Part shown: positions 1 to 64,000 of the stretch, piece after piece
Position numbering within the stretch: position 1 is the first letter of the stretch
Layout of the letters: the number at the start of each line of letters is the position of its first letter
Source: Oopsacas minuta
Lineage: Eukaryota; Animalia; Porifera
Assembly (NCBI GenBank): GCA_024704765.1
Contig: JAKMXF010000122.1
Location: 761,489-825,488 of the forward strand
Direction: 5' to 3'
DNA: 64,000 bases
Made by a program: the position numbers and the translations under genes
Notes under the pieces: model-generated
Database searches by the model: none
What the model was told of the DNA's origin: nothing
The model's input: only the letters and a program-made list of their open reading frames with translations

Positions 1-1010
1 AGAGAAGGACTAGAGAGAGACCTGACAAAGAACAAATTGAAGAAAGTACTCGAGAAGAATCTACGAACGCTAGAAGATGAGATCAGAGAGGAGGAAACAA
101 GGGGTGTGAATGTGGGGTGGATAGAGTTGGACTGGAAGATGGAACAGCTGAAACAATCAGTGATTGATGTGTGTAAGGTTATGGCACTGAAGGAGAGACC
201 TATAATACCAGTTGATTATTCTGTGAAATTGTGTCCTGTCTGGTCTAGAGGAGGAACAGGTTCTGGTAAGATTGCTAGTCCAAGGCAAATGGCAATTGAC
301 AAAAAACACAGAATATATTTGTTGCTGATAATGACGCTAACATAATACAAGTATTCAATGGAGAAGGTAACCATCTCTACACAATACCAACACCTCAATG
401 GCCTGCTGGAATAGCTCTAATGGATGAATTCATTTTTGTATCTGCTAAAGACGACCTAGTAAAGATAGAAAAGTCAAGCAATAATTCTATCAAATCGGTT
501 AAAACAAAGAGAAGAGTCTGGGGAATTGACATTGATAGAAACATGAATGTTTATGGATGTGAGCTTGAGAACAAATCAGTAATTGTGTTTGATAAAAATC
601 TCAAATTCCTGAAAAGAATCAAACTTAAATCTACTCAAGTTAAATCCGATACAGTAACAGAGAGCATAATTCTGTACGAGGATAACATGTATATCATGTT
701 TGGTTGCTCTCCTCCTTTCCTTCTACAAATATTCTCTCTAGAAGGAATGCTAGTGAGGTGTTTGATAGAAGAAAGTGAAATTAGCTGGAGTGATTTCTTC
801 TTAATTGATCAACTGGGGAATATTATCGTAGCAGATTGGTTAGGAAAACAAATCAAGATATTCTCCAATAAAGGAAAAATACTACACACAATTAGTAGTG
901 ATATGCTACGAGGAGACCAGGAGTTATGCTATCCCTATGGATTAGCTATTGACAAGAATAGAATTATTGTAGCTCAGGAGAACAAGGAATGTAATCTCCT
1001 AGCTTTCTAG
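1..1010 (+). CDS. Coiled-coil + NHL-repeat (beta-propeller) protein, TRIM-NHL C-terminal-like; 5' partial, one frameshift
   Basis: Frame 1 is open from base 1 (REGLERDLTKNKLKK...WSRGGTGSGKIASPRQMAIDKK). Adding one A to the A6 run at 301-306 gives TQNIFVADNDANIIQVFNGEG...PAGIALMDEFIFVS, joining ORF 420..1010, which has NHL motifs (WGIDID, GNIIVADWLGKQIKIFS, PYGLAID). Confidence 0.8.
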
Positions 1011-2547
1011 TTTATTCCCAATATTTATAATATTTGTTATTTTTACTATTTTCCTATCTTCAATTTATTTCTATTTACCTTATAACTAAGCATAAATCTA
1101 CCTTTAATCATTAGCCTACTAAATATAAAGCCTAACAATAAAAGTACCAGGGATGCAGTATTAGCTGAAAGCGTGTGACATGCATATGTCAGAATTTACT
1201 GTTCTGATCTTGTCAGAATATTTAGTTTTGCACTTGTCAGAATGGTTTATAGCGAGTTTATTGTGATCCGATTTGGGAGAATTAATTTTTACATTAGTTT
1301 CGACGCTATTTAGTTGTTTATTGTTTTGGATTGACGGATTTAAATATCACCTTCTGGTAATTTTTTAAATATAGCTGTATTAAAAAACACCTGGCCAGTT
1401 ATCCAAATAGTGTACTGAAATGCCTTAACCAACGAGCCAACTTTTGAATGACAATTTTTTGACATTTTGTATAAAAGGGTCTATAGATCATTTCATTTAT
1501 TCACTTTTAGTTGATAAATGCAATATTTAACGTTCTACAATGCATCAAAGAATGATATATTTTACTAAATAAATGCTTACTAGAGAAATATTTTGACAAA
1601 TTCTTGAAAATTTTCAGCATTTATTGGTGTAAAATTTGATGTGCTACAAAATGTAATACATTTATTCTGCCAAAATCCATTTTTCTGCAATAAAGAACTT
1701 ATGTCAATAAATGCTTTCAAGTTAATACTGCATCCCTGGTGCCAAAATTTCGAGTTACTGTTAGGCCTTATGTTTAGTAGGCTATGCTTTAATTTAATTA
1801 ATTCATTAACACATTTACTAATTATCACAAACTCTCCCTTAGAGACTGAGAACTGGGAAATCTTTTTCTTTTGTTTCTTTACTCGTATATCATTACATGA
1901 ATTTTCGAATTTTAGTATCATTTGTACAGTGGATACCGGTTATCAGAACCCGTAACCCTTGGGAGTAACAAAATGTGTTTTTATAACTGGTATCTACTGT
2001 ATCTACCCTTTGGCCGAGAGACGTTAGGAGTTATCTCCTTCTGTCCAGCGATACCAGGGTTACATAACATCTGAGGTTGATAGAGCTGTGAATAGTAACA
2101 CATCTCTGTTAACTGTTGATTATATTGAATTTGATAAGTAGTGACGAAATCGCCGCAACAGTGATCATCTGACCTATTTGATCCAGCGTATTGTAGTGTT
2201 GCGCTTGAATCTGTCGTCTGTTTTGTCAAAAACTGTCCCTGAATGGGATATTATTGTCACTGTATCTATAAGAATTAATTTACCACACTCGACTAGATAT
2301 GATGCGTTACGTAAGAGGTAGGATATGCACAGGGCTATCACATTTCTCATACCCTTTCCTTGTAGTATTACGTCACGTTTGAAAGCCCCCAAAATGGAAT
2401 ATATTAGTAACTATTATTCTTAACTGCGTAATAGACATTTGGCATGGAAAGTTTTCGATTGACTCTTTAGTGCATAATCTCATAGTGTATATATAAATAT
2501 GTTGTATAACTTCTATTACCTGTATACATTTGCACGTGCACAAGGTA

Positions 2548-2711
2548 CAGTAGAACTCGTTAGTATGAACACGGTTAATACGAACAATATTTACACATAA
2601 TCAAGTCCCTACAATCGTTTTTCAATTGGTCTTGCTCGGTTAATATGTACTCCGGATAAGAAGTACAAATATCGAAGGTCCGCCCGTGTACGTATTAATG
2701 AGATTCTACTG
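2548..2711. mobile_element. Tc1/mariner (pogo/Tigger-like) MITE
   Basis: Termini CAGTAGAACTC...GAGATTCTACTG with TA on both sides. Related CAGT-ended MITEs occur at 5503-5661, 37402-37472, 50484-50658, 52510-52698 and 61535-61664. Confidence 0.75.
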
Positions 2712-3204
2712 TAATTTTCGAATAATTCAGCCATGTATAAATTTGGCCCAATAATTCAGTGTATTGGCATGTATTTGTATATCATGTAAATCACTCTTGC
2801 TGGGGGGATATATTCCCCTATCCCCCCCTGGATCCGCCACTCTAAATAAATAATATAATATGGATATTACAGTTGAAGTAGACTAGTGAGGCTCTCAAGA
2901 AAAAACTGAGAAACAAATGAGATACGTACATTCATCTGCAAAGTTTAAATAAGTATATCCGCATGCGGAACTTGCCCAAATTTACCCTTTCCCCAACATC
3001 AAAAATTTGGTAAATCAAGAACCTGATCTCGTGTTTTCGTGTTTTCAGGATCTAAGGATTATACTCTTAGGGCATTAAATGCCTCAGATTTTTGCACCAT
3101 CCCTTAGAGTTTTTACTAACGCGGTTATACAGTGTATATGTATTATTATTAAGCAACTAAAACTTAGTAATTCTTACAGCTCTTTTAATTGGATTTACAA
3201 CAGC

Positions 3205-4089
3205 ATGGAGAATGATGAAATTGTTAGCAAACTAGGTTCTCTATTAGAGAATCTGGATATCAAATCTTCTGTGGATGTCAAATCTTCTGTGGATATCAAA
3301 TCTTCTGTGGATGAAGCTACTGACTCAGAAACTGCTAATTCATTAGAATGTCCTATCTGTCTACAGTACCCTAACTATCCTATAGAGCTAGATAATTGCA
3401 AACACGTATTCTGCTTTCTGTGCATCAAAGGAGTTTGTCTAAGGATTTCTCGCTGTCCCATATGCAGAGCTGAAATACCCAGAGATATTGCTTTTGCTGG
3501 AATAACTGAAAATCAGCTGCTCAATGGTACTGGAACAAAGGAAGTTTCAAAACAAAGCACTGATGCATACTGGTACTACGAAGGTTAGTGTTTGATTTAT
3601 TCGGTTAGATCAGGACTTATAATCAAGCCCAAAGGCTGACATTGCCTGACAAATGACCATTTTCCATTTTCCTCCGTTCCGTAAATAGAGAATGCTTAGA
3701 AATCGAATTTGAAGATATTCCTTATGATTTACACATTTCAAACATTCTTAGATAATTATCATATCTGGCTTGGTTGTCAGAGATTGATGGTTTGCAACCT
3801 TTCTTGCTTTATAACATGTTAGTAATATGAATTTATTCTAGGCTACAGAGGTTGGTGGGAGTATGACAGTGTGACAGGATCTAAGATAGAACAAGCGTTT
3901 CAATCAGGAGAGCATAAACTCAATGTCTATCTATTTGGATACAATTACACGATTAATCTGGATAAGATGCAACAGTGTCGTGAAGACAGTACTAATCGTG
4001 TTAGAAAGATCCTGAGAAATGAGGTTCAGATGGATAGTGACAAGAAGGGTGTAGCTGGAATATTTTCTACAAAAAACTCCGACAAATGA
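3205..4089 (+). CDS. RNF146: E3 ubiquitin ligase RNF146/Iduna (RING + WWE, PAR-dependent), 208 aa
   Basis: Exons 3205-3583 and 3842-4089 are joined by a phase-1 GT-AG intron. The C3HC4 RING (CPIC..CKHVFCFLC..CPIC) is intact. The spliced WWE reads YWYYEGYRGWWEYD...GYNYTINLDKMQQ...RVRKILR...KKGVAGI, matching the RNF146 pattern WYYEGRNGWWQYD...KKGVAGL. Confidence 0.92.
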
Positions 4090-4571
4090 ATTATTGCTGA
4101 TATTTCATTTGTATTGCACTACTGCTATGTAATTACACGTTATTAATGAAGTGAATTGTTAAAACATTGAGACTATAGTATATACTATTTAATCCTTATT
4201 GAGGATTTCAATACCGGAAAAGTTCAAAAGAAACTGGAAATTACCTCCCAAGCAAAGAAAATCCCTCCAATGAATATAGGGATACCTATTTTAGTATTTA
4301 ATGCTAGAGAACATCTTGTCCTAACCCTTATCAGCTCTAGTTTATACGTTTTAACAAGATTCTGTCAGGAGCTGCCTTAATCCTTACCTTATATGCTTAT
4401 GTTAATAATTATCTCTAGAATGCTGTCCTCCTACATCCTACTACCAGCTACCCTTGATAATTATACAGTCAATTCAGCTTAGTTTTTTTCTACACAGATT
4501 GTCCTAATTAAGTTAGGATTCCTTATACTATGAATGGAATTTACAATATATGCTGTGTTTTGGAACGCTCA

Positions 4572-4680
4572 AATAACTGATCATAGGATAATAACTGGTC
4601 ATAGGATAATAACTGGTCATAGGATAATAACTGGTCATAGGATAATAACTGGTCATAGGATAATAACTGGTCATAGGATC
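4572..4680. repeat. 18-bp tandem repeat (ATAGGATAATAACTGGTC), about 5-6 copies
   Basis: Near-identical head-to-tail units with no spacers. Confidence 0.95.
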
Positions 4681-4910
4681 TACAATAGAATGGCATATGA
4701 TTCCAATTAAGCTGAAATCCTGATTATTGAAATTTGTATTATCAGGATTAGTTAAGAATTCTCTTAAGATTGTTTGATATAGTTTGGAAGTAAAATATAT
4801 TTCCTATTAAATAATTTGTTGAATTATTAATCAAACCTTCACAATCCTCTCACATATTATAATTATCCTCAATCATTTAATTCATTCTGAATTATCATAG
4901 CTGTTGGTTA

Positions 4911-7900
4911 ATGGCCAAAAAGAAGGTAACCAAGAAGCTGAAGAAGGGAGGAAAGGCTAAAGGGAAGGGCAAGAAGAAAAGCAAGAAAGGTGGAGAGAAG
5001 GTGGACAAAGAGCTCGTGTACAAAGAAGCTGTATCTCAGTGTAAGATATGGGAGCATAGAGTATCTGCTGTAGAGCTGTCTAGACAGGAGTACAGAGATC
5101 ATACATTTAAGCTTTTGAAAGAGAATGAATCCCTACACCAAGCCCTGCGTGGAACTGAGCAGGATACAATAGAAGTGATAGCCTTCTTGAAGAGAGAATC
5201 TGGACAGAAAGAGGCTCTCGTAAGTTGTAGTAATATATACAATGATTCTGTAATTAACTAATTATATGGAGAACTTACTTGTTTTAGTAGATTCTCGTAA
5301 TCACGTACCAGGGCACAGTCGAATTCGTACTCCCTATCCACTTATCCAGAGATACATCTTACCCGTGTTCCTGTTAATGGGAGTCTATAGAAGGTATACG
5401 TATGGGTTACCAATTCCCAACACTTATAAAATTGGAATAGATTCATTTATTTCATTTAAGTATATACTATTTCAAAAGATTAGTGTTAGTTATAGCAAAT
5501 TACAGTAGAACCTCCTTAATACGAACTTCCCGATATGACGAACAAATATTCACAAAATATTAAGTCCCTAATCCCTACAATAGTTATTCAATTGGTATTA
5601 CTCCGGAAATAACCAACAGATTTGACCATATGTTGGTGTTTGTATTTACGAGGTTCCACTGTGTAGGAATTTACACGATTTGGAGCAAATCAGTTAAATA
5701 AAGTGGAGCATTAGTCGTCTATAATAAGGCAATAAGTGTATAGAAAATTTATAAGCTACACGCTACGGCTCGTATAATCTTCTTTGTCATTTCTCTTGGG
5801 CGACAATCGTTAACCGCTTCCACTGTACTATCTTACAAATAGCTTTAGGAAACAAAATCAAACCTGTGGGGGTCCAGAATGCGAAATTACTACATCTATG
5901 TAAATTTCACATAAATATAGTCTCCGCCTCTAAACCTGGGGGTCCACACCCCTAGTCCCAGGTACCCATAATGGCGCCTACGGTCATTGGCTACCTCCTC
6001 TAATATAACGATGAATATCAAATTACTACCACACCTCTGGAAAAATACCACTTATGGCCAGTCCTCTCTGTATTTGTGTGAGAGTATGATTAATCATATG
6101 ATGAATCATGTAGATATGAATTAAGAATGTCGAAATTAGAATTTACAAGTTTGATTCCCTAACTAGTTATTGAAACTTATAGCCAGGGTTAATCGAGCTC
6201 GTAAATTTATATAACAGTTTTGAATATGCCAAAAGTTGTGGAATATTTTGAATGATTTACTAATCCGTTTGTATATTTTATACTTCCAATTTCCAGAATC
6301 CTACTCTACTCCTAAATGTACACATTATTCATTACAAAGTCATCGCTTCCTAGATGTACGTTGTATGGGATCCAGTGATCAATTATTGCCAGTAATTCTC
6401 AGTTCCGCACATATGTTTTCCTGTGCCTCAAGTTAGAGTATTGTTGGCTAATCATATACACAAATAAAATATTAGTTTTGGGTGCCAGGAACTTTATCCT
6501 CAACTAGTACAGCAAAATTGGCCTACTACTAATCCACCAAAATGATCTTACAATAGGTTATCAATCCGTCTTAGCTATTATTGGAATCACAACTGTTCAT
6601 CGAATCTAGCGCACTGCACTAACTGATGTAGATATCCCTGTATCTATACTTAGGCTGGCTATATCTATTGTGATTCAAATACAACGAACCTCCAATTAGG
6701 GAACACTCTTTGGACTGCTGAATAGTAACCTAATATGGCTGTTTTCCATGATAAGAGGTCTGCCTTTTAGTGGCCTATCATAATCTTTATGAGGCATAGC
6801 GTTCTCTAATGGAGGTTTTACTGTATGTCGTAGGCTAAACTAGATACTTCATCCAATAGGTGCTAGGCTACTAGTACAATGTTAGAAGTACTACATGTAT
6901 ACAGTCTCAGTTGCTATGGAACGTATTCGAACATTCAATTGTAGTTTTGCTGCCTCGGAATCCCGGACTAAATCAACTTCCCGTTTCCCAGAAATGATAG
7001 ATCTCTTGAATTATTTATCCAACAGTCCTAACTAATAAACTATGTATGTAATTACAATTGAAGAACTATTTCTCAGTTTTCCGGTAAATCCCGGTAAATA
7101 ATAAAATCATTCCCGGTATCCCAGGAGAGAAATCTCAGGGAAATACAGCAACACTAATGCCCTAAACAAGGTATAAGACTGATACATATAAGTGATATAA
7201 CTACTTGTAATCTTTGTAGATCACTGAGCTACAAGAGGAAAAGAAACGTGTAAAGAGAGACCTACGCAAAGAGAAAGAGGAATTGCTATCACAGCACAGA
7301 GAAAATATCCTTCTGCTGAATGAAGCGCTGTCTGCAAAGGGCCAGGAGATCAAGGTGTTGCAGGCAGAACTTAAACAAGTGAAAGAGTTTAGGAAGATGC
7401 GGACCCAGCTGTTGGATGAGCTAGAGAGTAGCAAGAGTAAGCTGCAGCAGACGGAAATATATTGTAGGGAGTCTATGAGGAAAACTGAACAGAAGTGCTT
7501 TGAAGAGAAGCTACGGATGCATCAAGAGACTACTCGGAAGATGGCAGAGCTAGCGGAGAGAGCACATGAAGAAGCCAAGTTAAATCTGGATCAGACTACT
7601 GTAAACATATTTAAGGAGAACGTCCGTATCAATGAGGCGCTGAGTCTGCACATACAAGAAGGAGAGATGTTGAGGAAGAAGGGGAAGCGGTTGGAAGAAG
7701 AGACAGTAAAGCTACGTTTAGACAATGAGTTAGACCAGGTACGTACAGCCATACATAAACAGTAGGTTAAGAGATTTTTATTTTTCATGGAGGTTTTTAC
7801 TCAATTTTTAGTATTCGTACATCTTTTGTAATATTTCGAGTTTTCCATTATTTTAATTATTATTATTATATATTGACATATAAGAAACGTAATTACTACT

Positions 7901-8749
7901 TATCATACTTGGTTACCTTACGTATATAGACGGTGTGAAGTTCTATATACGTTTATTCTATAAGAATTACTTTTTTAAAACGATTTTGTCAAATCGGTGA
8001 TTTAAAGACCACATCTCCCGCGTATGAGGGATACCTAGATACCATAATCAATTGATAGTATTCACAAGAGTATCATTATATCTTAGGTAAGACTGAAGGA
8101 GAATGCACGTGTTCAGGAGCAGCAGAAGAAACAGATATCTCTGCTAGACTACAAGCTATACTCACTTGGATTGGAGCTGAGTAATAGTGAGAGTGTCAGA
8201 GAGCAGAACATGCAGCTGGCTATTGTGGAGAAGGAAGATGCGAGAAAGGATGACTGTGTGCAGCTAGAACTGCTACAGAGAAGTGTTAAGCTTAAAAATA
8301 AGGAGTTGTGTCAGGTTAAGCAAGCTGCTAGGCTTGTATTACAGCAGAGATCTGATATCGAGACGTTCTTCTTGGATGCCCTATCCTTCGTACGGAAACA
8401 GATCGTGGGGAGTGAGAGATCTCGTAGAGTTAATGAGAAATTGCCACCAATTACAGGCAATACCTCTGTGGTTGATAAGAATTCATTTCCAGTGGATGGA
8501 CAAACTGATACTGTAGATATAGGTGAGTTAACCTGGGAGCAGAAGGAGCAGGTGTTGAGGATGTTATTCGCACAAATGAATGGAAACAAAGTTTTCTCTA
8601 AAAAGCAGAATCATATACGTGATGATAAAGTAAAGAGAGACAATTTACGTAACTTAGATAATCACAGCTCTTCAGATATCACTACCTCTGAGAATTCATC
8701 AAACACATTTATTACTCAGAGTGACAATCAGGACATCTCGATCACTTAA
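4911..8749 (+). CDS. BBOF1: Basal body-orientation factor 1 (BBOF1/CCDC176), 496 aa
   Basis: Exons 4911-5219, 7220-7738 and 8087-8749 are all joined by phase-0 GT-AG introns. Lys-rich N-terminus plus the motifs WEHRVSAVELSRQEYRD, MAELAERAHEEA..NIFKENVRINEAL and QRSDIETFFLDAL, which match the CCDC176 family. Confidence 0.9.
5503..5661. mobile_element. Tc1/mariner-type MITE in BBOF1 intron 1
   Basis: TIRs CAGTAGAACCTC / GAGGTTCCACTG. Confidence 0.65.
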
Positions 8750-9865
8750 TTGATGGATTACTAACTGTACGAATATACAATCTTATATTAAAACACTTCC
8801 ATGGTATTACTGTTAATAATTATTGCTATTACTATACCAATTGGCTAATAATCTAAACGCTGGGTTATATTTATAGATTAATCTAACTGTTTAATCGGAC
8901 ATTTGATCGAATCATGGACTTTTTAATTTTCAAATATTCTTAGTTGGATAAATTCCTTTGAAATAGGATTTAGGGATGAGTCATAAACGTTACGATTTTG
9001 CTATAAAATCCCTTATATTTAAGAAGCCATTTCCATCTCATCTACAATAGTTTTTGTTTGTTGTTGTCAGAAGTCCGAATTCACATAGTGGGCTACGGCC
9101 TACGGGGCTTGATATATTTTGATAATGTTCTCCAACTTTATATCCTGTGAGAGACATACTATGTATATACTAAAGCGGATTCTGCTTAATCCCACACTCG
9201 TCGGGACATGAAAATAGTGTCGGATTATACAAGTTTCACTGTGAGTGCTATAATCAGTGTATTTCATTGATATCTGATTTTACCGCTACCTAGGTATTAT
9301 TGTCCATATATTAAGTTTCCCGCGCCCTAGTGTATTAAGAACATGGGGATACCACCTAATAAAGGTCAGATTTCGCGACCCTCATATATATTTCCCAAAA
9401 GTCACGCACCCAGATAAAGGCCTGAATGATGTCCATCGATACTGGGTGGGTGTTACGATTAGCCCAAAGCTACAATTAATAGTATTACAGTATAACCTAG
9501 ATTAGTAGGGTCTCTAGAAATGGGAATCTCTAAGCGGATGAATTGTGGTCGTGGTCTCACGTTCATGCATAGAAACGAAAAACTAAAAGCAGGGAATTCT
9601 ACGAAAAAATCCTCGAATTATCATTTGTGACTAAATTTATATAATTCACGTATTTATCGCTGTAATCGATTGAAATCTTTACATTCCTCAGGATCAATAT
9701 TATACATTTATACATCATTGAATAAACCCGAAAAGCTCTGGTTAAAGAACATTTTCAGTTGAAATCATAAGTGGGGGATAGGGTGATATCATAACATTCT
9801 CCGTCCCGAGTCTCGATCTTCCCTACTTACGAGGTTCGACTGTAAAAACTATGTATATACCTGCA

Positions 9866-10035
9866 TAGGCGTAGTTAGGGGGTTGCTAGATGTTGCTAGC
9901 AACTCCAGGGCTACGATCAGCAACCCCTGGATTACTAGAGATGTGAGTACTCTCTGTATGATTAGGGTTGCTAACAACCCCAGAGCAATTGTTAGCAACT
10001 CTAGAGGCAGCCCAAAAGAGGAAATGCTAGCTACG
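9866..10035. mobile_element. MITE with internal GGGGTTGCTAGCAACCCC palindromes
   Basis: Ends GGCGTAGTTAG...CTAGCTACGT. A related copy lies at 29968-30086. Confidence 0.6.
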
Positions 10036-10696
10036 TATTTGTATATTTGGTACATTGGGTATACACATTTCATCTATGTACTGAGATCATAAATGTTGAT
10101 GTCCTTCAAAAGTCCCAAATATTATTGTCTTCTTCTATCATTTCTTTGAAGTAAAATTTTCCTCATTCTATATAAATACTTTTATTCCACAATACCATAG
10201 AACTGGTAGTCACACCCACAGTACACATTATTTTAGAGGGATACACGGGACATGATATATTAGTGTTAGTCTGTTCTACTCATGTAGCACGATTTAACCT
10301 GACATAACATCTGATTGATGCTCTGTTATGCTTACATTAGATTAGATTAGATATATCGATACAACTTTTCTAGCACATTTTCGATTGCGTATGACGAAAG
10401 TTAGACAATCTATAACAAACATTCATTGCATGAAGATTGTCTGGGTAACCTCCAGATAGTCTTCTTTTGACAGTAGGGACTTTTCGGGTGACTAGGTAGA
10501 TTAGACGCCTATAATAATAATTCATAATAATATTATATACGTACATATTAATCTGTAGTTCTATGCAAATTACATACACAATTCTTATTGTATAGATATA
10601 GGGTATCTGAACCTTTAATCTCTTGATGAGGATTTCCTTCATTCCAACTAGTTACAACACATGAATTAAGTAATACTGTTATACCAACAGATAGCA

Positions 10697-10975
10697 ATGA
10701 ATACAAGTACATCTACCAACAGCACAGCTTCAGCTGTTCCCACTCCAGTATTCACCCCCGAGCAGCTAGCTAATCTTATTTGTGCCATAATCGCATTATT
10801 CTTACTTGGCAATATAACATGCTGGGTGTTGTGGTGTTGTGTACCCCAGGAGTCTAGAATACTTAACGATCTCAGAAAGGTCTCTAGAAAACAGACCATA
10901 GAACTGGAAACACTCATCTCTATAGAGAAAGATAAGTTTAACAAGGATGTAGGAACAGAACTTCAGGAAGCATGA
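10697..10975 (+). CDS. Small single-pass membrane protein (92 aa), unknown family
   Basis: Clean ATG-to-stop ORF. It has a Ser/Thr-rich N-terminus with N-x-S/T sites, one hydrophobic helix (LICAIIALFLLGNITCWVLW), a juxtamembrane CC motif and a charged tail. Confidence 0.55.
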   Translation: MNTSTSTNSTASAVPTPVFTPEQLANLICAIIALFLLGNITCWVLWCCVPQESRILNDLRKVSRKQTIELETLISIEKDKFNKDVGTELQEA

Positions 10976-11968
10976 CTCACTATAGATTAATTAAATTATT
11001 GTATACTCGCTTTTATGAATTTATTTGTATAAATATCTAGAATATTGTATAACATTCCGTAACATAACAATTACAGTTTTCTGAACATCAGTGTAACCAC
11101 CTGCTAATTCGTAAAATATACGATATTCACACTTATAACGAACTAATTGAGATGGTCGCATTTTATTCGCTATAAGCGTGAATTCGTTGAAACGGCAATC
11201 CTTAATCTCATTTAGGCGCCATTTATGCTATGGCGTTAGCAGTTGACTATTTTCTCGAATATTTAAAAAAAAATGTCCAGCCGACTGACTGGAAGTGCAG
11301 GGCAGGGTTTTATCCTCAAATCCTATGGATAAGATTCTAAATAATTATCCTGCAACTACCCCCTGTCTAACCTGAAACGAATCTCTAGCATCAATTTGAA
11401 ATATGTACTAAAGGTGTGAAAATATGATTAATCAGTGAGTGAGAGATTGGAAAATGTCAAATTGGTATCTCATACTCGGCTACCCCTGATTAGCAGTTAA
11501 AAAGAAATTCTGGCATCATTTTGAATTATATGCAAAATTTTGTGAAAAAAAAATTATCATATGATAAATCATATACGTAGATATAGATTTGAAAGTTTGA
11601 AATTTGAAATCTACATGCTCGGACTCTACGCACCCAACTACCCCTGACAACATGTTGAAAGCTAATCTCTAGCTTGCTTTTGTATTTTACAAAGAAATGT
11701 GTGAAAATATGATTTAATCACAAAAAAGTGTGAAATATTTACTTTAGAAAACATTCATACCCCTGAGCTGAAAATCTCCGACCCAAATGTATATGTATAC
11801 AAATTTCATGTGAATCTAACTGCTAGATTTCGCACTGCCGCGCGGACGTCGCACATCGTACATGCCATTAGGGCATCTTCCCATAGGATCTGCACTACAA
11901 ATGTTTTATCTAATTTTATACCAGTATTGTTTGAATTCCTTCATGTACTTCACACCATGGCCTACATA

Positions 11969-12711
11969 CACGGCTAGCTAAGCAAAGAATTGCCAAAATA
12001 ATTTCCAGGCCATTGAATATATTCTGTTTGATCATGAAGTATTACACAAATTCAACTGTAAATAGGATTCGGGAGACATCTAGAATACTTTTGAACCTGC
12101 TTTCTAAGGTATATTAACTACAATGACGCGATCAAATTTCATGCCCATATATGGTAATTTTTTCAGAAATTTTCAGAACTTAAACTAATACTTTTTATCA
12201 AAATGCCTTCTACTTGTTAAATGTTAGTTTATGTAACCAAAAGATGATCTTCATTTTCATAAACACTCATTAAATAATCATTTAGTGATATTAGCCGTAA
12301 AACAGCATTAAAAAGTCAATCCTAGAAAATCGAAGAAATTCCATCAAAAAAATGTATGCAAACACAAAATAAGTCAAAATTGTTACCCATTTTTATAAGT
12401 GTATTGTAATACAGTATTTCTATTGTGTTTTTGTGCTAAGTTAATAAGAATCAAGATTCATTTCATGGGATTTGTGGTTTTTCGATAATATTGGTATATA
12501 TTAGTAAAATAATTACCATTATTGAAGGTGAAGTTTGATTGCGTCATTGTGGTTAAAATAACTTAGAAAGCAGGTTCAAAAATATTCTAGATGTCTCCCG
12601 AATCCTATTTACAGTTGAATTTGTAATGATAACTGCAATTCTTCATGATCAAACAGAAGATAATCAATGGCCTGGAAATTGTTTTGGCAATTCTTTGCTT
12701 GGGTAGCCGTG
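11969..12711. mobile_element. Non-autonomous DNA transposon with about 175-bp TIRs (CACGG...CCGTG)
   Basis: 11969-12140 is the reverse complement of about 12535-12711. A second, truncated copy lies at about 49320-49800. Confidence 0.8.
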
Positions 12712-13139
12712 TATATAGTAGGCTATACTTCACACTCAAAATAAATCCATGTTTAACGATAGCATATTTGAAGAAATTTTCAATTTATAATTTTATACCA
12801 TGAACATGAAAATAAAATGTTTATCAAAAGTCTGAATTGAGAAAAATGCTCGCGAGGACATCTGGTGGTAGGGAAATTTGTTCACGGAAGCCTCCATGCA
12901 GGTATAAACACTAATTCAGGGTAGATTTCCGCTCTAACCAACGCAGGAGTTCCTCAAAATGACCTGGAACAACATCAGAGCAGGTATGGCCATTAATCCA
13001 GGGTAAATCCCCATCAATACAACCTAGTCAGTAGTGCTTCAAATGACCTGGAACGACGACTTTTCTCGTGGAAATACTTTCGCGAGCATTGATCCGCAAC
13101 CATCTTTTCGTCAACGCTTTTCTCAGTCCTAATTTGAGT

Positions 13140-14334
13140 AAGAGATAATATATAGAGAGCTCAGCTCTCGTGCTAATCAAACACAATGGTCAACAACTAC
13201 TGAATGCGATCACGGGAAAGACACAAAAGGCGAAGCTTACAGTAAACATCTCACCATCAACACAGCTAACATGAACTCATCAACACTCAAGTACTCCGAA
13301 AGACCAAGCATCCTACACTCCCAAATTAAAGTCTTCGTGTAGTAGCAAGTCTTGGCCAGATATCCCAGCAACTACCAGACACCCTTCAATAGCCAGGATA
13401 AAAAGGAAAGTTAATGGCGGAACCGACTACAAAAGATGGACCAAAACTACATAATACACGACAAAACAACAATACACAACTTCTACGAAAAACAAAAACC
13501 ACAAAACCTGTAGAACTGACAAAAAACAAACCCTCGGACAAAATACGACGATAATTAATCCGAATAAAAACTCCTATAGCCATAAAGTAGCGAACTAAAT
13601 CCCTAATCCCCTCCCAATGGTACCCGTTTCTAACTAATAAAATAATAAGTGCTATCTCGTCCTCGTTTCTATACATCCATTTTTCTATAATTATCTCCTT
13701 AATTTCTATCAATAAATTCTTTTAAACGAAATCCCTTAAGCCCTATTTTGTAACATAAGATCATAACACGGACATACTTTATACTTTACACTTTTCTACA
13801 AACATAAACAAACAATAACATTCATACAAACATACAATCACTCTTTAAACAATAACTGGTTCACGAATAACACATACTTGACTGCCAATAATTCCTCACA
13901 AATCACTTCATAACATTACTATCGATATCCGAAGCACCTCTTTTAACCTTCAACACCTAGAGAACAGATCACCTCCAATAACAACAAGAAGAATCACTCA
14001 TCAAAACTATCGCAAGTAAATCACCTTCATTGTTCGAATCAGCTGCTTCACAACCCTACAATAAACATACTATATAAAAAGATATATTACAACAGCAATC
14101 TGCAACAAGCAAACTATACAAGGATATATTACAGCAGCAAATCCATACAGAAATATACATTACAGAAACATCAGCCATCCTACAATACTATCCACAATAC
14201 AGATCTACAATACACGCATAATGCATACACACACATAACACTGTAAAGACACAGCAAAGGCTCAGTAATGACACAACTAGGTACCAACTCATAACTTAAA
14301 TCTACTACCCAGAACAGCTGAAAAGGCTATAAAT
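13140..14334. other. Strongly G-poor, C/A-rich island; possibly a decayed LINE or a G-to-A hypermutated insert
   Basis: Hand count gives about 38 G in 540 nt at 13441-13980, about 15 of them in CpG. There is no long ORF, only faint APE-like (HLTINTANMNS) and RT-like (YRNIS) echoes. Confidence 0.45.
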
Positions 14335-14744
14335 CAGGGGTTCCCAACCTGTGGTACGCGTACTCCAGGGGGTACGCGAGAAGGTTGAGTCATTTACGAA
14401 TATTATTTTCAAATTTGTAATTATGACACCATGTAATTTGAAATTAATCTAAATGTATAATTTGACAGAAGATTTGCAATATTAATAGTAATATTCCGTA
14501 GAATATGAACTTAGGTGTAATGATTTAATTACTTTTCTATTACACACAATAGAGTATTAATTTTTGTCAAGTAATAGACCTTTGAAATAACAAATGAATT
14601 CATATAACTTTACCAAAGAAGCCTAATTAGTATATTCTCAGTCAATATATAATGCTAATGAAAGTTGGAATTTACAATGAGGGGTACGCGGTGAATATCC
14701 TTTTTGCATAGTAGGACATGGGCTACAAAAGGTTGGGAACCCTG
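14335..14744. mobile_element. hAT (Charlie-like) MITE, 410 bp
   Basis: TIRs CAGGGGTTCCCAACCT / AGGTTGGGAACCCTG with a perfect 8-bp TSD CTATAAAT (14327-14334 and 14745-14752). Confidence 0.92.
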
Positions 14745-14869
14745 CTATAAATAGTAGAAATTCTTGTAAATTTGCACTTCTGTTTTTATTCTCTCTGTGA
14801 CATTAAAAGTTATTATGCCTCAGATATTTAGAAATTCGGCTAATTTTATTTTTTGTAGTCATGATGACG

Positions 14870-15196
14870 TAATAATCCCATGATGAGTTAGATTTTGGTC
14901 AGGACTTTTGTCACATTGAGGGATACCTGTGATTCTAATTTCAAACTTCTATAATATATATTGGCTGAGCAGTGGTTAATAATGTGATATTTCGAAAATC
15001 CAAAAAGGTGACAATTACGTCATAATTTCGTCATAGGTGTGAACTTTCGTCCAAGACTCAAACTTGTCCGAGCCAGGCCCCAAAATACCCTTGTATGCCA
15101 AAAATCAGCCCCAGGAGTCTTCCAGTTTCTTCAATCAATTCTTAACACACAAACATATACTTACATAAAGATTAATTGCGTTTTAATAGTATAGAT
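14870..15196. repeat. Dispersed repeat abutting the RBMX2 start codon
   Basis: The body matches about 46290-46600. The terminal GATTAATTGCGTTT..AGTATAGATGAA matches 43146-43182. Confidence 0.75.
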
Positions 15197-15743
15197 GAAT
15201 CCATTAACAAACGTTCGCAATATCAAACGTCTGGGAGAGATAGAACTCACAAGAATCGACAAGAAAGGCTCTTGGCATGATGACTACACTGACAGTGCAT
15301 ACATATACATAGGCAGTCTTTCGTATGAACTGACTGAGGGAGATATATTAGCTGTATTCTCTCAGTACGGGGAAATAGTTAGTATCAATCTTGTGAAGGA
15401 TAAGCAGACCGATAAGTCAAGAGGATATTGCTTCCTTTGTTATGCAGATCAGCGTAGCACCATTCTAGCAGTTGACAACTTAAATGGTATTAAATTGTGT
15501 GGGAGAACTATCCGAGTTGATCATGTTAAGGACTATAAGCAATCAAAAGACGGTGAGGGAATAGAAGTGGGAGAGATTGACTGTGCTCCTAAGACACCTC
15601 CTCCCTCTGATGAGATGGATTCAGGGAGCTCTTATGACTCTAACGAATGGATAGCTGCTCCAAGGAAGAAGAAAGTTAAGACCAACCAGGAGGAAGGAAT
15701 TAAGGCCAAACATAAACATACACACAAGACTAAGGCTAATTGA
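15195..15743 (+). CDS. RBMX2: RNA-binding motif protein X-linked 2 (Snu17/Ist3 homolog, RES complex), intronless
   Basis: MNPLT..SWHDDYTDSAYIYIGSLSYELTEGDILAVFSQYGEIV.INLVKD...DQRSTILAVDNLNGIKLCGRTIRVDHV is the diagnostic RBMX2 RRM. Confidence 0.95.
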   Translation: MNPLTNVRNIKRLGEIELTRIDKKGSWHDDYTDSAYIYIGSLSYELTEGDILAVFSQYGEIVSINLVKDKQTDKSRGYCFLCYADQRSTILAVDNLNGIKLCGRTIRVDHVKDYKQSKDGEGIEVGEIDCAPKTPPPSDEMDSGSSYDSNEWIAAPRKKKVKTNQEEGIKAKHKHTHKTKAN

Positions 15744-15779
15744 GCTGAGAAATTGAATAATTGTTTCCTTATTGCAAGC

Positions 15780-16030
15780 CTTTATACTATTAAACCTCAA
15801 TTGCTGTTTGCTTGTCTGTTTGTTTGTTTGTCCGTTGTCAAGGAAAGGATTTGCAATTTGGAAATTGTCGCATAACTATGTTTTTATCGTGTTTATCAAT
15901 GAAGTAAATAGAATCCAATTAAACTTCATTAAATATATCGAAAATGCTAAATCCGATTTTCACACTTTTGGATTAATCATAAGTAAATTTATTGTTGTTT
16001 TTATGAATATAAAGTCAATAAATTAGCAAA
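15780..16030 (+). mobile_element. Non-autonomous Helitron-like element with (CTGT/GTTT)n microsatellite
   Basis: Same family as 23349-23720, 42467-42745 and the reverse copies at about 41640-41700 and 41960-42170. Confidence 0.65.
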
Positions 16031-16779
16031 ATCACAAAATTTACGTAAATACTTGCACTCAACGGCTACAAAGGGGAGTGATCTTACAAAATAATTCAAT
16101 AATATAGGTACCATATACGCATATTTGTGAATTATATTGCTCTCTCTATATATATATCATAATACTTTGAGGGGCCGTCAATTTGGAAAATAATTGATAT
16201 CTCGAGGCGCAATGCGACGAGCCAAAGGCTCGTTTAATTAAAATTATAGTATACGATCTTAAATATTGTGAACAATTGTAGGGAATACGTATATCTAAAA
16301 TATCAGAAAAATATCGAAAAAATCGGAAAATATCGGAAATCAATAATTGGAAATTTTGATATTTTTTCAGAACCGATATATCGCTGCCAAACCTGCCATA
16401 ATTAGTCCATAAAATGTTAACATAGCATTTGTTTGAGAAAGTACTAACTTAGTTACGCTCCATACGTACAATGAACAACGTGTTAAAGTCTGTAGATACA
16501 TATTTCAGATATCAAATTTGAAGAAAATATTGTCTCGTTTCAATTGTTGGTTCAATATTCAATTTAGTTTACAATAATTATTCTTTTTAATAAATAATAT
16601 ACACCTTGGGAGTAATCTCGGAATTACGATCTTAATACTTGTTTTACTACTTATTAGATTTTAATATCTTTTCGAAACTTATCTTATGTCATGCTATTTG
16701 CGTATACTTGCTATTTATTTCTATTTCTTTACTAACATTACTATTTTGGAGTTTATATTTCGCTATGCAGTTCACACCT

Positions 16780-17040
16780 TAAGAGATTAAGACACCAAAT
16801 TTGGCATGTGTACTCGTAGTGACATCTAGTTGTGCACCTGACATTTGAAAATTTCTAATGTGTATATTTTCACACCTTTTGACACCTCTGTATTTTAGCT
16901 CAATCAGATTGTAGGGTTTACAATTAGTCATAAATGCTTCAATTAGTTCCGATGGAGTGTTTGTAATTTATTAGTACTGTAATGTATTTGTATTGATTGT
17001 AGACTATAATTTAATTGGTCAATACATTCTATTAATCCTC
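16780..17040. repeat. Dispersed repeat of about 250 bp
   Basis: Direct copy at about 40170-40410 (CACCAAATTTGG...GTAGTGACATCTAGTTG...GGTCAATACATTCTATTAA). Confidence 0.8.
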
Positions 17041-17256
17041 CCATATACTCCAATAGATCATGTGGACCCCCTGCTATCGTCCATAGACCCAAGTGGGGAC
17101 CCGAATAACGTAAATATTGTAAACGAAGGCAATAGTAGTGTAATATTACAAGAATTTACTCACACACAACACTTACTAAATCTACATTTCTAGACATTAC
17201 TATGCAGATACTGGGGGGAACTATTTACTCACTAACTAACACATCTATGGTTCATA

Positions 17257-17945
17257 TTACTTTTGTTTTAGGATCCCGTGGAGATCATTATGCTGTTCGG
17301 TGTGTTCAAGGTTTGACCATAGATCATAAGTCAATTTGCTTAGCATTTTCTTGTCCAATTTTCCGGTATTCTCTTTATCTAACTGCTCGTAAAGACTATG
17401 AGTATGACAATCTGGATTTCCATTTGCACGGCCTAGAAGGAGCGATTCCTCTTTGCAAATCGATTCGTTTTCCTTCTTAGAAACCAACTCAAACATGACC
17501 TCGTTTCGTTTGACTAGGAGAGATTGCTCGCCCCTTTCTACTCTCGCTACTTCCTTTTCCATGAAGCTTGCAAAATTCTTCACAAATTCTTCCTTTTGCT
17601 GATAAATTGATGGATAAAACCCTAGTGCCGCTGCGTATTCGTAGAGTACCTTGCGAACATTGAGGGCAACTTCAGGTTCAGGCTTAAGGGCTGTTTCATG
17701 GCTTTTTATCAAATTTTCGAAAAACACGAATGGTACGTACCCTTTTTTGTCCTTGTCTAGTGCATCGAACATGTTACCAGCTTTTGCCCTCCATTTCTCG
17801 TCCTTGAGAAAGTCATCTGCAGTAGGAGTACCTATGGAATAAACAGATCATAGTCAACTCCCGTTATATCGAACAGGGATACATAGAAATACCCGCTAAT
17901 ATCAAGTCTTAACTTACATTTTGGTTGTTCCTTTACTTCTGCCAT
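17257..17945 (-). CDS. EF-hand Ca-binding protein of the SCP / aequorin / luciferin-binding-protein fold, 200 aa
   Basis: Exon 1 is 17945-17918 (MAEVKEQPK+T, then GTAAGT). An 86-nt intron precedes exon 2 at 17831-17257; the total is 603 nt in frame. EF-like loops are DKDKKGYVPFVF and DKENTGKLDKKM, with a degenerate middle loop SKKENESICKEE. Confidence 0.75.
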
Positions 17946-18949
17946 TATTCGATTTTAGATATAACAATAAGGAAATTAGTTAGTGACTACAAGTTTTCGA
18001 ATGGTTATTTATACCTTTTGAATCAATGAATATTCATTAGATAGTACCCCGCATCGCTCAGTAACTATGAATGCATTGATTAGAACGTATATATGTGTAT
18101 TAAATTCTTTTTCGACAAAAAATCATTCAATTGTCGAATATGACTTTTAAGGTTGTCTAGAAAATCTCCCCCTCCAAGTGAGGAGCATCAAAATGACCCA
18201 GAGCAATATCCTAGGGCAGGGGTGCTCAAACTTTTAAATCTACGGGCCACTTTAAAAATTTGGCTCCGCCTTACGGGCCACAAATAATAGATCGCCTCTA
18301 GGTTTAGTTAATCAATTTTCAAGCTATACTATTTGACCTCATATTGCATTAACATAGATTCTACTTGTAATTCAGGTTATTGACTTAAATTCTAATCTTT
18401 TAATTGGATTCGAATCATTTGATGTATAGTTTGAAATCAGTTTGTTTTCTAGCAAGTGGACAATAGTACTAAACCTAGATTTGGGGTATACTATGTACTG
18501 TTCATAGTAGAATAACAATGCAGAAAAATCTCACCATTTCAATTTAGGTTCTGCCTCCTACGTTATACTTATACTTGTGAAGCTCTAATAATTGATAGAA
18601 TTCGTAAATGCAAACTATACACTAATTGGAGCATTCGCTTTCATTTCATGGAGCGTTAATTTCCTATAGCAAGGTATACGAATCCTAAATAACTTTCATC
18701 TATCTTGGTCAGAACATGTTACCTATCAGGGAAACTATACAAGTTTGACCTTAGAGATTCACAGTTGATACATTGAAATTCCTATATTATTATCGAATCC
18801 TTATTCCAAGAACAATTTAGTACTATTTAACCCTACTTACAATTTTATATTGAAATCGAGTACTTTATTTATTTTTTAATCAGTTAAACTACTTTAAAAT
18901 TTGATTTAAAATAATAATTAAAATTGACCAATCAAATAAGTAGCGAAAT

Positions 18950-19190
18950 GTCTGTATCCGGAACAGGTGATCAAGTTGTAGACTCATGGCATTTCTGTTT
19001 GGACAGAGTGTGTAACATTATTTTTTTAACAGATGGTCCAGCTTATTGTGTCATTATATTCTCTATCAAAGGAAACCTGTTACACAAATTTGGTAAGAAA
19101 GGAAGTAATAGAGGGGAATTTATTGGACTCAGAGGGATAGCTTTAGACTCACTTAATAGAATAATTGTTTCTTCCTTTAATTCCAAACGT
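18950..19190 (+). pseudogene. NHL-repeat gene remnant
   Basis: FCLDRVCNII..VIIFSIKGNLLHKFGKKGSNRGEFIGLRGIALDSLNRIIVSS is typical of NHL blades. There is no ATG start and it decays at both ends. Confidence 0.65.
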
Positions 19191-20935
19191 TTGTGTTCAA
19201 ATATTTTAATGTATATAATTATTTATAAATGTATTTCTATTTTTGTAAAATTGATTGAAGAATTGATAAAATATAAAATATCCCAATTCTTTTCCAATTA
19301 CAATTGGTAGGATAATCTATAATTGGTTAATTAACTCTGAATTCAAATGAGGAGAAAAGTCAGCCATAAGTGAGATAGCCAATGGCAGAACTCTTGCATT
19401 GGTTACATGCTGCATGTTCCTCCGTACACTGATCAGATATTTTAAACATTTCAACATCAGGTTCGCCGTCAATATAGTAAGTTAAATTGAATTTACTTAG
19501 TACAGAAATTCCCTCCCTTCCACTATAATTTCATAAAAGAGAGGGCGTCGAAGGCAAACTTCTAAGCGATAAGTAAAGTTATACACTGCAGATGGGTAGA
19601 AATGATTGTAAGTTCCTGGCGGACTTTCAGTTACAGAATCGAGCCACCCCCCATGGATTTAATATTGCTTCTAATGAGTCGTCATCAAGAGTACTGTATG
19701 TGGTTGTACGGGGTATTATTTACTTGTGAAAAAGTGTTCTATTATCATGGTGGCTGTAGATCCTGCGGATGACAGTTTCCACCCCATCCTTTAATTCCCT
19801 ACCCCCTCTTACACTATTGCCCTGTCATTAGTATTTGAATAATACCAGTAAGCATCATAAGTAACAAATGTGTACCTCAATAATTATGTAACAAAAGTAT
19901 ACCTGTTCGCTAACTTACTACCATAAATGGAATGAAACAATTCAAAAACAGAAACTATGAATTCTTGCGTGATGACAGAACGGAAGTCGTATCTTACTTT
20001 TGGAATGCATTCACTTCATATTTACAGCTCACAGAAGTTAATGTCGTGTTAATTCAAGGTGAAAAGTTCCATAATGCATGCTTTCCGAGTGTTTTTCCAT
20101 TTTTGCTGTATTTTTGGATAACAGAGTTACATCAAAAGTTACTAAGGGAATTTACTGTGAGGTAGAGACACTAATTACGGGTTAAATATAGGGGGGAATA
20201 ACGTGGAATCCCGGGAATGATTGATAACGCCACCAAGGCGGAGCCGGAGCCGGAGGGAGTATGCAAAGTGTGACTGCCCCATTCATTTTGCATCACAACC
20301 GGTCAAAAAGAGAGTGGCACACGTACACAGAGAGGATTTGCCTGCGTTAAGCACATTTGAATGACCTCAATAAGTAAATCAATTCTAGATATTTTTAGAT
20401 AATTCTTAATATATGTGGCTATCTATTTCATAATCGTGATAATATCATTAAGTTGTTTATGAGGGAGTATAATGCCAAATCACTTACCTCATTGGTGGAT
20501 AGTTCATAGGAGTTTAATTAAATTATTTGATGTATAATCTTAGATCACACAAAGTTCAATTAATGAATTACTCCCGAATTAAAAGGAAATTTTAGATCAG
20601 TACGAGTCAACTTTGTAAAATCTATTCGTGAGATTTGTAAAAGATTAGTTGTATGGAATAGGTTTGGGTATTGAAATTGTACTCCCACTGGTTCTAGGTC
20701 ATTTTCAGGTACTCCTCACTTTTTAGAGCGGGATTAACCCTGGATTAGTAGCTATACCCCCTAGGTCCTTGATCAAGTAATAAGAAAGTTTTCCACTGTA
20801 AATGATTTTGCCTTAAGCTTTGAATTTACTTTAGTTTCTCGCCAAACTATTTGATCTATAATGTGTCATTTGTATTATGGTAATTATCATCTGTTACCAT
20901 CATTATCATTAGGCTAGCTTGTTTCTCAGGCATTC

Positions 20936-21255
20936 ATTCCTTATGAAATAATTGTGCTTGTGTCATTGAGATGGGAGAAACAAGCTATTACACACATTTT
21001 AGATTAAATAGTTGGGAAAGAAAACTAAACTCAAATTCACTACTTAAATAACAATAATTTCAGCGCTTAGATTAGGTACCCGCTGAGTACAAGCTGAATT
21101 TAGGTCAAAAGGTCCCTTCTATTCATTATAATATTAAGATGGTAATATTCATATTATATCAATATCACCATCTTATGCCAGGTAAGTGAGGCCGTCACTG
21201 GAAATTTGTCCCCTCAAGATAGAAGCCGACAGGTCTAAACAAGGCGTGAAAGTTA
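20936..21255. repeat. About 320-bp near-identical direct duplicate
   Basis: Matches about 48208-48530 (ATTCCTTATGAAATAATTGTGC...GGCCGTCACTGGAAA). Confidence 0.9.
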
Positions 21256-21259
21256 GTTA

Positions 21260-21780
21260 TGCGATGACGTTAGCATTTATATAATTTGACTATTTTCTCA
21301 AATATTTTTGTAAAAAATGTATTTTATTTAACTTTATATGCTAATATTGTTTGAATTCGTATATGTACTTCACTAAAGTTAAATCCATGTTTTAAGGATA
21401 GCTTATTGGAAGAAAATTTCTGAATTATACCATGGACATGAAAATAATATATTTATAAAATAGATTTATGAATTTCAAAAATATGATATGAAGATGTGAT
21501 TCCAATTTTATTCTAAAGAAAACGTGCTAATTATACATACCATATGAATAAATAGAGGACATTAATTCTTCGAAATACAAGAATTTCAAAAGTAAAAAAT
21601 GTCTATTTTTGATAAGCATTTGTGTGAATTTTGATGTGTGTGATTTGAATGTGCCTAAACGAGATGAAGGATGGCCGTTTGAACTTTTTAGGTAGTCTAA
21701 ACTGATTCCTTACATTTTCTAACCCTAAAAAAAGCTCCATTCACAAATTTTGAAGGGTTAATTTAACTTTTATGAGATTT
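21260..21780. mobile_element. About 520-bp repeat; inverted copy at the window end
   Basis: Reverse complement of about 63478-63990. The TAGGCGCCATTTATGC terminus of the family is also seen at about 11214. Confidence 0.8.
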
Positions 21781-22428
21781 ATATAAATGGCCTCTTATTT
21801 ATTCGTTGCTCGGTTACTTTCCTATTTGTATGATATAGTAGTCTATGGGTACGAACTAGAAATTATTGTTATTTAGAATGTGAATTTGACTTTTGTTTCT
21901 CGACCACCAGCAATTATTTAGGTAAATTTTAATACCAAAATGTATGTATGTAGTAGTAATTTTCATTGCAATCGGACTAGTAGATTTCGCATGGCCGCGT
22001 GGACTGGAAGACGCAAATAATAGAGCATCTCCCTATAGGAGTAAAAGTGATCTGAAAATGATCGTGATCCTGCGCAAGGATTCTGATCAAGATCACAGAT
22101 CCTTTTTAATGTATGATTGTGATCATGAACATTACGTTGGTGATTGACTAATGCCCTAGCCCTGAGCTGCACTGACTGTATATCTACTGATATTTTTATA
22201 ATTTTAATTGGATATTTATGTTAATTAAGCCAATATTATTGTATTACAATACAGGAGAACTCGGATAAGACATTCGAGGAAAGAATAAATTAGTACGTAC
22301 TATCCAGGTGTACCTCTAATCCGAATAGGGATTGTATTTTGCAAATGAATGGGAACTAAATTTTTAGGAAAGTATGTATGTACGTCTTGTCAGAGTTATA
22401 TTGTAAAATAATCTACAGCTCTACTGCA

Positions 22429-23345
22429 ATGACTAGTAAGTTTGAAGAAGATCCTCTAGCTCAGGGATTCTCAAACTTTTTTTTGTCGCGACCCCAATTT
22501 CTAACATTTTTGGTACTGAGTTATAATGCGACCCTATAAGCTAAAAATGGTTTGTATTCATAAAAATCAAATTTTTTTTCAAATTTTTTTTACCCTCTTA
22601 AGTTTTTACAAAGGCCAAATTAGTAAAACACCACCGCAATACAAAATCATGAATGTATATTATTACTAGTACATATACGTGTTTTAGACTATAACTATAG
22701 ATAAGTATTTTCTACCGCATTAACTATGGGTCAATAATATATCTTTATACGCCCCCACTTTGGGTCGCGACCCACACTTTGAGAACCTCTGCTCTAGCTG
22801 TCCTCACAACAGATCCCTACAAAGCAACGACTACAATGAGACAGAATCTAACTCAAGTGTTAGCTCAAGAATTTATAAAACTTGATTACCATATTCTTAG
22901 GGAAGTTATTTTCGAATTCTGTGAAAAGTATTATGAATTATTGAACTACAGTTATTGAAATGAAGGTTCTACATGATTCGATATTTTGTATTGGCGATGA
23001 CGTAATATTTTCGCGAACGATGCTATTGACAATATTCGCGAATTCTTACACCAACAGTTCTATGAATCTTTACCCCTATACTCTACTCACTGTATTTACC
23101 TATATCTAGTACATGATATCGATTATCTTACTCGTTTCCTCTCAAGAGACCTTCACCATCACCTGAGGTTATTAAAAATATACTACACTATTGGAAAGAA
23201 ATGGCTTTAACAAAGATGACATCTGTTATATGATTCACAGAACCTGGTATGATGATTCGAGAAAGAATGTTGTTTCTCCTCCTATATTGAACCTGATTTC
23301 CGTAGACACGAGTCGATTGGATACTCTCAATTATGAGAGTAACAT
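22429..23345 (+). pseudogene. Putative gene remnant interrupted by a hAT MITE and ending at a Helitron-like element
   Basis: Removing the MITE plus one TSD restores a 63-codon ORF (MTSKFEEDPLA|VLTTDPYKAT...YYELLNYSY, stop 22956-22958). Further open stretches follow in shifted frames up to 23345. Confidence 0.4.
22462..22791. mobile_element. hAT (Charlie-like) MITE, 330 bp
   Basis: TIRs CAGGGATTCTCAAA / TTTGAGAACCTCTG with a perfect 8-bp TSD CTCTAGCT (22454-22461 and 22792-22799). Confidence 0.92.
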
Positions 23346-23348
23346 GTC

Positions 23349-23720
23349 TATAATATTAAATCTCAATTGTTGTCTGTCTGTCTGTCTGTCTGCCTGTTTG
23401 TTTGTTTGTTTGTCTGTTGTAAAGGAAAAGATTTATGGTATGCAATTTTGAAATGGCCTCATAACTATGTATTTAGCGTGTTTATCAAGGAAGTAAATAG
23501 AATTCAATAAAACTTCATTAAATATATCGAACAAGTTGAATCCGATTTTCACACTTTTGAATTAATCATATGTAAATTAATTGTTGTTTTTATGAATATA
23601 AAGTAAACAAATAGTTGAAATATTAATTTACTAATTCAATTTTGCAATTTTATACTTTGCTAAATTCGAGGTACGAAGTGTCGAGTACCATGCGAACACA
23701 AAGTGTTCGCAAGCCGCGCA
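23349..23720 (+). mobile_element. Non-autonomous Helitron-like element
   Basis: 5' TCTATAATATTAAA, then (CTGT)n(GTTT)n and a subterminal hairpin GCGAACAC-AAA-GTGTTCGC. Confidence 0.65.
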
Positions 23721-24372
23721 GCGCAAGCAAGCGAAGAAATTTATATTGTCGCAGGGCTGTATCAACTCATTTTGAGTTGGCAAAAAACTAATTTTGTCTA
23801 ATCGATTTAACCAACTAAATTTATACCCAAGAGTTAAATTCGCAATAATGAGTTTAAAACATTATAACTGGTGCATTACTGTTACAGCTGACGCAAAATA
23901 CATTATTACATCATTTCACTAGATGATTCCATAACTTATGTTACAAGGATTCGATCTCTTAAATAAGGTATTCCTTATTCGAAGTGTCTGTTAAACAGCC
24001 AGCTTAATCGCGAAAGGACTAGCCGAAGACTCGAATAAATAACGTTAACACCATTCTCATATATACCCCAACCTATTACTCTCCATTTGCTGGTCATCAC
24101 ACCGCTCTTAAGGTTTATTGCAAAATATAGACGAATACTGATAATAGTTTTTATCAAATATGACTGTAACATAACATTGAGTGGATAATTAAAATAATTT
24201 ACAAGAATAAATCATGTTTTAAAATTTCGTAATACAAGTTAATGCTATAAATGCTGGTCACTTGGGGTGTATGCATTCTTTTAGCTTTCTTAACTGCAAA
24301 CGGATGCTAAAAATATTTTAGGCCATTCTTATTCAATTTTCCAATTTCAGTAATTCTGCACCTTCTACCTTG

Positions 24373-25458
24373 ATGGCAGAAGTGATAGATCCAGAGGTAG
24401 AGTACAAGTCTCACGTCTCTCTTCTATCCAAGGCATCTAGCTCCATGATCCCGTTTGCTCGCAACTCTCCTACTCTACTTTGGGAGAATCAGGAGATATT
24501 CAGACTCAAAGAAATGTCATATTATTCGATTGATGGTTCTAACCAGAAGATAGAGAATAAGATTGACTTCTCTCATGATATAGAATTGATGAAGTTATCT
24601 ACTAAAGTTTATGGTGGTGATACAGTGGATCTTTATGAACAGGAATACAATAAGTTCTGTACTGAAATAATTCAAAAGGAATCTCAGGTCATGTCTTTAG
24701 AAGTGAATAATGAATCTTGTTTAGCAATGGCTCGTAGGTATAGTGATTTTGGTGAGGAGCCCTTAGTGATGGATTTGGCAGAGAGGAATGCAAAACATGT
24801 GTGTGGATCTTGGAATTCTTATTACGTAGGTTCACAAGAGGAAGCAATAGAGAGGCAATCTGTCTTCTTGAGATATGCTCTAGACCCTAAACTAAATGCA
24901 ACTCTATCAGCACAGCTATCTATCCTTACTCCTGGTTCTCCAATCAAGCATCACATCCCTGAATACGGAGCTCTGCTAGTTCAGCATGTGCCTATTATTC
25001 GAGACAGAGATATGCGTCTGAGTAGAGACTGGTGGAAGTGTGGAGTTATTGCTATAGGAGCTCCTGATCTGAGACTGAAGGCTTTCAGAGAAACTGATTT
25101 CAGTAAGTTCTCTGACTCTAGCGGAGTATCAAAGGCTAAGCACTACTTCTCTATACGAGGAGCAGCTCCTGAACTGCACATGGAAGAATTGAGATTATCT
25201 CTTAAGAGGAAGATACGCATTTCCTTGGTTGCAGCTGTGAGTAGAGGTTATCTGGATATTGTGTTGGGAGCTCTGGGCTGTGGAGCCTACAGAAATCCTA
25301 TTGATGAGGTAGCCACTTGTTTTGCACAAGTGCTAGGAGAGAAGGAATTCAGAAATAATTTCAGGAGAGTAGGGTTTGCTGTATTGGGAGATCCTACATT
25401 CTCTCTATTCAGACAGTACTTTATGACTGAATGGGAGGCTCAGAATAGAGACCATTAA
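24373..25458 (+). CDS. Microbial-type poly(ADP-ribose) glycohydrolase (DUF2263 / TIGR02452 family macrodomain), intronless, 361 aa
   Basis: Catalytic GSQEEAIERQS (family consensus AQEE.L.RSS), VIAIGAPDL and IVLGALGCGAYRNPIDEVATCFAQVL...FRRVGFAV (family consensus LVLGAWGCG.F.N.P..VA..F). Confidence 0.85.
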   Translation: MAEVIDPEVEYKSHVSLLSKASSSMIPFARNSPTLLWENQEIFRLKEMSYYSIDGSNQKIENKIDFSHDIELMKLSTKVYGGDTVDLYEQEYNKFCTEIIQKESQVMSLEVNNESCLAMARRYSDFGEEPLVMDLAERNAKHVCGSWNSYYVGSQEEAIERQSVFLRYALDPKLNATLSAQLSILTPGSPIKHHIPEYGALLVQHVPIIRDRDMRLSRDWWKCGVIAIGAPDLRLKAFRETDFSKFSDSSGVSKAKHYFSIRGAAPELHMEELRLSLKRKIRISLVAAVSRGYLDIVLGALGCGAYRNPIDEVATCFAQVLGEKEFRNNFRRVGFAVLGDPTFSLFRQYFMTEWEAQNRDH

Positions 25459-25848
25459 AGAAAATATGTTGTAATTATTGTTTGCTGTATTTTAGCTTTA
25501 TCCATTGAGTCTGGTATTACACTACTATCTTTTATTGGAATTCGTACGTAGCATATCTCATTCTCTATATTGAAGTATGCTTTTAGTGGAAATGTTGCAG
25601 GGTATTAGAGAATTGAGTTTGTACGCGTATACACGAACTTTCCGGGTGTACAGGTACACACGATACAATTTCAGTATATTAGAAAACTCAAATGTATGTG
25701 GATCATTAAAATATGTTTGATCTACGGGGATAGTATTGTAACGCTTTGAATTTTCCCTAACGAGACAGTTATATTCAATTCTACCTGGCCCTAATGCATG
25801 CGTACATCTTGGTTATTGGTACTTAGAGGAAGCGATTAGCAAGCTATA

Positions 25849-26761
25849 CAGTCAGGGGACAAAAGTATTCGACCACACAAATATATTGTCATAAATTGTA
25901 TACTCTTTCCCGCTCCTATATATTGTGTAGTCTATATTCGTAGCTGCTATCTAGTAATTTGTATAGAATAACATATGTTTTTCAAGAATTTCAAAAAAAT
26001 ATTTTCGATTTACACTTTTTGAAGGTGTTAATTATAATAATTATTAGATAATTATTGATAATCAAAATATGTGGTAATTCAAAGCCTATTAAGAATCTAT
26101 AATTTCTGACTTGATATTTGAATTCTACGTAGGCGAGTTACCCCAGATTGAAATTTCCAATCGGATTGAACAATTTTTACCAGAGTTATAGATGAAGTTC
26201 AATTTGTGCCATTTGTGCCACCTTTTGCCCAAGGTGGCACAAGTGGCCGCTACCAAGAGGTTATTTTGGCATTCAAGGGTTAGCATAGTCATATCATTCG
26301 AAAATATTACTTCGACTTATCCCTCCTAACCCTAGTTGATTTCCTTGTAGTGGCGCTTTTCTTGCCACCTGTACCACTTTTTCAAAAAGTGGCACAAGTG
26401 GGACAAATTGAAATTCTTTTATAACTCTGGTAAAAATTGTTCAATCCGATTGGAAATTTCAATCTGGGGTAACTCGCCTACGTAGAATTCAAATATCAAG
26501 TCAGAAATTATAGATTCTTAATAGGCTTTGAATTACCACATATTTTGATTATCAATAATTATCTAATAATTATTATAATTAACACCTTCAAAAAGTGTAA
26601 ATCGAAAATATTTTTTTGAAATTCTTGAAAAACATATGTTATTCTATACAAATTACTAGATAGCAGCTACGAATATAGACTACACAATATATAGGAGCGG
26701 GAAAGAGTATACAATTTATGACAATATATTTGTGTGTTCGAATACTTTTGTCCCCTGACTG
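25849..26761. mobile_element. Tc1/mariner-type foldback MITE, 913 bp, with near-perfect TIRs of about 340 bp
   Basis: CAGTCAGGGGACAAAAGTATTCG ... CGAATACTTTTGTCCCCTGACTG with TA on both flanks. The arms at 25849-26190 and 26420-26761 are almost identical. Confidence 0.92.
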
Positions 26762-29139
26762 TATATATATATATTTAATAATTATTTGCAACAGGTTTTT
26801 GATCAAATTAGTTAATGTTGTTGCTTCTAAGTTCTATCAATGATTATGTGCATTTAGCTCACAGATTGAACTGTAGTGAAGACATTTACATTATATTGTG
26901 TTAGGATTGCCCCTGGATGTTGTAAAGATGTCTCACTACCTCTTGGTTGTTGGTTTGGAATAGATATATACCTGCTGCATGGGATTCTGATCGGGCTCAT
27001 TAAGGATATTGCTTATAATTGGCCCGCTCCCATGTCATTTATAGCCAGCCACGATCAATTAAGGTCGGCTGTTGTATGTAAATAACCATTCACAGCGTTA
27101 TAGTAACATGCCTGGGAGTTTTAATGACCCACATGCATATTAGTTTCTAATGCACTGAATTAGTATCGTGTGTATGCGTACACACTAATTGTCTAATACA
27201 CTGCCAGGGCAGGATTAAGGGAAGTGGGGGCCCTAAGCCCAGTTTATTGATTGAGTCTCTGTCATAATTTGGATACACTGACACCATATCGTGACAAATT
27301 CATATGAACAATTGATGGCTACTAATTTCCAATTTGAAACTGTATTTAATGCCAGCCCTAGTTTACGCAACCCAATAAGAGCCCCAGATGCATACGTCCC
27401 GAAACTGTGGTTATCCAAAAGTTGAGGGCCAGTATCTGAGCGGGATTTCTGGTGTGGGATAATCATCCATCAGGGTTCTGGGGAGGTCACCTCAGTGGGG
27501 TCTAGGTGTGCAACCCGAGTAAGACAAGCTATAATTAGAACGTATGAAATTAGTTCCCTTTGTATTGTCACATGACTTTCATACTTGTACATACGGTTAC
27601 TGCCCCATAACCGTCAGTACTTAGATCAATTCAAGGTATTTGCGAGGGTATATACGGAGTATAGACCTAGGACATTAGTATTGTGCGGTCATTGATCGCA
27701 CAATCAGGATCTGTTTTTGACTATTTTCGATCTTTTTAGGCAGACTGAACTTGAAAATTTGCGAATCTATACTCCAAAATGTATAAAAATGTATGTGCTA
27801 ATTTTCATGACAATCGGACTGGTAGATTTCGCACTGCCGCAGGTAATAGAGCATCTCCGTATATAAGGTGCTTATAAATTTCAGAAAAGTGACCGGAATT
27901 AAACTTTCGAAATGTACTCTTAGATCCTATTTTATGAAGTAATAAAATAGGATATAGGAGTACATTTCGAAAGTTTAAACGCTGAATAAGCTGCCAATAT
28001 TCTGTGTTTGGAAGCACTGGACTGTATTGAAGTGTGCCGCTGCGCTGAATCGGATTATTGAGTTATTTATGCATGTATTTTTATTAAATTATATCAAGAA
28101 ATGTGTAACTCAAATTTAATGTAATTCTATTATGAATATTCGAGGCAACAACTAATAATTCATAATCTATTCATCAATGAGGCGATCCGGCTTGCAAATT
28201 TTCCACAAATAATTGGTTCCTCCGACCTCTAGAACTATAGATACTGTTAAAGTTTCAAACGAGCGCTGCATGTATAAATTACACTGCACTGCGCATTGTG
28301 TATTTATCGAATTAGCAGTAGAATTGGATACAATTAGGAATTTTTGAACAATTTAGAACATTTCCAAAGGTTGTATAACTTTTAAGCCCAGTTCGGAAAA
28401 GTTAGGGTCTGCTATACAGCAATAATATGATAACTTTTAATAACTAGAGAGTTGCGGCAGTAGGCCAGGTGCAAATTCCATTACAGCATAAAGTGCTGTT
28501 TAAAATACAAATTATTATTTTGTTAATCATTTACGTAGTAAGATGAGATAACCAACATTCCATGCTGTGATGGTTGTAGACTTTTACCCCAAAGTATAAT
28601 ATCATCTAATGTGAAACCTATACCTTTATCACTACATTAAATTGCTCAGTCTTCCTTCCACTTGTTTGTTATGAGGTATTAGGATAGAATACCTGCACGT
28701 AGACTCAACATAATTTTATGTATTCTAGAATGCCATATTTATATGTTTAACTCTCTATTTCTTTTCATTATTCTGTCTAATATATTGATTGAATATTTAT
28801 AGCAATGATCCAATTGAGTGTTTCTAGGTAATGTATATTTATAAGGGTTATTATTATATGATTCCTTGTTTGGTATGCTTATCTGCTATATTAATCGGGG
28901 AATCTCTTAGATAAATAAAATTGATTTTATGCACTATTCGATGCTTTCTAAATTGAATTCATTTTTCAGTAAGTTGTGTGTGATGTTTATGAAGAATTAT
29001 TTATTTGGTTACTAGGGCACAAACTGTACGCATACGGTGTTAGGGAAATTTAGATATCTTCCAATATCATTTCAAGTTTCAAATCTAACTCTTTCCTAGA
29101 TTTTTACAATTTAATCATAAGGAAATATAGTGAGTTAGT

Positions 29140-30322
29140 GCATAGCCTACTCTATTATAAACCCTACCAACTCTTGTGAATTTTCGACGGGGTGCGGTCG
29201 GAGATGAAGGTATTTTACGTATCGATTCAATATTGCAGAAAGACAGTGCATTTTTGGCCGAATAAATGTATTGATTATTTGTAGAACAATATATTATCAA
29301 CCATTATACCTATGCTAAAAATTCAGGAATGTGTGAAAGTGTGTGTCTAGTAAGCATTTATTTGTTAAAATATGCCATTCTTTGATGCCTTATAGTAGCG
29401 TAAATAATGCATCTTTCATTTCAAAGTGAACATATGAAATGTTCTATAGATACTTTTTGCATAATATCAAAATTTGTCATGATAAAGATAGCTCGTTCTT
29501 GAGTTACTGGAAATTCTATGGATGACGCAATTTGTGAATATCCAATTAGAATTCTATAACGCGAAAGCCATGGTCAAATCAGAATAACCTAATTGTAGTA
29601 AATATACAATTTCCAATACCCTTGTAATACATTTTAATGTGATACCTCTGAATATTATTGCTTAATGTTAAAAATGACCAAATATGGGCAACTTCACGAT
29701 TACGCCAAATTGGTAATAGTAATCACATCATAATATATTACAAGGATATAGGAAGTCTGGTACATACTATAAATGGACTATCCTGATTTTGCAATAATTT
29801 TAATGATTATCGAATTCTAATTGGATATTCATAAAAATGTGTCATCCATGGTATCTCTAGTAACTCAAGAACGAGCTAACTTTATCATGACAAATTTTGA
29901 TATTATGCAAAAAGTATCTATAGAACATTTCATATGTTCACTTTGAAATGAAAGATGCATTATTTACCTATAGGCGCAGCTAGGGGGTTGCTAGGGGTTG
30001 CTAGCAACCCCTGGATTCTTGGGATTTTTTTCCAAAATCTATAGTATTGGGGGTTGCTAGCAACTCCCAAGAGGAAATGCTAGCTAGGCATCAAAGGATG
30101 GCATATTTTAACAAATAAATGCTTACTAGATACACATTTTCACACATTGATGGATTTTTAGCATATAATTGTTGATAAATATTGTTTTACAAATTTATTC
30201 GGGCAAAATGCACCGTTTTCCTACAATATTGAACTTACACGTAAAATACCTTCATCTCCGACCGCATCCCTGGTCCAAAATTCACAAGAGGTTGGCAGGC
30301 CTTGTTTTAGAGTAGGCTATGG
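29140..30322. mobile_element. Foldback element with arms of about 400 bp and a nested MITE
   Basis: 29140-29535 is the reverse complement of 29835-30322 except for an insert at 29968-30086 (GGGGTTGCTAG family). A solo arm-like copy lies at about 1550-1790. Confidence 0.8.
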
Positions 30323-31574
30323 TTAGTAGTATTCGGGATGATATTGTGATGCTTATAGCACTCTATATATATTCAGTGACCTGCTGATCTGATTTAGATC
30401 CAGTGTTTTAGCAATATATAATGCCACTGTTAGTTGGAACATGTTTCAACTCCACCGCCCGCATCTGATTTGGCTACCCTCATTATTTCACTGTTTACTC
30501 AATGTATTTCAATTACAGTAAAACCTCCAAAAGGTGAACACCCTGCCGACCAGCAAAAATGTTCACTTTTCATGATTTATCATGGAGTGTTTTTTCGACA
30601 AACAATGGTAGTAAAATGTGTGAAAGCATTGTACAGGCAAATATGTTGTCTCTTCTGCCCATCGTATGACGAAGCCTCTAGTATATTGTGAAGCCACGTC
30701 ATCAAACATCCTGCTTTCACAGCTAGTGTGATAACAAAGCTGACAGCCTAGTTAAAATCTGGCAAAAACCGGTGTTCACTTTTAAGAGGTCATATCCTAT
30801 GTAATTTACACATTTGGTATCAAATTAAGTGTTCACATTTCACTTTTCAGAGGTGTTCACATTCTAAAGGAATGACTACTATGTAAAACAATGGGAGAAA
30901 TTTGGAACCAATAAAAGTGTTCATATTTTGGAGGTATTCACTTATTGGAGGTTTTACTGTACAAGGTATTTAAACTAGCTAGAGTACAATAGAAGTATCT
31001 TTTACATAGTCTAGCCTATCCTCATATCAAATTTGACTTTAGTAATTATAATATTTTTACCGTGTCGAGTCACTACCCACTATACTTTAGTTTAGGCTCA
31101 GCATTTATCTGGGTGGAAAGTTTTATTGTTTCGTGTCCACTCTAGTGCCCGACACCGTTTATGATAAAGAGCTGAAAATTTGTCAATTAGTTCATTGTGA
31201 CCTGAAGATTTGCACCTCGGTATACGACTTTTGATCTGACACTTTTGTGCCACTTTTAATTTCCCATTGAAATTGTATTAAACTTCTAGAAAATTCCATA
31301 ACTCTCATGTATGCAATTTCGGTTAATTGTAATTTAATTGTCTTGATTTCGAATCTATTTGCTCTGAGTAATTTCACTGTTGTATTTAGGAATATTTATA
31401 TATAAATTCGAATTTTGTAAACAAATATTTTATTGAAAACTGTATATTCTTTTTATTTATCTGTGAACCATAATTATCATTTTAAAATTATATGTATTGC
31501 TAAGTCGGCATGACGTCACGGAATATTAGAATGGTCATAACTCTTGTAATGTTTTTATTCAATTTTGCAACAAG

Positions 31575-31775
31575 CTGCTATTAAAATATATAATTACAAT
31601 CTGTGTTGACAGCTTGATGTATTGGTTAAATTTGTTTAAAGTGGCATTAGTAATTGGAGGCACAATAAAATGAAATTTAACCAAATACACATTGTGCCTC
31701 CAATTACTAGTGCCACTTTAAACAAATTTAAACAATACACTAAGCTGTCGGCACAGATTGTAATTTTATATTTTT
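31575..31775. repeat. Short inverted repeat / hairpin MITE (arms about 85 bp, 24-nt loop)
   Basis: TTTGTTTAAAGTGGCATTAGTAATTGGAGGCACAAT ... ATTGTGCCTCCAATTACTAGTGCCACTTTAAACAAA. Confidence 0.85.
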
Positions 31776-31934
31776 ATGAATGAAGTCAACCAATTTTTCC
31801 ACAGCTGATACCTCATTAATAATGAGATAGTGATAATGAACCGCCCGCATGCATGTTCAGGTTTATAAAATGTGGCGCTGAAGCAATTTTCTCATTAACA
31901 GTGGTCTAATCTTATTTTTCACAATATATTAGTT

Positions 31935-33365
31935 ATGACAGATAGAGTAATTGACCATCCTCCTACTCGCTCAGCTATTCAAGAAGACCTAGACTCTATT
32001 CTTTATACACAGACTAGATGTTGTGACACAGAGCTTTATCTGGGTGGTTATCGCCGTGAGATATTTAATAAGAGTGATTCAACACTTCTAACTCTATTCA
32101 TATGTGCTCACTGTAAGCATGTGCTTCGTGAACCTTTACAAATGAAAGAAAATGGTACTCAGTTTTGCAAAGATTGTCTAAGCCATTTAATGACATTTCA
32201 TTCACAGAAATTTCATTTGTCAGATGCTTTTGAAGATATAGGTGCTAAAAGTAAACTGTCTCGTATTCCTATTTGCTGTCCTTTCATTGACAGAGGATGT
32301 GGATGGAGAGGACCGCTTTCACAAGCTAAAGAACATTTAAAATGTTGTGGTTATTTAAAAATACAATGCTTAAATGAAGGCTGTAAGGTTGTCCGTTTTA
32401 AAAGTCAAATAGGATCACATCAAATGAAGGAATGTTCTTATAGAATTATTCAGTGCAGTCATTGTCATGTTAAATTCCGTGCTGGTCATTGGGATAGACA
32501 CATTAAAACAGAATGTCGCAAGAGTATTTTGATGTGTCCGTATAAATGTGAAGCAAAGATGGAGAGAGGTAAATTACAGATACATATAGACAGTAATTGC
32601 CCTAATGTTACTATTCGTTGTCCTCTTTACAAGTACGGGTGTGTTACTGAGATGGCAAGAAGAGATCTGGGTAAACACATGTCATTACCTCTACAGCATG
32701 TATCTCTATTTACTCAGAGATTTGAGGCTTATGAAAAAGACATTGAAGGTCTGTCTATTAGAAATGATATGTTAGTTGATAAAATTAACGAGTTGGAGGA
32801 TACAGAGTTAGGAGAATTGATGATACAAAATAGATTATTACAGATGGATAATATTATGCTAAAGTGGCAGAGTGAGTTGTTAAACTCTTTATGTGAATTT
32901 GATAATTCTATTAAGAAGAATTATTTCTTATGGAAGATACAGCAATTACATGAAAAGGTAGGAAAAGGAGATACAATACAGAGCAAGGAGTTTACATCAG
33001 AACAAGGTGTCGATTTTCGGTTAGAATTCAAATTTTCTCCATCACTGGAACTGGGTGATGAAGGTTGCATTCAAATCGCAGTTATCGTCACAAATAAACT
33101 TGATTATTCTAAGATATACTTTAAAGGAGATGCTAGTATGACTATCTTAAATCAAAATACAGATCAGGACCATTATTCCCTTCAAATGCTATTAGATCAC
33201 ACCACAGAGAATATTGACTATTCTTCTAAAACAATTGGATGTTATACTATTCCTTACCACGAATTTCTTTACAAAGAAAAATACATTCTGAATAATTGTA
33301 TTATTGTTAAATTCAGAATTGGAAAACTTGTATTTTCACCAAATCCCCTAACACATATTAATTAG
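31935..33365 (+). CDS. TNF receptor-associated factor (TRAF)-family protein: degenerate RING, TRAF zinc fingers, coiled coil, MATH; intronless
   Basis: GGYRREIF, CAHC..LREP..FCKDC, serial C-x-C/H zinc fingers (CPFIDRGCGWRGPL...EHLKCC; CPLYKYGC..HM), and a MATH domain starting FLWKI and ending LNNCIIVKF. Confidence 0.88.
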   Translation: MTDRVIDHPPTRSAIQEDLDSILYTQTRCCDTELYLGGYRREIFNKSDSTLLTLFICAHCKHVLREPLQMKENGTQFCKDCLSHLMTFHSQKFHLSDAFEDIGAKSKLSRIPICCPFIDRGCGWRGPLSQAKEHLKCCGYLKIQCLNEGCKVVRFKSQIGSHQMKECSYRIIQCSHCHVKFRAGHWDRHIKTECRKSILMCPYKCEAKMERGKLQIHIDSNCPNVTIRCPLYKYGCVTEMARRDLGKHMSLPLQHVSLFTQRFEAYEKDIEGLSIRNDMLVDKINELEDTELGELMIQNRLLQMDNIMLKWQSELLNSLCEFDNSIKKNYFLWKIQQLHEKVGKGDTIQSKEFTSEQGVDFRLEFKFSPSLELGDEGCIQIAVIVTNKLDYSKIYFKGDASMTILNQNTDQDHYSLQMLLDHTTENIDYSSKTIGCYTIPYHEFLYKEKYILNNCIIVKFRIGKLVFSPNPLTHIN

Positions 33366-33636
33366 TGTGCGCTCTTTGTTAAACTCATCATCATCACTTT
33401 TCTACTGTTATTACTTGCTTATTATATTATTTACTGATTATTGAAATATTTTGATAAACTAATACATTTTATACAAAGTGAACACTGTCTTTCAGATTTA
33501 CTGCCTGATTGTTGGTCATCCTAAAATCAACCTGTGTTGTGTCTGTCTGTTTATAAGGAGTACCTTTATCAGTCACTTCTTGTTGTCATGAGTATAAGTT
33601 TGATTTTATACCTTATTACCTCGATTAATAGCCGGG

Positions 33637-33846
33637 GTCAGAGGTGCCCGACGGATACAAATCATAATCCAAATCCAATCAGTAATCCATTTGGAGTACG
33701 AACATTAAAATCAAATTCACGAAAATCCATAAATTTCATGGATTTGATGGATTTCTTTAGACTTTAGGGAATCCATATTCATCCCAAATCGATGGGTTTA
33801 ATGGATTTCAAATCCAATATCCATAATCCAATCGGCCCCTCTGGCC
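33637..33846. mobile_element. Small MITE
   Basis: Termini CAGAGGTGCCCGA / TCGGCCCCTCTG with internal AATCC repeats. Confidence 0.5.
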
Positions 33847-35334
33847 GTGGTGATAATTAATTTCAAGCCCCCTTGAGAGGGAAGTTGCGATTTTTGCCAA
33901 CACGTTAATTTCTATATAATCATACCTATGTGCTTACATTATGTGTATTTATCCTAACAAACAGTAGATAAATCAAGATATAGGAATACTCTAAACAAAT
34001 CCGATTAAAATCCCATTCAGCATGTACATTTCGATTGCAAAATCCAATCCAACAAACAGAAGGAAGTTAGACATCGGACAACATCCAGGCACTAATCCAA
34101 GGTGAATTCTTTACTACAACAAATCGAATACTAAACAAAACACACATTGATCAACAAGCAATATATATCATTAACTAATTCGAACTACTGACAACTGTCC
34201 AAATTTCTGTCGAACTAAATGCAGCGTCTCCAAATTTAAATTAATGAATTTAATATCCATGGTTCAAATATATTCAAATTCTTTGGAACTGTTATGACAG
34301 AAATGGACCCATACAAAACTGGTCCCCTTATTTGCTTATTAAATATTTACCGTGGATGTTGGATTTCGTATATCGATTGGTTGTTGTTCTGACTATAGTA
34401 TGACGGTTTAACATTAGCCGTAATTGCGGTTGCAAATGCCTCTAACTATTATCTAACATATGCAGTATGAGTGATTTAGCAGTTATAATATTTCACTTTA
34501 AATGTAATAAAATTATAGAATTATATCATTTGGGATTATCTTTAGTATAGCATTGTATACATCAATGCGCTCGCCATCAGCGTAAATCCTGGGGGGGACG
34601 GGTGGGTCATATCCCCCACTTTTGAATAATTGGGAGGATTTATGGTAATTTAGCATTGATTTTTGCACCAAATTATCAGATTATGAAATTGGTCACCCAC
34701 TTTTGTTTATGGATCTACGCTATTGACGATGGAGCCTATCTAAAATCGGGACCACGGACTATGAAGTGACGTAATATATACATATTGGCAATTCTATTAG
34801 ATTTGCTGATACCATGATTGTACACGTTGCCCAAAGGCTACGTCACAAAATACCTGTAGCTTATTGGCTAAATAATGCTACCAATTTGTAGTATATGTAC
34901 CCGACTTCCCATACCCATGTAATATATTTTATTTCCTATCTCTGATGATTATGACGTAATCTAGCCTGTACCCATACATCGTAATATTCGAGATTACGTT
35001 TAATAACATGAGATAGCATATCAAAATGTATTACAAGGGTATGGGAAGTCGGGTATATATACTATTAATTGGCACCATTATTTGGCCAATAAGTTACAAG
35101 TTGCCTCGTTAGATATAGATGAATATTGGCAGAAAAGTGTCATCCAATGTCACTGCAATACCTCAGGAATATGACAACTTCATTTCAGGCCATTTAGTTA
35201 TAATTCTGGAATCGAAATCGACAAAATAAAACTTCAACAGAGCGTTGTTTTGACAAAAATAGTCCCCTCTGGACCATTCTTGTAGGGGGACCATTTTTGT
35301 CAAAACAAGGTGTGGCATTCTAACTCAGCTCTTT

Positions 35335-37305
35335 TGTTTCAAAATCCACGGATTGCCACCAGCTTGTTATCGTCTTATTAGGTTTCTAACTGAGGTTGCC
35401 TCGGCATTTAATGATTTAGAGCGTCATGTCATACTTCAAATGGATGAAGTCCACATTCGTAGTGATGCGTCTTATAAGGGGGGAGAAGGGTAATCAGATC
35501 GATTGATAATCCTGATGATCCACACACTACTGTGTTTTCTATGGTGGTTTCCAGTTTATCAACCAGGTTCTCCTCTATTGTCCGGTTGATACCTTTGGGC
35601 TCTTCTTCTGCAGAAACTTTATATCCTATTGTTAAATCGACTTTCTGTGATATTGAAGATTGTTGTCTGTTTGTCGAAGCTGTGTGCACAGACAACTATC
35701 CACTCAATGTTCGATTATTCAAATATTCTTCCGCTGATTCGGTATTGCGACCAAAAGTACAACACCCATGCAATCCAGAAATAATTTGATTCTGTTTTTT
35801 TGGTATTGTTCACATCATTAAATCCATCAGGAAGAATTGGTTAAATCTTAAAAATTTGGATAATACATTCATTGGCCCGAAATTCGGTGATTGCCAGTTA
35901 AGTGCACATCCAAAACGAAATATAAGTGACACAAATAAATCTTTTTACGTCTCAATTTCTCGAGCTAGCATTTCGACCATTCAATTTCCCTCTAAATCAA
36001 ATTATCCCGAAATTTGCTATCCACCATTTGAAGACATCCCCAATTTGTCTTAATCTGATAAACGCAATGTCTTGAAGCGAGCACCAAAATTAACAGCGAA
36101 ATCTTGTTGGCCATCTAGGTTAGAACGACAAAATGTTATTTCCGCATTGAAAATTTACCATGAAACATCAGCTGGTCTATTAGCTTGGAAAATGGAAAAT
36201 AACACCTTACACATCAATCAAACAGTAGAATTTCTTGAGCTAATCAATAAAGTGTGGAAAATATTTTATGCAAACTGGGTCGGAGAAAATATACGATTTA
36301 ATGATGAATATTCAGCTCCAATTTACCCCTCAGACTTTCGTTTAACATTTGTGAAAAACGTTGTCTCTTGGTTGAACTGCTAGGTTAATCTGACGTTTAC
36401 ATCTGGAAAGTTAACTGCACAAATCTTTACCAGCTTTAGACATACTTGCGAGGCGTTATCACTTCTAGCTACACAACTTACAGACAACTGAGGCTACCAA
36501 TACCTTCTAACTGCCAGAATCCAGAATGATCCTCTTGAACACCACTTTGGTCTATATAGACACATGTCAGGATCACATTATCAGATTTCCTTTAATCAGA
36601 TATTAGAGATCGAGCGCAGACTCCAACTTTCGAATCTTCTAAAGGTGTTCGATCATAAATATTCTTCTGCGTCTAGCTCTACTGAAGGCACCATTTCTCT
36701 GAAAGAATAACTCAACAGATTTGCTGACGACTATGATTGTATAAATCAGGAACAACTTGATATAGAACATTATCTCACCAAATTGAACGAAATCTCACTT
36801 CCTGAAATAGGAGTCTCCCAAATAGAATGTCTCGTTTATATTGCAGGATATGCAGTCTTTTCTTTCATTAAGAAGTCTAATTGTTGTCAATCTTGTCAAG
36901 GCCTTTAACTTCAGATAAACTTCTCGAAGTTAACAATGATATCGGATCCCAGTATACTTTGATAGACTTAGTGGATAGAGGCTCTCTTAAATATCCTTCT
37001 CGGCATGTGGTGAAATGTGTGAATATCTTGTATGAAACCTTATTCAAATTGACAAGAGTGAGTCCCTAAGCAAGGAATTCTATACTGGACGATCTCGTAG
37101 CTTGTTGGTATTTATATCTATGAGCCTTAGTGAAGATAGATACAGTGATATCTGGAAAGATTGGTGTTTTTGTGGTGTCTGGAATTGGGATATATTGAGG
37201 AAATTGTGCTTAACATGGTCTAATATCATCCTGTCGAAGAGGGTTCGCAATTATAATGTCATGATCTTAAATAGAGATAACACTAAACTAAAACAATATA
37301 CCTAA
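35335..37305 (+). mobile_element. Decayed P-element/THAP9-type transposase (5' THAP domain missing)
   Basis: Translated pieces: ERHVILQMDEVHI, VCTDNYPLNVRLF, F(G)IVHIIKSIRKNWLN, KLTAKSCWPSRLERQNV, QNDPLEHHFGLYRHMSGSHY, VYIAGYAV, GSLKYPS. It carries multiple in-frame stops and frameshifts. Confidence 0.88.
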
Positions 37306-38143
37306 TTTCCTTTGTTATTTTGTTTTAAATTAAGATATTCAACTATTACTATATGCCTGCCTGCGAGTGGAGAGAGTGAGAGAACGAAGAGCCAGACAAT
37401 ACAGTGGAACCTCCCGAAGCGGGGGACCGAATCTTTGGGGGCTCAACCTCTCCGCTTTGGGAGGTTTCACTGTAAATGAATTATTATCATTTTTATCTGT
37501 ATGTATTGATATATACTTATCTAGTAATGCATTGTGAATAATAGATTGTGCTTCTACTATTAAAGGATTATAATATGGAATTATAATTGCGTTGGCAGGT
37601 TGTAAATCATTAAAATATAACAAATGTTACATTAGAGCACTTTAGAATAGCGTTGAAAGGCATTGTAATAATTATTTGAAATTTTGAAAGTCCAGGGTAA
37701 TTGCCATCCATGGTCCAGAATTTGATTAGAGTGCCATTGCCTTAGCGTATAGAATGCTATGTTAGATCATTATTTACATCAACATACACGTACTTTAATT
37801 ATTTGTATATTCACTATTAAATTCATTTGTTTGTTTGTTTAATTCACACAATTTTAGGTGCCATTTATGGCGTCAATAAAGTTCTACCCTCATTTTCTAA
37901 TAAATATGAATATATTAACAGTTGTATAATGAAACAATTATGTAATTGTGTCGCAAATTGTGTCGATTATTAAGCTACATTATGAAACACATTACTTCAC
38001 ATAGAAAGTAATACTTACATTGAAGTATAACTTAATTATAATCCAAATTCTAAAGAAGAGATATTTCTATAAAAGAACTGATACAACATTTATAATACAT
38101 AAATATACACTGAAGACAAAGAATATTTGAAATAGCAACAAAC

Positions 38144-39960
38144 ATGAGCAGGAATATTGTTAGGATACTAAACATCCTCAATAAAATGGAAAGAATTACA
38201 GCGGCATATAACGTAAACATAGGTCTTAGAATTCTTAACAAGTATCACCTCTCTACAAAGATTGTGAATCTGTAATCTCCAGTAAAATACTTCCTGTCCC
38301 TCTCAAAGATTCATTCCAGGAGCGATTCGACCAGCATTTACATAAAATATCTTTACTAATTATCGATGACTACCTTCCTATTGAATACAAAGACAGCCTC
38401 TATTACATAGAGAGGACTCTAGCAGAACCTTCCCTATACTCCCTAAACGGTCTCATCCTGTTGAAGGAGACAGCTGAAGAAAAGATTCATAGAATTCAGA
38501 ATTGGTTAGTCCCTAAACTCCCAAAACCGATCGAGAGTGTGATAGTAAAGAGATTCGAATCTCTGAGACTGAGACTGAAGGCAGAGATCTTAAAGATGAG
38601 GACTTATCCTATTCCAGAACCTTGGTGTTCAATGTGTATGAAGAAGGGGATGACACACTTGATTGAGGGAGAATTCATTTTCTATGTAGATCCTGAAATA
38701 GAGGAAGACATGAAACCAGTAAATCTATCTAAGAGAGATCTGCTTCCCAGGGGTATCACATGTCAGGAGTATGACATGAGGCTAAACAGACTCAATATTG
38801 AATATGCGATGGCTAGAGATGAGTTGGAAATCAGAAATGCAGATAAGATAGAAGATAAATTCAAATTGATGGAGGATTGGTATGCAGGGGTTGAAGAGGA
38901 TGTGACTTTCACATTCAATGAACTATCTAACCTGTACAGAGACGCTAGGTCACTAAAATATCTCGTCAGGAAGAATAAGGAGGATAAGGATTTGAAGGAA
39001 ATATATGATTTAATACAAAGAAATATCCGTCACTATTACGACAACAGAATAAACATTCCTTCATTTGCTATCGACACTGATAACTATCCAATGTGGATAG
39101 CTCCACCCAAAGATGAGGGGAACATCCCTGTAGCATCTAGTGTTGATAAAGGTGGAGAAGAAGCTTGCCAATTAGATACACCTGCTGGTATAATTGTGGT
39201 TGATGGGTAGCGTAATAGTAGCGGATAGATATGGTGATTCTGTCTCACTCTACAGAGCTAGAGATCTTGCAGCTGCAGGTTCATATCATGATCCTCATTT
39301 AGATACTACTCCTTCTCATTGACATACTTCAAACAGTCCGTATTCTTGTGCTATACAAGTTTATTAGTACAATTCACCTCAGCATGGAGAAATATTAGAT
39401 TAATATCTAGCATGGATCGTGAACACGACATCTCAATACCACAGGCTTGTTGTGCCTCCTCTAGCAGTAAGCATTTGTATGTGGGGACTCTTAAGCCCAG
39501 TCTCATCCGTATGCATGTTGATCCTCTCCGTATAGAACAAGAATACGCACTCAATCCTATCCTGCATACCAAGATACCTAGCAGGTATCCATGGCTACGG
39601 GACATGAAGGCTGTTGATAATTGTGTTGTATGTCTCTTCACAGGATCTCCGTCTCCTCTACAAAGGTTCTCTCTAGAAGGAGTACTCATAGAGTATATAC
39701 TTACAAAGGATCAGATAGTAGGCGCATACAACTTCGACCTGTTCTTTAATCCTATCACAGATGAATTGAGAATATACATATGTGATTTCTGGGATAATTC
39801 CATCAAAGTGTTTGACCTGTTTGGTAAATTCATAGAAACAGTTTGTGAGACAGGACATGAACTGTGTCAAATATTCCGTCCCTCGTGCATATTTATAGAA
39901 GACACTGGCTATGTTACAGTTGGTGACATGAAGGAGGACAACTGCCTACAGATGCTCTAA
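38144..39960 (+). CDS. Single intronless helical/coiled-coil + NHL-propeller protein (about 605 aa) broken by three 1-nt indels
   Basis: Add one A near 38237, remove one G at 39205-39207 and add one T at 39318-39319. This gives 1818 nt in frame and restores DTPAGIIVVDGSVIVADRYGDSVSLY...IYICDFWDNSIKVFDLFG, joining track ORFs 38461..39210 and 39319..39960. Confidence 0.7.
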
Positions 39961-39975
39961 TCTCCTGTTCCATTG

Positions 39976-39977
<2 letters not shown>

Positions 39978-40043
<66 letters not shown>
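39978..40043. repeat. (ATT)n microsatellite, about 22 units
   Basis: Seen directly. Confidence 0.98.
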
Positions 40044-40044
<1 letters not shown>

Positions 40045-41629
40045 TGTTGTTTATTTCCCAATTATAGTGATTAGTGTGTTTATACATGTTCTGAGTTATT
40101 CAGGGTATTATTTGATACCATGGGATCAACCAATTGGATACCTTTCTTCCTCTAATTTCGCTCTGCTGTTCACACCTTTGGAAATTAAGTCACCAAATTT
40201 GGTATGTATGCTCGTAGTGACATCTAGTTGTACACCTGACATTTAGAGACTTCTAATGTGTATATTTTAACACCTTTTGACACCAATCAGATTGTAGGTT
40301 TTACAATTATGCATAAATGCATTTAAAATTAGTTTTGGTGGAATGTTTGTAATTTAATTAGTAATGATGTAGACTGTAATTCTATTGGTCAATACATTCT
40401 ATTAAATATTTATACACTGATTTATCATATGATTAATCATATTTTCACAGCTTTTGGTTAACAGTTTAAAATAATCCTAGAGATTAGCTTCCAATTGTTA
40501 AATAGTGGTAAACAGGGACGTTGAATTCGATTTTAACATTTTTAGAATGACTATGAATATTCGTAAATTCAATTTTATCTTTCTTTGCTAGGATCTTTAT
40601 TTTGTAGAATAATTACTAAATCTTATTCTGTACAGAGACTGTTTTGATATTTTTTTATGTATTTTCCCTTATTTCCTTACTTATCAACTTCAGCTGGGCC
40701 TACCAAGGATCTTAGTATAATTCGTATTACAATTTAATTCTGTACAGATGTTTGATAAGATGGTCCTGGGGACTATTTTGTCAAATACCATGGATATTTG
40801 ACATTTGGCAAAAATAGTCCCCTCTGGACCATTTTTGTCAAAACAGCGTCAAATTTGAGTATTTTCGAGAAGAAAGTACTTATTTCGTAAATATCACGTC
40901 ACCTGAAAAATGTTTTGTGACGTAGTCTTTGGGTTGTGCAACATATCAACAAAACAAACATTCATTTGGGGTAACGTGTACAATCATGATATCAGCAAAT
41001 CTAATAGAATTGCTAATATGTATATATTACTTCACTTCACAGTCCCTGGTCCCGATTTTAGATAGACTGCCATCATCAAGAGCGTAAGATTCCGGTTATA
41101 AGAACATACCGGATAGAAGAACATCATACTAGAAAACGGTAGTAGCAAGGTTGGCTAGTTTAACCCCCCCCCAGTTTAAACCTTGTTAAACCCCATTTAG
41201 TGGGTTTAACTGGATTAAATCCTATTTTATGGTCAAAACTGGTTATTTCACAGAACTAAACCTCATGTAATTGGGTAAACTACCTGATCTGTGTTTGAGA
41301 CTCTAATTTAGTAATACCAGACAATAATTTGATTAATCAAACTATAGAAGTATATTTCCCCTTTTTGGAAACTCAATTTTAATATTATTTAATACATATA
41401 TTTTATTTGGAATGAATGCTAAAATTCTTACTAATAACGTCTGGTTTTAAGTCAATTGTATGATTACAGATCTTTATTTGTGAAGACTTTGAATATTTAC
41501 TGTGTTTACAATTTAACCCGGTTTAAACCGAGTTTTCCCACTGGGCCGGGTTAAACTCCAACCCTGGGTAGTAGATATGAGAATACGTTTCTTTAATACA
41601 GGAAAAATGTGTTTAAATGATTTGTTTTG

Positions 41630-41645
41630 CGCCTCGAGGTATTCA

Positions 41646-41676
<31 letters not shown>

Positions 41677-43182
41677 ATTGAAATTTAATAATATATATAT
41701 GTTATGTTATGTTATGTTATGTTGATTTTGTAAAACTATTTTGTAAAATCAACATTCTCCTTATGAATAACTCTATAGAGGGATCTAGTGTCTTTGTAAT
41801 TTGTATTTGATGTCGGCTAGATCATTTTATAGGCCTTGTAGCATGTTGTTTACAATACCATATTCGGACTTAGCATACTGGATTACCTCAGTATAACCAT
41901 TGAAAGCATGTTTGTACAACAATTTTGAAATTTGTTTACTTAATATTCATAAAAACAACAGTAAATTTTCATTTAATTAATTCAAAGTATGTTAATCGGA
42001 TTCAGCATGTTCGATATATTTAGTGGAGTTTTATTGAATTCTATTTACTTTCTTGATAAACACGATAAATACATAATTATGCGACAATTTCAAAAATGCA
42101 TACCGTAAATCCTTTCCTTAACAACGGACAGAAAACAAATTGATAGACAATAATTAGGATTAATAATATAGATTTGTCGAAATGTGTACATGTACCTAGC
42201 TTCTTAGAATTTCCAAAATCAATAGAAATTAGGTCTTGATTGAGTTACTAATTGTCACTCGATTACCAGAATTTGTCTTGATTAACCAAAAATATTTAGT
42301 ATTAACCTGAATAGAGATGATCCGGTTCCTGGAGGTTTGTCCCAATTAAGTGGATTTCCCGAGTAACCGGTGTCCCAATTAAGCAGAGTTTACTATATAT
42401 ATATAGGGCCGGATTATCCAATAGACACAGTAAGCACTGTCCCTAGGCCCTACGAAATCTGAAAAATCTATATTATTAAATCTCTATGATTGTCTGTGTT
42501 CTTTGTTTGTCCGTTGTCAAGGAATGGATTTACGGTATGCAATTTTGAAATTGTCGCACCAACTATGTATTTATTGTGTTTATCAATGAAGTAAATTGAA
42601 TTCAATTAAACTTCACTAAATATATCGAACATGCTGAATCCGATTTTCACACTTTTGGATTAATCATATGTAGATTTATTGTTGTTTTCATGAATATAAA
42701 GTAAACAAAATGTCAAAATTGAGGTAGACTCATACTTTCAACTAGTATGCTGAATCCGAATATAGTATTGTAACAACATTAATATTATTAAATCTCAATT
42801 GTTGTTTGTCTGTTGAATACCTCGAGGCGCAATGCGCCGAGTTCATCGCGAAGCCACAAGCCAAAGGCTCGTAAAGTATGAAATGACATTCATTGTCATA
42901 CTAAAATAGTAAATGGTTAATCGATAAGCACCTAGGGATTTGAATCCGGGATCTGGTTGACTTCATGTTCAAACCCGATTATGACTTTAATACGGGGTGC
43001 AATCACGAATGAAATTTATGAGGATGATCTATGGATCTCGGGATTGAAAATCATAATCGTACACGTGTGATTATGATTTGCGAAAAATTATTACGGTAAC
43101 CGAAGTGCCTAGCGCCTACGAAGACCCCTGTATATGTATATACATACATACAGATTAATTGCGTTTGAGTAGTATAGATGAA
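41630..43182. mobile_element. Cluster of Helitron-like non-autonomous elements in both orientations
   Basis: Forward copy 42467-42745 (TCTATATTATTAAA...CTAGT), partial forward copy 42780-42870, and reverse copies at 41640-41700 ((GACA)n) and 41960-42170. A terminal motif ...AGTATAGAT lies at 43170-43179. Confidence 0.65.
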
Positions 43183-44854
43183 CTAATCATGTTGTACCAT
43201 CTCTCGATATCAAACATTATATTTCATCACACACATAAGATACCGTTGGATTTATTTATCAACACCCACTTTAGTCCGCTTAAGGTACCTCCTACTATCT
43301 GGCTTACTAAATACTAGATGAAAATATTTGTTCACCAATTGCAATTTATTTACATCGACATGTGTGATGTATTTTTTATCAGAGGATAGTGCATTAGCAT
43401 TACTTCTATAAAGTTTATCCATAGAGTGCTATGGTTTATCATTACAGTCGTTTAAATTTGGCAATTATTTGGTCATTTGCTAGTCAGTTATTAATCAGTT
43501 ATGCTATTTTAAGAATTTCATTTAAATCGTTAAACACTTTAAGCGTCGGATACTTGGTTATACTTGTTCTACGCAAGATTTATACTTTTCAAAAGTACTT
43601 ATGCCTGCACGTTTTGCTCTCGTCGAACTGCTATCTATTTCCTTCCCTAGCTACCGCGTGGGTATAATGGAAGCCCCCCTGGAAGCATGTAGTAACAGGA
43701 GTGTAGCCATCTACTTCAAAGTAACATGTCTCAGGTTTTAGAAAGTCCCTCAATGTCCATATATATCCACAGAAATGGCCTGGATATGGATATGGATTTT
43801 TCATCTTCACGCTGCTACTGCAAGCTGCATATAGGTATATCTAACATCCGGGTCTGGACGTCACACACTCTGCTCGTTCGTTGTCCTTCTTAATGATCTA
43901 CCCGCCCTTGTTATCGATAAGTCCATTAAGTGGTTCTGTATTATACTTGTACAATTAGTTATGTCATATGGTATGATAAGGTATTATAGGGATATATATT
44001 ATATGAATTATTGAATTCAGGGAAATCCCAAGTTAGTGAGGGTACTCACCAAATTCAGTAAATAGATTGTAATTGAGTGGTTTAAGAGATGTTAAGTTGT
44101 GCTCATATTTCGCTGCTGGAATTCCTTGCGAACTTCACACTTTTTAATTTTTTGCTTATACAATAATTGCGTACTTATTATAGCTGTACTAAAATATACA
44201 TTACCTTATATGGAATTGAGCAAGTGTGAAATGCGACGACCTGGTAAGATACACGTTATACCTAAATGTATGACAGAGGTGGCAAGCCCGATCCGAGTCC
44301 GAGACCCATCCAGGCCCTAGCTGATTTCGGGATCGGTAAAACTATCTGACCTAGGATACTGAGATTTATGTATTTATCATAATAATTGTACCGAAATGTC
44401 CGTATACTATTTGGTCCAGCCCGTCCTAAGACACTACGGACCGAATATTTCGTGACACATCAAATGATTCTAATGCCAAGGGTATCACAAGTAGGATAGA
44501 GAGATAGTGATTTTAAGAATTTTAATTATGGCCGTACTTTTTCGTTTTTTGCCAGCACAAGAACTTATTGCCTCTTCATTATAGGTATGTTACGCAGTCC
44601 AAAATTCCAAAACATATTTTCACTTTTAATATTTCTACGCAATTCAAGATTTGCAGTCGACAAATTATATCTTATCAATTTCAAAATACTTAGTTATGTA
44701 CAACATCATGCTAATAATATAATTTCTGTTGATAAATCATATATGCAGATGATATACTTCTAAGAATCGTATAATTCTATGAGTATAAGTAAATGTGCAT
44801 TTTTAACATCTACTATATATACATTGTTTCTACTGCTAATTATTCCAAATTCAA

Positions 44855-45919
44855 ATGAACATCACTGATGTTATTCAAACCAAATTTGAACAAGTTGTTG
44901 TGTACTGTATTACGATTCCTAGTATGATTGGTGTTATTATTGGGTCAATAAATGTAGTACACCTGATAAGATTATCAAGATATTGGTACAGGATGAGAAA
45001 TAAGACAGAACACACGAATGATGGTAATTACAAGACCGCAACTGTGAATTATGTTAAGTTTGGTTTATCGAGTCTTGTGCTTTTTTCTGAGATCTTAATA
45101 GTATCATTGATAGCTGTAGGTGATGGTTTACATCACATATCATGTGGTTTTTCACAAGAGTATGAAATACAATGCATGTTAACAGATTTTGTTGATCAAA
45201 TCGTGGACACATTTCTTTTGGTTTGGTTGATAATACCCCTCAGTGTTGTGAACATGTTAAGTCTCTTTATGATCGAAGTGATAGGCCATTCTAATGTTGA
45301 TACCGGTATACTCCGGCGTGAGAGTATGAGAACCTTCTGGCTGTGTGTTTGCTTATTTTCTCTTTCCGGAATTGAAATTGATGTCGTCAATAGTATCGGA
45401 GTGATTGTGACTAAATTAATCATTATCTATATATGCTGGATTGTCTACAAAAGTATGAAGAAACTGTTCATAGCTTTGAAATCTAAATGTCTCGATTATA
45501 CATATGAACTGGAAAATCTTGCGTACTTTCGTTCTCAAGTTAAACACTATAAATGGAGCTCTTTAATAGTCGGTTTGTCTGGTGGAGGATTTTTTGTTTC
45601 TAATGCAATATTAAAGATACATGAGAGTATCTTTGAGGTTTATATATTAATCAAATCTCAACAATCGTTTTTCTCTCTTGTGTTGCATAAAGAGCTAGTT
45701 TCAATGCAAATATATGAAACAGTACACACAGGTTTGGTAATTATTGAAAGAATATTCTTCGTAAACTGGGCACTCGTTTCTACCTTGTTAAATTGCTTCT
45801 TATTAATTATATTTATTCTGCAAGCTCTCTGGTATAGAAGATCTATGTCAAAACCATTCCATATCAAACTGGTAGATTCAGGAAACGGATACAGTGTATA
45901 TAAGAAAGTGAATTATTGA
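44855..45919 (+). CDS. Orphan seven-transmembrane (GPCR-like) protein, intronless, 354 aa
   Basis: About seven hydrophobic segments, an N-terminal N-I-T glycosylation sequon and a Cys pair (CGFSQEYEIQC) before the third helix. No DRY or NPxxY motif is visible. Confidence 0.75.
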   Translation: MNITDVIQTKFEQVVVYCITIPSMIGVIIGSINVVHLIRLSRYWYRMRNKTEHTNDGNYKTATVNYVKFGLSSLVLFSEILIVSLIAVGDGLHHISCGFSQEYEIQCMLTDFVDQIVDTFLLVWLIIPLSVVNMLSLFMIEVIGHSNVDTGILRRESMRTFWLCVCLFSLSGIEIDVVNSIGVIVTKLIIIYICWIVYKSMKKLFIALKSKCLDYTYELENLAYFRSQVKHYKWSSLIVGLSGGGFFVSNAILKIHESIFEVYILIKSQQSFFSLVLHKELVSMQIYETVHTGLVIIERIFFVNWALVSTLLNCFLLIIFILQALWYRRSMSKPFHIKLVDSGNGYSVYKKVNY

Positions 45920-46289
45920 TGTTTTATATTTCCAATAATCTATTCTTGCAATTAAATACATTCATACAGCTTGGTGCTTCCGATTTAGCTTAAGTATAAA
46001 ACAGCTATATTTCTTAGTGCTTGTGGTCGCTACGCGACGGAATATACTCGGCACTACGTGCCTAGATTTGAAAAAAGGCGGAAATTTAATTTGTTATTAT
46101 CCATGGTTCAACCAAATTACATTTAATGACAAAAACCGATTCTGACAAGTGCAAAACTAAATATTCTGACTTGTGCATGTCCCCCCTGTGGTAACACTGG
46201 AGCTGATACTTAGTTTGAGGTTATTTGTCTTGGCACTTCGTGCCTTGAGTACTAGGAAATTCTGAAAATTTAGATTTTTTGTAGTCTGA

Positions 46290-46600
46290 CGTAATAATTC
46301 CACGATATGATGAGTTGACAAAATGTCAACTCATCATGGAATTATTACGTATTTGGCATATTGAGGGGTACATTTGATTTACTTAAACTTCTATCTTGTA
46401 TATTGGCTGAGCAGTGGTTACAATATGTTTTTTATCCAAAAAGGTGACAATTACGTCAAAATTTCGTCACAGGTGTGAATTTTCTTCCAAGACTCGAATT
46501 TGTCCCAGTCAGGCCCAAAATACCCCTGCATGCCAAAAATCAGCCCTGGGGTCTTCCAGTTTCTTCAATCATTTCTGGACATATACACAAATACTGTGCC
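46290..46600. repeat. Dispersed repeat, same family as 14870-15150
   Basis: Shared GGGTACATTTGATT...GGCTGAGCAGTGGTTA...CAAAAATCAGCCC...TCTTCCAGTTTCTTCAATCA. Confidence 0.85.
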
Positions 46601-48987
46601 AACTACATAGATGCTCAGTATTGAAATGAGTGACTTTTTCCCCCTTCGCTCTACAGTCCACACCTTGTTTATGATTAAGAGCTGAAATTTGTCAAAGGGT
46701 TCATTGCGTTTCTATAGATGTCGACCTGATTGAAGCAAACTCGGGATAGTATGTTCTATTTTAGCGGAACATAGAGTATAGACGCCGAACCCGGGGACAG
46801 GGTAGCTTGAGACCCCCTGACTTGGTTTATAGCCCCACAATGCTAAAAATTCAAAATATGTGTGTGAGCTTCCCTGAATCGTTCAATTTAGAAAGTTTGA
46901 CGCGGTCAGGTTTGAACCTGACAACTTTTGCTTGCTATTTTCCAATATGTCACAATCTGTCGGGTTGTACAGTTCAACCTGGTCACTTGGTCAGGTTATA
47001 TTCAGTGGTGTCGGAAGGAAAAACATTATTACTGCGGCCCGCTGTTCATTATTATAGGTCAAAAAGTAAGGTTTACCCACCCATAAGGGAATTGTAAATA
47101 CTTAATAGAAATACATAGTTCTTCAGCTAAGGGGTCTACAATCATGTATTAGGCTGATCAACCGGAGCTTGAAGGCATTGGCGCCGTCAAAGTTGGAAAT
47201 TTAACTATTTCCTGGACAATTCTTAGAAGGAATTTTGAATATATTGTGGTACATCAATATTAGAATCCTTCCAATCGTCCCAAAGTAACCTACTTTGTGA
47301 TAACAGTGGGGTATTGGTCTATGAGTCCGGGTAGCCGTAGCACCCAAAATCATGATTTTGGATATGCCCATCAAGATATACGTCATCTTTGGTTATGGCC
47401 AGGCCATTTATCAATATTTAGCTTAAACTTTTTTGAAAATATAACTTTCAGTAGAAACAAGCCTAAAATATGCAAAGATTTCGGCCGCTTCCAGTGATAT
47501 TCAAATCAAATTTAGTTGCATTCCAAGAAAATAGTTGCAAAAATTAAATATTTTCATACGAAAATAGTATCCAGCGTTGATATTAAAGTTGTTGAGATTG
47601 ATTATTCAATAATGAATTTTAAGGCAAATAATGAAATACAGTATATCTCTATGTGATCACTAAATGAATCTTTCACAAGTCATAAACATTTAACAAGTGC
47701 AAGATAATAAAAGTTTCGGAAATTATTGCCTCTGCAATCGCGGCATTTGCGAGGCCCCTATACTATATAGCTATAATCACTATCAGCATGCAACTAACTA
47801 TCAAAGCGCTATTTATATGGTCGCAGTTAGATGTTAATAAAAGCATTACACGTAGATGTAATTCGCTAGAAATACGTAGAAATAAGTCTTCATAAGTAAA
47901 TACGTAGATAGTAGTCAAATATTCGTAGTCTACGTAAATTTACGGAGACTTGGCAGCACTTCCCTGCTTGCATAGTGTTTCCTAGCATGACGTAGCATAA
48001 TGATGTCAGTATTAGCATCACCTACCATAAATCGAAACAATTCACAATTATGGAATTCTATTAATTTTCGGTATTTCCAGTAGGCTATGGTAACAAATTG
48101 AACTTTCTATTACATCTCCTGGAAGAAATAGAGGAAATTTCGTAACAAAATTACAAGAATTTCAATGGCACAAATCACAAAAGAACAAAGCCTTCTCTAT
48201 TTCAGGGGATTCCTTATGAAATAATTGTGCTTGTGTCATTGAGATGGGAGAAACAAGCTAGTACACACATTTTAGATTAAATAGTTGGGCAAGAAACTAA
48301 ACTCAAATTCACTACTTAAATAACAATAATTTCAGCGCCTAGATTAGGTACCCGCTGAGTACAAGCTGAATTTAGGTCAAAGGTCCCTTCTATTCATTAT
48401 AATATTAAGATGGTAATATTAATATTATATCAATATCACCATCTTATGCCAGGTAAGTGAGGCCGTCACTGGAAAATCTGTCCCCTCGGGATAGAGGCCG
48501 ACTTGGAGTCTAAACAAAGCGTGAAAGTTGGAATATCTGGCTCGGACCTAAAGCAGGGGGGCAAAATTTTCGTGACAACCTCTGGTGTAGACTTTCTTCA
48601 AGCAGAACTTGACCATTCCGTAAATTTGGGTATCAAAATGTCCGTTCCGTTCAGTGAAATAGAGAAAGGTTTGTTCTTCTTTGATTGTGGAATTGAATTC
48701 TTGAAGTTTGTTATTCAAGTGGATATTCTTTGTGACATAATTGTGATTTTGCTACTGAGAGCAACAGACTAGTACGATAGTGAAAAGATAATTGTAGGCA
48801 TTTCATCTATAGAAGGTTTGAAATTTGAGGAGGCTTAGCCTCAGCAAGCCTCTATTACCCGCCGACAATGTTACTAAGGATAGGATACAATTTTGGAATT
48901 TGGCGGCCCGCTGAAAGTCTTAAATGGGTGGTATTAAAAAGTACTCATCGCATGTTCCATTTGTACTTAGAGGATACATGCGCCTCA

Positions 48988-49245
48988 AAATGCCCCAAAA
49001 CAACATCCAAGCAGGTGACCACTAATACAAGGGAAATATCCACTCCAACAAAAATAGGAGTGTCTCACAATACCCAAAAAAAACATCCCAGCAGGTAGCC
49101 ACTAATACAGGGGAAATCCTACTCCAATGACACAAGGAGTGTCTCACGATATACAAAAACCACAAGCAAGCATGTAACCAATAATAAAGGGAATACACAC
49201 CAACAAGCGAGGAGTGTCTAAAATGCCTAGAAAACATCCAAGTCA
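48988..49245. repeat. Degenerate minisatellite, unit about 76-80 bp, about 3.2 copies
   Basis: AACATCCAAGCAGGT..CACTAATACA.GGGAAAT..ACTCCAA..AGGAGTGTCT recurs at about 49002, 49082, 49158 and 49233. Confidence 0.8.
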
Positions 49246-49315
49246 TATATTTAATACCGTTATTTAATTGTTAAGATGGTGCATGCTCTCTGTGCAGATG
49301 GAGGATCATGGCCTA

Positions 49316-49800
49316 CTATATACACGGCTAGCTAAGCAATGAATTGCTAAAATAATTTCCAGGCTATTGAATATATTCTCTTTGATCATGAAGAATTGCA
49401 GTTATCATTACAAATTCAACTGTATATAGGATTCCATATATGGTGGAGACATCTAGATTACATTTGAACCTGCTTTCCAAGATATTTTAACCACAATGAC
49501 GCAATCAAACTTCATGCCCATAAATGGTAATTCTTTCATTTTTATCAATTTTTCAGAAACTCTCAAAACTTAAACTAATCCTTTTTATCCAAATACATTC
49601 TACTTGTTAAATGTTAGTTTATGTAACCAAAAGATGATCTTCATTTTCATAAACACTCGTTAAATAATCATTTTAGTGATATTCGCCGTAAAAACAGCAT
49701 TAAAAAGTCAATCCTAGAAAATCGAAGAAATTTCATCAAAAAATGTAAGCGAACACAAACTAAGTCATAAAGTTAACCATTTTTATAAGTTTATTTAATA
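49316..49800. mobile_element. Truncated copy of the CACGG-terminus element
   Basis: Matches 11969-12400 and has only the left TIR. Confidence 0.75.
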
Positions 49801-50285
49801 CAGTCACTATTAAGACAGGTACAAAATGAATAAACTGCTAAGGAAGGGGTATTTCAAATGAGCTCAAAATTTGCAGAATTATTAACTAACATAATCCAAA
49901 CAATAATATTATAGTTCCAGTATAGAAATGAGATCTTTACATTTTCAGTTCGCCCTCGTTCATATCATCTAAATCAGCTGTTGATATCTTAATATAGTAA
50001 TAGCATCATTGATTCTTTTAGCTTTTCTCCAAAACTAATATTGTTAGTTGTGTGTTATTGTGCATTGTTAACAACATTTCATATTACGACATACACGTAA
50101 TACTATCAATATGAAAACTGAATAAGACCCTGCTCTTTTTGTATTTTTCTTTCGAGCAAAGACGCAAATTTAGTACATCTTAACCGGAACCAACCGTCTC
50201 CGCACAAGCTATCGGTGTTTCCAATTGATTGAGTGACACAATATTGTAGCTCTTACCATCTTGTCTATACGTACTTGGTATTTAG

Positions 50286-53200
50286 CAGAAGTGGCTGAAG
50301 GCGCAAAGGTCCTAGAATTAAAGTTAGATGATAGTCAGATAAAGGATGTATCTACTTCCCAACTACTCTTGAAGTATGTTATATTTCTTAGTAATATAAA
50401 TTTAAAATACATTATGAGGGATTACATATTCTCGATTGTATAATCTTGTTTATGATCTAATATCGGTCGAGAAACATAGTGTACAGTCAACTAGCATTAT
50501 ATCAAAGCTCAAGTGATAATTACTTCAACATAACGGAGTTCTATATAACTTATTATATTTATGTTACTTTGACGGTTTATGACAATATTTATACAATTTC
50601 ATACTTCGTATAATCAATTATTTCGCTATATCTGTGTGGATATAACGGGAGTTGACTGTAAGAACCTTTACCTGATATGAATACAATTTATTTATCTAGT
50701 CAGCTGATAGAACTAAAGTCACTCTTAAACAACCCATCTCCCACTTCAGAATCTCTTGTCAGAGCTGAAAAATTCGCTCAATCTTGTCTAGACTCCGCCC
50801 GCTTAGAAGAACCTCCGCTAGTCCTGACTTTAAAGATTTCCCTATACTCTCTATTATAAATACAATAGATACGTACAGAAGAGATGGGAAGGAATTTACC
50901 GCATTCTTACGCTTCCTCAATAATGTATTATCAATCTACATAAAGGATTCTGAATTTATTTTAGCTCCGTCTCTTACTGATAAACTAGTTCAACTTGCTA
51001 ACAGTTTGTATGCTGATAACACCAAGGATGAGACCACAATTACTCTATACTTACTGGTAAGCACTACAGTCATAGTGAATTGGTACACTTAATTTACCGA
51101 TTCCTACAAAAATTTCGACATTTTTTCCACTTTTTTTGTATCTTCAAATATTTTCATAAATTTTCCTGCAGTAAAGGGTTAATATTTGTGTGATACAAGT
51201 GTGAACAAACAACAACATACGAACATGCAACCTATCAGTAAAACTGACTATTACATTGATAAAGCTATCAATAAAGAACATTATAAATATTGTGAGGATA
51301 TATTTTTCAATATATTTCTCCACTTTAGAGCTGTGTATACTTCATAAGAGAGCCTAACACAAAATCACAATCACAAGAAGCTGTAGCTTCTACAACACTC
51401 ACAACCTGTACAGAACTATACTTCTCATACTCAGAGCATACTACACACAACCTATCTCTAATTCTCTCTGTTCTCAGTGAGTTTGTAATACATCTACCTA
51501 CTCTATTCACTAATCACGGAGGATTTGATTATTCACCGTTACTACTACCAATTCTTGAAGACAATACCAATCATAAGTCTGTTTGCTTAGCAACCATGAC
51601 GCTGCTTAAGAATGCATTCATATTTAACCCAAATATAAAGCAGGACACAAACTTTACTTCTCTACCAAACCACATTTCTACACTACTACAACTTTACCCG
51701 CGTGACCTAGAACTGATGAAAGAAGTGTTTGTATTATTAACTAATTTCATAACAGAGCAGAGGGGGCTTATTCCGCAATTAGCTGATACAAATCATCCTA
51801 TACTATCCTTCTGTATAACTACACTACAGGATGATACCTGTTTTATAGACATGCATTTTAGTGTTTGTCCTATATTGGGTTTGATCGTATTTTCATTGAA
51901 AATAGAGGACAAAACCTTAATAGCACGGTTACTATTGAAAAATCTGATTCGTGCAAGGAAAGAGAAGATCGAATTACCTGACAATGTATTCGCGGCTACT
52001 GCAGGAGTAACATTCAGTTATTCAGTTGATAAATTATCAAAAGACCCTAAAGATGATCTAGCCTCCCCTCCCTCTTCCCTAACATACTCAGAATTCCAAG
52101 ACCTCCTGGGTATAACAATGGCAAGCACTGATGGACAAGTAGTGCTACTGCAGTCAATAGGGATGTTAAGTAACTTAGCACAACGTAATCGTAACATGCG
52201 TTTCTCTACTGAGCTATTGAAAGGATTGAGAAATGCATTTATTGTTTTCCATAGAACCGGGGATAAAGACACTGTTCAGTTTATTCTGAGGCTAATATAC
52301 GGTATAGATAAATCTGATAGAAGTCAAGCAGAAGCTATGGTCGATTCTGAGATAGCTAGTGGGATTACTGAGGTAAGAGTTTATTATAGGGATGCTTATT
52401 TATTGATCGAATAGAACCCGCATAGAACTTTAAAAATAATTCTTCTAATCCAAAGTATTTTTGGTACATTTAAGTGTACCCATGTGATGGGATTATGAGA
52501 ATAGAATTACAGTCAATTCCCGTTATATCGAACACTGACATATCTAATACACCCTTATGTAGAAGTCTTGGATTGTACAAGTATAGTTCTGTATCGTCAA
52601 AAATAGCATTAATTTCATTGGTCGCGGTTGTATTGCATCCGTTTATATGGAAGTTATTATCACAGTCCCTTGACCTTTGATATAACGGAAGTTGACTGTA
52701 TTTAATCGCAAAAGACTTATACCTTATTTGTGTACATACGAAAGCAATTATCCTTTATGTACAGTCAGGGTTTTTTATTGTGAACAACAGTCCACTGTCC
52801 TGTCCATTCACTTGTGCTAAAAATGACTTTACTTGTATATTAATTACCGTGCAGTATATGATATGATGAGGTTAAGTTTTCAAAGGATAATTTAGAATAT
52901 ACATTAATGACAAGAAATTCTTAATAGAAACATATGTTGAAGATTTACATAAAAAGGCCAATAAAATAGGAGAAAAATTAACAAATGACTTAAACAAAAT
53001 ATCCAAAAATTTCATTAATCTTAAAGAAAATAATGCTAACCTTCAGAAGGAGAAAGATACTTTTGAGGAAATATTTAAAGAAAACGGTTTTAGCGGATTA
53101 GTTAAGGAAAAGTTTGATAGAGTAAATATCCAAATGGAAGAGATTGGAAGGGAAATAGATCATGAAATGAATTGTGATATAACATTAAAATGGGATCAGC

Positions 53201-56200
53201 GAATGATGGATCAATTGGATTGTATCTGTACAATTGATAAACCTATTTTCATAAGAAACAAATATCAATTTCTTCTCCAATTCCTAAACCAAGAGTATCC
53301 ATTTATAAGCGACTAACTAGATCAGAGGTTTCATCTTGTAATCACGGATCTGGTAATGGTATGTTAAACTCTCCTTCAGGAATAACAACAAACTCTTCAT
53401 TTCTATACATTTGTGATGCAAATAATGATAGAATTCAAATATCCGACTACACAGCCTCTTTCATATACAAAATACAACATCCTAAACTCTCTCATCCTAT
53501 TTCTATCTGTGTTGACGCTAATAACATATTTTTAACTCAATGTCAGCCTGATAGAGTAATTAAATTCTCTGTAACAGGTAGCTACACCAAACACTACAGT
53601 CATATAGATCATCCAACTGGAATATGTATTCATGCTGAGAAATTGTACGTATGCTCATATGGATACAAAAATATTATTGTCCTGTACTATGATTTGAATC
53701 CTGCATCAAACAATAGCATTCTATGCGAAGGAGAGCTTACAAGCCCTAGAGATGTTAAAGTGACTGACAATGAAGAATTAATTGTATTAGACTGGGGAGA
53801 ATCAACGTTCCTATTTTTACCATATATGGGCATTTATTGAGGAAATGGTCTGGAGACTCAATTCTAAATATTCGTTTTCCAGGATATTTTGACATTGATA
53901 ATCGTAATAATTTTATTCTATTAACAGATGCTAACAGGATATTTATATTTAATTACGAAGGCTGTTGTCTGCATACAATTGGAAATAGACAAACACTCGG
54001 TAGACTCACTGGGATTACTCTCGTGCAAAAAGATAGTAATATCACTATAATAGTCGTGAATCAATGTGATAGTAATCAACTACAAATATGGCATTAATTT
54101 CCCCTACATAGTTTCTGTACTTTTGGCTATATTCCCTATTGAGATATTTATATTTGTATATTGTGATATCTACCCGTTTGATAATTAATGAATATACTAA
54201 CTCATGTACATATTCAGTATCTTGAATATTTGTCTCTTCTGGTTCTCCGATTCTGTATTTGTATCGGAGTTATTATATCTATTTATATCGATATGCGTAT
54301 AATGTGAGAATTTTAACCATTATTCACAGCGTTTGAGCTCGGATGTCAAAAATTATCCATAATTATCCATAATTATCCATTCTTTTCTTAATTCTCTCTT
54401 TGATTGTATTAAGATTTATTAAAATCTTGTAGTGCCTTTCCCAAGAAGCAGACCTCCAGACAGTAATGATGTTTTTGGCGATTATTAACGGAATAATGAT
54501 CTGCTATCAACAACAATTCAAGGATATTAAACAATTAAATGATCCAACCTTCCACAATACATTTATAACTCTCTTCTTTAGACCTGTAAGCTTATACTAG
54601 ATTTGTAATATAGCTTGCATGTTATGTCATTATGTATGTGTGTATTATTACCATAGACAACTGACGAAACAAAGGAATCTCTTCATGAAGTTCTATCATT
54701 CTGTTTCATAAATTTATCATGTGATAAGTTATCTTCTATTTCAATGTATGAACATGGAGTAATCCCTAAAATGCTGGAATTCATTTCCACACCAGAGCAC
54801 TATACAAAGACCAGTCTCCGGGCAGCGATTAGCTCTCTGGCTAATATTGGAATAGATAGCACTAAGGCTAAGAAGGCCATGTTTGGTGAGTACATAGTAG
54901 AGACAATTATTATACAAGCAAAGGTAGCATGTATACGAAAATGCAGTCTATAAACATAAGCAATTGGTTTATTAATCATACATATGTTTGTACGTATTAG
55001 TATTGCAATATTTGCTTATCTCTTATGTAGCTACTTTATTCAGGTCAATTACATATATTCTGCATGTAACACTAAGATATTTACATATCTATAATGCAAA
55101 AGTATTTTCTATTCATGACTCTGGTTTGCGAATTTCGTATAAATAGAAGATAATTTGTAAATTATAAATACAAATTTCTTAAAGTTTTTAATCAATTAAA
55201 CTACACATCACTCTACTACTGTTTTATCTGCATGAGGCTATTATTCGAATTAGAATGGAGAGTTCTCTACTGTACTCTCACCACAGGTCTATCGTCTTTC
55301 GTGTTGGGATATTCGTTCGGTTTACCCTCCCCAATAGCTCTTGAGGTTAAGTCAAGTAATATATTAGATGATTATCAATTCGGTATTTTCTCTGGCATAT
55401 TCTATCTTGCAGCAGCAATCAGTGGTCTCATAGCTATACCCATGATGTATTGGCTTGGCAGGAAGTCAGTGATAGTAATAGCAGCAATTATATCAGCTGC
55501 TGGTTGGATTCTTCTCGGGAGTAGAGATTACCAGAATTACTGATCTATGCTAGAGTAGTTATTGGGTTAGGAAGTGGACTCTCTATTCCTATCGTACCTA
55601 TCTATATAGCTGAGCTAGCTAACAAGAACACACGAGGGAGACATCTCAGTATCATAGGATTTGACATAACGTTTGGAGTCCTAGTATCGTTCGTTTTGGA
55701 ATTAAACTCGACTACTTTTGGTTATCAATGATAGGAGCCCTTATATGCATCGTACAGACAATATTGTTACTGTTTGTCCCTTACTCACCTGATTATTTAG
55801 TTGACCTAGGTTTAGAGAAGAGAGTTCTCTCTACATTGAAGAAGTTACGTTGTAAGAATTATGACTCAATGAGTGGGGTGCTTGAGATAATGGAAGCTGT
55901 TAAGGATCAGGAAATGGATCTCAATTCTAAAATACAAACTTTATTTAAGCTGAATAACATCAAAGCACTTATAATAATAATGTTCACAGCCATTGCCTGT
56001 CAAATGTCTGGTATTAATCTCCTCTTTAGTTATGCCTCGGAACTTCTCACTAACGATCATATAGACGCTAATCTAATAGGAATAGTTTATCCACTGACTC
56101 TGATTTTCGGCAACGTTTTGAACACATTCTTAATAGACAAAATAGGTAGGAACATGCTGTTGTTAATATCATACATAGGTATAACGATATCACTTGTAGT

Positions 56201-57541
56201 TTTGTCAATATACTTGCTTATTATCGACGTGATTTGTCCTGTTGCCCTAGAGAACATACATTTGCAATATACTATTACTGGCGTATGTTTGAGTTCATAT
56301 CTTATAGCATGGCCTATTGTCTGCATTACGTTTTTCAGCCTCGTTTTGGTTTAGAAGTCGGTAGTGTATGTTATATAATGCTTGGAGAACTCATACCGCT
56401 AAATATTAGACATTTAGTTTCGGGTATAGGAATATTCATGCTATTCATGACATCTTTCGTATTAGTAACGTTATACCCTATCGTTAGTAACAGTATCCCT
56501 AGATGTTATTTCCTATTCGGAGTGAGTATACTGTTTATGATAGTGTGCGTGATTACTTTTGTGTTTACTCCTGAGACAAAAGGAAAATCTGTTGCAGAGT
56601 TAGAGAATCTTTTCAATGGAAAAATCATCTTCATTATTGATAATGTGTAGTTTTACTATTTTGTATTGTAATTTTCTTAAATACACTTTTACTATGTAAA
56701 TATTGTACAGTTGATAATAGGAATATTAAAGGTACACTTTTTAAACGGTGTCATGTATTTTATAATAAATCTATTTTTGAGCAAGAAATTTGCTGTGAGT
56801 ATGGACGATGTATGACCCTATTTACGTCCATGCGATCCTTCCGAAACTAGCAGTTATTGACATGATAATTGGAATATATTACCATTTTTGTACATTAATG
56901 TTCGCCTAGACCCTTAATATATCTAGAGTTAATATTTAGACAAGTTTGTTGGTGAGAAATTATATTTATTCTTGGTTATAAATTGATTGAAAATATTGAA
57001 AATATCATTGATCACACTAAAGTGTGGAAATAAAGCATTTTTTTTACTCCAAAAACATATCTACACTGAGGGTTTCTCAGACATTTAATCCACAGATATT
57101 AGTATAAGGGTGTATAAATTTAGATAGATCCTGACCGTGTTTCTTCCTTTTAGAATCTGGGATGCACTTAAAGCTATCAGACATGATTAAAACAATTTCA
57201 ACAGATACGGACCCCGACTGGTCGTTATATTGTACAGCTCTTAGAGGTGTTCAAATACTCGCTTCAGGCGATTATGCAAAACAAGCTATGTTAAAAACTG
57301 ATCTAAAGAAAGATGTAGTGAGTATTCTACGTAGAGATCCCAGTGTTACTGAGGTTGTCTGGAGGAGTTTCACGTTTTTGGCTGGTCTGAGTTACGTGGC
57401 TGTTCCTGACAGAGAACAATTCTTTACAAAACAATTGTTTGAATTGATTTCTTCACAAATGAGAAAGATGAAACATGGAAAAATATTCGGTTGCGGTTGT
57501 TCCTTCTTTATCTCTATGTCTGAGCATGATTTGGGTGTAAG
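50286..57541 (+). CDS. ARM/HEAT-like helical-repeat region (exons 1-6 of the predicted ARM-ATE fusion gene; true 5' end not found)
   Basis: Exons are 50286-50373, 50700-51056 (one T missing at 50829-50831), 51329-52372, 54433-54585, 54657-54885 and 57154-57541. All introns are GT-AG with matching phases (2,0,0,0,1). ARM-like helices include LLQSIGMLSNLA, LRAAISSLANIG and ALRGVQILA..VVWRSFTFLAGL. Confidence 0.75.
52890..54097 (+). CDS. Coiled-coil + NHL-repeat protein nested in intron 52373-54432 (two 1-nt deletions)
   Basis: Frame 1 is open from about 52891. Adding one T at 53246-53249 and one at 53814-53818 yields HGSGNGMLNSPSGI..LYICDANNDRIQI..PISICVD..PTGICI..PRDVKV..PGYFDID. The start codon is uncertain. 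Confidence 0.75.
55232..56650 (+). CDS. MFS sugar porter (GLUT8/SLC2A8 / TRET1-like), intronless, 473 aa, nested in intron 54886-57153 (three 1-nt deletions)
   Basis: Motifs WLGRK, ARVVIGLGSG...PIYIAELANKNTRG, PYSPDYL, CQMSGINLLFSYA, DKIGRN, GELIPLNIR and FVFTPETKGKSVAELE. Adding one base at each of 55528-29 (T), 55698-99 (G) and 56344-47 (T) gives 1422 nt in frame. Confidence 0.88.
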
Positions 57542-58551
57542 GTAGGTGTCAATTAATCATATTCCTGGGTTTATTTTTTGAATGGCCAAAGAACATAACA
57601 AAGGAAAATTCATCGTTACTAACCATCTACCACTGTATATGCAGCTGGACCTGGCTTTAAAATTCAATTATTTATATGTGTGTAATTTGCAGGTTTAATT
57701 CATTGTTTGTGAACATATCTAGTTTATTGTCTTTCTACGACAAATGATCAAACTACTGTTAGTAACCTCAAAATACTTTTTTAAATAGTTTCCGTAATAT
57801 ACATATACATTTCCTCTGTTTATGATATCTTTACTCTTCTCCATATTTAAGTTTAAGATTATTCACTTTTTGAGGCTGGTACATGTTCTTTGTGTTGTTC
57901 TTTATACATAGCATTCTATGTATATTCCATTATAATAATAATAATATACACAATTGCTCTAACCAATTGACGTTATAATCATCATGTCTGCCAGCTGGCA
58001 AACGCTGCTAATATTGCCTAATTATGTCATTTGATAATTGTAGCGGTTCATTATGGTCCTCCCAAAATTGATTTGAGGGTGCCCCCAAAATGAACCACTA
58101 CAATAATTATGCATCATCATATATATACGTGTGTGATAATTTGTGCTACCCGAATGTATTATAAGTTTAATGTGTCTTGCATTGGATGCAAAAATTGATC
58201 CCCTATAAATATAGAATCGTTCTGGGTACCAATTTCTGCAAATTCACAATCAATGCAGAGTATATCGGTGTATTATACACCCCTTTAACATGCATAGTTT
58301 ATACATAACTTCAAAAGAATCATCCACTCTTCAGTCAAACAATAAATTTGCTTTCATAATCCGTTTTTCGTTTATAAGGATTTTCTAACTGGCAACCTAG
58401 ATTCTACATACAAATCTCCCAGCAACCCATCCTTTACGTTACTTAATAGGTTCCTGGAAAATTTGTATGCAGCAACCTAGGTTATTGAGTAGAACAACCC
58501 AATTATGCTCACATCCGTGGACATATTATAAAAGTGCTTATATTACTTTAG

Positions 58552-59999
58552 ATACACTGGAGACTTTGGATTGGATAAAGTTATATTTGAAGCTATGAAC
58601 AAACCTTCACTAACAGATGAAATGGGTGATTTGAAGAGAAGGTGCTTGGGTTGTTTAGACAAGTTTGTTTGTCACGTTATTCCCCGTCCATTACCTCAAC
58701 CAGTCACAAATCCTATTCTCCCTAACAACATCGATAATTTCATAGTGCATAGACATTTCGGTGTTACTCGTCACTTCTGTTCAAATTGTGAGCAAGATGC
58801 TCCTAGATCTGAGGTGGTTATGCGACCAGACGCAGTGACACTTAAGCAATATCAGCAGCTGGTTAACAACGGGTGGTACCGAAGGGGAGGCCGTAAGATG
58901 TTCCGGTTCAATTCACAACACAAAAAAGTTTGCTTTGATTGGGAGACGAGAGTACGAGTTAAGGAATTTGATATCAATAGTTCTAAAACATTTAAGAGAG
59001 TACTGAAGAAGGTGCCTAATGATGTTGTCATTGAGACTGTACCAGCAAGGTAATAAAAATTGAGTGTTATATAGGCAATTTTCCACACTTAGCCACCTGA
59101 TCACTGAATATGTATCAGCAATAAATTACGTCTCATGTTCAGAAAATTTTTATTTATTCTTGAATCCCTCAGATTAACACAGGAGGGAGTAGATCTCTAC
59201 AATAGATACCATCTCGATAAACATGACAAACCAGCTAAAACAGCTAATGCATACGCAGAGCATGCAGTACTATCTCCTCTCAAACCAGAAACACGTAATG
59301 GCATTAACTACGGTACTTTTTCATCAAGAATACAGACTAAATGGCAAACTAATCGCAATACGAGTTATTGACGTCATTCTTGAAGGAGTAGTTAGTGTAT
59401 ATTTCTTTTATGACATGTCTAAGGAAGTTACAAAGATGTCTTTAGGAGTTTATTCATCTCTTAAAGAGATTGAGTATATAATAAGTTTGAATAAGATTAA
59501 TCCCTTTTGTAAGTATTACTATTTACAAGGCTGGAATGGTCCAAATCATAAGTTAGCTTATAAGGCGAATTACAAACCTATTGAATTCTGTTCTCCTTGC
59601 CACAGTCCCTATTGGACAGAAAATATCAACATTCCATACATCCAAACTGGTTTCCAACCTCCGTTAGCTGAGGGTAGAATACCTCCCGAATTAACTAGCG
59701 TGCCTTCATCTCGCCCCGAACTTCTGCCTGATAGTGAGAATAACTATAAATCAATTGACATCGACCGAGCATACATGAGTGAAGTACATAAGATTATAAT
59801 AAAGGGTTCTAACATACGAGTATTTCTCAATGGAGAGATAATGAGATGTGAGGAATTGCTTGATAAATATAAGATATATTCAGAAACAAAACACTATATA
59901 TATGAGACTCTTGAAGAGTTAGCACTAGCACTAGGATACCCACTTTGTAATAAGTTGTTAGTTGCCTTCAGATTTTCAGAACAGATTACAGACACGTGA
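58552..59999 (+). CDS. ATE1: Arginyl-tRNA-protein transferase (ATE1-like, ATE_N + ATE_C); exons 7-8 of the predicted ARM-ATE fusion gene
   Basis: Exons 58552-59049 and 59173-59999 have phase-2 junctions, with one extra T at 59317-59321. ATE_N reads CSNC...YQQLVNNGWYRRGG; ATE_C reads YGTFHQEYRLNGKLIAIRVIDV..VSVYFFYD..SLGVYSSLKEI..YYYLQG..KLAYKANYKP. Orthology to canonical ATE1 is not established. Confidence 0.85.
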
Positions 60000-61295
60000 C
60001 AAGTGTATTTATCTGCATGTAATATAATATTCTATTTTTAGAAGGATTATATCTTGGATGTTGTACAATTATAGGTATTATAGTGTGTTCTTGTAAATCC
60101 TCTCAAATATTTGAATATTCCTGAAAACCTAAATGTATTGTTACGGTACTCTGATTCAGTGCTTCCAACCTATGGTCCACTGAGCATATTTGGGTGTAAT
60201 GTATTGCTGTCTATGGGAGGCCAGAGAGATACCTTATATGGCCCAAAAGGTTCTGGTTGGGAAAAATTTCCTGAATAGTTTAAATTTAACTAGGGGTGGC
60301 AGGTTCCTACCACTTTACCTGAACAATCTGCTCTACCGCTAGGCTTGAAATACAATAGTTATCGTTATAAGAGCACCGGTTATAACAACATACCAGATAT
60401 AAGAACCATCCTTCGGAAAACGATTCACATAACTTTTGTATAATTCATATCGGTTAAAAGAACCTATTTTGCTATTCACAAGGGCATTTTTTAAGCGACA
60501 ACCACTATACCACTTTTTTAACTATGTGCTGCTCATGTGTGTGGTAAAACGAAACAAATTTATCGGGATACCTTGGGAGCCTTGTGTAGTCGATTTTGTT
60601 CAGATTAGCCAAGTAAGTAGATTGATGTACGTGTAATACGTATAGCGTATAGCTTAATCTAAGTCAAAGTAATTTCAGTTTATCTTTTCGTCTATTTTCT
60701 GTTTTAAAGTTGTGTAATGTAAGCAGTTATTATTAAAACTTATAATTTGAACTTCAGAAGAACATACGTTTATGATATGTGTGGATTTTGTAATGTAGCA
60801 AGATTGCACTAGTTCCGTAGATTTCGTTTTTGACCACGTTCATGATATTTCTGTTATAATTACTTTATTTTTTTGCTCTTCCCTTATGCATATTAATACA
60901 TTAAAGCTGACTATTTTCGTTCAATCAGTATTTATTCACCTTACTAGCTGAGGATCTTGTTGTTAATTTCCAAAAAGGAAATTTCATGGATTGTTGAGTT
61001 GTTGGATAACGATCATAAATATTTCAACAGTTACCAATCCACAAGATTTAAAATGTGTGTGCTTTACAGCATGAATATCACTCGTTTTTATTTATAGTTT
61101 ATTCGTAACAACATAGTATGTTTATCAACATATGATATTACAAACAAGAACTCAATACAGTATATAATGGATATAGTGATATCGCTGGGGGCATAAATTT
61201 TACGGCCAAATTATCTCTATAACCATTATATCACTATATCCAATAAATTTTATATGGCGTATATATAGATGGGGAAAATACTAAGGGATGATAAT

Positions 61296-61370
61296 ATCAC
61301 TCTATCCAATATATCACTCTATCCATGATCACTCTATCCATGATCACTCTATCCATGATCACTATATCTA
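61296..61370. repeat. 15-bp tandem repeat (ATCACTCTATCCATG), about 4-5 copies
   Basis: Seen directly. Confidence 0.85.
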
Positions 61371-62689
61371 TTATATACTGTAATGTAATTTTGTAACTAT
61401 AATGCCGCTATTAGTTGTAAACTTGTTTCAGCTCCACCGCCTGCATCTGAATTTTTTGCTACACGCATATTGTCACTATGACATTTTGTCAATATCTCAC
61501 CATTTACTGATTCAACTGGTTCCAAATCCTCATACAATGGAACCTGCATAAGCCGGCACTCGTTGGATCATTAAAATTTTGTCGGATTATGCAGGTGAAT
61601 TTGTATTGTCGGAAGCTATTTCATTGTCGGGTTATAGAGGTATCGGTTTATGCAGGTTCCACTGTATTAACTTTATAATTATCGCTACGGCCATAACTGA
61701 TTGATGGATTTGGACCAGAGATACGTCAAGTCAGTGCTAAGGAATTCTATTAGTGCGATAAATCTTAAACGTTACATTTTGGCCTGAATACATGTATTAT
61801 TGATATTTGACATCATTCGCAGTCTACACCTCCAGACTATTTTCAGGCCAAAAGTACTTCATTTGATTGCATACTTTTACCCTCCCATTATCTCAATATA
61901 TTCTCTCTAGGCATAAAATTATTGAATTTTCAACTATACAAGTAGTAAAATGTGGATTGCACAATCTCTAACCAAAGAATTATCCATAAAATTAGAAAAA
62001 ATACAATTTAATATTTCCGGACTGGGGTCAAATTTTGTGCGCAGGGATGAGAAATAAGAACAAGTGTATGATTTTACATGGCCTTATATTTGTCACCACT
62101 CATCAATATTTAGAAAATTGGAGAACTTTATTCTTTATAGCATGTAATGCTGAAATCATTTGATAGGGCATTTTCAGTTTGAATACAATTACTGTCAGGA
62201 CAAGTTCGCCAGATTTTCCTCTATAGACGCTTGGTATGCCCCCCCATAGGTGTAGCGCCGGGGGGCTAGAGGGGTCCTGGCATCCTCAAAATTCTTAGGC
62301 CCGTCCAAAAATTATTGAATTTATTGATCATAACAAGGAATAGTAGGAAATTGGACAGATTTTGACAGGTTGTGCCCCCTAAAGTTCTGCCAGGTCCCCT
62401 CAAATTCCTACGCCAATGATGCCCCCTCACCTCTACCTCTACCTCTACCTTTTTTACCGTTTAGTAATACAAAAAGAATTGGGCTGTCACACTTCGCGTA
62501 TCACCCCCTCCCCTTGTAGCGTTATTCTGTTGAAATGTCATTATATCCTTTTACGTTTCTTGTTTGGATTAGGTATCTTATTTATATGCAGAAACCAATC
62601 TAATGGCCACAGCTGATCATATTCTAGAAGTCAATTTGATAAATTTTCTACCAAATAGTAATAAGTGAAATTGATCATACGAGCAAGAA

Positions 62690-63454
62690 ACAACCTCTAA
62701 TCAGTGCTGTAAGAAAGGAACTGATGATGAACAACTTTACAATCCATTTGGTGTTACAATGGATAACGATACGGTCATATTTATATAGCAGATCGATGCA
62801 ATCACTCTGTAAAAATTGTTTGACAGTACTGCCAAGTATTTGTTAAAACTGGAGATAGCAATGATGGAATGAACTTTCCGAAAGCTTTGGTTATTTATAG
62901 AAATAGAATTCTTATTCTCATGGTGACAACTGTATCCTGCAATATCAACTAAATGGAAGTTTATTCCTCAAATAGGTAAATATGGAGAAGATTGGTCTTA
63001 GGGGCTAGCTATCGATAAATCAAATTTGAAATGTTTACATTTGTGTTTACTGTAACTACCGCATTCAGATACTCACAGAAAACCTTCTTTACAAGTCTCA
63101 GTTTAGTGAAGATATTCTCAATAGACCAAGTGATATCAAACTCTATAAAGACAGCATTTTGATCCCTAGATCAATCGAATCTTGTCTTCACAATTTCAAC
63201 AAAGATCTAGTTGGACTAAATAGTATCATTTCTAGCGAAAAATAACAGCAAGTGATATTTCCATGTTTCTTCTCAATCGACAGATTTGATAATATTCTAA
63301 TCCGAGTTTATCGTTCAAATTCTATTCTAATTCTGAATTCTGAATTCAAATTTGTCTACAATTCTCTATTTCTACACCAATGGGAATTGCAATAGATTAG
63401 AAAGATAAAATTTTTGTAATTCAAGATAGTGAGAATTGTTTACATATTTGTTAA
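62690..63454 (+). pseudogene. Heavily decayed NHL-repeat gene
   Basis: Fragments KGTDDEQLYNPFGVTMD..HIYIADRCNHSVK, RIQILTENL.YKSQF..ILNRPSDIKL, FFSIDRFDNILI and PMGIAID are spread over several frames with many indels and in-frame stops. Confidence 0.8.
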
Positions 63455-63477
63455 GTTAATGAAATACGCCATTTATG

Positions 63478-64000
63478 GAAATCTCATAAAAGTTAAATTA
63501 ACCTTTCAAAATTTGTGTATTGAACTTTTTCAGGGTTAGAAAATGTAAGGAAGCAGTTAAGACGACTTAAAAAGTTCAAACGGCCATCCTTCATCTCGTT
63601 TAGGCACATTCAAATCACACCATCAAAATTCACACAAAAAATAGACATTTTTACTTTTTGAAATTCTTGTATTTCGAAGAATTAATGTCCTCTATTTATT
63701 CATATGGTATATATAATTAGCACTTTCTATTTAGAATAGAATCGGGATCACATCTTCATATCATATTTCTGAAAATTCATAAATTATTTTATAAATATAT
63801 TATTTTCATATCCATGGTATAATTCAGAATTTTTCTTCCAATAAGCTATCCTTAAAACATGGATTTAACTTTAGTGAAGTACATATACGAATTCAAACAA
63901 TATTAGCATAAAGTTAAATAAAATACATTTTTTACAAAAATATTTGAGAAAATAGTCAAATTATATAAATGCTAACGTCATCGCATAAATGGCGCCTAAA
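63478..64000. mobile_element. Inverted copy of the 21260-21780 repeat
   Basis: Reverse-complement match, ending in GCATAAATGGCGCCTA. Confidence 0.8.

What the first reader, a model, noticed from the sequence alone, without database searches (positions are those of the whole stretch)
50286..59999. Predicted ARM/HEAT-repeat + ATE1-like arginyltransferase fusion protein (about 1,190 aa)
Seen: eight exons that look unrelated in the ORF track splice through canonical GT-AG introns with every phase matching (2,0,0,0,1,2,2). After two homopolymer fixes the CDS length is integral. Exon 58552-59049 starts at an acceptor with no ATG in front, continues the helical region (DLKRRCLGCLDKF), then a Pro-rich linker (IPRPLPQPVTNPILP), then ATE_N. 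Known: canonical eukaryotic ATE1 (Arg/N-degron pathway) is a stand-alone ATE_N+ATE_C enzyme of about 500 aa, and the bacterial Bpt homologs are shorter. Inference: about 800 aa of ARM-like scaffold could act as a built-in substrate or adaptor module, giving a targeted N-terminal aminoacylation system. I do not know this architecture from characterised proteins, but unstudied invertebrate homologs may exist.
Basis: partly seen in the sequence, partly recalled or inferred. Interest (0 to 1): 0.85.

Follow-up and report, generated by a model that had tools for sequence, protein, structure and literature searches.

The report
Sponge arginyltransferase fused to ARM solenoid
This sponge gene really does join a long armadillo-repeat scaffold to an ATE1-type enzyme that adds arginine to protein ends, and it belongs to a large family of such fusions that sits unnamed and unstudied in public sequence data.

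Summary
The eight-exon model is right. All seven introns are GT-AG with phases 2,0,0,0,1,2,2, and the product is about 1,190 aa. The join between the helical part and the ATE part (57541/58552) is well supported. The donor, the acceptor and a split Arg codon are kept in five related loci from four other assemblies. That intron is only about 116 nt in two of them, and exon 7 has no conserved Met. The nearest relatives of the ATE domain are proteins of 1,000-1,460 aa, many encoded as single uninterrupted ORFs, and the spliced window protein aligns to their profile end to end (590 bits). The only named member I found is Sycon ciliatum XP_065175038.1, "uncharacterized protein". The family forms its own clade apart from canonical ATE1. 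It keeps the Arg-pocket Glu, the Tyr-Lys pair and the RR motif. It replaces the CGYC Tyr with Asn and lacks one metal Cys. Exon 3 folds as an armadillo solenoid. The window copy has three single-base lesions, one of which destroys the start ATG; they look more like assembly errors than decay. What the scaffold does is inference. The scan's notes list a similar first-reader finding on another piece of this genome.

The parts
50291..50373 (+). Exon 1, the first coding exon. The start codon position is disrupted: the window has AAGTGG where relatives have AATGG. Donor GTATGT, phase 2.
   Evidence: tblastx to L010 1791-1874 (MADTPKVLALKLD...). DNA comparison. Lineage-B first exons start with ATG GC..
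50700..51056 (+). Exon 2 (helical). Carries a 1-nt deficit at 50812-50819.
   Evidence: Conserved as one open frame in L001, L003, L004 and L005, with no Met before it. Gap in the window shown.
51329..52372 (+). Exon 3, 348 aa, armadillo-type solenoid.
   Evidence: 39-58% identity to five loci. AF2 pLDDT 86.7, all helical. VIA Z 18.0 to p120 catenin and 17.2 to plakophilin ARM domains.
54433..54585 (+). Exon 4 (helical), phase 0 at both ends.
   Evidence: Conserved in L001-L005. Matches family profile positions 455-502.
54657..54885 (+). Exon 5 (helical). Donor GTGAGT, phase 1.
   Evidence: Family profile positions 509-588, E 8e-8. Hits residues 410-577 of P0007 and P0010.
57154..57541 (+). 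Exon 6 (helical), the last ARM repeats. Donor AG|GTAGGT, phase 2.
   Evidence: Family profile positions 577-703, E 2e-15. Donor position and phase conserved in six loci.
58552..59049 (+). Exon 7: end of the solenoid, a Pro-rich linker, and ATE_N with CSNC and GWYRRGG.
   Evidence: Pfam ATE_N 25.2 bits. Acceptor and split Arg codon conserved, no conserved Met. Profile positions 713-758 and 819-924.
59173..59999 (+). Exon 8: ATE_C (GNAT core), C-terminal domain and TGA stop. Carries an extra T in the T5 run at 59316-59320.
   Evidence: Pfam ATE_C 69.1 bits. The other five loci have one base fewer at this site and an open frame. PDB ATE1 sequence hits.
52891..54094 (+). Coiled-coil + NHL-repeat gene nested in intron 3. 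Not part of the ARM-ATE protein. One frame break in the window.
   Evidence: Pfam NHL. Intact 416-425 aa ORFs at the same place in L002 and L003. Absent from L004 and L005.
55232..56650 (+). MFS sugar-transporter gene nested in intron 5. Not part of the ARM-ATE protein. Three single-base frame breaks in the window.
   Evidence: Pfam Sugar_tr. Intact 469-480 aa ORFs in L001-L003. Break sites listed.

Best explanation
Window 50.29-60.0 kb (+ strand) holds one eight-exon gene for a protein of about 1,190 aa. Roughly 750 N-terminal residues form an armadillo-type alpha-solenoid. A short Pro-rich linker follows, then a complete ATE1-type aminoacyl-tRNA-protein transferase module (ATE_N, GNAT-fold ATE_C and a C-terminal domain).

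The gene belongs to a large, unnamed paralog family, here called ARM-ATE, that branches apart from canonical stand-alone ATE1. Members occur in several copies per genome, sometimes adjacent. The only named member I found is from the calcareous sponge Sycon ciliatum. Earlier notes of this scan assign the window to the glass sponge Oopsacas minuta; I did not verify that.

Shown here: the architecture, the splice structure, the clade, and the conserved and changed residues.

Inferred: the enzyme is probably active as a tRNA-dependent transferase, because the residues that hold the Arg moiety and catalyse transfer are kept. The solenoid most likely recruits particular protein partners, so that aminoacylation is aimed at chosen targets. 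The fast-evolving first ~470 residues would set target choice, and the conserved last third would pack next to the enzyme. The acceptor pocket is remodelled, so acceptor specificity may differ from the Asp/Glu N-termini used by ATE1.

The window copy carries three single-base lesions that are more likely consensus errors of the assembly than real decay.
For: Splicing:
- GT-AG introns with matching phases, and a 1,193-aa read-through with X at the two breaks.
- The E6 donor AG|GT, the E7 acceptor and the split Arg codon sit at the same position in the window and in L001-L005. Intron 6 is about 116 nt or less in L002 and L003.
- Protein conservation in exon 7 starts at the acceptor (RYTG...), and no Met is conserved there.
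- Paralog lineage B (L004, L005) has the same exon order without the nested genes.

Fusion elsewhere:
- A phmmer search with the ATE_C piece against 1.84 billion representatives puts many 1,000-1,330 aa proteins with a C-terminal ATE at the top.
- At least 148 clusters of 653 aa or more were found; the 120 listed run 670-1,460 aa, and many carry faint ARM_ARMC5 hits.
- Single uninterrupted ORFs occur in L006 (1,252 aa), L008, L009 and L012.
- Named member: Sycon XP_065175038.1, 1,310 aa.

Collinearity:
- The window model against a profile of 20 long members scores 590 bits. Model residues 172-805 align to profile positions 125-758, and 814-1190 to 819-1204. The E6/E7 junction lies inside an aligned block.
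- A profile built only from N-terminal parts hits model residues 471-752 at E 3e-39. Shuffled controls give nothing.

Clade: 39 rows with 100 SH-aLRT support, separate from 56 canonical ATE1-like proteins.

Fold:
- AF2 model of P0010 has pLDDT 86; residues 1-736 are all helical and the ATE module spans 808-1187. Foldseek to human ATE1 8tzv gives E 4e-13 and TMt 0.74; the N-terminal part matches ARM/HEAT proteins.
- The window exon 3 model has pLDDT 86.7 and VIA Z 17-18 to p120 catenin and plakophilin.

Residues: kept are E1017 (klAte1 E277), Y1048-K1049 (Y303-K304), R863-R864 (R80 region) and the CxxC cysteines (PMC9351520).

Constraint: the window lineage has 12 unique changes where the other five loci agree, against 10-37 for the others.
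Against: - I found no transcript of this species, so the junction rests on comparison, not on RNA.
- The window copy lacks an intact ATG and has two frame breaks.
- Pfam ARM models are only hit below threshold.
- The first ~470 residues match no family outside glass-sponge loci.
- The Tyr of CGYC is Asn in this clade; its Y25F mutant nearly abolished klAte1 activity on Nt-Glu. One of the four metal-binding Cys is missing (PMC9351520, PMC10115844). Canonical activity is therefore not assured.
- The taxon range is unknown, because nearly all members come from unnamed assemblies.
- The N-terminal part of the Sycon protein itself is not detected by the main-group N-terminal profile.
Confidence: 0.85

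Rival explanations
1. There are two adjacent genes. A helical protein ends at the TAG at 57543-57545, and a separate ATE1-like gene starts at the ATG at 58595 or 58622.
For: Reading E6 through its donor gives a stop at once, and exon 7 contains in-frame ATGs. Intron 6 is 1,010 nt in the window, which leaves room for a promoter.
Against: Neither ATG is conserved: P0004 and P0005 have no Met there. The donor, acceptor and split Arg codon are conserved in six loci, and the intron is about 116 nt in L002 and L003. Intronless relatives encode both parts in one ORF, and the junction lies inside an aligned block.
Confidence: 0.04
2. The architecture is real, but this particular locus is a decaying copy. 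The ARM-ATE gene and both nested genes would be pseudogenes, with a working copy elsewhere in the genome.
For: About 10 kb holds seven single-base indels: three in ARM-ATE, including the loss of the ATG, one in NHL and three in MFS. All are intact in related loci. Earlier notes place another ARM-ATE locus with a sugar-transporter ORF on another piece of this genome (s1-304953, s1-205386), and report a 62-kb open frame elsewhere in the assembly (s1-290525).
Against: All lesions are single-base indels, and three of the five whose context I examined sit in T runs. There are no nonsense substitutions and no larger deletions. The window lineage shows no excess of amino-acid change: 12 unique changes against 10-37 in the other loci. 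That is the pattern expected of long-read consensus errors in a duplicated region that polishes poorly.
Confidence: 0.25
3. The ATE module is no longer an arginyltransferase. It would be either a pseudo-enzyme that only binds tRNA or protein N-termini, or a transferase with a different acceptor or donor.
For: Positions that are invariant in canonical ATE1 are changed across the whole clade: CGYC to CSNC, CC to xC, YTIR to ETRV, and GYYIHxCPKM to QGWNxxNxKL. The Y25F mutant of klAte1 nearly abolishes activity on Nt-Glu (PMC9351520).
Against: The Arg-pocket Glu, the Tyr-Lys pair, H969, D985 and the RR pair are invariant or nearly so across the clade. That argues for retained catalysis. The changed positions are themselves strongly conserved, which indicates function rather than decay.
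Confidence: 0.3

Closest known systems
Canonical eukaryotic ATE1 (arginyl-tRNA-protein transferase; human 8tzv, S. cerevisiae 7tif/8e3s, K. lactis 7wfx)
   Same: It has ATE_N and a GNAT-fold ATE_C, and the homolog P0010 matches the fold at TMt 0.74. Kept residues are the Arg-pocket Glu, the catalytic Tyr-Lys, the RR pair, the CxxC cysteines and a C-terminal domain.
   Different: It has about 750 extra N-terminal residues of ARM solenoid and forms a separate clade. It lacks the long insert between ATE_N and ATE_C. The CGYC Tyr is Asn, the first Cys of the CC pair is lost, and several other positions invariant in canonical ATE1 are swapped. The family is multi-copy, whereas ATE1 is usually a single gene.
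Sycon ciliatum XP_065175038.1 (uncharacterized protein LOC135804982, 1,310 aa; EukProt EP00117_P007911)
   Same: A long helical N-terminus plus C-terminal ATE_N/ATE_C, placed in the same clade in the ATE tree.
   Different: It sits in a different sub-branch and lacks the DWETR and QGWN signature motifs. Its N-terminal part is not detected by the main-group N-terminal profile.
ARM-domain substrate receptors joined to, or working with, protein-modifying enzymes (plant U-box PUB-ARM ligases, ARMC5-CUL3, ZYG11B/ZER1 N-degron receptors)
   Same: The logic is the same: an ARM solenoid attached to, or recruiting, a protein-modifying catalytic module. There are faint Pfam hits to ARM_ARMC5, ARM_PUB and ZER1-like_2nd and weak Foldseek rows to ZYG11B/ZER1.
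   Different: All sequence hits are far below the family thresholds, and the structural similarity is generic to ARM repeats. The attached enzyme here is a tRNA-dependent transferase, not a ubiquitin ligase. This is a resemblance in design, not membership.
Bacterial Bpt / Aat leucyl/phenylalanyl-tRNA-protein transferases
   Same: Same superfamily of aminoacyl-tRNA-protein transferases with a GNAT-like fold.
   Different: They are short, stand-alone bacterial enzymes. The window protein is clearly on the eukaryotic ATE side.

Membership tests
ATE1 / arginyl-tRNA-protein transferase (Pfam ATE_N + ATE_C) | ATE_C (GNAT core) domain above the Pfam gathering score | tested here: met
   69.1 bits against a cut-off of 25 on window 59223-59999. 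PDB ATE1 sequence hits down to E 8e-13.
ATE1 / arginyl-tRNA-protein transferase (Pfam ATE_N + ATE_C) | ATE_N domain above the Pfam gathering score | tested here: inconclusive
   25.2 bits against a cut-off of 27. The region aligns at 155 bits to the ARM-ATE profile. The homolog's whole ATE module superposes on human ATE1 at TMt 0.74.
ATE1 / arginyl-tRNA-protein transferase (Pfam ATE_N + ATE_C) | Strictly conserved CX2C...CC metal-binding motif (scATE1 C20, C23, C94, C95; PMC10115844) | tested here: not met
   C829-S-N-C832 is present, but the CC pair reads V879-C880. The first Cys is absent across the clade.
ATE1 / arginyl-tRNA-protein transferase (Pfam ATE_N + ATE_C) | Arg-pocket acidic residue and catalytic Tyr-Lys (klAte1 E277, Y303, K304; PMC9351520) | tested here: met
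   E1017 and Y1048-K1049 of the window model. These are 95-100% conserved in both clades.
ATE1 / arginyl-tRNA-protein transferase (Pfam ATE_N + ATE_C) | Basic residue that recognises the acidic N-terminus (klAte1 R80 in the GFRRSG motif) | tested here: met
   The window has GWYRRGG with R863-R864, assigned by motif alignment. One Tyr is inserted before the RR pair.
ATE1 / arginyl-tRNA-protein transferase (Pfam ATE_N + ATE_C) | Tyr of the CGYC motif at the acceptor pocket (klAte1 Y25) | tested here: not met
   Asn831 in the window. The position is Asn in 92% of the ARM-ATE clade and Tyr in 91% of canonical proteins.
ATE1 / arginyl-tRNA-protein transferase (Pfam ATE_N + ATE_C) | Placement inside the canonical ATE1 clade | tested here: not met
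   The ARM-ATE proteins form a 39-row clade with 100 SH-aLRT support and branch length 0.76, apart from 56 canonical-type rows. It is a paralog subfamily.
ATE1 / arginyl-tRNA-protein transferase (Pfam ATE_N + ATE_C) | [quoted passage not shown] | not testable with these tools
   Needs a biochemical assay.
Armadillo (ARM) repeat proteins | A Pfam ARM-family model above its gathering score | tested here: not met
   ARM_ARMC5 scores 11 bits in window exon 6 and 16-32 bits in the seven of eight homologs where it was reported, against a cut-off of 79.9.
Armadillo (ARM) repeat proteins | Right-handed superhelix of three-helix repeats (fold) | tested here: met
   The window exon 3 model (pLDDT 86.7) gives VIA Z 18.0 with 317 aligned residues to p120 catenin, Z 17.2 to plakophilin 1 and Z 18.4 to a chain of the bovine sperm axonemal doublet-microtubule structure. 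Helical background is about 13-14. P0010 residues 1-736 contain about 48 helices and match ARM/HEAT proteins.
ARM-ATE fusion family (unnamed; defined here) | Full-length collinear match to the profile of long members, and placement in their clade | tested here: met
   590 bits, with model residues 172-1190 matching profile positions 125-1204. An N-terminal-only profile gives E 3e-39. The window model lies inside the clade.

The most novel reading that the evidence does not exclude
ARM-ATE proteins are a diversified set of target-specific aminoacyl-tRNA-protein transferases. Each paralog's fast-evolving solenoid would pick its own protein targets, and the remodelled acceptor pocket (Asn for Tyr, altered metal site) would give an acceptor or donor specificity unlike ATE1. 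Sponges would then run a programmable system for tagging protein termini, for regulated degradation or defence, with no counterpart in model organisms.
Probability: 0.25. Interest if true: 0.85.

Novelty: new variant of a known kind. Interest (0 to 1): 0.62.

Why it matters
ATE1 is treated as a single, stand-alone, highly conserved enzyme. How it chooses its substrates is an open question in the arginylation and N-degron field. Here is a large natural family in which an ATE1-type catalytic module is permanently tied to a 750-residue protein-binding solenoid. The family is multi-copy, and its acceptor pocket is altered in a conserved way. That points to a route by which tRNA-dependent aminoacylation can be aimed at chosen proteins. 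It also offers ready-made material for testing what sets acceptor specificity, namely the Tyr-to-Asn change and the loss of one metal Cys. Finally, it flags a sponge-rich gene family that current annotation leaves as "uncharacterized" or mislabels as plain ATE1.

Tried and rejected
- Two-gene reading (stop at 57543, start at 58595): rejected on splice-site conservation, the lack of a conserved Met and the single-ORF relatives.
- ATG at 50677 as the start codon: rejected. The four related loci examined have no Met there, and conservation begins at the acceptor.
E1 is the first coding exon, homologous to MAD.../MAN.../MAE... exons, with a broken ATG.
- Alternative E5 donor at 54924: rejected, because conservation ends at about residue 77.
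- The search for homologous proteins with the whole-family alignment returned only two proteins because of the candidate cap, so it was uninformative.
- Attempts to name the organisms behind ERZ25072740, ERZ25071281, ERZ20067936, ERZ25072730, GCA_029782515.1, SRR25758460 and SRR28167753 through the paper library and the scan's notes found nothing.
- Logan contigs L007 and L008 show no poly(A) tail, so they cannot be taken as transcripts.
- Literature searches for an ARM-ATE1 fusion or for sponge ATE1 found no description.
- Sequence look-ups in the scan's own notes were blank.
Full report
**What is in the sequence.**
The window is AT-rich eukaryotic DNA, 31-38% GC. Earlier notes of this scan assign the genome to the glass sponge Oopsacas minuta; I did not verify that.

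On the + strand between 50.2 and 60.0 kb, the stop-to-stop frames and the raw sequence give eight exons:

| Exon | Coordinates |
|---|---|
| E1 | 50291-50373 |
| E2 | 50700-51056 |
| E3 | 51329-52372 |
| E4 | 54433-54585 |
| E5 | 54657-54885 |
| E6 | 57154-57541 |
| E7 | 58552-59049 |
| E8 | 59173-59999 (TGA) |

- Every intron is GT...AG.
- With X at the two frame breaks, the product is 1,193 aa with one terminal stop.
- Pfam finds ATE_N in E7 (25.2 bits, cut-off 27) and ATE_C in E8 (69.1 bits, cut-off 25). It finds nothing significant in the helical exons.
- Intron 3 holds a coiled-coil + NHL gene and intron 5 holds an MFS sugar transporter, both on the same strand.

**Is the ARM-to-ATE join real?**
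Sequence alone left this open. E6 read through its donor hits TAG at once, and E7 holds in-frame ATGs at 58595 and 58622. Comparison settles it.

- *Related loci.* A search with E7 found five relatives at 65-78% identity on long ENA contigs from four assemblies. All five loci carry the same ordered exons.
  - L001-L003 also keep the nested NHL and/or MFS genes, intact.
  - L004 and L005 are a second paralog lineage with different neighbours (DUF7587, NSRP1). They have no nested genes, yet show the same exon order within about 7 kb.
- *Splice sites.* In all six loci E6 ends ...G(V/A) AG|GT and E7 opens after an AG, with A or G completing an Arg codon followed by (Y/F)xG. Position and phase are identical.
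- *Intron size.* The intron is at most about 116 nt in L002 and L003.
- *No independent start.* Protein conservation in E7 begins right at the acceptor, and no Met is conserved. P0004 and P0005 have none at either window ATG.

**The same architecture elsewhere.**
- A phmmer search with the ATE_C piece against 1.84 billion representatives ranked one glass-sponge ORF first. Next came many proteins of 1,000-1,330 aa whose ATE match lies at the C-terminal end.
- The window's E5 and E6 hit residues ~410-750 of those proteins, down to E 4e-14.
- A profile of 20 long members places the window exons in order: E4 at 455-502, E5 at 509-588, E6 at 577-703, E7 at 713-758 plus 819-924, and E8 at 928-1204.
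- The spliced model scores 590 bits, with the E6/E7 junction inside a well-aligned block.
- A profile built only from N-terminal parts hits model residues 471-752 at E 3e-39. Shuffled controls score nothing.
- Several members are single uninterrupted ORFs in eukaryotic contigs:
  - 1,252 aa in L006, beside HSP90, B-box and Tectonin genes;
  - 1,091 aa in L008;
  - 1,353 aa in L009;
  - two convergent genes of 1,215 and 1,212 aa in L012.
- A region-restricted search lists at least 148 clusters at 90% identity. The 120 rows shown run 670-1,460 aa. Many have precomputed ATE_C plus ARM_ARMC5 hits, and several share a contig.
- Only one cluster is named: Sycon ciliatum XP_065175038.1, "uncharacterized protein LOC135804982", 1,310 aa. 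EukProt labels it "Arginyl-tRNA--protein transferase 1". JGI auto-names a few others as arginyltransferase.

**A distinct paralog clade.**
- A tree of the ATE module has 95 rows. All ARM-bearing proteins, the window model and a few partial gene calls form one group of 39 (SH-aLRT 100, branch length 0.76). The other 56 rows are canonical-type proteins.
- Two ARM-less proteins (P0029, P0042) branch inside that group.
- Residues were compared column by column and read against the mutational and structural work on yeast ATE1 (PMC9351520, PMC10115844).
  - Kept: the CxxC cysteines, GW and the RR pair (R80 region), H969, D985, E1017 (klAte1 E277, the Arg pocket) and Y1048-K1049 (Y303-K304).
  - Changed, and conserved in the changed form:
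    - the CGYC Tyr becomes Asn (klAte1 Y25; Y25F nearly abolished activity on Nt-Glu);
    - the first Cys of the metal-binding CC pair is lost;
    - YTIR becomes ETRV;
    - FL..SPL becomes EH.VNSP;
    - GYYIHxCPKM becomes QGWNxxNxKL.
- So this is an ATE1-type enzyme, but it fails two defining features of canonical ATE1.

**The scaffold.**
- AF2 on P0010 with 16 family sequences gives pLDDT 86 and pTM 0.71. Residues 1-736 are entirely helical (about 48 helices), a linker follows, and the ATE module spans 808-1187.
- Foldseek matches the C-terminal part to human ATE1 (E 4e-13, TMt 0.74) and yeast ATE1. The N-terminal part matches designed ARM proteins, karyopherins, CAND1, UNC-45 and catenins.
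- The window's own exon 3, folded with four glass-sponge homologs, gives pLDDT 86.7 and pTM 0.83.
- Its best VIA matches are ARM proteins: p120 catenin (Z 18.0, 317 residues aligned), plakophilin 1 (Z 17.2) and a chain of the bovine sperm axonemal doublet-microtubule structure (Z 18.4). That is above the helical background of about 13-14.
- Foldseek rows for exon 3 are weak, E of about 4e-3 or worse. They include the ZYG11B/ZER1 N-degron-binding ARM domains, which I treat as a lead only.
- Pfam ARM models are hit only far below threshold.
- The first ~470 residues (E1-E3) are conserved only among glass-sponge loci, at 39-58% identity. The ATE exons are 69-79% identical, so the N-terminal part evolves faster.

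**State of the window copy.**
The gene has three single-base lesions:
- an extra G that destroys the start ATG (the window reads CAGAAGTGGCT, L010 reads CAGAATGGCT);
- a 1-nt deficit at 50812-50819;
- an extra T in the T5 run at 59316-59320.

The nested NHL gene has one frame break and the MFS gene has three, two of them in T runs. All of these are intact in related loci.

The window lineage shows no excess of amino-acid change. It has 23 unique changes in the four-way comparison, against 23 and 28 for L001 and L002. It has 12 where all five other loci agree, against 10-37 for the others. There are no nonsense substitutions.

I read this as consensus errors in a duplicated region that polishes poorly, at about 75%. 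A young pseudogene is not excluded.

**How it most likely works.**
- *Shown:* one polypeptide carries an ARM solenoid and a complete ATE1-type transferase module. The catalytic and Arg-binding residues are conserved, the acceptor pocket is remodelled, and the family is multi-copy.
- *Inferred:* the enzyme transfers an amino acid, most likely Arg, from aminoacyl-tRNA to proteins. The solenoid recruits particular partners, so the modification is aimed. The variable N-terminal two thirds set target choice. Acceptor specificity may differ from Asp/Glu N-termini.
- I put about 0.9 on the architecture, about 0.6 on retained catalysis and about 0.45 on the recruiting role.

**Novelty.**
Searches of the paper library found no description of an ARM-ATE1 fusion or of sponge ATE1 paralogs. 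The proteins exist in public data, but as "uncharacterized" or auto-named entries. I class this as a new variant of a known kind.

The scan's notes list a similar first-reader observation on another piece of the same genome (s1-304953). They also note the nested genes (s1-226884).

Noticed in passing
window 52373-57153 (introns 3 and 5): A coiled-coil + NHL gene and an MFS sugar-transporter gene lie inside introns of the ARM-ATE gene on the same strand. The nesting is conserved with intact ORFs in L001-L003 and absent from paralog lineage B (L004, L005), so it arose after the paralogs split.
   Followed up: partly
window 50291; 50812-50819; about 53.77-53.84 kb (NHL, exact site not mapped); 55525; 55695; 56345; 59316-59320: Seven single-base indels hit three genes within about 10 kb, three of them in T runs, with no excess of amino-acid change. 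This suggests local consensus errors in a duplicated region rather than decay.
   Followed up: partly
L003:15049-16510: A second ARM-ATE copy (homologs of exons 2-3) starts about 2.8 kb downstream of the first gene's stop, so the genes are tandemly duplicated in that assembly.
   Followed up: no
L012:10001-19040: Two convergent single-ORF ARM-ATE genes (1,215 and 1,212 aa) lie 1.8 kb apart. Several other contigs carry two or three members, so the family is locally amplified.
   Followed up: partly
P0029 (714 aa), P0042 (567 aa): These are ATE_N + ATE_C proteins without the solenoid, and they branch inside the ARM-ATE clade. They may be the stand-alone ancestor type, secondary losses or partial gene calls.
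   Followed up: partly
L002:1-416 and 13118-14985; L004:1-148: MULE and hAT/zf-BED transposase ORFs flank the ARM-ATE loci in two assemblies.
   Followed up: no
window model residues 875-880 (exon 7, about 58.93 kb): A nearly invariant His (NH...C) sits four to five residues before the single remaining Cys of the former CC pair. It might serve as the fourth metal ligand in this clade.
   Followed up: no
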